This document shows positions 1-64,000 of a DNA stretch of 64,000 nt, piece after piece. The stretch comes from Tricharina praecox (Eukaryota). Numbering within the stretch: position 1 is the stretch's first letter; each line of letters begins with the position of its first letter. The stretch is taken from the NCBI RefSeq assembly GCF_024521635.1, contig NW_026250420.1, forward strand, positions 1-64,000. Reading direction: 5' to 3'. A model generated the notes under the pieces. It was not told where the DNA came from, did not search any database, and saw only the letters and a list, made by a program, of their open reading frames with translations. A program made the position numbers and the translations under genes.

Positions 1-27
1 CTTTGCATCAGAGTTCCGCGGCCTAGC

Positions 28-718
28 TGTGACACCCCAATAGGTATCGGAGGTCACGACGGTCGCAAGAGATGTGATTAGATAGTCCGGGTGATTAGAA
101 TAGAGTTGCGAGCCGAAAGGATAGTTAGAAGCGATTAAGGACAAGATAGGCAGGAGGGAGCAAACGGATTTCAGAGTCTAGACAGTGATCGGAGATGCGG
201 GATATAGGGATAACAGTCCAGAGGACTTTGAGATCTCCGTTCATAGGGCCCCGCAGTAGGAACTCCGATCCAGGGAAAAACTGTTATGACGAGAAAATCG
301 AACATCGACCGATGGGGGCAGAGAACTTCGAGCGAAGAACTCTGCCGGCGCATGAGGGAGATAATTGCTCGGAAACTCCGATCTATCTTGGGCGCGTGGT
401 GTTTACCACCTGCCTAGTCGAGAAAACTATCCGAAGAGAGCTGACGACGACTCAAGGCTAGGCCGCGGAACTCTGATCCAAAGGAAGCAACGGAGCTACT
501 TTAGGCCGCACTCTAGAGGAATCACGTCCTGAGGATCGGGACGGCTATAAGTCGAACCGAGCGGGCAAGCGAACGAAACCACAGTCATCGCACCGACCAA
601 ACCATCGAAGAAACACCCTTAAGATTATACCGTTGTGAATTATCGAAATATCTGACTTTTATTCTACACTCGATACTACCATAAGACTCCGACGACGCAA
701 ACTCGTTCCAGTCTCACA
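28..718 (+). mobile_element. Solo LTR (691 bp) with 5-bp target-site duplication
   Basis: Begins TGTGACA and ends TCTCACA. CTAGC flanks both sides (23-27 and 719-723). Near-identical to the inverted copy at 719-1152. Confidence 0.9.
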
Positions 719-1166
719 CTAGCCTTGAGTCGTCGTCAGCTCTCTTCGGATAGTCTTCTCGACTAGGCAGGTGGTAAACACCACGCGCCCAAGATAGATC
801 GCAGTTTCCGAGCAATTATCTCCCTCATGCGCCGGCAGAGTTCTTCGCTCGAAGTTCTCTGCCCCCATCGGTCGATGTTCGATTCTCTCGTCATAACAGT
901 TTTTCCCTGGATCGGAGTTCCTACTGCGGGGCCCTATGAACGGAGATCTCAAAGTCCTCTGGACTGTTATCCCGATCTCCCGCATCTCCGATCACTGTCT
1001 AGACTCAGGAATCCGTTTGCTCCCTCCTTCCTATCTTGTCCTTGATCGCTTCTAACTATCCTTTCGGCTCGCAACTCTATTCTAATCACCCGAACTATCT
1101 AATCACATCTCTTGCGACCGTCGTGTCCTCCGATACATATCGGGGCGTCACAATTGGGGTGTCACA
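719..1166 (-). mobile_element. Inverted LTR of the same family, interrupted by the 28-718 solo LTR, followed by a 14-bp terminus of a third copy
   Basis: 719-1152 is the reverse complement of about 28-461. Bases 1-27 continue this copy (reverse complement of about 457-483). A second LTR terminus ATTGGGGTGTCACA follows at 1153-1166. Confidence 0.85.
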
Positions 1167-1294
1167 GTAGCGCTGACGCAAGAGCTTGTCTCAGTGAGCC
1201 TTTACAACACAGTTCCCCACAATAGAGTTTTCCGATCACGTGATTGGTGTATGGGGAGAGTATACAGTCACTTGGCTACTGTCACAGAAGTCTC

Positions 1295-1437
1295 AACAGC
1301 AGCACAACCAGAACACCGAACACGAACGGTGATACCCCTTAAGGTTATCCAGCATTAATTTATCCAAATCTCTGACTTTTATTCTATACTGCATATCTAT
1401 CCAGACTCCGACGTCTCGAAACCTTTCCAGTCTCACA
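1295..1437 (+). mobile_element. Diverged 3' fragment of a related LTR
   Basis: TCTGACTTTTATTCTA...AGACTCCGACG...TTCCAGTCTCACA matches the 3' end of the 28-718 LTR. The left boundary is approximate. Confidence 0.7.
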
Positions 1438-1571
1438 CACACCGTGTGGCTACACCAACTCCGACTTTGCGGTGGACTGTGCATATTCGAAATCGCAAGC
1501 TAGCTACATTTTTACCGCATAAAGCCGACTCATCTCCTGGCAACAGCGGAAACAGACACCTGTTGGGACAC

Positions 1572-1960
1572 CCACTGTCATGGTTCACAAATCCTGGCCT
1601 TAAGTAGCTACTGGGATGATGACCTTCACCCATCAAAATTCTCTTGGGCGAGTGATATAGTACTTTCCCAGTGTACTTTATTACAGTTTGATGGCTATCA
1701 GGGTTATGAGTTCAATTTTCACTGCGAGCAGTTACTTTCCTCTGCTGCAGCGTTGTTCAGGAATTGCATGGCTTACAGTGAGTGATGGTATAAGATTGTT
1801 ATCATGAAATATTACTCATTGGGGGTTAACTACCTGAAGGCTTCCTGGAGTAAGCCCCTACAGAGGGGATACTGTCACGTTTCAGAAATCCTTGCGTTGA
1901 GTAGCTACTGGGATGATGGCCTTCAGCCATCAAAACACTTTTTGGGCAAGTGGTATAGTA
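1572..1960 (+). repeat. Diverged ~90-bp direct repeat (about 1572-1661 and 1869-1960)
   Basis: Both copies share AGTAGCTACTGGGATGATG.CCTTCA.CCATCAAAA...TTGGGC.AGTG.TATAGTA. Confidence 0.75.
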
Positions 1961-1969
1961 ATTATTACA

Positions 1970-2305
1970 CCCACCACCGAAGCAGAATACCCAGCCTGTT
2001 CGGAAGAGGTTAAAGAGGTCCAATGGTTTACATGTCTCCACAGAGATGTCACTGGCATGACAGTAGTACCTCTACTGTACACAGACTCACGGGGCACCCT
2101 ATCAACAATTTATTCGGGATTTTTGAGCACTAAGACCAAGCACACCGACATACAGTTTCACAACAGTCGCGACCTACACTCGAAAAGAATCGTGAATTTG
2201 TCACGAGTATCCACGGACGAGAACCTCGATGATCTTATGACCAAGGCGCTCGGCCCTGACATGCACACCTACTTCACCAACCGGATCTGTATGCGCACAC
2301 AATAA
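1970..2305 (+). pseudogene. Ty1/copia pol remnant, RNase H C-terminal part
   Basis: TTEAEY, LYTDSRG, KTKHTDIQFH and STDENLDDLMTKAL match the copia RNase H motifs (STTEAEY, xDN, KHIDI, NxADxxTK). Confidence 0.85.
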
Positions 2306-2520
2306 TTTTCCGATCTTTTTCTTTCCTTTTGGTTCTCATTGGAATTTCACTTCTCATGTACGGCGTGTTGCGAGCTGGTACTCTTTCCTAGCAGGTTTTT
2401 CCCACGAAGGTTTACTGCATAGGTTTTAACAAGGCTCGCGAGGATAAAACACATCTTTTCTTTTTTCATTTGTTTGTCTTCTTGCTGCTTATCTCCTTTC
2501 ATTGTACGGAACACAGCAAC

Positions 2521-2756
2521 AGGGGGAAGTGTCATAATCTCACGAACTTCCTTGTACCGCGTCACTTCCGCGGACCAGGTCATTAGCGATCACTCGCTAT
2601 GTCGAGGCACTTCCATTATCCCTTCTCACATGGAGGTGCCGAGCGGCTGCGTGGAGCCTCTATCCAAGGCATCCCCTGGCCTTCCTGTATATATACCTTT
2701 CCTTCTGTCGTGTCTGTTACTCAATACACTATCTCGCGATACCACTTTTCTTGATA
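2521..2756 (+). mobile_element. Polypurine tract plus copia 3' LTR (2530-2756)
   Basis: AGGGGGAAG immediately precedes TGTCATAATC. The LTR ends TTGATA, where the second copy has TTGACA. It lies downstream of the RNase H remnant. Confidence 0.75.
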
Positions 2757-2770
2757 GGTTATAACCCCAG

Positions 2771-2924
2771 TGTCAAGAAAAGTGGTTCGAATAGAGGCCC
2801 CACGCCGCGGCTCGGCACCTCCGTGTGAAAACGGATAACGGAAGTGCCTCGACATAGCGAGTGATCGTTCATGACCTGGTCTGCGGAAGTGACGCGGTAC
2901 ACGGAAGTTCGTGAGATTATGACA
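2771..2924 (-). mobile_element. Internally deleted inverted copy of the copia LTR
   Basis: The reverse complement runs TGTCATAATCTCACGAACTTCC...CCACTTTTCTTGACA and aligns with 2530-2756 with an internal gap. Confidence 0.8.
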
Positions 2925-4371
2925 GGTTTTGGGGGCGCATTCACTTGGAAATGTCCACCAGCCTCTTCCCATGGCGGGTACCTATTAGAAGCTTGCGGGA
3001 TATAAGGTGGGATCCATCTGGCCCGTTATATTCGACACCTTCTGCCGCAGCGAGCTGGTTGATATTGCCGTTTGACACGGCGGCTATCGATGTATACTGC
3101 GAAAACCCTACGGTGAATGTGCACACACCTGAAGCCGCCGCAGGCGCGTGGTCGAATGACGCAAAAGCCGGGTTGATTGCTGCCAAGAGTTGCCGACGAC
3201 GAAGGATGTGTCCATAGTGACCCAAGTGCCCTGGTTATCTAGAAGGTTTAAATTCTACTAGTCATAGACGACATCGCCGGCATCCGAGACCGCAAGATAA
3301 CTGGCATGAAGGATCTTCGTCATGTGCCGCAACTTTTTAATTGCGTTGGTAAGAACGGTAAAATGACCCAACTGATGGCGGCCGGTAGATCAGGATCTGT
3401 GCGCACTATGACCGAGATGGCATCACTGAAAATAATACCGCTGCCTCTCCGCAGCCCTTCAGAACGAATCGGAGAGCTGACACGCATTCATGGCCAGATG
3501 CCTTTTATCGGGCACTACCACCTTGAGCTCTATCGCATTATCACTCGACAGCCTGTTCGCATTACCCACAGGCCAGTGCCCACCGCCTTGAATTATGCCT
3601 CCTGTGGCGCCCACCGTCGGGAGTGTCTTGTCATCAACAAATCGCCTCACCGTCGCCGCCGCCGTCGCGCACGACTCATCAACTATTGCTGCAGTCCCGT
3701 CTCGGTCGTCGCCACTGCCTCACTCCCACCGTCTCACCCTCAGCCATGAACGAATCTAAGAAAGTAAAGCTCTTCATATCACGTATCCATAAACTCAATG
3801 TCCCGGACACAGCCGGTCACCCGCTAAAATCGTGCCCAGTATTATCAACCAACTTCAAATTGTCTCTCAATGTTCACATCGGCTTGGATATCTCAGATCT
3901 CTTCCTGTGCTCGTACGGAGAGCGTACACCGACATGGAACATCTGGCTGGGAGTCACTGAGGTAGCCATCGTTCCCTGTTGAGACTCGAGAGGGACTCGA
4001 AGTTCGATCACTGTACGGTGCCGGGATGGTCGCCACGCAACACTCCAGAATGTACCGGGGCTTGGGGAGAGCGTATGCTGGTGGGCCACAGATGGGCGGT
4101 GGTGGACAGCACTAATTGCGCATGCGGAGGTCAACGGGGCGGAGGGGGCCCAAGGCAGACCTACTAATAGTAGGGCAGTTCAGCCAGTTATCCGTTCAAA
4201 CCAGTTCCTCTAAACTCACTAATAAAAGCAAATAAGCGTGCTCAAGCTTCAAGCTTGACTACGTTTCAGCTACGGTCCTACGGACGTCATCTGTCCGGAC
4301 TTATGGTCAGTTCAAGCCATGTTATCAGTACCGGAAAGCATATTCTCTGAGTGCAAGCAGACCGTCACAGA

Positions 4372-4530
4372 CAGTATTCTCGATAGTCCTGTCCAGACTG
4401 CAATCCGGACGGGACGGACTGCCAAGATTCAGTCCCGTCGGTGACTTCGGGAGGACGGGATTAAGGTAACCGTCCCGTCCGCCAATTTTCCGGACGGAGT
4501 TGGACTGCAGTCGACTGCAGTCCTGTAGTG
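4372..4530 (+). mobile_element. Probable DNA-transposon/MITE terminus (possibly hAT-like)
   Basis: CAGTATTC start and repeated GACTGCAGTC palindromes. Homologous in inverted orientation to 57125-57283. Confidence 0.5.
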
Positions 4531-6820
4531 AAAAAACGTGCCACGCTTTTCAGCCCTTACCCCAGCAAATATGACAGGATTTCCCACTATCGTGTGTTTA
4601 ATTGCGTCTAGTACCAGCAAAGCCGCGCCACAATCGTCGTCCAGTATCAGCCACGCCGCAGGCTCATGTTCGGCCCGTGCTCATACTATACTCATACGTC
4701 CCTCAGCCACTACAAGCACCGATAACATGCTTGGACCTTTTTCTCTTATGATTCATGTTGCCTTTTTTTTTTCTGCCCCTGTTAGCAGTAGACTACAGTC
4801 CGGCCACAGGCAGAGCACGTACATACACACTATCAATCGTGAGATGATACATTCCCGGCCCTGACTAGGCTACCTAAAAACAATGCGGAGACAGAATGCG
4901 GTAGGTGAGGTGCGGTGTCTAGATACGCGTGACGCGTTTAACTACCTTTGCGTGGCGACGAGGAAGGTGCCGACTTACGTCGGCGCGAGTCGCTGCCGAC
5001 GTTGCGTTGCCGAATCGGAGACGCTGGGCGCTGGAGGCGGCAGGTGCCAACAACGTGGAGGATAACTACCTACTCTAACTGCCGCACCCGAGACGCTGGT
5101 TGTATGTGCTCTACGGATTTAGCCCGCGCACCGGCCGCCCAATCGCCGACTCCCGACACACAAGCGCCGAGTGATAGAGTGACAGAGTAAGAGACTCAAG
5201 ACACTGAGACAGAGGAGTGCCGAAACGCCGCTTTACTTTACGCCCAGAATACCTTAGGTACGTCCAGACCCTGCGCCAATCGCGTCGGGACTCGGACGTT
5301 ATCACCGCTGTCATACCGATATAGTGGATTTGTACTTTACGGTATCGGAAAGATACATACCGTACTACCTCTATCAACAAGATGATTTTCCGGCAGGTAC
5401 TTTACGGTCGGCAGTGAGTGGCGTGACGGGCCTGGAGTCTGGACTTTGGACAAACGCATTCGCGCAAGGGGGAAAGTACCGTGAATACTCGGCTGATACT
5501 ACGGTATTCACCAAGCCAACCCACGGGAAAGCCAAGCACCTGGCGCACCTGGCGCACAGCTTGCAGACAAGACACCCGATCTTGACTGCGCGCGTTTGCT
5601 GCTAGACAGCCCTCCACTTCCCGGCTACACATGCGACTCCTCGCCGCGTTCTCCTAAGCGCACTCGGCGCTGACGCTCTCGCGCGTTATACCCAGTATTA
5701 CTAGCACCACATCCCCCACCACGCACCCGCAGCCGAGACATCCTACCATGCGATGCATACCTATGCCAGGTAGGCATTGCATCATCATCTTCTTCTTCTT
5801 CTCCCGTCTCAACCCAGCAGATCCACATTCCAGAACATCTCTTCACCCCTACAAAGTAGGTAAATCCGAGTAACTACGCCGTCAACATCCCGCACAGTGC
5901 ACACTGTTCCTGCCATGTACCAAGTACTTTAGAGTAAATAGGAGGAAGTGGCTTCCGCGGGAGATTGAGCACGAATCAGGGGTCAGCTGGGGTGGGGTTA
6001 ACTACTCTATATGTATGTAGATGGCGGGGGGCGGGCGGGGGGTGCTGGGGTGTGGCTTGTCGACGGCGACGGATCTGACACGCACATCGCATGCACATCG
6101 CACGCACGTCCTACACGATGCTACTAGTGGTAGATTGTTGTGGATACTAGATATTCTATTTCTGTACGGTTTGAAGATGCGGGCATGGGCAGGGGCACGG
6201 GTTGAGACTCGAGACTCGAGACGCGGTGGAGTATCGTTTCTGGAATCTAGACCGCCGCTAGAGGATGTAATAGTGCCCTGCGGCTATATTTTCCGGTTGC
6301 TCGATTTATTTCAGGCAATCAATTCGCAGTGTCAGCAGAGAGCACTTCTTTCACGTGCGGCATAGCGATGGAGGTAATGGATGATCGATACTGCGGCTAC
6401 GGTGGTAGGTCTCGACTCCCACCGTCTCAAAGAGTTTGGCCATAGGTGGGGTCCGCGCGTCCCATAGATTGACGGGTGGGTGTCATCTGACGTGGTAGGA
6501 GGTATAGTAAAGCATGAGTGGCCAGCAGACCGTGCTGGGCAGGATAAAAAGTCCCGGGCGGAGCGTGAGCTGTCGATTCACTGATATGGACAATTAGATC
6601 GTTCCCCCTGGTACCTACTACGTAGAACGAACGAGATTCATATTGACAGAGATAGTTATCGATCCATCATGGAAGTCAATTCACAAACACACATACACAC
6701 ACACACACGCAAGTAATCAACAAAAACAACCAAAGAAAACCCTGCTCCCAAAATATAATCATGCATCCATATCCATAACCCATCTCACAGCCGGCGTGAC
6801 CGAACCGAGTTTCACACCGT

Positions 6821-8546
6821 TTATAGCGTGTACGTAAAGTCTGGGTGATTCTCAATGTGCTTGCCCTCTTTCTGTTTCTTGTTCATCGTCTTGAAGTAGA
6901 CGGACATTCCCGCAACAGCGAGGAGGATGAAGAACTGGCAGGCGACGGACGCCCAGAGACCCGGGAGGTACTTTGGCGCATCGACGGTTCGGAAGATGGT
7001 GGAAGCGAAGATACCGCCGATGGCGCCGAAGCCGACCTGCAGAGCCGAGCCGACGCTACGCTTCGAGTTCATGCGGATGTTGTTGCTCTGGTAGGACAGG
7101 ATGGCAGGGACATTACCCTGTGCGCCGGCCAGACCCAGGAAGGTTCCGAAGTAGCGGGCACCCTCGTTTGTGGAATAGGCGGTGGTCAGAAGGCCGACGA
7201 TGCAGATGCATGCCTGCATCGCGATGACAGGTCCGCGCATGCGCATCTTGTCGGCGAGAACGGCAAAGAGGAATCCGACGATACAGGCGAAGACGTAGGG
7301 GGGTGCCGACATCAGCTGGGCCTTCTCGGCTGTCCAGCCCATTCCCTCGAAGATGATGGGAAGGAAGTATCCGAAGGCGTACGAAGGCATGGTGGAGCAC
7401 ATGAAGAGCACGGCACTGAAACACCCATATATTAGCACGGAGATGCATCCGTAGGGAGGAGAAAGAAAACGTACAAGACCCAAAGCTTGAAATCGGACAG
7501 ATGCGTTCCAACTTTGCCCCAGGTGATGGGATCGGCGGCCGAGTCGTCACGATCGCGGTCGATTCTGGCCTTGATCATCTCGACGTCGGCGGCGGTAAGG
7601 AACTGGCCGTTGCGCTTCTCGATGACCTTGTCGGGGAAGTCGATGATGGTGACGTATGCCAGAAGAGCGAGAAGACAAGTGATGACACCTTCGATGATGA
7701 AGATCCACCGCCAACCACGGATGCCAGCGATACCCTCCATCTTCATGAGACCGAAGGCCAGGATGGCCGAGAAGCCACCGACGACGACGGAGAACAGGTA
7801 GAATCCAGCCATTCTGAAGCGCCTTGTCAGCCCCCGTATCTCCCGATACACTCAGAGGATTTCCAAACGTACCGTTTTTGCACCTCGAACCGGCAGTACC
7901 AGCAGCTGACAAGGTAGACACAACCAGGGAAGAAACCGGCCTCGAAGAAACCGAGAATCGTACGACACACAACCAAGGTCCTCCAATCCTGAACGAAGCC
8001 CATTCCGATCATGACGGCACCCCACGCCAGCGCAATGGAACCGAGCCACTTTGCCGCGCCCACCCTCCGAAGAACAAGATTGCTGGGAAGTTCAAAGATG
8101 AAGTACTGTCGAGGAGAGTCCAATCAGCTTTTTTTCTTTCTGTTTTTGCGATTCTCCAGGGAAGCTTCTTACCGGTACGAAAAACACCAACAGGGCAATG
8201 CTGTATCGGGCGCCAATCTGCAAATCAAGGTCCACTCTCATACCCGCAATGTTGGCGTTCGACATGTTGGTACGATCGATCAGGGCCACCGAGTACAAGC
8301 CACCCAAGATTGGGAGCAAGCGCCAATCGACCTTGTGGCTGTATGCGACTTTCCGTCAGCTATCCATCCATTAATCCATCCATCCGCCGCCACCGGCCGC
8401 CGTAGCCCGTCGACGACTCGAAACACAATTTTTTTTGTTTCTTACATGATCCTTCTCTCGTACTCCAGGTCTATTCCGGACTCCCGGTCCGAAGAGCTGG
8501 ACTTTGCCATGTTGACGTGCTCGACGGTTTCCTTCTCGACCGACAT
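6821..8546 (-). CDS. MFS transporter, ACS (Tna1/Dal5-like) family, about 477 aa, 5 exons (8546-8446, 8338-8173, 8105-7873, 7813-7475, 7415-6821)
   Basis: Motifs KVDWRLLP, IDRTNMSNANIAG, ELPSN, EAGFFPG, GWRWIFIIEG and SAPPY. Four GT-AG introns join the ORF pieces in frame (1434 nt). Confidence 0.93.
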
Positions 8547-9208
8547 TGTTGGTTTCGCCGAAGTTGAAGTGTTTTGCGTGTGTTGTCGCCTTATCACCAG
8601 GACGATTAGGGACTCGAAGGGACGGAGGAAGGAACTGGAGGAACGGATGGAGAGTGTTTTATGGATGTCCAGATGATCGAAATCTCAGGCCCAGGTACCC
8701 CGTCTTTATAAATCCGAACGGACGAGGAGCCATGTCAATCGGCGGGGTAGCTAGCGCACACACGAGAGAGAACCATAACCCCGTACCCATACCCCGTAAC
8801 TACCATAGCCCGCTCCCAGCGAGCCAGGCAGCCTGCAAGCTGCACGCTACCTGCCTGCCTACCTGTAGCCCGAGAAAAATAAATTCCACTCTGCTTGCTT
8901 GCTTGGTGGATCCCCGTCAGATCTCCGTCAACAATCGAGGGAACGAACTTACTCTACAAGCACCTGCCATGGCCGAGGTTCGTTTGGGGAACTATTTCTC
9001 TCGGCGGTCGACGTGACACCTCCCACATCAGGCATCGCCCCCCCCCCCCCCCGCAAGTGCACCGCACTCTGCAGCACATCGGTTGTGGAGAATGCTTGAA
9101 GGTTACGGTTAAAAAGCAAATCGACGAGGGCCATCCTCCCCGCAACTGCGTCGATGATGTCGTGCAACCATGCCACTGGATCCGCGCCAGTATTGTGTAC
9201 GGTCGAGG

Positions 9209-9300
9209 TTGTAGAGGATGTAGAGGATGTATAGTAGAGTACTCAGAGTATGTAGTGCATGTAGAGTATGTAGCGTATGTAGAGCATGTATAGAGTAGCA
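9209..9300. repeat. Degenerate 9-bp minisatellite (TGTAGAG.A)
   Basis: tgtagagga tgtagagga ... tgtagtgca tgtagagta tgtagcgta tgtagagca. Confidence 0.6.
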
Positions 9301-12300
9301 GAGTAGGGTAGGGTACCCGTCGGCATGCCTACCAGCCCATTGCTTTTTCCAGGCGCGCACCACCGGCCAATCGCTACTGACCGATATTCAACGTTGACGA
9401 CCCAACGTCCGCACATACGATACGATATACCGGTCGAGGACAGACTTCACGTCAACCGATATCACGAAGACAAATCCAAAAAAAGAAAACACAGAAAACA
9501 AATCCCGCGCGACAATGCAGATTGCTCTCGACCTGGCATCCGATCCAATGGGCCTCCACCCACCCAGCCCGAACGCAATCAATCAATCACGCAGATGAAA
9601 GCGAAAGTGCAGCCGAGAAACAATCTGATGCCCGTGATCGTGGGATGGATGGATGCCTTCCCACCACCACCACCGTGAACGTGACGGCGCCCTTCCCCGC
9701 CTCGTGATCAAAAGGATTGCCAACCGGCTCTTTTTCTTCGGAGTCGGTGCAGCTAACCTTACGTGGATACCGTATCTGCCAGTCCCCCCCAGATTTTCCC
9801 AGCCCCATGGGAAAGTCTGCGGATACCAAGGTAGGTATGATATGTAGCAAGGTAATATGTAGTGTAGTGCCAGACGGTGCCATACCGTGGTTATATTTTG
9901 GCAGCCCACGTACCGTACATATCTTCAAAGCGTGGTATGATAGGTAAGTACTTAGGTACCGTATAGTACCACAGATCGGAAAAGGCGAAGAATTCCACTT
10001 CGAGCCCCATTGGGTTTTGACAAGCAAGCAGGCAAGCATCCAGCCTCGGCTCCAGATCTATTCCCCGGTGAGGAAAGATATCGAATCAAATCTCTTTCTG
10101 CCTCAAACCTGAGGCAATACCTACCATACTTACATACCCGTTTGAACTGTGAACTGAACCCGTCCATGCCCAACTGCAAATTGTCATTGTCATGTCACTC
10201 AACGTTTGACAGGAACTAGAATAGAGTACTGTCAAGTAGAGTAGAGAGCTGGAACTTCGATCTCCAGTGTGTGTGATCCCTCTCCCCCTTTTTCCTGCTT
10301 CTTTTTCGGGAGAGGGTTTCTTTTCGAAACGATCCTCGGGTTTGCGACCGGGAATACCTAATAAACATGGCACTCTACTCTACTTTTACGATATTGCTGG
10401 CGCCACAGGTCCATGATCACTGGCTGGCTGTCAAGTTCCAGCTGGTAAGACCGTGAGACAGAAATCCGGGGTAGCCTACCGTAAGCTCTACTATTAGTAC
10501 CTACTACCACTACTTACTCTATGTGGATATCTACAGTTCGGGCCCACGCCATTTCCCTCTGAACCTCCCCGCCACGCCCGCACTTTTCCTACCCACATAC
10601 CATGTACATACCGTAGCTCGCCAGTACCAAGCGATACATACGGTACTTTCTACTTACTTGTATCTACCGGCCACTGCAGTAGACTCTAAAGTACAGTAGT
10701 CAACTCCATAGGCATGAGCGATCGAGACGCCACCAGCTCGCATGACGCCAAAAAAGAAGGAAAGGAAGTGGGAAAAAGGAAAGCCCTAAGCAACAGCCGC
10801 GGTACTTTTCATGCACCTCCGACCACAGCCAAGCCTGCTCGATCGATTTTAAGGTCAGGCACCAACCACTGATAGTCGCAGACGGGTGCTGTGGGTCCGA
10901 GTGCCACACTCTACAACTCCACAACTCCACAACTCCACAGCTCCATTCTCCATTCTCCACGCTCCACACACACGCATGGCTGGAAGCTTCCATTCGATAT
11001 CAGTATGTATGTTTGTATACAGTCATCATGTGTCGATCTTGGTTTGGCACTCGACCACCGGTCCAAGCATGTATCCCTAGCCCGTGACTGACTACATAGA
11101 GTGCACACTCACCTGTGTCGAAACCAGCGCCAGGGCACGCACAGCACCATCGTTATTCCGGGTACACCGAAGTCCCCTCGATTCTTTTTTCCCGTCCGTT
11201 AGCATCCGACGTTTTCAAAAGCGCCTGCGAGCACATCCAACCAACACCCTCCCCCCTCCCCCAGGCGAAACCCAACCAAACCTCCACCTCCCTCTGACAA
11301 TCCGATGATCCAGCTAGGTATCTGTGGTCATCGATTATTGGCATCATCATCATGATGATGCACAACCCGCCCCTCTACATACTCCAGCTGACGCTACCGG
11401 TAACTAGACGTTCACCACACCACACCACACCACACGGTAGCCCCGACCGGCCGTTGCGGTTATCCCAGTCTACATACATAGTTCCGTCAACGGCAGCGCC
11501 TCCCTCGGTCTACGGTGTGCGACAGGTGATGCTGGTGGTGATTGGCCAGGCGGCGCTTTCGAGGCGGGGATAGCCGTGCCAAGTTCTTGGTACTGGTGCT
11601 GGTGGTGATGGGTGGTGCTGGTGATATTTATCCCAGGCCGTACGTTTGGTGGTAGATATGTACCTTCTACAACGAGGTTGGGCGAGAGTTGAAAGTTGCG
11701 CGACGCCTACACCAATCCAGCCTCTCGCGATATGTTCAGCTCCATTACCATAGTAGAGGTACATATAGGTAAGCATTCACAACGGGACCTATATACCTGT
11801 GTGTCTATTGTTCGTCACGCCAAAGTGGCCGGCGACAAAGTCTGCAACCCCTCCAGCGACGGACGGGCTTCGCCAAAGTCCTGTACATACACACGCTAGT
11901 CGACTCGCGTTGCTCGGTTAGTCCGATGCGGGGAAACTCGGCTGGAAGGTTGGAACACCACTGTGAGGGAAAAACCTGGGGCCCCGGATCCAGTCACGTT
12001 GCTAGGGAAGCTAGTGTTAGCGTAGCGTGAGACTCGCGCTTGCGATGTCCCAAACCACTGAGCCAAGTGGACGAGCGGAACTCGATGCGGCGGCGCTGGG
12101 GGAAGAGGAAAGTTGGAACACATGGTGCCTCGGTGTCGGAACGGAGAGGAGCCAGTCGCCGCAAGCTACCTAGAGAACAGTGCGAAAGACCACCAAGATC
12201 TCGCCTCGTCGCTGCGCCTGATGACGAGGTGATTCGTGGGTCGTGGGTCGCCAGCCGATCGTCTGCCGATCGCGGCAAAGTCGACGGCATGTCGTTTTCC

Positions 12301-13117
12301 CCACACATTCTTCGCCGCCACGTTAGAAGCACGTCCGGGAGCCCCGATGCTGAACTCCAGTTGCACACGACACGAGTATCTTGGGTGAAACGAGCGCGGC
12401 TGCCAGGGCTGACTCGGTAAAGTACCAGTGCGGACAAGCCCGCTGTCGCACCTCGGCGGACACGGACACGGGTACGCAGTGAGGTTCCAGGGTGCCCCGG
12501 AGACGGCGTTTTCTTCTCTCGGCTCGCTGAGAATTCGATGGAGCTTCGAGTGGCCTAACCATCGCCGATACCTACTCAGCGAAGGATATTCTCTGAATTC
12601 ACCATGGCTACACACCTCTGTACGTACCGTATTTGCATCACCTTCTGTTCACCACACAGAATGACCCACCGGAGCCTTCCCCGTACCTGCTTCCCATTTC
12701 CACGGAACGCACCCGGAGCATCGTGTCGGAGCCGCGATATAAGATATGCGATATCGACGGAACTTGCCCGATATTATAGCTGCCCACCCCCGCTCCCCGC
12801 ATGTCAACGTCGCACTAGTCCGAAGAAATGATGGAAACTGTCGCTGTGAGACATGGCGATCATTCCATGTGTTGTGTCAAATCGGACTGAGACTAATCGC
12901 ACGGCCTTGGGCCTCCGTCGTATGTAGAGTAGAGTACTCCCGTTGTGTAGGATGTATTTATGGTCGCCTCTTTCCTTTCCTGCCCCGCGAGGTGACTTTG
13001 ATATGCAGAGTGGGTTGTACTATAGACCGTTCTCCGATGTCAACCCGACGATGAATGACTGCGCCCGTGCTTGTCTGCTACGATCTATAACCCACGTCTT
13101 TGAATCTCTCATAACTA

Positions 13118-13217
13118 GTCAACGTGGTGGAGTGGTTAACACGTTCGCCTGCTATTCCAACTCTGGAGAGCTCAGCGGATGCCTTCGGGCGCGCAGGTTC
13201 GAATCCTGTCGTTGACG
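13118..13217 (+). tRNA. tRNA-Ser(GCT) with a ~19-nt intron
   Basis: Acceptor stem GTCAACG/CGTTGAC, discriminator G, A-box TGGTGGAGTGG, anticodon arm TTCGC-CTGCTA..A-GCGGA, long variable arm GCCTTCGGGC, B-box GGTTCGAATCC, downstream T-run. Confidence 0.93.
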
Positions 13218-14283
13218 CTTCTTTTGTTATTTTTGCTGCCGCGTCTAGCGCTAGCTTCTTTTCTTGTGACGGATGTCGCTGGTCGGAACAAATAACTGGT
13301 CGGATGGTGCGCTAGTAGTTGGAGGGCCGAAGGGTTTATGCGGGTTGGTCACTCGTTCGTTAACAGAACTCTCGAGTTATCGTCGTGTATCTACATAGCG
13401 GATTGTCACCCGCTGTAGCAGTATGTAAGTATTAATTTTCAAGGGAGATTTTACTGTACTTCCTCATTGTCCAGTACACCGATATCAACCTGCAGCAGTG
13501 GGGGCCTTGAGCCCGCTGGCTCATCGTCTCCCCGGTCGTCCATCATCACTCGTCACAGCCCAATGTCGCCCAATATCTCGATCATCTGACATCTTTTCCA
13601 TCTTCTCGCCGAGCAATCGGCATCGTGCACTGCGATAATAGCATAGTAGGGGCAGAGTGCAGGAAACCGATCGGATTTCTGTCTCGGCGGCGGCGGTGCA
13701 GCAACAGTCTCCGCGAGCATCGGGGACTCTGACAGGGAAAGGAACACGGTCCCTTGTAGCAGGATCTGCAGACGACTCATGTATGACTACGGCTTTACAA
13801 CTTTGCTAGCCTCACGGAGGGTCCGAGTCGAGTCGAGCGGGTTGGTGGGAGTTGTGATATAGCTGCCAATGGCCATCAATAAACACTGCCTATCAGACAA
13901 ACAACAAACGGACAGAGACAAATATCTCACTCGGATGCAATTTACTGCGCAGGCTACCTAGTAAGATCTTCACAAATCTCCTGCCGATGAACCGTCACTA
14001 AGGGTGGTAGAGGCCCGGTACCGTAGGAACAGCAAAAACCGTTAACTACCACATAAGCAGTGGAAGGCTCGACGATTGTGTCCCCTCACCATACCCTCAT
14101 CCGCTCCCATCTCCGCAGCGATCTGTCCCACCCTTCTCCACCGCTAGCATCAGCGAGCTCCGCTTCGTGTGCGCTTAAGCAAACTGACCGCGATCGAGAT
14201 GGGCAACGTCAGTGACACGGTTGTCCACACACCACGCCACGCCAAAAAAAATCCCACGAGCCAAAATAATGTAAAAAACAGCC

Positions 14284-14383
14284 CGTCAACGACAAGATTC
14301 GAACTTGCGCGCCCGAAGGCATCCGCTGAGCTCTCCGGAATTGGAATAGCAGGCGAACGTGTTAACCACTCCACCACGTTGAC
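14284..14383 (-). tRNA. tRNA-Ser(GCT) with intron, second copy
   Basis: Reverse complement of 13118-13217 with 4 substitutions. A T-run terminator (TTTTTT on the minus strand) follows. Confidence 0.92.
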
Positions 14384-14710
14384 TAGTGTTAGTACATGCG
14401 TCAGAAGGCACTCTGAGCTACAGGCTAATCACTATTCCGAAAAATAAATGGAAACCAAAGCAGCTTCAAGGAAGCCGTATTGCGATATCAAGCCTAACGG
14501 TAGATGATGACAGCCATCGAAAATGAGTATTTCACCCCTCCGGCAGCGTATAACCTGACCGCACGGAGAAGCGTCACCTTCCTTCAGCTTCCGCGGCGAT
14601 CGTGTGCACCCGCCCGCTTTTCTATGTGCTCTTTGTCAGTACTAGCACGGCACGCACAGTCAATTTCCGTGCTTTCAACTCTCTCCTCCTCCTCGCTCTC
14701 TACTGAGGGG

Positions 14711-14790
14711 CTTGAACGGTCGAGCAGGACTTGAACGGTCGAGCAGGACTTGAACGGTTGAGCAGGACGTGAACGGTCGAGCAGGACTTG
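14711..14790. repeat. Tandem repeat, 19-bp unit CTTGAACGGTCGAGCAGGA x4
   Basis: Four contiguous copies, two of them with a single substitution. Confidence 0.95.
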
Positions 14791-15258
14791 CCACGCCTGA
14801 GCTGCGGGGTGTGGTGAGGGTTGGTCCCAGTCGTGAAAACGGTGTGACCCGAGTGAGACCGGTTTCTGATGACATGAAGGTGGACTGCCAAGATGGTGTG
14901 ACTTGAGTGGACCTGGGCAGGCTTGGGTGGACTTCTCTGTTTTTCAAGGCTGGACCTATGTTGTTTTGTTGCGGCGACCGGTTGTCTTTTGAAGTGATTG
15001 TTCTGTTCGTTGCCATTGTCATCGTGCCGACCCGATACGGCCGGCCAAACGTTGTGTTTTCGCCGCCCACTCTTATTTAAAAACGGGTCGCCGTCCTGTT
15101 TTCTTATCTGTCTTCAATCTGATGTTTGCTTACTCTTCCATGTCTTTACATTTTCTGTGTTGCGATCTCTACATTTTCTCGGGCTTCCTGTTGATGGGCT
15201 GCTCTTCTACAATTTATTGATTTCTCTTTCCATAACCACCCCGTCTGGGGCCTCTCAC

Positions 15259-15410
15259 TACTCATCCTCGCTCTCTCCTCATCCTCGCTCTCTCCTCATC
15301 CTCGCTCTCTCCTCATCCTCGCTCACGCTCTATACTCTCTCTCTCCTCTCCACTCTCTACTCCTTCTCGCTCTCTACCTATCCTCGCTCTCTCCTCATGC
15401 TCGCTCTCTT
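15259..15410. repeat. Pyrimidine-rich 17-bp tandem repeat (CTCATCCTCGCTCTCTC)
   Basis: About 3.5 near-perfect copies plus degenerate copies downstream. Confidence 0.85.
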
Positions 15411-17327
15411 CTTCTCTGCACTACCTGTCATTCCCTTCTCCTCTGAGTCTTCACTCCCTTACCAACTGCGTATTTCCTCCGGCACGCTCGCCCCCGCAAT
15501 CGGACTCCATCATTCGGAATCTGCGCGGGAAAAGAATTCTCTTGAGAGACGACAGGTAAGCTTGCACTTGCATGTTTGCTAACTTTTCGTTTCCGTGATA
15601 TGCTGATGGTTTATAATTGCAGCATCAACTCACGCCTTCGCGTGAAGCCATGGTTGAGGTTAGATTCCTTGTGCGGGACGGTGTTCCTTCGGCTTGGTCC
15701 ATCTCCCCCGCCTGCTCCCACATCCCTTAGGAGAGAGAGGTTTCTCATCATGAGTGACGGCAGGTAAGCTCTGGCATTGCACTTACATTACATGTTTGCC
15801 AACTTCTTTCATCGTGAGAGATGGCAGGTAAGCGTCAACACTTGGCTCCAATGTTCTCCAAGCGCGGTTCTAATCACCTTTCAACAACAGTATCAACAGA
15901 TGCCAAATAAGAGCGGTGACAGAAGATTGCTTCCTGCTGAGGACGTTTGAGAGCCCGCGCGTACGAATTTCGCGCCGTATTGTCGCGGGCCCGCGCGTAC
16001 CAACTTCACGCCACATGGTCTCCCTCTGGCAGCAGACCTATTTTGTTTTGTCCATTGATTCTATTTTGTTTTGATCGCTGTTGTTCTCGTCGGTGGTGCG
16101 ACGATGCAATGTCGGTGAAAGTTGATATTGTGGGATGTTGCCAGGACTGACGTCTTAGCGCTTCTATCCGACCCTTGGCTGCGGACCTTGAGAGGGTATT
16201 GGTACCAAGACGTTGGTCTGGTTGACGGACCAGGGTGCTGCAGGGGTGGGCCTCTTCAATTTTGCACGGCGGGTTTGTTTTGTTTTGCTCCCTTCTGTCC
16301 ATTTCGACGATGGCGTGACGGGCTAGTGTCAGCGAACTTGATCATACCTTCCGACGAGGTTTAGTGGGATCGGCTAATTTTCGCCGCTTGGTTCTATGAT
16401 TTAATCGGGGGGGTGCCCACTTTTGTTGGAAAGGCCGCCGCTTGTTAATTCTCTTTCCCTAACCGCTATTTTCTCGAGACTAGGTAGTTCTCACCTAATT
16501 TTTCCAAGTTTGCTTCTTCTATACTGGGTCCCTCGACTTATTTCTGCTTTCTCATATATAATATTAGATAAAGTTTGGGGAACGAGCTATGTAGGTAGTC
16601 TGTATGTATGACGTCAGAAGAAAGATTCCACTAGAGGCGATCCGGTTGGGCTATAGTAGTCAGAGGTGGACATTATGTAGATAGACCCCTAATCGGCACA
16701 TAGAATAGACATGTTTCTATCATCTTGGTTTTTTTTTCATACCCATCTACGGGATACGACAAAAAGTACCTTTAGATACGCCGTCAGAGTTTGTGCACCA
16801 ATCTTCACCCAGGACACTTACGACTCCGAAGAGCCTGCTTGAATTAGGCGTGGTACAAAACATGAGGAGGCCGGGTGGAGGGTTTCGTATCATTTTGTAT
16901 TCGACTGTGTCCGGCCATGACAGTTGGCTTACATACACGATGTCCGTTTCCTAACCCTTCTATTAGTATGCACCCTCGAAGCACCTACTGAGATATGTTC
17001 GCGCAAATCTAGACTCAGAGCACTTTGCGATGGGATTTTACGTTGCTCTCCAAAGAGAAGCCGGCCAAGAGCGATGCCGCTACCGACATCGAGAACTTGA
17101 TATGTTCGCAATGAGGTGAGCCGTGGCTAGTGTAATGGATATGGCGAACTAGCATCTCGAGTGACGGAGCCGGACGACGACGAAGGAGTGGTCAGCCTGG
17201 GATTGAATTCCATCCAAGTTCCCCGCAGTCGGCTGAGTGTGTCTATGAGTGAGCTATAAACGTCCGTCGGCTCGCCTGAACTCCGACAACGCTATCCCCT
17301 AATGCCGTAATACCCCCTCACGATATC

Positions 17328-18218
17328 CTACAGCTTTCCCACTTCGATCCTTCCATTCCATTTCTCCACGACCTCCCTCACCCACTGCGCCAAGTCCTCG
17401 ATCATAGCCGGCGTACACTCATGCCCCACGCCCTCATACACTTTATCCACAATCTCCACTCCCTGGGCCCCCTTCAACTCCTCTAAGAACCCACGATTAC
17501 AGTCATAAGGAACCAACTTATCCGCACCCCCACTCAAACACAGCACCCTCTTCCCCTGCAGTCGTCTCGCAACCTCCTTTACCCCCATCGCCGCGGGATC
17601 GAGCCTCTTCGCCGTATCGAGCAGACCCTCTGGGAATGCCGCGCACGCACCGATCGAAAAGGCATTCAGGCGGCTCTTCTCAGCGCGATGCCGCATCAAC
17701 GCGCAGTAGTCGGCGCACCCAATAATCACCCCCGCCGCCTCGATCCTCGGGTCCTGCGTAACTGCGATCCACGCAGCATGGCCACCAAGCGACACGCCAG
17801 CGACGATGTGTCGCTCCACCTTTCTGCCCAGATACGCCGAGAGGAAGTCGATCACGCCCGCAAGATCCCGCGCCGTGCCGGCGTAGCTGGCTAGCAGGTC
17901 GATGGCGTGCGTGTCGTTTCCCTGGCGCCAGGCTTCGTTGCGGATGGGGTCGATGGAGCGCGTGCCGTGGTTTCGCTGGTCGAAGCTGATGCAGATGGTG
18001 GGGGAGATGGCGGCGTCAAGGATGCTGCATGCGAGCGGAGTCATGTAGGATGAGGTTTGGAGGCGTGGGTGGAGGAGGTGCACTGCGGTTAGAGTGCATG
18101 TTTGGGTCGCGGGCGGAAGAGCATTGAGGCCGTGGATTGTGGTGCTGAGACCGCCGATGGTGAGGACGGTGGGGGGGTATTTGGAAGTCGACGCGGAGGT
18201 GGGGTCGGGGGACTCCAT
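17328..18218 (-). CDS. Alpha/beta hydrolase (esterase-like), intronless, about 296 aa
   Basis: FDQRNHG, nucleophile GVSLGG, acid GGADKLV and histidine GVGHE. First ATG at 18218. Confidence 0.88.
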   Translation of the reverse strand: MESPDPTSASTSKYPPTVLTIGGLSTTIHGLNALPPATQTCTLTAVHLLHPRLQTSSYMTPLACSILDAAISPTICISFDQRNHGTRSIDPIRNEAWRQGNDTHAIDLLASYAGTARDLAGVIDFLSAYLGRKVERHIVAGVSLGGHAAWIAVTQDPRIEAAGVIIGCADYCALMRHRAEKSRLNAFSIGACAAFPEGLLDTAKRLDPAAMGVKEVARRLQGKRVLCLSGGADKLVPYDCNRGFLEELKGAQGVEIVDKVYEGVGHECTPAMIEDLAQWVREVVEKWNGRIEVGKL

Positions 18219-18599
18219 TTTGGGGAGGTTCTGGATGGCAGGGTGACGGGGTGACGGGACGACGGGATCGATGGATTGGACTTTGGTGTTGTTCACCGAG
18301 GTACTAGTACAGAGTAGTCAACCCTAACCCGTGAAGTGACGTTTCGTGCTGGATTAGCTATGAGGAGGGGACAGTAACAAGTAGTTGATAAGTTATGTAT
18401 GTAGTAATGCTGGCGACTGTAGCTACACAGGACTCGGTGGTTGATCGGGGCGAGACAGATGGGCGCTTGGGGTGTACTGGATTATAGGTAGATGATCGTG
18501 TCGTTGTACTGATCTTGCGACGAGCTCTAGCATGTATAGCACTGATTGCGGTGTCTCAAGTCAGGAAGTAGGTAGTGCACGAACCGTTAAGGAATATGA

Positions 18600-19265
18600 T
18601 TGCTAAAACGGCGATCGCGATGAAAAAGCAATGAAAGAGGAGAGCTGACATTCACTCTACAGATGATACTTTTCCCCCACGCCTCGCCAATTCATGTTAA
18701 CATCCCTTCAACCGCATTCCACAGAATCGTCTGCCACCGTCAGCTATGATGCAAAAGGGCTGACCACACCCGCGAGGGGTCGTCCAAGTGTTTACGCACT
18801 GTGTCGACTCCTTCTATTTCGCCGAATATGATCACCCAACTGAAATCAGACTTCAAGTAGGCCACCATGCGGTCGACGAAGAATGACTTCATATTTTGCG
18901 GGTGGAAATCTGGAATAACCTCAGATATCCCACAAGGGTGATCGCTAACGAAGCACTCGTTGTTGAATTCTGTAGTTCGGTGCACCGCAAAATACCTTGC
19001 ATTTTGGCTGGATGTCCGAAATTCGAAACGGTTCAGTAAAGCGTAGAGTATCTGGTGTCTCATCAGTATCACACTCGATACCGAAATATTGTGTGAAATC
19101 TTGTACCTTAAGCTCGGAGAGAGCGGAGTAAGGAACCATATATGGCCCTGGAAGCCTAGGACCAGCACACGACATGTCTGACTGCCGTCGTAAAATAATG
19201 GGGACCATTCTATCGGGATCCCTGGGTGCGTCTAGTGCGGCAGGCGGCTTGTTCTTGATATCCAT
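18600..19265 (-). pseudogene. Paralogue A of an unrecognised tandem gene family (frameshifted)
   Basis: MDIKNK..PYMVPYS in one frame and HPCGI..FFVDR..WVIIFGEI in another. The motifs recur in neighbouring copies. Confidence 0.7.
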
Positions 19266-19489
19266 GGTTGGAGAGAACGGAGAGACCGACTCGAGGCGGA
19301 GATTGTGGAGGTGTGTGCAAGCAGGAAGCTTGCGGGGTAATTGATGATACACATTGGCGGGCGACGATTCCAACCCGCATAAAGAAAACACCTCAAGTAA
19401 TAGAAGGAATAGGTGGAACCATGGACTTGCGCTGCTAGCCAATCACCAACCTACATAGACCCAAGAACGTAATTTTAAAGCGGCGATAT

Positions 19490-19765
19490 ATGATTATTAA
19501 GCAATTCAGATGTGACAGGGAAAATTCAACCGTGTCGAGCCATCACCTCCCATACACGACCTTCGTGAGTCGTTGATTCTCATTCCGTCAGTTTGATCGC
19601 ATTCCACCGTGCCGTCAACCACGAGTCCAGCGTCACAAGGGAAGTCTTCCGAGCCCGTACTAAACTTATCATTCCGATTTCCCAAGATCCGATCGTCCAC
19701 CTCGTTTGGTTTTCATCCGGGACATCTACATACGAGGAACGCTGGACGGTTGGTTTTTAACATCC
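19490..19765 (-). pseudogene. Internally deleted paralogue fragment of the same family
   Basis: RWTIGSWEIG and VVDGTVEC resemble WxxIFGEI and VVGGTVGC. The upstream GGTGAGGAA context is shared with copy B. Confidence 0.45.
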
Positions 19766-19793
19766 GCGGCTGGTGAGGAATAGAAAGACAGGG

Positions 19794-20070
19794 GGCCATC
19801 TACTACGACGAACGCCAACAACAACACCAACCCTAGTTAATCCGTCCGCAAGTCCAGCTATGCGGCTCTCCCTGTTGCCCTACTGACTGCTTCCACAGAT
19901 CACCACCGCCGCCATCATATTGCACCCCTACAAACTCTTCTTTAATTCCACCTCTGCCGATCTATCATCCTCCTCGATAGCCGACCCACCACGTCTTTCC
20001 TCCCATTCTTTCTCTCTCGCCTTCCGTTCCACATCGGTAGCCTCCAGAAACTCAAGGACTGCATCAGTGC
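19794..20070 (-). mobile_element. 5'-truncated LINE 3' end with 14-bp TSD
   Basis: Encodes CTDAVLEFLEATDVERKARE and is homologous to 59901-60540. Flanked by ATAGAAAGACAGGG (19780-19793) and ATAGAGAGACAGGG (20071-20084). Confidence 0.85.
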
Positions 20071-20201
20071 ATAGAGAGACAGGGTCTGGATACGATTCAC
20101 GAAGTTGCGGAGACGCGCGGAAAGAGAGAGTGGTTAGGTATTAGTGCTATGTACACGTTACGGATCACGCACTGCACTTTAATATGTAGTTATTGGCAGA
20201 A

Positions 20202-20942
20202 TCAATGGTATGATGGCGTGTATGATGGCAGAAACCAGTGCGCGGATTTTTGAAGAATACAATCATCCGAATAGCGACACATCATGAGAAAGCAATGAAA
20301 TGAAAGATTACATGATCCATCCTGCCAGACCATCATCTTCAGTACCCTTGACCCGGACATTCCTATTAGGGCATCTTCTGGACTGCATCCCACAGTTCCT
20401 CCTACCACCGTCAGTGAGAAGCCAAAAGGCAAAACTAGAGGTCTTTCATGTACTGTACTTACTGGGGAGAACTCTGCGATTTCCCCGAATATTGCCAACC
20501 ACATTGGTGTATAAGCATTCTCACTGCTGAAGAACAGCAGGCGGTCGACGAAGAACGCCGTCATATTTTCCGCCAGGTGTGTGTGTGAAACTTGAGCGAT
20601 TCCATACTGGCGTAAATGTTGATTGACCGGTATATTTGGATGCACCACAAAGATTTTCAAGTCATCGTTATACCATCCGCCGTGAAATTCGTCCCGAGCG
20701 ATGCGGAGGCCCTAGAGTGTCCCATCAGTCTCGCATCAAGGGATGGAATAATTTGTAAATGATGTAGGTACCTCAATTGTAGTGATAGAACTGTAGGGAA
20801 TCATAAACGGCCCTCCAAGCTTGCAACTATTCCCACCATAAATTTCTCTTCTGGGGGGCGGGCTTTCTGCACTGACGATGACCAAGCGATTGGGGTTGAG
20901 CGATGGTGCTAGTATAACCGTCGACTTATTCTTGACGTACAT
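20202..20942 (-). pseudogene. Paralogue B of the tandem family (in-frame stops)
   Basis: MYVKNK..NPNR..GPFMIPYSSI then stops, then FFVDR..WLAIFGEI..VVGGTVGC..SFHCF. Same CCAACCATG start context as copy A. Confidence 0.72.
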
Positions 20943-21013
20943 GGTTGGTGAGGAAGGAAAAGCACTGATTCGAGATCCGATGGCTATGTAAGAAGGAAAT
21001 CGGGACTGTAACC

Positions 21014-21101
21014 AGGAAAGCAGAGTTTTAAGAAGGAAGGCGGGGTTGCATGAAGGAAAGCAGAGTTTTAAGAAGGAAGGCGGGGGGTTGCATGAAGGAA
21101 A
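21014..21101. repeat. ~40-bp tandem duplication
   Basis: AGGAAAGCAGAGTTTTAAGAAGGAAGGCGGGG(GG)TTGCATGA occurs twice. Confidence 0.85.
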
Positions 21102-21329
21102 GTGGAGTCGTACGAGGGAAAGCGAGGTCGTGAGTGGTAGGGTACCCGCTGGCGGCTACAAGGTGACGGATCGGGCGCTGACTTCGGGAGCTGACCACGA
21201 GAAAACACGTGATGATAGGGAAGATTGGTAGAGCCGTGGTCAAGACTCGTTGAAGAATACTAATACTCGCTGGAATAGGATGCATTACGAATCAATGAAG
21301 AACGAGAGCCGAGTTCCACAATTGCCGGA

Positions 21330-21989
21330 ATGCGATGATACCTACATTGTAATCAATGAAGAAAGAGAGTTGAGTTTCCAATAGACCATCCCTTTTGATG
21401 CCCGATCGTCGCCAATTCCTATAACTATCTGGTCAACCGTAGCCCACAGAGTCGTCTACCACCGTAAAGGAGAGGGCTTTCGAGTACGTACAAGGTGCAA
21501 CTCTCCGATTTCTCCGAACATACCCACCGCGTGCTTTTGCTGCGGTCGAAGCAGAACACTACGCGGTCGTCGACGACAAAAGACTCCGTATTCTGCGCGT
21601 GATACGTGATAAACTCGTAAAACCTCAGCTATTCCACGCTGGTATTCGGAACCAAGACGATTGTGCTGAATGACACTTCACCGCACCGCAAACATCCTCA
21701 TTATTCTGGTGACCCGAATAATTTACAGTTGTATTTCTTATAGTATTTGAGAGTCCCCTTCAGTACTCTATCCCATCAGTCGCACATCCAGGGATGATAT
21801 ATCGCAAACCCGCGTACCTCGAAATTAGAGATAGAGCTGCAGGGGATCATAAAGTTTGACACCGGTACATACCTTAAGTGGCCCATCAGATGCTTCTCCA
21901 CGGGGCGCCTGTACTCCAATGACAGCGATCGTTTTGTTGGGGTTGATCGGTGCACTAGGTGCAGTAAACGACCTATTCCTGCTATCCAT
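21330..21989 (-). pseudogene. Paralogue C of the tandem family (stops and frameshifts)
   Basis: MDSRNR..INPNK, FMIPCSSISNFEV, FVDDRVVF and VVDDSVG segments. Confidence 0.6.
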
Positions 21990-22199
21990 GCTTTGGGGAA
22001 ATGGACAGCCGGACTCGAGATCCTAGATTGAGAAGACGGGTATAAGAAGGAGAGCGGCGTCATTTCTGAGGGTTCCAGCACGAAAAAATATCACCTGATC
22101 TAACGCAAGGTGCCTCACTGGCGGAAACACTGAAGTGGCACTTCCATCCATGCAAATAGACGGGACCGAAGCCACAGTGCGTGGTCGAGAAGGAATGTG

Positions 22200-22900
22200 A
22201 TTGCTGAACGACGATACACGATGATGAAGCAATAAGAAATGAGATGCCATCCACTCTGCCAGGCCATCCCGTCCCATGTACCCGTGCCTCGTCTGTTCCT
22301 CCTCCATCTCTTCGATCGCTTCGCACTCTGACCTCTATCACTGCATGCATCAACAATCAGACACATACGCGTCCGTGCGTAGTTGACTCCAGACTCGATT
22401 CCTCAAACACCATGTCCACTTCCCGCTTGCGTTCCGGGCATCCGGCACGAAGGATGCCCCACTGCCCTTACGGAACGCATGGTAGTGGAAAGACCTCCGA
22501 GCACATACATTACATACCAGCTCGGACGCTCCAATTTCCCCAAAAATCATCGTCCACTCCAAAGTGCTTTCGTCCCAGCAGAACACCACCCGTTCGAGTA
22601 AGGACCACTCAAGATGTATTTCCCACAGCAAAATTTCAGAACCTCAGCCACCCCACACGGGTGCTCGTGCACGGGAGCGAGAGCAGTATTATCGAATAGT
22701 ATAATTCGGTGAATCGCACTGATCCTTCTTTTCTCCCTGTACGCCGAATCACTGGGGTCGTCCATTATCCGGTGGAGCGGAGTTTCAGGCTCGGTGTGCC
22801 ATATGGGTGCACAACCGCAGTCGCGAAACGAATTAGGTCCCGCTCAGATGTTAACCAGTGAATCGTCATCAAAAGTTAACAGGAGCATCTCCGTACCCAG
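22200..22900 (-). pseudogene. Paralogue D of the tandem family (frameshifted)
   Basis: AIHR..EHPCGVAEV, ERVVF..WTMIFGEIG. Boundaries are approximate. Confidence 0.62.
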
Positions 22901-24633
22901 CGGCAGAGTCGACGGTGGTAGCTACCACCATTGCCTCTGGAAGGTGAAGAATGGCCAGTTTGGTGGTTGTGTCGGTGGTAAAATGAGATGACGGTAGGTC
23001 GAGATTATTGCCCATAATCCGTCGGCCCTCAGGTACAGCCTGGGGCCTGACACTGTATCGTAACGATCAGCAGAGCTCCTTCATAGAGTGTTACGAGTCG
23101 TAGGGGTTAAAAGGAAGATTTGAGGTGGTGGGAGAGTTGGTAAGTGAAGGAGAGGAGCATCCATTATTCGAATCTGGACATCTGGGTGGAAAGTGCAACT
23201 TAAATCATCGTTCATAAAACGAGATAGGCACCTCGCCACTCGTCGCAGTGCGAGTCCATTGCGCTGTGCATGAGACAGGATCACTAGGGATCAGTCGTCA
23301 TCCTGCACATAGTTTCCTTGAACCAAGGAAACCCAGATATGAATCCCATTTGCGCAGTATGTTTCTTAGACGGCCGACCCATCACGGTAGGCGCGGAATT
23401 AGCGGAGAGAAGCGTCATATCCACCCGTCCCGGAGATTCGCCCATGATCCACGAGCAGCCTTGTGACTCTGGGGGAACTTTATGATCAGCTCTATAATTT
23501 ATGGAAAGGGACGTCTCTCAACGAGGCCTGAACTCTCCGTAAGTAGCCAATCACCCTGCACTTGGACTTTCTCTCACGATGTCGACCATATGATGGTATG
23601 GCGTTCGTCGTCCCTCGCCGAAGAGAATAGAGCTGTAATCGACGGAATCTATCAAACAATGATGGGAGTATCTTGTTGACAGGAGCTGTATGTCCAGTGC
23701 CGCGGAGGTAGTGTGAATCGAAGTCCGCCGTGGTGCGTCGCTGGTTTCATGGCCCGGTGTCAGCAACGCTACTCGGTGTGTGTCAGGAGACGACGGAGCA
23801 ACTTAGCATGAAAGAACGTATCAGATACTGGGAAGGGGGCACAAAACAGGGTAACATAAATGCAGTCACTCGAACAGTTGCCGGATAGACCAAGTGACCG
23901 AGTGAGAGCATGAGATTAAGGGAGCATCATTCAAGGTTGGTTTTACTTGTGTCGGCCCGAGGCGGATGGGAAGGGGAAGTGGGGCGCCGCATTGGACTGG
24001 TCGGCACCGGGGTCCGGGGTCCGGGGCTTTCACCTCGACTGGCCAGGGCGGGCAGGAAACGGAGTTTGTGGGTTCGCCATAGCTTAGATAGGCTGCATGC
24101 GAAATAAAACAGGAAGATCTCTCTCTCACTCAAGGTTCGTCGATGAGCAAAGTACCGAACCCGATAATCGCAATTGCACCCCCGTGCCGAATTGGCCGAC
24201 AACCCGAATAACCATCTCACGACAGAAAGTAAACAGGACATACGGGAGGCAGGAATCCAGTCCCGGTACATTCGAAGAGTCGTACTGTAGATTTCGCAGC
24301 TTTTTTTTTCCTTAACACATCTTTCGAGATCTTATCTTGTATCAAATTGTGGGATCTTGGGTCTTGGCAGTTCGGGGATTCCTCTTTCATGTCCACCTCG
24401 ACGACCTTCCCCGTCCTCTCTTCCTTCCCCCAGACCCTTCCTCATCCTCTATTCCTTCCCCCACACAATCCCCCCTCACCATATCGCTTTCCCGATAAAC
24501 CCCACTGCTCCCATTATCAGCAATCCTCATCACAGACTTCCTTCCATACATCCCAAGTATTTTCCATTGCAACGATTGATTTCAAAACATCAATCGCTTA
24601 CATTGGCCCAGTTAAACACACCAACAGTCAACA

Positions 24634-25430
24634 ATGGAGAAGAAGCCTGTTGAAGATGCTGGCGAGGCGGCCTCCAAGAAGCCAGGCCTGGAGAACAAGC
24701 CGGCTGTCGCGGACGGTGTCACCGAGGCCTTTGAGCCACAGGTGACTGTCTCGCCGGCTGTTTCGTCAAGCAACGGTGGAAACAAGAATGTCCCGGCCCC
24801 CAAGAATCTTCAGAACCAGTAAGTGTCCTCCAACAGCGACGAAGGCGCCGGCAATAATGACAAGTTCTCTTGCAGCGGAAACCCCACCACCGCCACCACT
24901 TCGCAGGTTGAGAGCGAACTCGGTCGCATGAATCCGACCATCCAAGATACGCCCGCTATGGCAGGTGATGTCGCCGCCACGGCCTCGTCGGCTGTTCCCA
25001 TCGCTGTCTCCTCGGGCATATTATCGGGAGGTGGAATCACGACGAGTGCCGTGGCTCCCACGATTGCTCCCGCGATCCGGAAGCGTCCTCACCCCATGTA
25101 AGTGTCCTCCTCCTCCTCCTCCTCCAGCCAGCGAAGAAGGTGCCGGCCAGCACTAACGCAAAGCTTTCCTACAGGGCGAGAGGCATCGACCTTAGCCGCC
25201 CGCAGGTCTCGCGCGGCCCAGGGAGGATGACGATCGTCGTGCCGCGGAAGTACCGCACCGACATCCCTCCCTGCGAAACTTGCGTACACAACAGGAACCG
25301 CGACCAGCACGCGGACGCTGAAGATACCACAGAACCCGAGTCCTACTCGGATGACTCGTCCGATGAGGAGCTCGAGGAGTACCCGCCCTCCTCCTCCTCC
25401 TCCTCCTCCTCCGACGACGATGATTGGTAG
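24634..25430 (+). CDS. Hypothetical low-complexity protein, about 220 aa, 3 exons (24634-24818, 24876-25097, 25175-25430)
   Basis: Two GTAAGT..CAG introns, both phase 2, join three ORFs in frame (663 nt). Contains CETC and an acidic/Ser-rich tail. Confidence 0.7.
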
Positions 25431-28182
25431 CTTACGCCCTTGCTAATGTAAGCCGCTATGCTCACCACCACCACTGGTCGCTAGACTGGAGGAGCATGGC
25501 ATCAAGAACTAATATGGTACGGTTAGATGAAGTTGTTGCCGAAGCAATGGTCCGATTGTGAGGGGGAGTTGCGTGCTGCCCTTTTCTAACCGCCGAGGCG
25601 GCTTCTTCTACTAGTTAACTGTTACTGTTTCCCCACTTTCCCGCTGTTTGTTTTTTCGGCCCTGCGAGGTCTCTTCTGCTCTCTGTTTTTCGACCCTACG
25701 AGGTCTCTTCTCTTCTGCCATCTGCTGCTGTCTGTTACTACCTGCTACTGCCTGCCCGCCTCACTTTCTGCGCTTGGACACGATGTTCGGGGCGGGATGT
25801 GGCTGGCAGGGGGGAATACAGTGGGTTTAATTTTCTTCTCATCTTCCGGCTGCTATTTTGTTTTCTTCTCATCCTCCGGCTGCTGTTTTGTTTTCTGTGA
25901 TCTTTGATCTTTCTTCCTGTTCTTTCTTCCTGTTCTTTCTGCATCTTCGTGCATTGCTAGCTCACTAGGATTCATGGGGCGGAGGGGAATAAAAGCGGCA
26001 AATGCGTACCTACCTAGGTAAAATCTGCACGAGTGATGCTCCGTATTTGTGCTGGTAACTGAAGTGCTCTATACAATGTTAGATCTATACGTGCAGAACC
26101 CGATCACGCCACAAGCGACATTGCTGACATCGTTATAAGATAGTGAACCGACCGTCCAGCCATGCCGAAGGATGAGCGTCCTCCGTGTCCGTGGTTTGTG
26201 GATCACGGTGTATGCTCCGGCGAGGGTGTCTTGGAGAGGGGTTACTGCCTGCCTGCCTGACGATCAAGATATCCAACCGTGGGTGATTTGAATTTGGTAC
26301 CAAACGGTATGTACTCTCGATGCAGAGGAGGTGATAGTAAACGATCAGCCGTTGGCATGGAGGCCCCGGCTCTCATTACCGCCAACGCAACTGCCCAACG
26401 GTGTACACTGGTCTTGGGCTCACACTGACGGCGGGACTCGTTTGTCGCTGGGTAGCTATCCTATTACCGCGATTATATCTCCACCACCGTATACCCCGTA
26501 CCGCCCGACCAGGCCGTCTAGATTTCCCACTTCGTACTGTGATGGAGTTTAGTTCAGCACACCTGAGAAGGGGAAGAGATGGAATTGGAAAGTCAATCAA
26601 GTTTTATCCCTCAGGGTTGGCCGTTGCAGCCCAGTAGGAGATTCATTCACACTCTTCATCACTCGCCACCTCCCCCCCCCTCCCACCCCGCACGATGATA
26701 CCTAGTACTTGTTGGCCGAAGTTATAGACTCCCTCCCAGAACTTTCTCACGCGAACTGGGTTGCGGCAGTGCACACCGGAGCCTTCCGTACAGAATATCG
26801 TGGACACAGCACAGCCCGCTGCCCGCTGCCCAGCTCTCGATTGTCAAGCGGCATGGTAGCAACGTGCGGTAGGCACTCCGTAGCTTGCTCCTCCCCCATC
26901 GTCTACCTAGTCTGCATCCAGAAAGTCGTATCATCGCAATAGGTGTATTCGAATCAGGATTCAGGCAGGCAGTAGATAGGTGCAATTGCAATTTGCATCC
27001 TCGAGCTCCCAGCGGCGCCGGCGCGGCAGGCTCCCCGAGCCTATATACCTACTCTAAGCCTCACACCGAACCATTGCACCAACGGCCGTGTTATAGTATA
27101 ACCGTGCTGTACTGTATACGCACATCATACTGTACATGGAGGAATGGAATTCCTCCCGCCTCGACTCGACTCGACTCAGCCACGATGCACCTATGTAATA
27201 TCTGCAACTGTAAGTCTGTAACTAGAGCACCTAGCCCGCTAGTTAGCGCAGTGCATCCATCATTGAGGAAAAATGTTTGCGGGATCGTCCAATGCACTGT
27301 TGACCGATCAGCACCTGGGGTACTGCCGGGCACTGCCACGATGATCACTCGAGTGTGATACAAACGAACGAAACCCAGGAAACCCAGGAAAGTACGAAAG
27401 TAGAAAAATCCGCTTCTAGGATACTTCCCGGGGGCATATTGACCATCACTCCACTGCCACGGACCACGCGCGGTACGGTAGCGAGTTGCGAGTCGGACGT
27501 GATCACCTACCGGGAAGGTTTGGCGAGGTTACATACCATAGCCACAATGACGAGCAAGGCCTGCAAGGGCTACGAGGGCTGCACTTGGCTGGCAAAGAGG
27601 CTCTCGCGAGGCGGGTGGGGCTGAGGCTGAGACCGGGAGGGGCCGGTGCACGGTGTATATGGTGCTTACATAAGTAGGTGCTGTTGGGAATTCCGTGGTT
27701 TGCACGCTGGGCTGAGCATCCCTCGCATCGCTGGTCGCCGTCGGCCATCCGCCATCCCAGTCATCTCCCTCGCGCCATCACTGCAGCAGTTGCGATCACA
27801 GGCAGTCACTCGCGCCATCACGTAAGCACCTCCGATCTTCACGCCCATTACCTTAAAGGTCCATGTACATGCCCACCTGCAGTGCAGGCTGGCACCAGTG
27901 CAGTCCACCAGTGCAGTCCACCAGGCAGCAACATTCTGCATTCTTCCCTTGAGCCTCACACGGGCCAGCACCTCGCCGGGACCATTTAAGCCGGCCGTGG
28001 CCGACCATGGACGGACGATGGTGCGTGTTCGCGAACACAGCACCGCACAGTACAGCACCTCTACTCCCACCCCTCCACCCACACACCCCACTACACCAGC
28101 GGAAATCATCGGCGGATCAGCAAATACGATCCGAAACGAATAAATAATTACTAAGGAAAGAAATACGCTACAATACGGTACA

Positions 28183-28525
28183 ATGGTGCTCCAGGAAATC
28201 GACGCGGACTACATCGGCCGCGACCAGCTCGTAAAGCTGCTCAAGAGGAAGTTTGGGAGTAATTATTCGTTCCACGTATGTTCTCCCCGCGCCGCACGCC
28301 GTGACTGGTCGAGGAGGAGCGGCGAAAGAGAGAGAGAGAGACGCCTGGCACTGGCACTGACACTGGACGTGTTCGCGAACAGCTGAGCGCTGGCCATTGG
28401 GTCGTTGATGTGCCCGATTATATCTCCGAGGTATGTACCCAGGTCCTGGCCTGTCCTGATGGTGGCGGTGGTGTTGACAGACGTCGTGATAGTACGAGAT
28501 CGAGTGTGCGCAGGAGGAGGGGTAG
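28183..28525 (+). CDS. 57-aa microprotein, 3 exons (28183-28275, 28383-28430, 28493-28525)
   Basis: ACAATGG start, two GTATGT donors, CTGAC and TTGAC branch points, phase-0 joins giving MVLQEIDADYIGRDQLVKLLKRKFGSNYSFHLSAGHWVVDVPDYISEYEIECAQEEG. An alternative acceptor at 28480 would give ..SETS*. Confidence 0.75.
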
Positions 28526-29200
28526 CGGAGCGGAGCTGGGGCTTGTGGGGTGGTGGAGGGGTACGGTAGCGATTTGCGAGTTCGCGAACTCGCGAACTCG
28601 CAAGGCTGTGGGGGCGGAAGGAAGGAAACTTGGCGATCGATGTTGTTGCTGTTGATGAGCGGACGGAAGGACTTCATTTGCTACATACTCCATCTACCTA
28701 TCCTCTGGCCTGGCGGCGGCGAGGGCGGAGTATTTTGCCTTTCTTATGCACTCACATATCGGAATTCCTCTCTCGTATCGTATGTAACGGCAGCATTTTA
28801 CTGGGCTGGCTAGCCTTTTTTCTTCTCGCTTTGGCTGCGCTGGGCTGTGATTTTCGCTGTGTGTGCGACGTGATTTGCTGTAGATTTGCTGCTTGATTTG
28901 CTGCTGCTGCCGGGGGCGGTGTGCGCTGTGCATGGTTTGGTGGTGGTGGTGGTGGTGGTGGTGGTAGTCGGTCGCTTGCTCCGCACCGCAGCTGCAATGC
29001 AGCAGCATGGCCGCAGGTTTCATCAAGGAGAGTGAGAGACAGTGAGAGACAGAGAGAGAGAGAGAGAGACCACGTTGGCGCCGGCTGATTGATTGATTGA
29101 TTGAATGATGATATAAGACGTCCGATCCGCCGCGCAGCCACCGTAGTTTCATATTCCGTTCCGCTCCGTTTCTGCTTCCTCGGCCATCCTATCCATCAGC

Positions 29201-31241
29201 ATGACTGCCACAGCGACTGCGAACGCGACCGCTCGTCCGAATGTTACCACCACCACCACCGCCACAGTGCCAACCGACGTGCCGACGGGCCTGCAGCACC
29301 ACAACCCGCTCGTCGACGATGTCGCCGCGCGCAACGGTCGCCTCACCGCCGATCGCGACCGCCTCTTTGCGCCAGAGCAGATCTCGATCGATACGCTCGA
29401 CGTCAACCTGAGCGCCGAGGGGGAGCAGTGCGAAGGTTAGTCGCGGTCGCTCGTGCGGGGGGATGGCGGGGGAGGGGGGGGGTGGGGGGGGGGGGGGGGC
29501 GCGCGAACAGAACAGCCAGTTGACCTAGCTGCAGTGAAGCGAACATGGACGGACGCTGCCGAGTTCAGTGCGCAATGTCTGCAGCAGCCCACTCACGACA
29601 GTCGCTACTACATCCTGAAGCCGTTCCGGCCGAAGGTGATATCGCGGTCGCCGCTGCACATTACGGAGGAGGCGGCGCGGCAGCTGCTCGCGACGCACGA
29701 GGTCATGCCGAGTTTTCTCGACCACCTACATGCGTACGGTCGGCGCAAGAACCGCGAGCAGGATGGATGCTTCGGTGGTGGACGCTATCTCCTCGGGTTC
29801 TCCGAGGAGTCAAAGGTTACCCAGCACGAGATCGCGTATACGGTTAAGTTTGGCGTCAATAATGGCCGCAAGGAGGAGACCAGCCCGTATCTGTACAGCA
29901 TCCGTCAGACAAGTGTGTATCAGAAGTTTTGCTACGATGAGCGGAAGTCCGTGTGGATCCTGGTGCAGCCGTCGGACGCGGTGCAGCGGCGGCTGTACGC
30001 GGCGGCGCCAAAGGAGGTGGTCCTGGCTGGCGGGAACCCGCTCAAGATGCATCTGCTGTTCTTCTCTGCGGCGAGCGAGGGGTGGCGGGACTACTACAAC
30101 CACCTTGAAAAGATCTTCTACGAGACGACGGCGGCGGCCGTCAACTACACCGTGCAGCGGAGCAACGAGAAGTACACGCCGCAGGGCATGCAGGGCCCGC
30201 AGGTCCAGCACTTTGAGGGCACGCGCGGCGATCCGCTCGAGAAGTTCCAGGTGGATTTCCAGGATGTGCAGGATCTGCAGCGGCTCGAGGAGCTGCTCCG
30301 CCGCGTCAAGACTGCGATCGAGGTCAACTCCGACTCGATCCGCAGTCTCAAGGCTTTGAACAACAAGCTGCGGGAGCTGTCCTCTGCGACGACAGGCGGG
30401 ATGACGCTCGCCGCGTGGAGCGAAGTTGACATCGAGGCGTCGCAGCAACTCGCGATCCTCGAGAGCCACAAACGCAACTTCGAGTCGCTGCTGCAGAACG
30501 TGCACGGCCGCTCGCAGCTGCTCTACAACGTCCTCGACTTCAAGAACGCGCTCACAGTCTCGCACCACTCCCAACGCGCGGTCGATATCCGCGCCCTCCA
30601 GGCAAACGAACAGACTATGATGACGATGCTGAACGAGATGTCGATGCGCGACGCCATCGGCGTGCGCATCCTGACGCTGCTGGCGACGCTGTACGTGCCC
30701 GCCTCCTTCGTGGCAGTAAGTGATCCCCCGTTCCCCATCCACCTCCTCACCCTCAAAGCCCGGGGAGCCAACTGATCCGCTAGATTCCACTCAGACATTT
30801 CTCGACGCCGGCGTCGTAACATTCGACGAGACGCGCAGCACCAAGGCGGGCATCGACTTCAGCCGGATGCGGGTGTCACGGGAGACGACTGTGTTCTACC
30901 TGGTATTCACCACGCTGCTGATGGCGATTACCTACGGCTGCTGGTGGCTGTGGCAGCGCACCGCCACCGGTCAGGTCGAGAAGAAACTCTCCATCACCCG
31001 CGCGAACTCTATGGAGCCCGAGAAGGGGCTGCTTCGCAGCCCCACCGCCGGCACTGCGGGAAGTAATCCCATGAGACAGCAGAGGAGACTGGGAAGTCTG
31101 CTCCCCATCTCGCCGCAAGGTACGCACCATCATGGTGCACCGCCGCCGATGACGCCCGTGCCGATGACCCCTATGTCACCGACGTCCCCGATGTCGCCAA
31201 TGTCGCCAATGTCGACTAAGTCGAGGAGTACGTGGGCTTGA
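29201..31241 (+). CDS. Fungal CorA-like membrane protein, about 628 aa, 3 exons (29201-29435, 29511-30715, 30795-31241)
   Basis: SIRQTSVYQKF..WILVQP, long helical stalk, and two C-terminal hydrophobic helices (ILTLLATLYVPASFVATFL; FYLVFTTLLMAITYGCWWLW). Introns keep the frame (1887 nt). Confidence 0.85.
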
Positions 31242-31951
31242 TTTTTGGGCTTGATTTTTGCGTTGAGTGTTTTTGCTTTTGATTTTGATTTTTGGGAATG
31301 GGAGTTTGGGGGCATTTATTGGCGTTTGGGGATCAAAATGTAATGGAAACGAAGGAATGAATCATGAACTGCTATGCAGAGGATTACTCATGTTCCGAAC
31401 AAGTACCTGCTATGTACCTGAAGTACTCTACAGCGAATAGCCGGCCATTCCAGCAGGAACGTGATCATCATGGCCAATGGCATGTACTATCCATAGCTGC
31501 AAGAATTGGCAGGTTAGTGGGCCTGATATGCACAGGTATGTACCATGTACTCTACTTACTGCCCGCAACCCACTACCTACATACTTGCCGTACTTCATAT
31601 GTACAAAGTACTTGGTTACTGTCCACTCTTACTCGAACGTATCATCCTTCATCAACGGGCATCTACTCCGTCCCAGATAACGTAGACCATCCAAGCCAAC
31701 CGATGCTCACGAATCTCAGCTGCACATGCTTGAAGAAAGTTGTCCAACACCACACCCGCATCGACGCTAGACCTATTAATGCAGGTCGTAGCACCCATCG
31801 CAGCCACGGGCTCCCCCGCACTCAGCCCAATCGAACCCTTGGGCGGGCGGGCGGGCGTGCGTGCGTAGATAGAGTAAGTAAGTAAGTAAGCATCCCGCGC
31901 TCACCTCTTACCTCCACCGATCAATGCACCCGTCCCCCCTTACGCTCCACG

Positions 31952-34659
31952 ATGAGCAGCCGCGCCGCCTACGACGACCTCGCGCGGACCCTGGACCGGC
32001 TTGAGATCGTGAACTGCGACAAGAAGCCGTTCATTCCTGCGGACGGCTTCGACGGCGCCGTGACGCGGTCGTTCCTATCCACGGTCGTTTCCGACCTCCT
32101 CCCCTTCTCCGACGGCGGTGCCAGTGCACACGTCCACCTCCAGCAGCTGTACGAGTCGTACCGCAAGGTCATCGCCATCCTCGTCATGATGCGGTATGAG
32201 CAAAGCTTCGTCCGCTTCTGGGAGACCAACACGTGTGATCGCGACCTGCCGCTGGATCAGGAGCGGCTCGCGGAGATTGATGGGGACCTCTGGTGGCCCA
32301 AGTGGAATGGCCTGCAGTATAAGTTCCTCGCGAGGATGTACTGTGAGGAGACAGAGTCGCAGCAGTGGTCGGACGATTATGTCCTCCCCATCCTCGAGAA
32401 GGTCTATAGGTCCAGAGGAGCGTTCTCGGAGGTCTACAAGATCCACATTCATCCGCACTATGACCGACTGAATTTTCGGGGACATCATGAGGTGGGCTGG
32501 GGGGGACACTCTGCACATCTGGAGCACGGGCTGACACTCTTCCCTAGCCACACTGGTACGCGCTGAAGCAACTCAAGACCTCAGCGGACGCCAAAGTCAA
32601 CGAGCGCAAACTGCGAGAATGGCAAGACGAAGTTGCGGCAAACGCGCTGGTGCGCAAGCAGCAACACAACAACTACGCATACAGCAGCATCCTGCCGCTG
32701 CTGCACTCGCACACGTATGGCAAGCAGTGCAATCTCGTCTTTCCACTCGCAAACTACAACCTGCGCGAGTTCTATGCGAAGGAGCCAATGCCCCCCTCCA
32801 GTCTCCACCGCTTCAGGTTTGTAGAACAGATCTCGAGGCTCGTACCAGCGCTCGGATTGATACATCAGGGAGAGATTGATTCTACCTGCCAGTGGCAGTG
32901 GATCGGCCTGCATCGCGATTTGAAACCAGGTTTGCTCCCGGGAGACGAGTGGAGTGCGGAGCTAGGCTGGGCTGGGCTGGCGGCGCTAACTAACGCACCG
33001 CAGATAACATCCTCGTAGTGTGCGGCATGACGCCGCGCTTCATGATCTCTGACCTTGGGCTCATGAAGTTCCGCAAGGTGAAGTCGGGGTCGCGCGAGTA
33101 CTCCGGCGAGGAGTGGAAGCTCGGTGTGTCCGCGTACAAGGCGCCGGAGTGCGACGTCAAGGGCAAGCGCGTGGGGCGCGGCGCCGACATCTGGAGCTTG
33201 GGGTGCATACTCGCCGAGGCGATCACGTGGTGCGTCTGCGGCCTCCAGGGCATCCGCGAGTTCCAGCGCCGAAGGTCGACCGAGGACTCGTACGGCGACT
33301 CGTCGGACGTGTTTTTTTGCAAGAGCGGCTCGCCGGGCGCGAAGGAGGTGCCGCGCTTGAAGACCGAGGTGCTGGATTGGTTCGCAGAGGTGAAGAAGGC
33401 CGCTGGCGAAGAGGACCGGTTGGTCGCTGAGACGCTGGCGCTGGTCGAGCTGATGCTGAAGGAGAACGACCGGGGCGCGAAGGGCCGCCCCAGCGCGGAA
33501 AAGATCGATTGCGCGTTCTACACGATCCTGAAGCAGGAGGCTTCGAAGCAGGCGTGGCCACTGTCGATTTCGGAGCCGGCGTACTACTTCAAGAATCTCG
33601 ACCGGCGCACGCACGCGCTGCCACGCGACATCCTGCCGTTCTCGTACTCGCGCTCCACCAGCTTGATGACGCCGACGACCCCCGGGCCCATGCCGTTCAG
33701 TCCGAATTTTCCGAGTTTTCCGAGGTCGGGCGGCCTGGCGAGCCCCGCTGGTGGTGCTGGTGCCGGGAAGCGCAGGAGAAGCGAGGACGACTCGTTCGTG
33801 CCGCCGTCGCTGCCGAATTCCTCGACTGGCAGCACGGTACGGCCCGTCAAGCGCAAGCGCGAGGTTTCCGCATTCGCACATCTGAAACGGCTGGATACGG
33901 TGAGCTCCCCCGGCCCGCATACGTGCACTCCACGGCTCTAACCACACCCGCAGATGTTCCTAATCGACGACTTCGTCTCGGAGACTCCCTGGACCCGAAT
34001 CCGCACAACCCTTCAAAAGCTCTCCTCGATCGCGACGCAATGGGACCAAGACGGCGTAGACATTGCGTTCATCAACAGTTCGTCCTACGCCTCGTGCCTA
34101 TCCACGCCGTCGGACGTGCTCTCAGCGCTCGACAAGACTGGGTACACAGCGACAAGCACGAGCACGCTCTCGTTCCGCCTGGACATGCTCCTCTCGTCGT
34201 ACATCAACCTGTACAAGCGCGATGAGTTCACGAAGCCGCTCAACATGATCATCATCACCAGCGGCGACTTCCTGGCGCACGACGAGTTTGAGAAGGTTGT
34301 CATGACGTGGGCGAAACAGCTCGACGAGATCTATGCGCCCAAAAGTCAGCTAAGCCTGCAGTTCGTCCTCGTCGGCTGCAAGGGCGAGAATAGGAGGAGA
34401 TTCGAGGACCTCGATGATGAGCTGTATAAGGAGTATGGCGTTAGGTATGCCCCCCACCTCTTTCTGCTTTGCTTCGGCTGTGGCGAGCTGCGGCGGCTGA
34501 TAGAAATACAGAGATATGGTCGACGCCACCTGCTACGACCCAAACGAGCCGGATAGTCAGGAGGTCTTTGAGAAGATCTTGTGTGGAGGCATGATTGCCA
34601 CGTACAATCGTGTGCAGGACGAGACTTCGGATCTGTCCATGATGGCGGTGGACCTGTGA
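31952..34659 (+). CDS. Ser/Thr protein kinase fused to a C-terminal vWA-like domain, about 818 aa, 5 exons (31952-32491, 32548-32929, 33004-33899, 33954-34444, 34512-34659)
   Basis: RGAFSEVYK, YALK, helix-C Glu, HRDLKPDNIL, SDLG, APE, DIWSLGC. Then FLIDD, DQDGVDIAFIN, KPLNMIIIT, QFVLVG, LDD and RDMVD of fungal vWA proteins. Spliced length 2457 nt. Confidence 0.9.
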
Positions 34660-34979
34660 ACAGTAGTGACAGTGGTGACAATAGTAGGGATGTTGGGTGT
34701 AATGGAGTATTTCACGGATGTGAATGATGTGTGACTATGATCTTATATGTCGAAGTATAATACCATACAAACCCCATTTCTTGGCTGGATGAGGCTGGAT
34801 GAGGCAGGATTTTGCGGAGAGAGTGAGGGAGGTGGTGGAGTGATCTCACGCAGTGACGCAGAGGCTATCGATTTTTGCACTCGAAGTTTGGAGATACCGC
34901 GGCCGACGTGAACCGCCCACTCTACTCTATATCTACAGAAACCACCCGCACTCCAAACATATCCAACCCCGCCCCGCCC

Positions 34980-37812
34980 CTAAGACTTCTCACACTCCCT
35001 CCACCTCCTCAACAGCACTTGATACACCTCCTCCTCCCCCCTCTCACTCGCCCAATCCAGCAACGGTTTCGCCGCCGGAAACGCTATCTTATCGACCCCG
35101 GCGCCCCTTTGTACCAGCATTCTAACCACTTTGTCATGCCCGCCCGCCGCCGCCCATGATAACGGCCCCCACCCGGCCCTATCCACGACCTCGACATCCG
35201 CACCAGCGTCCAGTAACGCGGCGACGACCTTCGCTCGCCCCGCCTGCGCCGCCCACAGCAGCGCAGTCCAGCCGTCGATATCCATGCTGTCCACCGCCGC
35301 GCCGCGGGAGAGCAGGAAGCGCACGCAGTCTGCGTGCCCGAAGTGTGCGGCTTGTGACAGCGGGGGTTTGCCGTGCGTGTCGGCCGCGTTGATGTCCGGC
35401 GGGTGCGTGGAGGATAGGAGCTGGACGATCGACAGGTGCCCGGCCCGCCCGGCCCAGGAGAGGGGCGTGCGCGTGTTGGGGGGGGATGGGGAGGGGGAGA
35501 GGAGGGACTGCACCGTGGGGAGGTGTCCAAGGACTGCGGCGCTGCAGAGGGGGTAAAGACAGAGGGAGCGGTAGATATAGTATTCGCGCGTGGGCAGGGT
35601 TAGCGTGCGGAAATAGGTGGATACACAGCCGGGGCGGTGGAGGAAGGTTGTGAGGGCGCGAGTGATGGTGTTGGGGGAAGAGGTGGTGGTGGTGGTGTTG
35701 GGGGAAGAGGTGGGAAATGATAGGTGGTGCTGCAGGTTCTGCGCTGCATATTCGAGCAGTGGGTCTTCTTCCATGATCCGCAGGTTCTGTGCGTGCGAAT
35801 TCTCGTGCGCGGCTAGAATCGAGAAGGCGTCGAACGAGAGGTACGTTATACACCCTGCGGCCAGCAGCATATCGCCGCCATACTCGTTGAGGACCTGTTT
35901 CCGGAGGAGATATTCCTGCACCGTGTAGTGCACCAGCCGCACTGTGCCGCCGGTCTCGTCGATCTCGACAAGGCCCGCGCAGACGTCCGCAAGAGTCGAG
36001 GGATTGGCCAGATCCTCGTCGGGATCGAGCTCGAACTCGCCGGGTTCCAGTGCTACTGCGATGCACAGCTCGGCGATGGAGAGGGTGCGGCAGGCTTTGG
36101 TCAGCCAGGTCAGGATTCTCATAGCCAGTCCGATTTCGAAGCGGCCTTGACTACGGAGGAGCGTCATTGCGCGGTTGTAGGTGGGGTCCAGTGGGCGGTC
36201 CTCGCCGTCACCGGTGACAGTCGAGTCCTGGAGTCTTTGCAGTTCCTGATGCACTTGCCGCACTGTTGTGAGCTGACACAGGTGGTCGATATGGAATTGC
36301 ACAAGGAGGAACCTGCCATCATCAGTGGCCGTCTACTCGCGGGCTCAAACACATCGCACCTACATCCCCTTCGCAGATTCCACGAGTGAGTCGATGATCT
36401 CAGATTCATATTTACTCCCCCTGATCAATTTCTGCGCCCTGCCACTATCGTTGATGCGAGCCTGCACATATCCGCGCAGGTCCTCGGCGCGCGCAGAGAG
36501 CTCCACCTTCTGTGCTTCAGCAAGCACTTCCGCTATGTCCTCGGGGTACGGACGGGAGGTGGCGAGTATCCGAACGCCATCTCTCGCCATACGATTGAGT
36601 AGCTCCAGTACGTCCCCCCTCCTCTGCGGCTCCAGTACGTCCCCCCTCCTCTGCGGCTCCAGTACGTCCCCCCTCCTCTGCGGCTCGCATTCATCCAATG
36701 CATCGGCTACGATGTAGACCACACCCGGGAAGAGCTGTTTGATCTCTAGCAGCACGGTGTACACCTTTTCTAGCCCCGGTCGTGTGCGGGTGTTGTAGAG
36801 CTCTTCGAGTGCTGAAGGGAACTGAGGCAGCTGCCGCTGGATCAATTGCTTCACAATCGAGGAGAGGACGGTGAGAGCCCTTGAGTCTGGTGACTTGTAG
36901 TCGAAGTAGATGTATGCCAATCCGGAATCCGGGAAGGCGGTGAGGAGGTGGTCTATTACCACTGATCTGCCGTAGACCATGGTAGTATCAGCCATCCGAC
37001 CCTTCAGTGAACAAGGCAGTGACTTCTAACGCAAGAAATGTCTTCCCAGCTCCAGCTATTCATCATCAGCTATTCATCATCAGCGCATGCCTTCGCCCGC
37101 CAAGAGAGAAAAAGAACCCACGAATACCCTCCCCCACAATACTCCCCCGCCCTCGGCATCTCTCCACCTCAGAAACTCTGGACTCTCCAGCAACCACGCC
37201 CCACTCCCATCCGTCCTCCGTTCCCTGACATCGGCATGCCTCCTCTTCGCCGCATCGCCAGTACTGATCCATTCCAGCACCTTTTCCCTTCTCTCACATT
37301 CCTCGCCGATCTCCAGCGCCGCCAGGGAAAGATCCGTATTCAACGCATACTCGCGCAACGCCTGCGAGAACTTACTGCCTTGTCATCAGCGGCGTCTTCG
37401 CCTCCGCAGCATAAAGCGCAACCCACAATTGATCCACGGCCAGCGCCGTAGCCGCCAGAGCACACACGTTCCTGACCCTGACGAAGAAGCCCCTCGTATC
37501 CTTTTCCTTGAACGGCCACCGCCACTTCTCCCTTGCGCCTCGTGCGCCGCCCAATTCCTCGCGCACCCCCGCCAGCTCCTTCCAGAAATCCTGCAGCACG
37601 CCCTCGAGCCCGGCGATTCCTCGGCTTCCGTCGGAGGGGGATGAGGCGAGCGAGTGCAGAGACGTGAGGACAGAGGATAGTGTCTCCAGCTCGCTGGTGA
37701 GCAGCGCCAGTGTGGAGGGCGCGCTGGAAACGCTGTGGATGTACGCGGCTATTGCGCCCGTGATCTGCAGGATCGAGGCTATCGAGGCGATGAGTCCGAT
37801 TGGTTCTGCCAT
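34980..37812 (-). CDS. NLR-like protein: HeLo-like/SesA-type N-terminus, NACHT, winged helix, ankyrin repeats; 5 exons (37812-37427, 37374-37122, 37055-37031, 36966-36364, 36312-34980); apparent 1-nt deletion
   Basis: MAEPIGLIASIAS..WPFKE, GSGAWLL, PGAGKT micro-exon, ADALDEC, ATSR, GMFLL, LVHYTVQEY, and ankyrin motifs TPLSWA/TALLWAA. Spliced length is 2600 nt, one short of a multiple of 3. Confidence 0.88.
36603..36683. repeat. Perfect 27-bp triplication (EPQRRGDVL x3) in the NACHT exon
   Basis: CTCCAGTACGTCCCCCCTCCTCTGCGG x3. Confidence 0.95.
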
Positions 37813-49323: not shown

Positions 49324-52300
49324 CTACTCCTCGTCCCTCGCATCGATCGGCTTAAACAGCAACTTCATATTATACGTCAGATCCTCGACGCCATAGTTCT
49401 CATCGATATCGCCGGCCCTACCGCCGGGCGGGGGGACCAGCGGTCCGGGGGCCGTCTTCGCGTTCTGCAGCATAGCTAGGGTGAGCTTGACATTGCTCTC
49501 GTCGCCTGATGCTCGGTAGCCGGCCTGTCTGCGACTATTGTAGCGCAGGAACAGCTTCCCGAGGTAGTAGTACTGTGTGCCATTGCGCGAGAACCCGACG
49601 CGGGATGCAGGGCCGGGGTACTGTGTCTGCGTGTCGCGGAACCACACGTCCATCCACTTGTCGAAGGCGCGGGCGAGCGTGGCGACGCGCCCGTCGTCGA
49701 AGAACTCGCTGCCAGATGGGTCCATTCCCAGCCAGTAGCTCATCCACCCTGCGTCTGGCTGCTCCGCGTGCATGTGGTGGATCCACAGCTGGATGTGCAG
49801 TGCGTGGATGAGGATGAATTTGGAGTGCGCGTTGGTGCACGCGGGTGGGAAGCTAGGCTCCGGCGACATGAACCGTTTGACCGCGTCCTGGAAGCGGATC
49901 TGCGTGCCGTTCTTGGTGCCGTGGGGGTTCACGGCGTGTGCGCGGTCGTGCCCGAAGATGCCAAGCGCTTCGGCACAGGTCGTGCCGTCCCAGGCCTCCC
50001 ATGCGGCGTCGTCGGAGGGGAGAGGCAGGCTCATCTCGTGCGGCTTGATCTTGGGCGGTACGTTGTAGTACAGGACGTATGCTGTGTCGAGGAGGTATAT
50101 GGTGTAGGCACACCTGTTGCGTCTTTCCTGCGTGATCCAGGACTGCCAGCTCCACGAGACGGAGCCCTTGGGGCGGAAGCTGACGTCCGTGAGCTCGCGA
50201 TAACATGTGCCGTTTGCGGTCGCGCACTCCTGCCGGAGCTCGTTCTCGTCGAGCGATCGGAAGAGGTTGGCTCGTCGAGCCATGTTCACCACCACATCGT
50301 ATCGCTCCTGCGCGATCGCTCGCTGCTTCGGATTGCCGTGCCACGTGAGGAGTACGTGCAGCAGCTCCATTGCCTGGATGTCTTCGAGTCCCGTGACGGA
50401 TAACTCGTCGGACGAGTACGGCGATGTGCGATGCGCCATGGCCATGTACTGGTAATCCATCAGCCGTCGCACCTGGTCCACGGTGATTCCGCGATCCGAG
50501 TACACGGCGCCGATGCAGACGATCGACATCAACAAGGTATCGTGAGTGGTCCGCAGATCGAACGAGGGCTTGTGGATCATGGGGAAATGCTCCTCGAAGT
50601 GGGTGAAGAAAAGGGTCACGAAGTGCTCGACATGATTCGGACTGAGCCATGCCTTGAGATCTTCGGTATCGGCGTTTTGGTATTCCTTCTGAAGTTGCGA
50701 TGATATCGGCGAGCCCGACGTCTTCTCCGAGAAGCAGAGGGCGATGATGCGGTCGCACTGGTGCTGGATGAGACTGGCGCTTTCGGCGATCTCGCTTTCC
50801 GGCCGCTGTAGCGGACCAGGGGGCGGGTACAATGACGCCAGAGTATCCAGTGGCTGGTTGTATCGCGGCGCAAAATTGTACATCAGAGTGTTGATTTCAT
50901 CGTCATTCTGCATCATCCCCGCGATCGTAGGTGTTCCTATAGCTTGTGGCGTAAAATATGGGCCGGCGAACGGAGGGCCCAAGAGGCCGTTCCAGTCTAC
51001 CACATCATTCCCCGCAGAAGTGGCGGTGGCAGAGGTGGCGGCGGGCAACGGTCTTCCATCCCTCGATCCGTAGGCAGGTGTTGGGGATGAGGATTGTCGC
51101 GCTTGATGTTTCTGGTGTCGCCGCTGCTGCGCATTTTCGTTCAGTTTCGAGCCACCAGCTAGCAACGAAGAAGCAGAAATAGAAGGAGAAGCCGATGACG
51201 CTGGGGATCGTTGTTCCAACCTTTGCTGTTGCTGCTGCTGGTTTAAGCCCAAGGAGTGTTGTTGTTCTTGGAGTGCTCCCCGGTCGGTCATATGTGCGTT
51301 GGGATGTCTCACAGGTGGAAAATGGAAGCCATCCCCGTGGCCAGCTGGCTGGTCGGGCGTCGAATCGAAATCTTGTCCTCCACCATCATACAGGTCGTCG
51401 CCATCCATCATTCCGGCGATGGGGCTCCGCTTCTGGTTCCTGAGATAGGTGCACACCACCCCTTTGGAGTCGCACTTGGCGCAGGGGGAACGAAGGTCGC
51501 ACGCGATCTTCATGCGAGCGCAATGGTCGCACGCCTTTCCCGACCCCTTCCTCTCGCGCGACCCCGCGGCCGACACGCCGGCACCCGACGCGCCCCCCGG
51601 CGATCCCTCGGCCGACATTGACGTCACTGAGACGGCGGCGCCGGCCCTCTGCGCATCGGCAATCCTGTCGCGATTCCTCCTCGTCGCGTCGAGATGGCCG
51701 AGATTTTGCGGGTTCCCGCGCCGCACCGCGCACTTTTCAAAGTGCCGCTTCAGGATATCCGATCGCGCGAAGCTGTCACCGCACAGCCCGCACGTGTACG
51801 GACGGGAGCCAGAATGCCGCAGCATGTGCCGCTTCAGGTGCTTCGCATGCAGGTACGTCTTTTCGCAGTTTTGGCACCTGTACTTGCCGTCCTCGTCTTT
51901 TGGCGGCGAGATGCCGGCAGAGGCGGCGGCTGCGGCTGCGGCAGATGCGGCGGCCGCGGCGGAAGCGCCCCGACTCCCCTTTCTTCGCACCGGCGCAGTG
52001 GTAGCGCTGCTGCTCTCGCCATCTTCACCGCTCGCGGAAGGTGTAGACACCGCTGTGGCGTCAGCATTGTTGTTGTTGGGCAAGAGCAACCGGTTACCCG
52101 ACATGATCCCGGAACCGTTACCGAACATGGGGCTGCCGGGAGAATTGCGCGTCATGGATTGTTCGCTTGATTGGGAGTGCGAATGTTGAGGCATCGGTAA
52201 CAGTGGCGGTGGCGGCGGATGTGGTGCATGGGCGGAGCCATTGTGGAATTGGGGTAGGATATCTTGGTTGCGGTCATGGTGTGGTGGGTATTGGTAGAGG

Positions 52301-52599
52301 AGGAGGGAGTGCTGCTGCTGTTGATGTTGTTGTTGATGTTGTTGATGTTGTAGTCGTTGTTGTTGCGGAGGCTGGGATGGACGACCTGGCTGCTGCTCTT
52401 GCAATTGGCGTCGCGGCGGCGGCGGTTGAGGCGTGTACGCGATCAGATCGCTGAAGTCTGGCGGACCATTAAACTGCAAATGCGCGTTAGGGAGAGGGAT
52501 TGAGTGGAGGATATTGTGGTGTGGTTGTTGTTGGGTTGGTTGGGGGAGTTGGTGGTGGTGCTGCTGGTGGTGCTGCTGCTGATGTTGTAAATGTTGTAA

Positions 52600-52632
<33 letters not shown>

Positions 52633-52668
52633 TTGTCGAAGATGTGGTGGTAGATGGTGGAACTGCAT
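49324..52668 (-). CDS. Transcription factor with two C2H2-type fingers, a Zn2Cys6 cluster and a fungal TF middle-homology domain (RfeC-like fingers); 5' end uncertain
   Basis: CQNCEKTYLHAKHLKRHMLRH, CGLCGDSFARSDILKRHFEKC, CDHCARMKIACDLRSPCAKCDSKGVVC, HFPMIHKPSF, LPLPSDDAAW, and a polyQ/H N-terminus. Confidence 0.92.
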
Positions 52669-55600
52669 TGACTCCACTGGAGTTCCGGTGTGCTGATTCA
52701 GGCTCGTAGTGGAGTTTGTGACCGCGGATGAGGAAGCGGAGTTAGCGATGTGGATCCGGTGTTGTTGCTGCTGCTGCGTCTATTGAAAAGTGGATCCTCC
52801 TCTTGTTTTCGGTTGGCGGCAAGGTGGTGGTGGTGGTGGTGGTGGTGGTGGATAGTGGAAAGTCGGAGGTGGGAGACGGGATAGTAGTGGTGGTAATGGC
52901 AGTGGTGGTGGTGGTTGTAGTGAAGGTGGTGGTGGGGATAACTACAGCAATGACTGGCGGTCCACTTTCTCGTTGCTGATACTGGACCGCGGCTGGGCTG
53001 GGCTGGGCTGAAGCGAAGAAAAGTCTTGTTACTGTTGTGGGGTACGGGAGGAGTGGAGACTCGGTTGGGGGGTGCTGCAGAAGTCGATGGTGCTTCTGGG
53101 GGCTGAGACTGGTGTTGGTTGGGGGGGTATTTTTCTTGGTGCTGGATTGGGGAATCGTGGTGTTCAGGACGGGGATGGTTGGATCTGGTGTGGAGTGTGG
53201 GAAGGTGGATCCTGATGAAAGCGGCGATGGGGGGGTTTTGGTTAGTATGTGGTGGTTTGGGGTGGGAGCACCTTGTTCCCCGTGTCTTCCACTGCGTCTT
53301 CTAGTTGAGTGTTCCGTTGGTATGTATGATATGTATTATTATTCCTCAGGCGTAATGGTTGCTTCCGTGTTGGTGGAGGTGGTGGTGGTGGAGGTGAGTG
53401 GTGGTGGTGATGGCGGTGGTGGTGGTGGTGGTGGTGGTGGAGTTGGTTAATAATGATGATCAAAGCAACTGCATACGAGATTGTGGCTTGGGAGGGCAGT
53501 AATGAGTGGAAGGATTTTTATTTTTTTTGGAGGAAGGGGAGCGAACTACTGCATAACTACTCCCAGCGTCGTCGTCGTCGTCGTCGTATGTAGTCGTCGG
53601 GGTGTGCGTGTTGGATCGAGAAGAATTATCCGTGCAACTCGCGTTCGCGTGACATCCACCAGGGGTCGCGAATCGGGCGCACTTGAGACAATGATGATGA
53701 TGATGATGGGGCGAGGGAGAGGACGGTGATGGTGGTATGTACCCTACATTCCTAGTGTACCGGCCGGCGGTGATGGCGAATGAAGGCTGGTTTGCTATTG
53801 TAGTTGTTGTCGTCGTTGCCGGTTGCGATGAGTGTGCTCCTCTTCCGTCGGCGTCGGTGTCGGTATCGTCGTCCTGTTCTTTTTCTTCGCCACCTTCTGA
53901 CGAATTCCGCAGCCGTCTCCATCGACCTCTTCGCTTTCTGCATCCCATCCCCTTCGGCGGCGGCGGCATCTTGCTGCTATCTACTGCGGCTGCATCGGCT
54001 CGCACTAGTTATAGTAGCTCGAGTCGAGTTCGAGTCTACCTTCTAGTTAACCACTCTAGTCCGTGGGCTGATGATATGATATGATAGATAATTGCTGAAA
54101 TCATATGGTGTCCCGGAAACAACTCGATAAGAAGCACCGGTCTTTCTCCTCCTTCTTCTCCTTCTCCTCCTCGCTTCAGAGCTCAACACGATTCCGATTC
54201 AGATCCGGAGTAGGCATCAAAACAGCGTTGCTCCTTCTGCTTTTTCTTCTCAAAGTCCGTCGGTTGTTGCCGGTGCAGCTGAGTCACGGGGAAAGCCGTG
54301 AAGCATTCCTGGTACCCAGCACTCGCCCTTTCCCCTTCCCCCTTCACTCACTCGCTCGGAATCTGTCCCTGGCCTCCCACGTCGTCGAACTACTGGCCAG
54401 CCGGGCCGAGCCGGGCGGAGGTCCACCAGGGGAATTCACGTCAAGCTGGAGGCCAGCGGTCTCGCAGATAAACGGTTATGTAACTGCCATGATCTAGAGC
54501 AAGTACCTACGAACAAGGTCGAACGACAGATGGAGAAAGAAAAGGCGGAAAAAAACTACCGGCGTGCCATGGCATTTGGCAGACCGAATGGACACTCGCA
54601 GCCCACACTCACCATCACCCTTCACATTTTTTTACCGCCGCCTCGAAAAATCTTCTGGCGTGCAGTGTGCACGAGATCTCGCACTCGCTCCCACGCGCTA
54701 CATACGGTACGCTACTGATACATAGTGCCTCCCACCCCTCCCGAGTCCCGAATGCCAGCCTCGCGGCAGCTTCCGCGGCCTGTCCCTTCTTCTTCTCTTT
54801 CTTCTTCTTCTTCTTCTTCTTCTTCTTCTTCTTCTGCTCACCGCAACCCCAACCCTCACTATCCCAGAAACATGTAGCACTTATGTCTACTTAAGTCCGG
54901 TCTTCCGCGACACACAAAAAGTAGGGCGAACGAGGTTGCGAGGTCGGAGGGAGGGAGAGACCACCGGATATATGAATAACCACATACATACATAAGATGG
55001 ATGGGATGAACCTGACCACGACCAATCGGCACGACCTCCCAGGAGCTCTCTCTCTCACCCACCCTTCCACTCACCCAACCTCTCGCTTCCGAACAGAATA
55101 TAGTACCATACCTAGATGAAGAGAAAAGGAAGAGCGGGGATGAGACGGGAGGGTTGCTGGGATTTCGAGGGCTCCTTCCTCCTTGGCTGATGACCTACAT
55201 ATTTGTGCACTGCGAAAGAACAGACACGGACGGACATGGACAGACAGACGGCAGCTTGGCGGGCGAGGGAAGTGAGTGCACATGCGAATCGCCGGAAAAG
55301 ACAAAGGGCAGACTTGTTCTTCATCTTCTTCTTATTCCTCTTCTTTCCTTTTGCCAGAGGGTTGTTTTTTTCTTTCTTTTTCCTCCTCTTTTTTCCTTTC
55401 TTTTTCGCGTAGTCCGGGGTTAGATTGGGGGGAGAGTTCTTAACCACCAACCGCGCCGAGGGCCGGATCGAGAGGGAGCGCGATCGGGGGCGAGGGGGGA
55501 GGCCCGAGGGGAAGCTGGAGGCCACGTGGTTTCCCGCCCTCTAGTTAGGTGCCGGACTTCGAAGAGGTAATCGCTCCAGCCGCGCGCGCGCTCACTCACT

Positions 55601-57124
55601 CCACGTATCTGTGTAGAGTTGTAGAGTATCTCCGTCGCTCTACTCCGAGCACATAAATATGTAAGTCGGTAGGTAACTACTGGACTGCGGGAGATCGAGT
55701 CTGCAATGGCAGAAGCATGTACATAGAGTACTCTATGTATGTAACTAGAGTAATCTGGCGATCGTGCTGGTGCCCCCTCTGTTGGCGGGTTGGCGGAATG
55801 CAGAGGCTGGGGAGGAGGAGCTGGGGGACTCGGGGGGTGCATTGGAGGGTCTCACTCGTGGCAGGCGGCCTGGATCTCACCGATCGTGTCGGTGCGACGA
55901 TGCCGATGCGAGATTCCAATATTCTAAGATTCAAACCCTGAGCTGGGTGCATAGGTACTTAAATACTTATGCAGGGACTGGCTACTGATCGTTGAAACCG
56001 TTATTACTCCGTCTTCTTCGCCTTCGTCTTCGTTTCCGCTCCGAGTCCCTTCTAAGTTCTTCCATTCTAAGTTCCTCCCTCCTTGAGTCCTTGCCGGCTG
56101 TCCTGTCAGGAACCAAAAAAAAAAACCGCCAGGATCGGATCTCCCTCTCTCATGCAGAAGCACGAATACCTAGCTTGTAGCTTGTAGGCCCTACATAATA
56201 GTTCCCAAGCCTAGCCCTTCCCTTTCTTCCTCTTATTCTTCCGCCTCTTCTTTTTTCCGTGTCCGTATCACCAAGTCTCGGCCTTTACATACTCTAGAAG
56301 CATGTATGTAGACTCGAAACTGCCGCGCGCACAGCCGCCACACGGCAGCAACTTCCTCCTTCGATCGAACGGCCAAGAACATGCAGGGCGTTCAACCCCC
56401 CCCCCTCCCCCCCTGCCTCACGCGTCTCGCCTGGTTTTGGTTTGATGCTGAGTATATAGGTATATAGTAGTGGGGGGTACTGCAGGGATGGCGGTCGCTG
56501 AGTTCTCCGATCTTTGTAGGGTTGTAGGTCTGGAGGTGGTGGTGGTGGGGGTGGGGGTGTATCTTACGTCTAGATGTGGTACCTACCGAAGCAAGTGGTG
56601 GGTATGTCGTGACCGGGCACATAATATACTCGTGTATGAGGTAGCTGGTAGCTGGTACTTGGCGGATCTCGTCCACCGCCAGCCAAAGCAAGCCATCACA
56701 CAAGTGATCACTCGAGACCGAGAGTTGAGACCGAGAGTCGAGACCGAGTGCGGAGCGGGAGCAAGCTTGTAAGTCGTCTATCGGCCGAGAATGCGGTTTG
56801 TATGTACATATTTGGCTGTCTCTCGGTCGTCCGTCCATCCGTCCGTCCGGGAGAAATGTTCGGACGGACTGGCCAAGATAAATCGAGGGCAGGATGGACT
56901 GCAGTCCAATACCAAGAAATGCAGAATGATCGTACGTTTCAACTTCTACATCCAGATGGGATTCTCGGGGACGGCAGAAGTAAAGAAGCAAACACTCAAA
57001 GCTGTCGAACAGCCGTACATGACCGTAACCACCCGAACTACCTAGGCACTCAACGAGGGAAGTTTCAGCACCCAAAGGTATTTTGTTTCTTCGTTGGTCA
57101 TAAGTGCAACCAAGTGCACATCAT

Positions 57125-57283
57125 CGGACGGCAGTCGACTGCAGTCTGTACCCAATCCACGAAATCCATGGACTGCACGGACTATATTTACGCGGTCCGT
57201 CCAAATGGCCGAACGGATGCAAATCTTGGCAGTCCGTTCATTCCAGACTGCAGTCCGGACCGGACTACTTATGTCGAACACTG
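57125..57283 (-). mobile_element. Probable DNA-transposon/MITE terminus, same family as 4372-4530
   Basis: The reverse complement starts CAGTGTTCGACA..TAGTCC.GTCC.GACTGCA.TC.GGA..ACGGACTGCCAAGATT. Confidence 0.55.
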
Positions 57284-59384
57284 GGTAAGGCGCCGCATTG
57301 TTACGGGATGTCGTGATGCTCGATGTCGCGATACTCTACAGTACTCTAGATAGATACCTAGCCAGACGTGGACAGCCGGTTGACGGGTGCTCGGGCAGAG
57401 AAGATTGATTGACCGTAGCCGACTTCCGATTCTGACTTGCGACTTCCTTCCCTACTTCCTACTCCCTACTTCCTTCCCTACTCCCTTCCCTACTCTGCAC
57501 ATCCCCGCCCGCCCGCCCGCCCGATCCGCTTCGGCGAACCGGAGTATCCTGACCCTTGAAAGTTGCAAGAAATCTCTAGATGTTCCCCTACGGTGCCGGT
57601 ATCCAACTTTGACGCCGGGGCTCCGGGGTGTCTTTATCGAGTCAGTCTACTCTAGACGGGAGCTGACTGGCCACTGATCCGGACAATGAACAACGGCCTT
57701 ATCTTATCGCCCCCGCCGGTTCGAAATTCGAAATTCCAAAGTCGAATCATCAGCCGTGACTTGGCTTAGTCGCCGAGTCCGTGCGCGGTAGGTATGTAAC
57801 TATTTGTTGCGTCGCACATCCCGAACTGGCCGGCAATGTAGAGTAGAGTAGAGTAGAGTACATAGAGCAGGTAGGTACTCTGCAGTTGAGTGCATTGGGG
57901 GCTCCGTATTCCGCCGTTGTCTCCGACTCCCCGAGTTTTTCTCTCCTCGGAAACCTCCAAAGCTCGCACACAGCACACAGCACACAGCACACGACTGCCC
58001 CTCCCCCTTGATTGATACTGTACTGTTCCTAGTCGGGTAGCGCATCCATCATCATCCGGCACCGCTCTATATACCCCCAAGCCCAAGCCAGGATAGATAT
58101 TCCGCGTCAATATCCACGTCCTACATACATAGCTCATACTTACATACCGCACGGTCCCTATGTACCTAGTATATACTCAAGTACGATACTTGCGTAAGTT
58201 TTGTATATAAGTACTATATCCCGCATGCGTTCCGTCCTGCATTCCGGGGAAGAACTCGGATTAACTACGCTGTATGTACCTACACGGAAATCTGCTGTGT
58301 TTAATATATGTACATACGAGTACATCCCGCTAGAGTACGCTATGTACTCTACTGTACTTTACTCGTACTCTACTCTCCCCATGTAGATACATATGTTCCG
58401 ACCTCCCCTGCGGCGGCCGCGCAGGCAGGGGGGGTTTCGGATAAACTCCCGACAGTCGACGGTCGACGGTCGGGCCTGCCTCTTTGGTGCAGTGGGGGAT
58501 GGCGAACGGCCGCTTTGGGAAGTGGGGAGCGGCCGGATTAGGTCTGGCGGCGGTTGCCGTGGGAGCGCGGAGCGGGAGTGGGAATGTGAGTGATGGGAAG
58601 AGGGAATGAAGCGTCCCCCCCTAATCTATCTACCTACTCTTTACCGCTCGCCTCCGCTCGACTCGCGGCTGAGACGCAGGCGACAAAAGCAAACGCGCCA
58701 ACCGCCTGGGAAGGGGCATAGCGGTGAATGGGATATGGAATATTACTCGCCACCCGGCACCGGACGAAGCGATGGAAGTTGGTCGGCCTTTAGACGTTCT
58801 GTATACCGTAATTTGTGGACACATCAGCATTGGCGGGATTGGTCTCTGTACTATAGTAGTAGTCTCGACGATTGCGTTGCCGGACGGCCGGTGTGGCAAG
58901 CGGGAGCACGGGGAATCACTCGACGACTTGCGGCTGCTGAAGCGATGTCAACGCTGGCTTTCACGGCTCATGGTATTCACAGCTATCTAAAGCCTGGGAG
59001 TTTGCTATAGGAACCAAGTGGCAGCCGTATCCTAGGCTTGCTGCATCAGTACCGTATTAAACCGGAGTTCTGTAACTAGAATCCGGCTTCTGCGTAAAAC
59101 CGGTCAGTAGGCGGGTACTAACAGCAGTCAAAGACGGTATTTCTGTGGCCCAAAGTGTTGGTGGGTATTCACGATGTTGCCATGGGAACCGGTGCTCTCG
59201 CAGCATACGTCATCTTCACAATACCGCGCGAACAATAACCTCCGATAAATACCGATTCTGCGGCATACGTTGTTTCTGACAAAGCGAGCTGATTTTGTCA
59301 CACCGTATCCACCCCTCCTTCTGCAGAATACGGTTGGACGACGGAGTCAATTTTACCCCGGTTTTTGCTACAGTAGGTAGGTAC

Positions 59385-60760
59385 TCTATGTATCCAGCAG
59401 GACCGTATGTATGGCAGGACCGGTATCCATAGCGATATAATGCGCCATCCTCGACAGCAGGCCCCGCCTGGACAGGGCTGGGCTGTGCAGTGCTGTATCT
59501 TCGGTAGGATTCATTCCAGACAGAAGCAGCAGCGGCTTCTGCTGTTAATAAGCCGACTCATCGGCACGTGGCTCGGAGGGTCGTCCTGGGTCCGCGACCA
59601 ACGGATGGAGACTGATCTCGTCCAGACTGTGGAGAACACTAGCGTCTCTCTCGAAAAGCAACAGTCGTTGCACTCAATATTCGGCTTCGGCCGAATAAGT
59701 CTCGGCCAGCGGGCTGATCTGAATGTATGTGCCCATCGGGCGCCAGGTCCTCGGGAATGAGGGGCTCTCTTGTGGAGAAGCGGAAATACCAGAACCAACA
59801 CCATTGGCGAGGGCGTTAGCAATAGCAGCCTCATTGCCAGTAGACGTGAGCGCGGCCGACCTGTCATGAACGGCTCCTTCGTGCATCCGATGCTGGGTGG
59901 GGGGGGGGGGGGGGGGTCATCAATTTGATTTCGCATCTATGAGCCTTTGTAGACTACGGCGAACACCAATTACACAACCAACCCTACTCCGTCCGCGAGA
60001 CTATCTATGTGGCTCTCCCTATTGCCCTACTGGCCCGATCGGTGGTTACCACTCCTCCCCACCATCCTCCTCAACTCCTCCCACCTACTCCTCCCAATTT
60101 TTCCTCAGAAGTAGACTCATCTCCTCTTCCTTCCCCTTTTTCTCCCTGGCCCTTCTCCCCACATCGGTCGCCTCCAGAAATTCCAGAACTGCTGCTGTGC
60201 ACCTCTCATCCGCCAACAGATCTCCAATTCGGAAACGATCTCGTCCACGCTTTGTTTCCAGCCGGACTGCTTTCCATAGTGCTTTCTGTTGCTCCCGCCA
60301 TGCGGTGCATACTTTAAACAGATGTTCGCGTGTTTGGCAGGCTCCAGGTTTGGAGCACCACCAGCACCAGTCGTTCGATTGGCTTCCGATTCGTTTTAGA
60401 TATGGTGCAATAAGGGCATGCCTAGTCTTCAGCTGGTGATGCCTGGATGCAGTAATCTTCTTCGCTTTTGATGCAACTGGGTCAGGCCGGTTTTTCCGCC
60501 ACTTGCGGCACTCGACGTTGTATATTGGGTTGGTTATCCGTCCGATCCTGGGTGGTGGGAGTTCTCATTGCGGGAAGGGTGGCGGCAGTGGCGGCAGCAA
60601 CCTCGGCACGGTACAGGGCACAAACCTCCGCATATGTTATTTTCGGCTCGCTGTCGCTTTCGGACCTGTGGATAGCCTTTAGAAAATCAGACATCGTTGC
60701 GTGTGGTCTTAGAAGGTCGCGAATATGAAGGCTACCTGGATCAACAGCCATACCCGTCGC
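59385..60760 (-). pseudogene. Decayed inverted paralogue of the 62657+ orphan gene, split by a LINE
   Basis: PKITYAEVCALYRAEVAAA (about 60590-60650) and DRSAALTSTGNEAAIAN (about 59820-59870) match the 62657+ ORF on either side of the insertion. Confidence 0.75.
59901..60540 (-). mobile_element. 5'-truncated LINE (non-LTR) 3' end with CCHC finger and 15-bp TSD
   Basis: QLKTRHALIAPYLKRIG..CWWC..QTREHLFKVC..AVLEFLEATDVG. Flanked by TCCGATGCTGGGTGG (59886-59900) and TCCGATCCTGGGTGG (60541-60555). Confidence 0.9.
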
Positions 60761-62656
60761 ATGTCGTGCGGGGTGGCCGAGTAGCCGAATGCCTTGCCGA
60801 GAGTAAAGCGGGTGGTAGTGGAACCGAATGGTTTTTAGTTCTGATTTGTTGAGCGGTGGAGTTGTCCGGTTGATGGTGTGGGAGGAAGAAAGTGGGAGGA
60901 AGAAGGTGGGAGGAAGAAGGAAGGCGAAGAAGGAAGGGGAAGAAAGAGAGGGAGGGGGAGGGGAGCACTAGAATGGAAAGAACCAACACGGTGTTGGGAA
61001 CTTAATCGCCGTTAACAGTCTGTCGCTGCCGGCGAAGCATGTTGTATCACTCACCTATTGAGTGATGACGTGTGGAGCGTTGCCCGAGATCCAGGGAGCA
61101 GCTTTTCGCCATAGTCTAGATAGACTGCATGCGAAATAAACTGAAGATCTTTCTCTCTATAGACAATCCGGGCTAGCACTGTATATAGCCCGGAGTCGAC
61201 GAGGCGAATAGACCATCACCTTCTCATTCATCTTGTTCCTGTGCATAACAGGACAGCACCAGCGGTGGGGGTCCAGCGGTGCCGTGTGCTCTCTTAACCT
61301 TCGGCTCAACTTCAGCTTCTCTTTCTTCTTCTTGATCTTTTCATCATCATCATCCTCCAGATGAACTATCAACCCTCACATCCTCTCATTTTCTCTGTGT
61401 GCTTTCTTTTAGATCCCGCCTCCGGCCTGGAGGAGTGTTGCCCACGAACCGCTCGCAAAACCGCCACCCCAAAACAATGACCAAATCCGACAGTAAAACC
61501 AACACACCTGCATGTCTTTGGCAAATGTAACTGCCGGCCTATGAGGGCCTCTGATGAATTTCGCTCCCGCAGTCTCGGACCATGGAGCGTAACTCGATCT
61601 AACAGCGTCGATACACGGCCTACTGGCCTTGCATATGATCTTCTTATTAGTATGAGACGAATAAAGGTGAGAATTGTAAATTTCCAAAATCTCTGTCTAA
61701 CGAGATGCTTCCTTATCGTCACTCGGACGGCCGGAGGAGAAACGATAAGATAGGACCGGCCGGAAGCCCCGTCATCCTCATAGATTATTACCATATTTAC
61801 TAAAATCAATCTGTCAATTATTGACCAATAAAATTGCTTGATCGCCTTTTAAAGGCGGCGATCAGAATGCTAATCTCGAGTGATATTCCATGAACATTAG
61901 TAGGCATGGCCTACGACTCAGTCCTGCTTTCCCGCTGCCCAACGTGCATCGGATTCTACTTACTCAAACTCGGATATAGATTTAAACTTGAGACATCGTC
62001 GGATAGATCGATTCAATCTGTTTCTCGCCGAGATGGTGGTTGTAAGGTGTTGTCTTTGCGATGTGTGGCTAGCCAACAATCTCAAAGGGCGACAACGACA
62101 ACTAGTGGAGTGGTCACAACGACAGCTCGCTCAAATAAAGTTGTCGTCGAAGCAAATAGGGCTTCACATGCCGTTCAAATCTTGGGGTCGAAGCACTTAG
62201 GGCTTCACGTTGTAGCCCACACACCCAAATAGTTTTTGTGCAGCCCTCCGATTCTCTACCACCACCAACTCTCTCACCTCCTTCTCACTTCAACCTCTCA
62301 CTTCAACCTCTCAGCTCAACTTTTCCGCTACCACAACTACCTACGGCCTTTGATATCACCATCGCTACCACAAAAGACTTCACCACACTTGTTGTCACTC
62401 ATACCTCTTGATAGACATGAAAGACCAGAATAAGAATAGTAAGTGAATCATACCCCTCTGCTCTCTCCTAGGTGAAAATACATCTGGAGAACTTGTGGGA
62501 GTTTTGCCTGGGCTCGCTGTGAGGAATACAGACACTCCATGGAGCATGATTTGCTTCAATTGTTCCATGGAATGGGATGGCATCCGGTTTCCTTTAGCTG
62601 CGCAAGGGCCAAAGCTGTATAGCTGTATTTGGCTGCGAATTTGATAATAACGGACC

Positions 62657-64000
62657 ATGGCAGATCGACCGCGACCGCGATGGCTACCATCGTCTGAAAC
62701 AGCACCGGAGAGTATCCAGTCACCTTCGGGTTCGGGTATGTCATTTCTGTTGTGATCCGTCCGCGATGCAAACCCGTGCATAAGCTGATATTCAAGCAGT
62801 GAGATACATTACCACAGCTAAACGCCCGTCTGGCGGCTCTAGGCTCCAGACAACTAGACCCCCCGCTGCGGACAGTAATCTGGACAAATCCACATTTTCA
62901 ATGTTCACTGTCAAGATCCCGCATAAAGGACATGGAGGTTCGAGCCAGAAGAAGACTTCCTCAAACAAAGACCACCGCACCCATCCTAACGGCGGATTAT
63001 CTCCTAACAACAAGTATGCGTTTGAAGATATGGCGAAGACCGATATTGGAGATACTCGCTCACAAGCTCGGGCCAGTTCAAGTAAGAATACGGAAAAGAA
63101 ACACCTTGCCATGAAGACCCCCCCCAGCAACATCAAGCACTATGTGTTTGTAGATGTTCTTCCCGAAAATAACGACAAAATTTTTGATTCCCGCGATGCT
63201 TCACTGGGAAGTCAGCCCCGATACATGTGGCACCAGCAACAAGCGGGCCGCAGTAAGCGACCAAGGGCCGAAGATCCAGTAGAGGTGCCCAGCGAGGAGG
63301 AGTCGGATGGTCCAGGTTCTACCAGATACGAGACACCAATGAGGCGCACAGATGTGGGTGCCGGATATGATCTCCGGGTGGGGCCGCCGCCAACGAAGGC
63401 GAAGAAGCCGTGCTTGACGATGCCTGAGAAACCACCCTCTGCTGCTACGGTTGCTGCCGAACAAGTCTGGAGAGACAGATCCGAAGCCGTGACTCCTACA
63501 CCTGCTGGTAGATATTATGACACAGCCCCCCGTCCGCCGGCTTCAAATGGTCCATGGAGGACCCTCTGCATGCAGGATATCAGGCCCGATGGATACGTGA
63601 GCGACAAGGTGCCGAAAATGGTATATGCGGAGGTTTGTGCACTGTACCGTGCCGAGGTTGCTGCCGCCGCTTCCGCCACTGCTGCCGCCGTTCCCGCAAG
63701 GAGAACCCCCACCATCTCCGATCCGATGCCCCAAGGGGATGTTCGTGACAGGTCGACCGCGTCGACGCCTACGGGCAGTGAGGCTGCTATTTCTAACACC
63801 ATCGCCATTGGTGCTCGTTCTGGTGTTCCCGCTTCTTCTAGCGCCGACGCCTCTTCCCCCGCAAGAAGGGCTCCTATGTTCATCGACCTGACGCTGGACG
63901 ATAGCGAGGAGGAGGAGGAGGAGGTTGCAGCTCCGGCTAGCAACCCTCCCTGGGCCACTATGGACATCATTGAGATTTTCAACGCTGCCATGAGGGAGGC
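62657..64000 (+). CDS. Orphan, largely disordered protein running off the window end (exons 62657-62735, 62800->64000)
   Basis: ACCATGG start, GTATGT..GCTGAT..CAG phase-1 intron, then about 400 codons without a stop. Absent from the ORF track because it has no stop codon in the window. Confidence 0.7.

Follow-up and report, generated by a model that had tools for sequence, protein, structure and literature searches.

A co-inherited trio of microprotein, CorA-fold membrane protein and kinase/vWA-like fusion genes beside an NLR gene in Tricharina praecox

In a 64-kb stretch of Tricharina praecox DNA (hereafter the window, meaning the whole stretch that was analyzed), three co-oriented genes encoding a microprotein, a CorA-fold membrane protein and a kinase/vWA-like fusion protein are transcribed, and they are inherited together in related lineages of soil fungi. 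The three are tentatively read as a unit, of three genes and not four, with the kinase fusion as regulator of the membrane protein; the chances of this reading are placed a little below even. The initial annotation had combined the three genes with a convergent STAND/NLR gene into one conflict system. Joint inheritance of the three co-oriented genes bears out that part of the proposal, but membership of the NLR is not supported. The NLR gene is best explained as a lineage-specific insertion into a variable downstream slot, frame-broken in this strain. Because the trio is conserved and the NLR is lineage-specific and frame-broken, a four-gene immune system finds only partial support.

All four genes were recovered at the positions given in the initial annotation. 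Spliced RNA contigs from two runs, X1 and X2, neither of which is on record as RNA and both of which were recognized by their splicing, confirmed every gene model. The three genes of the trio lie on the forward strand and converge with the NLR gene, with 320 bp between the stop codons (the kinase-gene stop extends to 34659, and the NLR stop lies from 34980 onward). Downstream of the block lie the housekeeping genes that had been noted there, namely SHNi-TPR, DNA polymerase epsilon subunit B and ORC4. The upstream DNA, from 18.3 to 28.1 kb, contains no Pfam-recognizable ORF of at least 110 aa.

The microprotein gene (28183..28525, forward strand) has three exons, at 28183-28275, 28383-28430 and 28493-28525 including the stop codon. 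Its predicted length of 57 aa was confirmed by GT..AG joints in the RNA contigs of both runs. The protein is acidic, and its sole database match came from a related contig, where a read-through gene call of 59 aa was made.

The CorA-like gene (29201..31241, forward strand; exons 29201-29435, 29535-30715 and 30795-31241) encodes a two-TM protein of 620 aa that is 100% identical to an annotated T. praecox protein, P0001. Its exon joints were seen in spliced RNA contigs, and intron 2 has an alternative 3' splice site (30784..30794), since the splice from 30715 goes to 30784 in run X1 and to 30795 in run X2. As read from the sequence, acceptor 30784 would add 11 nt, shift the frame and introduce a stop before TM2. 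The two-TM CorA-like label was upheld by structure prediction: the AlphaFold2 model (pLDDT 68.5) was found by Foldseek to have a CorA fold, with two C-terminal TM helices. The top Foldseek matches were Thermotoga CorA chains (E 7e-10, probability 1.00, 424-476 aligned columns). In the model, the protein shares its overall architecture with Thermotoga maritima CorA (PDB 2iub, 4i0u, 3jcf): an alpha/beta domain at the N-terminus leads into a very long stalk helix and then a TM hairpin at the C-terminus. It differs from the bacterial protein in sequence, at about 10-12% identity, in having LDAG in place of the GMN signature at the end of TM1, and in belonging to a fungal family, PF26616, that is mostly GMN-less. 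The PF26616 label comes from precomputed annotation, and the PF26616 model gave no match in the local Pfam scan. The CorA-like fungal family comprised 2,114 representatives (E <=1e-3, 50% clustering), of which 149 were examined; GMN was kept in three of the 119 that bear the motif. No match to the Pfam CorA family was obtained at E <=0.1 for P0001 or for three further CorA-like proteins (P0004, P0015 and P0018). The CorA-like protein had no match in NCBIfam, and P0001 had none among the PADLOC models.

The kinase/vWA-like fusion gene (31952..34659, forward strand) has five exons, at 31952-32491, 32548-32929, 33004-33899, 33954-34444 and 34512-34659, and in both runs a single RNA contig carries all four joints. 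The encoded protein has a helical N-terminal region followed by the kinase, a basic/Ser-rich linker that is conserved, and an alpha/beta domain at the C-terminus, and a fused homologue of 796 aa (P0020) was found. Pkinase was matched in Pfam at E 2.2e-17 for P0020 and at 2.5e-7 for the window exon. The motifs YALK, HRDLKPDN, DLG and APE are kept in all aligned orthologues, and the catalytic motifs are accordingly read as intact. By eye, the glycine loop is partly degenerate. An annotated T. praecox kinase/vWA protein was not among the nine matches of a protein search for longer homologues. PADLOC and NCBIfam searches gave only generic kinase and ankyrin matches.

The initial annotation had described this gene as a kinase-vWA fusion. 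The fusion stands, with kinase and C-terminal domain on a single mRNA, but the name vWA is drawn only from protein-language-model leads. In the ESM Atlas, the window exon and the P0020 C-terminus led to VWA, VWA_2 and vWA-TerF-like clusters at 0.88-0.92, and these are leads only. No vWA profile was matched in Pfam (E up to 10), in NCBIfam or in a PDB profile search. The AlphaFold2 model of this vWA-like domain (exons 4-5, 33954..34659) was weak (pLDDT 55.7) with beta-alpha alternation, and Foldseek returned nothing below E 1e-3 and only generic alpha/beta folds. The MIDAS is degenerate: in a motif alignment made by eye, DDFVS (DDYV..S in loci L003 and L004) stands where DxSxS is expected, and TSG, not TDG, at the Thr/Asp position. 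A complex prediction of P0001 residues 35-470 with the vWA-like exon scored 0.00 against a mark of 0.34, which is no answer and speaks neither for nor against binding.

The NLR gene (37812-34980, reverse strand) was defined by Pfam matches and RNA joints. It encodes a PigL_N-like N-terminus, an NPHP3_N/NACHT region, a winged helix and ankyrin repeats, and it has four introns, at 37426-37375, 37121-37070, 37030-36967 and 36363-36313. Of the earlier HeLo-like/NACHT/ankyrin label, the NACHT and ankyrin parts were recovered in Pfam (NPHP3_N at E 1.7e-13, NACHT weakly, GPIID_WHD at 1.2e-7 and Ank_2 at 5e-46), but HeLo-like corresponds only to a sub-threshold match of the N-terminus to PigL_N (PF17111; E 0.0044, 16.9 bits against a cut-off of 27.2). 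The spliced mRNA holds two ORFs in different frames, one of 317 aa for the N-terminal part and one of 654 aa for the NACHT-ANK part starting at GAGKT. In the observed splice form, the sole one seen and with two of its four joints seen in one run only, the N-terminal domain is thus not in frame with the P-loop exon. A perfect tandem repeat of 14 bp in 2.3 copies spans the boundary between the intron and the P-loop exon (37053..37084, reverse strand). Run X1 uses an acceptor provided by this repeat, which also places in-frame stops before GAGKT. Repair of the frame by loss of one copy of this repeat was considered and was rejected on frame arithmetic. A run of five G residues that closely precedes the exon 2 donor (37131..37135, reverse strand) is, on a reading of the sequence, probably where the frame shifted; the RNA contigs carry no indel relative to the window at this site. 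A repeat search also found a perfect in-frame tandem repeat of 27 bp in 3.1 copies (36602..36686, reverse strand), immediately following the NACHT Walker B region. Since the tandem repeats are perfect, they are taken to be recent.

Conservation was assessed in four related metagenome loci from two lineages, L001 and L002 with about 85% CorA-like identity and L003 and L004 with about 60%. The initial annotation had called for a check of linkage in other genomes, and the trio was found linked in both lineages: the order and orientation of the microprotein, CorA-fold and kinase/vWA-like genes are kept at all four loci with a CorA-like homologue at least 58% identical. The exons of the microprotein gene are conserved and its introns variable between the window and these loci. 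Pairwise comparison with L001 gave dN/dS values of 0.03-0.14 for every trio exon tested and about 0.06 for the microprotein. All three genes are thus read from sequence comparison as being under purifying selection, and pairwise dN/dS gave no sign of diversifying selection in the trio. The flanks of L001 and L002 (9 kb upstream, 4-6.5 kb downstream) have no ORF in common with the window or with L003 and L004. The latter two share only their downstream flank with the window; in them a Yippee-like ORF comes after the kinase gene, and beyond it stand the housekeeping genes found past the NLR in the window, with synteny extending through SHNi-TPR and the next gene to DNA polymerase epsilon subunit B. 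Upstream, the synteny break falls just before the microprotein in every comparison. An NLR homologue was found at none of the four loci within the available flanks, even at E up to 10. As weak evidence of linkage, a further CorA-like protein (P0009) and a further kinase (P0021) are each encoded on a 13,451-bp Logan contig.

A more remote arrangement was found in one distant fungal species, at seven loci about 97% alike (L006-L010, L017 and L018), where a 30%-identical CorA-like gene stands head-to-head with a tandem kinase. The region preceding the kinase domain matches that of the window kinase (E 9e-7), which places it in the same clade including the N-terminal extension. A second kinase-like domain takes the place of the vWA, and the microprotein was not found at these loci. 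Two kinase genes occur within 5 kb at the distant locus, and two population variants of it (L012 and L014) are without the kinase side. As a point against a three-gene unit, this is the one independent distant instance.

Several readings of these data were weighed. The three genes may simply be independent neighbors, lineage-restricted and functionally unrelated, held together by Pyronemataceae microsynteny, with the distant adjacency a chance meeting between expanded families; this is a real possibility, if somewhat on the improbable side. Since the related lineages belong to the same family and L003 and L004 remain syntenic into the housekeeping genes, much of the linkage can be put down to ordinary microsynteny, and the sample amounts to three lineages and one distant species. 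The kinase clade and the CorA-like family are both large, so chance adjacency in accessory regions is not negligible, and the pair of kinases at the distant locus indicates that kinases cluster there anyway. However, the trio is intact in L001 and L002 where both flanks are unrelated, the recurrent upstream break at the microprotein is hard to place under this reading, and the distant pair draws on the same kinase clade down to its N-terminal extension. A plain divalent-metal transporter of the CorA/Alr1 type, to which the neighbors would be irrelevant, is rather improbable. It would fit the full-length structural match to Thermotoga CorA and the two C-terminal TM helices, but not the replacement of GMN by LDAG, the scarcity of GMN across the family or the failure to match CorA in Pfam and NCBIfam.

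The original proposal of a four-gene immune or allorecognition system with the NLR as sensor, already weakened, is now very improbable. In its favor, the NLR gene lies next to the trio and converges on it, transcripts were seen for all four genes, a Monosporascus protein (P0023) joins a related kinase to a NACHT domain, and PMC12258605 counts Pkinase among the domains of fungal NLRs. Against these points, the NLR is missing from the available flanks of every related locus, L003 and L004 having the Yippee-like ORF and then housekeeping genes in its place; the NLR transcript seen has its reading frame interrupted at the P-loop, its perfect repeats are recent, and the trio lacks the diversifying signal. 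NLR adjacency seen in one genome alone can mislead, and the NLR here is a recent, frame-broken arrival.

Under the favored three-gene reading, the CorA-fold protein would form an oligomeric membrane pore which, with the Mg2+-selective GMN filter lost, would conduct or sense something besides Mg2+. The soluble kinase fusion might dock through its MIDAS-poor vWA-like domain and switch the pore by phosphorylating either its cytoplasmic domain or the kinase's own Ser-rich linker, and the acidic 57-aa protein could serve as a small cofactor or inhibitor. We infer any contact, physical or regulatory, among the three proteins, as well as the ion or substrate and the role, be it in stress or ion signaling or in regulated cell death. 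A bolder version, in which the trio is a eukaryotic regulated-pore system whose kinase/vWA-like sensor-switch opens the GMN-less pore, leading to ion collapse or cell death, with the 57-aa protein as inhibitor or antidote, is considered unlikely; if true, it would be a fungal counterpart of the CorA effectors in bacterial type III CRISPR defense. Kinase-NACHT NLRs draw on the same kinase clade.

Known systems offer partial parallels. In fungi, NLR and effector genes occur in pairs, as in nwd2/het-S and the gasdermin/protease clusters. The locus resembles these pairs in having a regulator gene beside a membrane-targeting effector gene. It differs in that none of the four related loci has an NLR beside the trio, the conserved regulator candidate here being the kinase, and in that neither a shared amyloid motif nor a protease is apparent here. 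TerY-type triads combine vWA, kinase and phosphatase genes. General background on the fungal pairs is given in PMC12881547, and linked kinase, PP2C and stand-alone vWA genes are described in bacterial conflict-system neighborhoods in PMC7159879, a bacterial precedent that counts in favor of the three-gene reading. The likeness is an active Ser/Thr kinase functionally tied to a vWA domain, the Atlas leads pointing toward the TerF/copine type, and the difference is that here the two are fused in one eukaryotic protein, with a degenerate MIDAS and no PP2C gene in the block. In type III CRISPR systems, a CorA-family membrane effector is activated by SAM-AMP, according to PMC10600005 and PMC12255297. 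The likeness to them, in concept only, is a CorA-fold membrane effector controlled by a separately encoded signaling enzyme; those systems are prokaryotic and use a nucleotide second messenger made by Cas10, whereas the neighbor here is a protein kinase. No cas-like or nucleotide-signaling gene was found among the Pfam-scanned ORFs of the window.

The literature searched yielded no link of CorA-like proteins with fungal NLRs or cell death and nothing on PF26616. Text matches to "CorA" in two papers on fungal NLRs and cell death (PMC12881547 and PMC12258605) proved to be "coral", and the main text of PMC9815663 mentions neither CorA, vWA nor transmembrane. That a PF26616 gene is conserved and expressed alongside genes for a kinase fusion and for a microprotein lacking annotation provides a testable handle on the function of GMN-less CorA-fold proteins. 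Should PF26616 proteins prove to be kinase-gated pores, they would represent a new type of effector in fungal signaling or cell-death biology.

Gene models were derived from the DNA and compared with contigs of two public sequencing runs (X1 and X2); contigs of both runs carry GT..AG joints and therefore represent spliced RNA. Every modelled intron of the three plus-strand genes was present in both runs. The anatomy described in the initial annotation was right. The three RNA-joined exons of the microprotein gene (28183-28275, 28383-28430 and 28493-28525) give the 57 aa originally called. The CorA-like gene occupies exons 29201-29435, 29535-30715 and 30795-31241, again with RNA joints, and its longest exon matches a hypothetical 620-aa protein from Tricharina praecox (Pezizomycetes) at 100% identity. 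All five exons of the kinase gene (31952-34659) lie on one RNA contig, so the kinase and its C-terminal domain are genuinely fused in the mRNA. Each of the three transcripts was found on a separate contig. The kinase stop codon ends at 34659 and the stop codon of the convergent minus-strand NLR gene (37812-34980) begins at 34980, with 320 bp between. A search of proteins of 523-2000 aa did not return the kinase/vWA-like protein of T. praecox itself (window 31952-34659), although the CorA-like protein of this species was found in a separate search; the kinase gene may be split or missed in public annotation. Two homologues of the kinase, P0021 and P0022, end at the exon 3 boundary because an intron was left unspliced in their gene calls.

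Metagenome contigs, scanned once with an alignment of CorA-like proteins, yielded 18 loci. The four closest represent two lineages, each present as a pair: L001 and L002 are 96.6-98% alike, L003 and L004 about 99%. All four contain the trio of microprotein, CorA-like and kinase/vWA-like genes with unchanged order and orientation. The window proteins share about 85% amino-acid identity with L001/L002 and about 50-67% with L003/L004; between the window and L001, synonymous divergence already reaches 0.6-1.4. When the window and these four loci were aligned, the three microprotein exons and their GT and AG boundaries were conserved and the introns varied in length and sequence. With a dN/dS of about 0.06 against L001, the microprotein is a real coding gene; its sole match in a database search of the 36-118-aa range was a read-through gene call on a related contig.

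The flanks of the trio differ. Downstream of the kinase gene, L003/L004 carry a Yippee/Mis18-like ORF (L003:15439-16200, minus strand), followed by homologues of the window SHNi-TPR gene, the next gene and DNA polymerase epsilon subunit B; upstream of their trio there was no match to the window. The position of this ORF is taken by the NLR in the window and by unrelated DNA in L001/L002, and three different contents mark the slot as variable. The L001/L002 flanks have no ORF in common, on either side, with L003/L004 or with any part of the window. In L003 a homologue of the gene near 7 kb in the window (L003:21643-21945, matching 6824-7126) directly follows a homologue of the window near 41.9 kb, a gene order that points to rearrangement between lineages. 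Upstream of the trio, L002 contains a WD40-repeat ORF and a 611-aa ORF without a Pfam match (2016-2741 and 4854-6686, both minus strand), and no NACHT domain was seen in the ORFs scanned there.

The NLR did not behave as a member of this unit. With E allowed up to 10, no piece of it matched any of L001-L004, and its frame is broken, leaving the four-gene system of the initial annotation unsupported. RNA joints define four introns, two of them seen in run X1 only. When spliced in silico, the N-terminal ORF enters the wrong frame and then stops; a separate 654-aa ORF begins just ahead of GAGKT and spans the NACHT, winged-helix and ankyrin parts. The break lies at a G5 run (37131-37135) ahead of the donor, and the acceptor used in the mRNA is provided by a perfect 14-bp x2.3 repeat (37053-37084). 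RNA contigs showed no indel relative to the window here, so the break is not an assembly error. As we read the sequence, an extra G combined with use of the acceptor further downstream would yield a canonical Walker A context, and removal of one repeat copy alone would not. A perfect in-frame 27-bp x3.1 repeat directly follows the Walker B region. The NLR is probably a recently disrupted, lineage-specific gene, and a minor in-frame isoform may exist. Another 27-bp tandem repeat (x1.9, 96% matches) occupies 35662-35713, in the stretch that separates the winged helix from the ankyrin repeats. In both runs, contig tracks of the NLR reach 37137, right beside the G run, and 35704, and then continue for 255 letters unlike the window; these tails may reflect transcription of a paralogous NLR or chimeric assembly.

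The CorA-like protein carries PF26616 in precomputed annotation, and a local Pfam scan gave no CorA match. Its AlphaFold2 model (15 homologues; mean pLDDT 68.5) combines an alpha/beta domain with very long helices and, at the C-terminus, a helical hairpin; Foldseek placed Thermotoga CorA chains at the top (E 7e-10, probability 1.00, 424-476 aligned columns). With a cut-off of E 1e-3, a profile search retrieved 2,114 representatives, and on the basis of the model the protein is assigned to the CorA fold within a large fungal family. The GMN filter is defining for CorA; here its position reads LDAG, and among 149 representatives examined GMN is kept in only 3 of the 119 with a recognisable TM1-end motif. 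The protein should not be classified as a Mg2+ channel. Intron 2 (30715-30795) has two acceptors 11 nt apart: a run X2 contig uses 30795, giving the full-length 620 aa, and in a run X1 contig splicing to 30784 shifts the frame to a stop ahead of the second TM helix.

The Pkinase match was weak for the window exon and clear for the 796-aa homologue P0020. The kinase is probably active, because the motifs YALK, HRDLKPDN, DLG and APE are kept in all aligned orthologues. A conserved linker, Ser-rich with basic KRRRSED-type stretches, precedes the last domain. This domain had no sequence match in Pfam, NCBIfam or PDB; its AlphaFold2 model, weak (pLDDT 55.7) but with strand-helix alternation, gave no Foldseek match below E 1e-3. 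In the ESM Atlas, the window exon and the P0020 C-terminus lie beside VWA, VWA_2 and vWA-TerF-like clusters (0.88-0.92). Of the kinase-vWA fusion originally proposed, the fusion holds and the last domain is probably vWA-like, with MIDAS residues that read as degenerate.

The trio is the best-supported unit. Our tentative reading, held at somewhat below an even chance, is a regulatory link: the kinase fusion would control the GMN-less CorA-fold protein, and the microprotein would serve as a cofactor. Plain microsynteny of unrelated neighbours is a strong rival, rated somewhat lower. Support for an immune or cell-death role of the trio is indirect. In its favour, the kinase clade is also found fused to a NACHT domain (in P0023), and the portions of the literature consulted describe CorA-family effectors in type III CRISPR defence (PMC10600005, PMC12255297) and kinase, PP2C and vWA triads in bacterial conflict neighbourhoods (PMC7159879). 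Against it count the purifying selection on the trio (dN/dS) and a literature search that, among the texts retrieved, found no paper that links these protein families with immunity in fungi.

The remaining 14 of the 18 loci are two short contigs plus twelve records. Ten of the twelve match L018 at 92.6-97.7% where they align and are therefore one species; L016 gave no alignment. At seven loci of this distant species a 30%-identity CorA-like gene stands head-to-head with a gene for a kinase plus a second kinase-like domain, whose pre-kinase region matches the window kinase (E 9e-7). L012 and L014, population variants of this species, carry entirely different DNA on the upstream side of a breakpoint within the CorA-like gene (vs L018:10211) and lack the kinase side as well as the first ~77 of the matched residues; L011, L013 and L016 were too short to judge on the kinase side. 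This arrangement is one independent distant instance of linkage, suggestive but not decisive. Adjoining the tandem kinase, L018:2237-5019 (minus strand) holds a further kinase ORF and, after it, TPR_10/TPR_12 repeats, in kinase-rich surroundings beside FAN1-like and RNA polymerase Rpb1 genes.

Follow-up and report, generated by a model that had tools for sequence, protein, structure and literature searches.

The window analysed here is a 64,000-nt stretch of Tricharina praecox DNA (contig NW_026250420.1, positions 1 to 64,000), in which a very small gene on the plus strand is followed by a gene for a CorA-like membrane protein on the same strand and then by a kinase-like gene. The start codon of the mini-gene, at 28183, was read directly from the window sequence in the context tacaATGG. 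It is the first AUG of the transcript: no ATG lies upstream of it, and an in-frame TAA is found at 28141-28143. The 5' UTR covers at least 28115-28182, given that the transcript contigs described below start at 28115 and 28141 in runs X1 and X2, respectively. Coding exon 1 (28183-28275, 93 nt) specifies 31 residues with a near-invariant N-terminus, coding exon 2 (28383-28430, 48 nt) specifies 16 residues with a conserved WVV[DE]VP motif, and coding exon 3 (28493-28525, 33 nt) specifies 10 residues and ends in a TAG stop; the 3' UTR then runs from 28526 to the contig end at 28763 (X1) or 28761 (X2). Intron 1 (28276-28382, 107 nt) has the form GTATGT...CAG and intron 2 (28431-28492, 62 nt) the form GTATGT...TAG, with branch-like sites (CTGAC and TTGAC, respectively) about 15-25 nt before the acceptors.

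All exon junctions are in phase 0. The start context, the two GTATGT donors, the branch sites and the phase-0 exons of 93, 48 and 33 nt on which the first-pass annotation of this DNA had built its model are all present in the sequence, and translation of the joined frame gives the 57-residue product that it had announced. The protein is acidic (computed pI 4.5) and soluble, and has no signal peptide.

Contigs from sequencing runs were placed on positions 27000-33500 of the window, and the gene was found in X1 and X2, which belong to two different studies. In each of these runs a single contig (480 nt in X1, 452 nt in X2) consists of 28115/28141-28275, 28383-28430 and 28493-28763/28761. The second joint was reported as 28428/28491 with a cut of +2, which places it at 28430/28493; both of the splice junctions predicted earlier, 28275/28383 and 28430/28493, were therefore seen exactly, with GT..AG borders, in both runs that contain the gene. 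There are three contigs per run, and they show zero differing letters relative to the window. Given that all seven joints across the three adjacent genes are GT..AG, that the contigs stop at gene borders and that Illumina adapter remnants remain on two contig ends, we infer that X1 and X2 are cDNA. The mini-gene is transcribed and is spliced exactly as predicted. Furthermore, the GT..AG polarity fixes the transcript on the plus strand, and a 118-codon antisense ORF can therefore be dismissed. It should be noted that X1 and X2 provide no contig cover at 27000-28114, 28764-29170 and 31358-31931, which is not read as silence, and that X3 and X4, both soil metatranscriptomes, contain no contig matching 27000-33500.

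For comparison, a metagenome scan with the relative P0002 (described below) as query confirmed at least 12 loci among 592 pattern-matching stretches. Among the scan matches listed, L001 and L002 were kept; these are near-identical fungal contigs of 84.6 and 74.1 kb from metagenomes, and together with the window they amount to two independent genomic contexts. The ten loci L003-L012 were dropped: they match only query residues 16-56, which is mostly the low-complexity read-through tail, at 41-44%, and give E > 4 against the spliced proteins. The L001 mini-gene has exons at 10001-10093, 10140-10187 and 10237-10263 (93, 48 and 27 nt) and encodes 55 residues. In L001 and L002 the GTATGT donors stand at the same codons as in the window, such that two phase-0 introns at conserved codons are a feature common to all three, with intron lengths of 46 and 49 nt versus 107 and 62 nt in the window.

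Across exons 1 and 2, the window and L001 differ 7, 7 and 30 times at codon positions 1, 2 and 3, respectively, and the third-position share of 30 out of 44 has a binomial P of 2.5e-6 against an expectation of one third. By the Nei-Gojobori method, the 47 codons give a pN of 0.168 and a pS of 0.832 (pN/pS ~0.2). Per column of the alignment, the identity is 0.68, 0.71 and 0.61 in exons 1, 2 and 3; outside the exons, the same comparison gives 0.22 and 0.35 for the introns, 0.39 for the upstream region and 0.28 for the 3' UTR. Besides the antisense frame of 118 codons, the spliced window transcript contains a 61-codon ORF in another frame, and this alternative-frame ORF shows no conservation in L001. 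Judged by these sequence comparisons, the mini-gene is protein-coding and under purifying selection.

Relatives of the protein are few. When the read-through ORF served as query in a word-based protein search, one relative emerged from three candidates, P0002, which consists of exon 1 followed by intron read-through; a second word-based search returned nothing but the query (1/1). A profile of exon 1 was then run against the full set of 1.84 billion representatives at a threshold of E <= 0.001, proteins of any length being admitted. It matched eight proteins, six of which were accepted, and the E values for the family range from 4e-17 to 1e-4. The two that were dropped, P0007 and P0008, are repeat proteins matched in 6-7 partial stretches, which on reading are ankyrin-like and wall-anchor-like repeats. 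P0003, P0004 and P0006 are once more products in which exon 1 runs on into read-through; in P0009, intron 1 has been retained in frame and the protein stops at a V that follows exon 2; and P0005, a metagenomic protein of 57 residues on a 908-nt contig, is colinear with the spliced window product. The sixth accepted match is P0010, described below. A profile search with a wider alignment (seven matches among 34 candidates) added P0015, a 57-residue hypothetical protein of Trichophaea hybrida (BDD12DRAFT_886647) that is likewise colinear with the spliced product, and P0016, which has 98 residues.

The window product is identical to P0005 at 40/57 positions (70%), to the L001 protein at 38/55, to P0015 at 36/56 and to the domain found in a larger protein, P0010, at 28/57. 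The relatives have in common the motifs MVLQEIDADY-type, KFG..YSF and WVV[DE]VP, and across the stand-alone forms hardly any variation is seen in the ten N-terminal residues, MVLQEIDADY. In each of the five relatives whose prediction comes from unspliced DNA, the residue right after the end of exon 1 is V (GTN), as expected if a GT donor stands at this codon. The expectation that a gene this small would upset gene callers was borne out, in that only two of the relatives found are predicted as intact 57-residue proteins, the others being read-through or clipped products. The named members come from Trichophaea hybrida and Wilcoxina mikolae only, both of which are Pyronemataceae (Pezizales).

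Known families gave no counterpart. In Pfam, P0005 matched none at E <= 0.1, and exon 1 alone gave no family match. A DUF2492 match (E 0.004) in the Pfam search of exon 1 and the read-through ORF was rejected as sub-threshold noise, as was a sub-threshold BRD4_CDT match that falls in the intron-derived tail of the read-through ORF. In the Atlas, the best scores for P0005 are 0.86 and 0.85, to unnamed Ascomycota clusters; these are below the counting level and serve as a lead only. The titles and abstracts retrieved by locus tag, accession or subject offer no account of these proteins. The mini-gene product is a member of a small, undescribed family, and as an entity the gene is of an ordinary kind, namely a conserved, poorly annotated microprotein gene.

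The largest relative, P0010 (KAF8243706.1 of Wilcoxina mikolae), has 817 residues; the module occupies residues 650-705 and is preceded by a C2H2 finger (zf-met, Pfam) at residues 306-325. This copy of the module lacks a Met at its start and departs from the family at positions that are invariant elsewhere. It could be that the gene model behind P0010 is mis-fused. Against this, the domain has no start codon at the place where one would be expected; moreover, when P0010 was compared with L001, L002 and the window by tblastn, the domain alone matched, and the lack of a homologue of its N-terminal part upstream of the gene in L001 and the window also counts against mis-fusion.

To obtain a structural model, P0005 was submitted to AlphaFold2 together with A3, an alignment of the family. 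A pLDDT of 93.6 and a pTM of 0.76 were obtained, with strands at residues 2-7, 29-33 and 36-41 and helices at 13-24 and 47-56. The beta-alpha-beta-beta-alpha arrangement first suggested from the window sequence is thereby reproduced on a homologue that is 70% identical to the window protein. Foldseek found no match for the model in the PDB at E <= 0.001, the best being de novo designs at E 0.16. In a wide VIA structure search, the best match was the HMA protein GolB (4y2i_A; Z 5.3, rmsd 2.1 over 51 residues); the ACT domains of AcuB and TyrA gave Z 4.6-5.0, and ACT, secretin-N and similar domains gave Z 4-5. On the VIA scale a Z under 8 may reflect a common arrangement only, and all matches here have Z <= 5.3.

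Ferredoxin-like domains such as HMA and ACT are beta-alpha-beta-beta-alpha-beta units. Five of these six elements are present in the P0005 model, with Z 4.6-5.3 to HMA and ACT chains, and the order and packing of these first five elements match those of HMA (GolB, Atx1) and ACT domains. However, HMA and ACT domains have a fourth strand, whereas the P0005 model ends after helix 2. Since the GolB alignment, which sets model residues 3-54 on chain residues 0-58 of 65, ends at residue 58, the last strand of GolB has no counterpart. A second difference concerns the loop between strand 1 and helix 1, which contains CxxC in HMA domains; the corresponding loop of the window protein reads D-A-D-Y-I, and no family member has a Cys there. 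The single Cys of the window protein lies in exon 3 and is not conserved, and neither the HMA nor the ACT profile of Pfam matched P0005. The predicted fold would be ferredoxin-like, of HMA/ACT type, ending after helix 2 without the fourth strand, and the likeness is one of topology, not homology. In P0010, the residues that follow the module (RRWVEGG...) might supply the missing strand.

The DNA around the mini-gene is marked by a repeated element. A 14-nt sequence, CGTGTTCGCGAACA, with the palindromic core GTGTTCGCGAACAC, lies at 28024-28037, some 87 nt before the furthest 5' contig end. Comparison of repeats revealed a second exact copy in intron 1, at 28368-28381, and a third copy, 86% identical, in the 3' UTR at 28577-28590, within a stretch given as 28577-28597. 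All three TTCGCGAA sites of the 64-kb window are found at the mini-gene, and seven of its eight TCGCGAAC sites cluster there. In 20 kb of L001, there is a single TCGCGAAC site, located 51 nt upstream of the orthologous ATG. We regard the upstream CGTGTTCGCGAACA copy as a candidate cis-regulatory site; the TTCnnGAA core of the GTGTTCGCGAACAC element presumably resembles a heat-shock-element unit. Given the separate contigs of the mini-gene and its neighbour, the clustering of TCGCGAAC and the location of the single L001 site upstream of the ATG, the mini-gene appears to have its own promoter, marked by the gene-specific repeated palindrome GTGTTCGCGAACAC.

Two further observations concern repeated elements. 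In P0003, the translated read-through upstream reads as though the palindrome GTGTTCGCGAACAC had been retained there as well. In addition, a 22-nt direct repeat, GGTACGGTAGCGA(G/T)TTGCGAGT, occurs at 27472-27493 and 28560-28581; its two copies are 95% identical and, at a spacing of 1088 nt, bracket the promoter and coding region of the mini-gene.

The CorA-like gene occupies 29171-31357 on the plus strand and is covered by contigs of its own, which span 29186 (X1) or 29171 (X2) to 31357; those of the kinase-like gene start at 31956 and 31932, and both genes are spliced at GT..AG sites. The coding sequence of the CorA-like gene starts at 29201 and is interrupted by introns at 29436-29534 and 30716-30794. 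The CorA-like label comes from the Atlas, where a score of 0.97 links the product to clusters with PF26616 (CorA-like) in 77% of their members, and is a lead only. A local Pfam search of its exon pieces gave no CorA match, and the PDB contains no sequence match to it. The spliced product has, on reading, two hydrophobic segments near its C-terminus, taken as two transmembrane helices; the GMN motif is absent. An AlphaFold2 model of its exon 2 reached a pLDDT of 42.6 and was unusable, and no structure search was made from it.

The second intron of the CorA-like gene shows alternative 3' splice sites 11 nt apart, ending at 30794 or 30783. Run X1 accordingly shows exon 3 beginning at 30784, and run X2 shows it beginning at 30795: a start at 30795 leads to a 620-residue protein with both transmembrane segments, and one at 30784 leads to a frame shift and a 483-residue product without the second segment. 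The first intron contains a long G-run at 29458-29500. Microsatellites of the types (GGT)n, (GA)n and (GATT)n lie between the two genes, in the stretches 28938-28962, 29040-29070 and 29087-29106, and the (GGT)n tract is complementary to an (ACC)n run of threonine codons at the start of the CorA-like coding sequence.

The stop codon of the mini-gene and the ATG of the CorA-like gene are 675 nt apart in the window, compared with 410 nt in L001 and L002, with both genes on the same strand. In L001 the small gene is followed by a CorA-like homologue (ATG at 10674, 61% identity over the main exon) and then by a kinase-like gene. A similar small ORF next to a CorA-like homologue, the absence of which would have spoken against the first-pass annotation, is present in L001 and L002, where such a gene lies directly upstream. 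In translated comparison, the window from 28144 to about 41700 is colinear with L001 9998-20100, a block of some 13.5 kb that includes several genes. No window ORF upstream of 28144 matches L001, and the detectable synteny starts exactly at the mini-gene. The CorA-like homologue of L001 shows interruptions where exon 2 of the window is continuous, namely an in-frame 57-nt stretch with two stop codons at 11494-11550 and a frame change at about 11923-11977; these are probably additional introns.

Overall, 28115-28763 on the plus strand is transcribed, spliced twice and under selection for its protein, and we consider it probable that it forms a gene of its own whose 57-residue product belongs to an undescribed family; a function of this product as a stand-alone module is the more tentative part of this reading. 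The principal alternative ties the protein to its neighbours. The first-pass annotation had proposed a dedicated partner of the CorA-like protein or of the kinase, possibly on a shared transcript. As a partner or regulator, the protein would bind the cytoplasmic domain of the CorA-like membrane protein or the kinase-like product, and the adjacency of the genes would serve their co-regulation. Same-strand adjacency is indeed conserved between the window and L001 in spite of saturated synonymous sites, the point at which synteny sets in coincides with the mini-gene, and the protein has an acidic strand-to-helix loop (E5, D7, D9) at the position where ligands are bound in HMA and ACT domains, which would be in keeping with a role connected with cations.

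Nevertheless, the adjacency does not single out the pair formed by the mini-gene and the CorA-like gene, since it is part of a colinear block of several genes; of the partner proposal, the conserved neighbourhood stands and its specificity for the pair does not. The mini-protein has no sequence similarity to either neighbour (the best other match in the window has E = 0.38), and a complex prediction for P0005 (alignment A4) with exon 2 of the CorA-like gene (alignment A5) scored 0.00 and was counted neither way. CorA-like (PF26616) clusters are large and widespread in the Ascomycota, whereas the microprotein clusters found number about eight, a point that is weakened by the bias of annotation against such small genes. 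Furthermore, Wilcoxina has the domain in an unrelated zinc-finger protein. The contigs of the two genes are also separate in both runs, ending at 28763 and 28761 and resuming at 29186 and 29171; contigs cannot prove transcript ends, and this is a weak hint, by which the shared transcript is not supported. Hence, we rate a dedicated partnership as unlikely.

Another possibility is that the mini-gene acts on its neighbour in cis, as an upstream regulatory ORF or a unit of transcriptional interference whose transcription or translation would adjust the CorA-like gene, on a transcript that is shared or reads through, with the peptide itself being unimportant. The tandem orientation and the short spacer would suit such an arrangement, and the microsatellites between 28763 and 29171 (28931-29113 is flagged) could have broken the assembly of a longer transcript. 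However, the contigs of the two runs end within 2 nt of each other and about 170 nt before the repeats, and those of the neighbour are separate. An unimportant peptide is also at odds with the strong purifying selection on it (seen both in pN/pS and in the 30 of 44 third-position differences), with its confidently predicted fold and with its occurrence as a domain of a larger protein, which together make this reading very improbable. That the gene yields a spliced non-coding RNA whose open frame is a matter of chance, as the mere 57 codons and the presence of the 61-codon and 118-codon frames might suggest, is the least credible of all, given the codon-position pattern, the conserved phase-0 introns and stop region, the lack of conservation of the alternative frames in L001, the independent annotation of homologues in two named species and the plus-strand polarity of the transcript.

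For the independent gene with its stand-alone module, a role in binding or regulation is a possibility that we put forward tentatively. It is favoured by three features: the absence of the fourth strand, conservation that is highest in the first strand and the acidic loop after it, and the presence of the same module in a zinc-finger protein. A sheet that lacks the fourth strand would leave the edge of its first strand free, and the conserved N-terminal strand and loop (MVLQEIDADY) would form the interface. Binding would then occur by strand pairing, either to a partner protein or to a second copy of the module. A possible partner would be a larger protein with the same domain, such as the 817-residue zinc-finger protein of Wilcoxina. 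The gene would be driven by its own promoter and would not be co-transcribed with the downstream CorA-like gene.

Regulation of this kind would follow the logic of microProteins, a concept that comes from plants and animals. MicroProteins are described as small single-domain proteins that regulate larger, related multidomain proteins (PMC7534434). The likeness is that the mini-gene product consists of one domain standing alone, and that P0010, a larger multidomain protein, contains this domain too. In the present family a regulatory pairing of this sort is putative, and the large form was seen in one species, Wilcoxina mikolae; sequence comparison within the 64-kb window found no large relative carrying the domain. 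In its most specific form, the proposal would be that of a microProtein-type regulator whose incomplete ferredoxin-like domain completes its sheet with the zinc-finger homologue or with the cytoplasmic domain of the CorA-like protein and thereby switches this partner, possibly through a cation at the E-x-D-x-D loop, with expression driven by the palindromic promoter and intron element GTGTTCGCGAACAC. In all its details together, we hold this to be distinctly unlikely.

Taken together, our results describe a case of a multi-exon microprotein gene that is mostly missed or mis-called by standard gene callers. The family is new, and its predicted truncated ferredoxin-like fold occurs as a protein by itself and also as part of a larger one. 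If the module regulates no partner, it would be a conserved small gene of unknown function that is still useful for the annotation of Pezizomycetes. If it is true that the module regulates a CorA-like or zinc-finger partner, it would represent microProtein-type regulation in a fungus, in a form that can be worked on directly.
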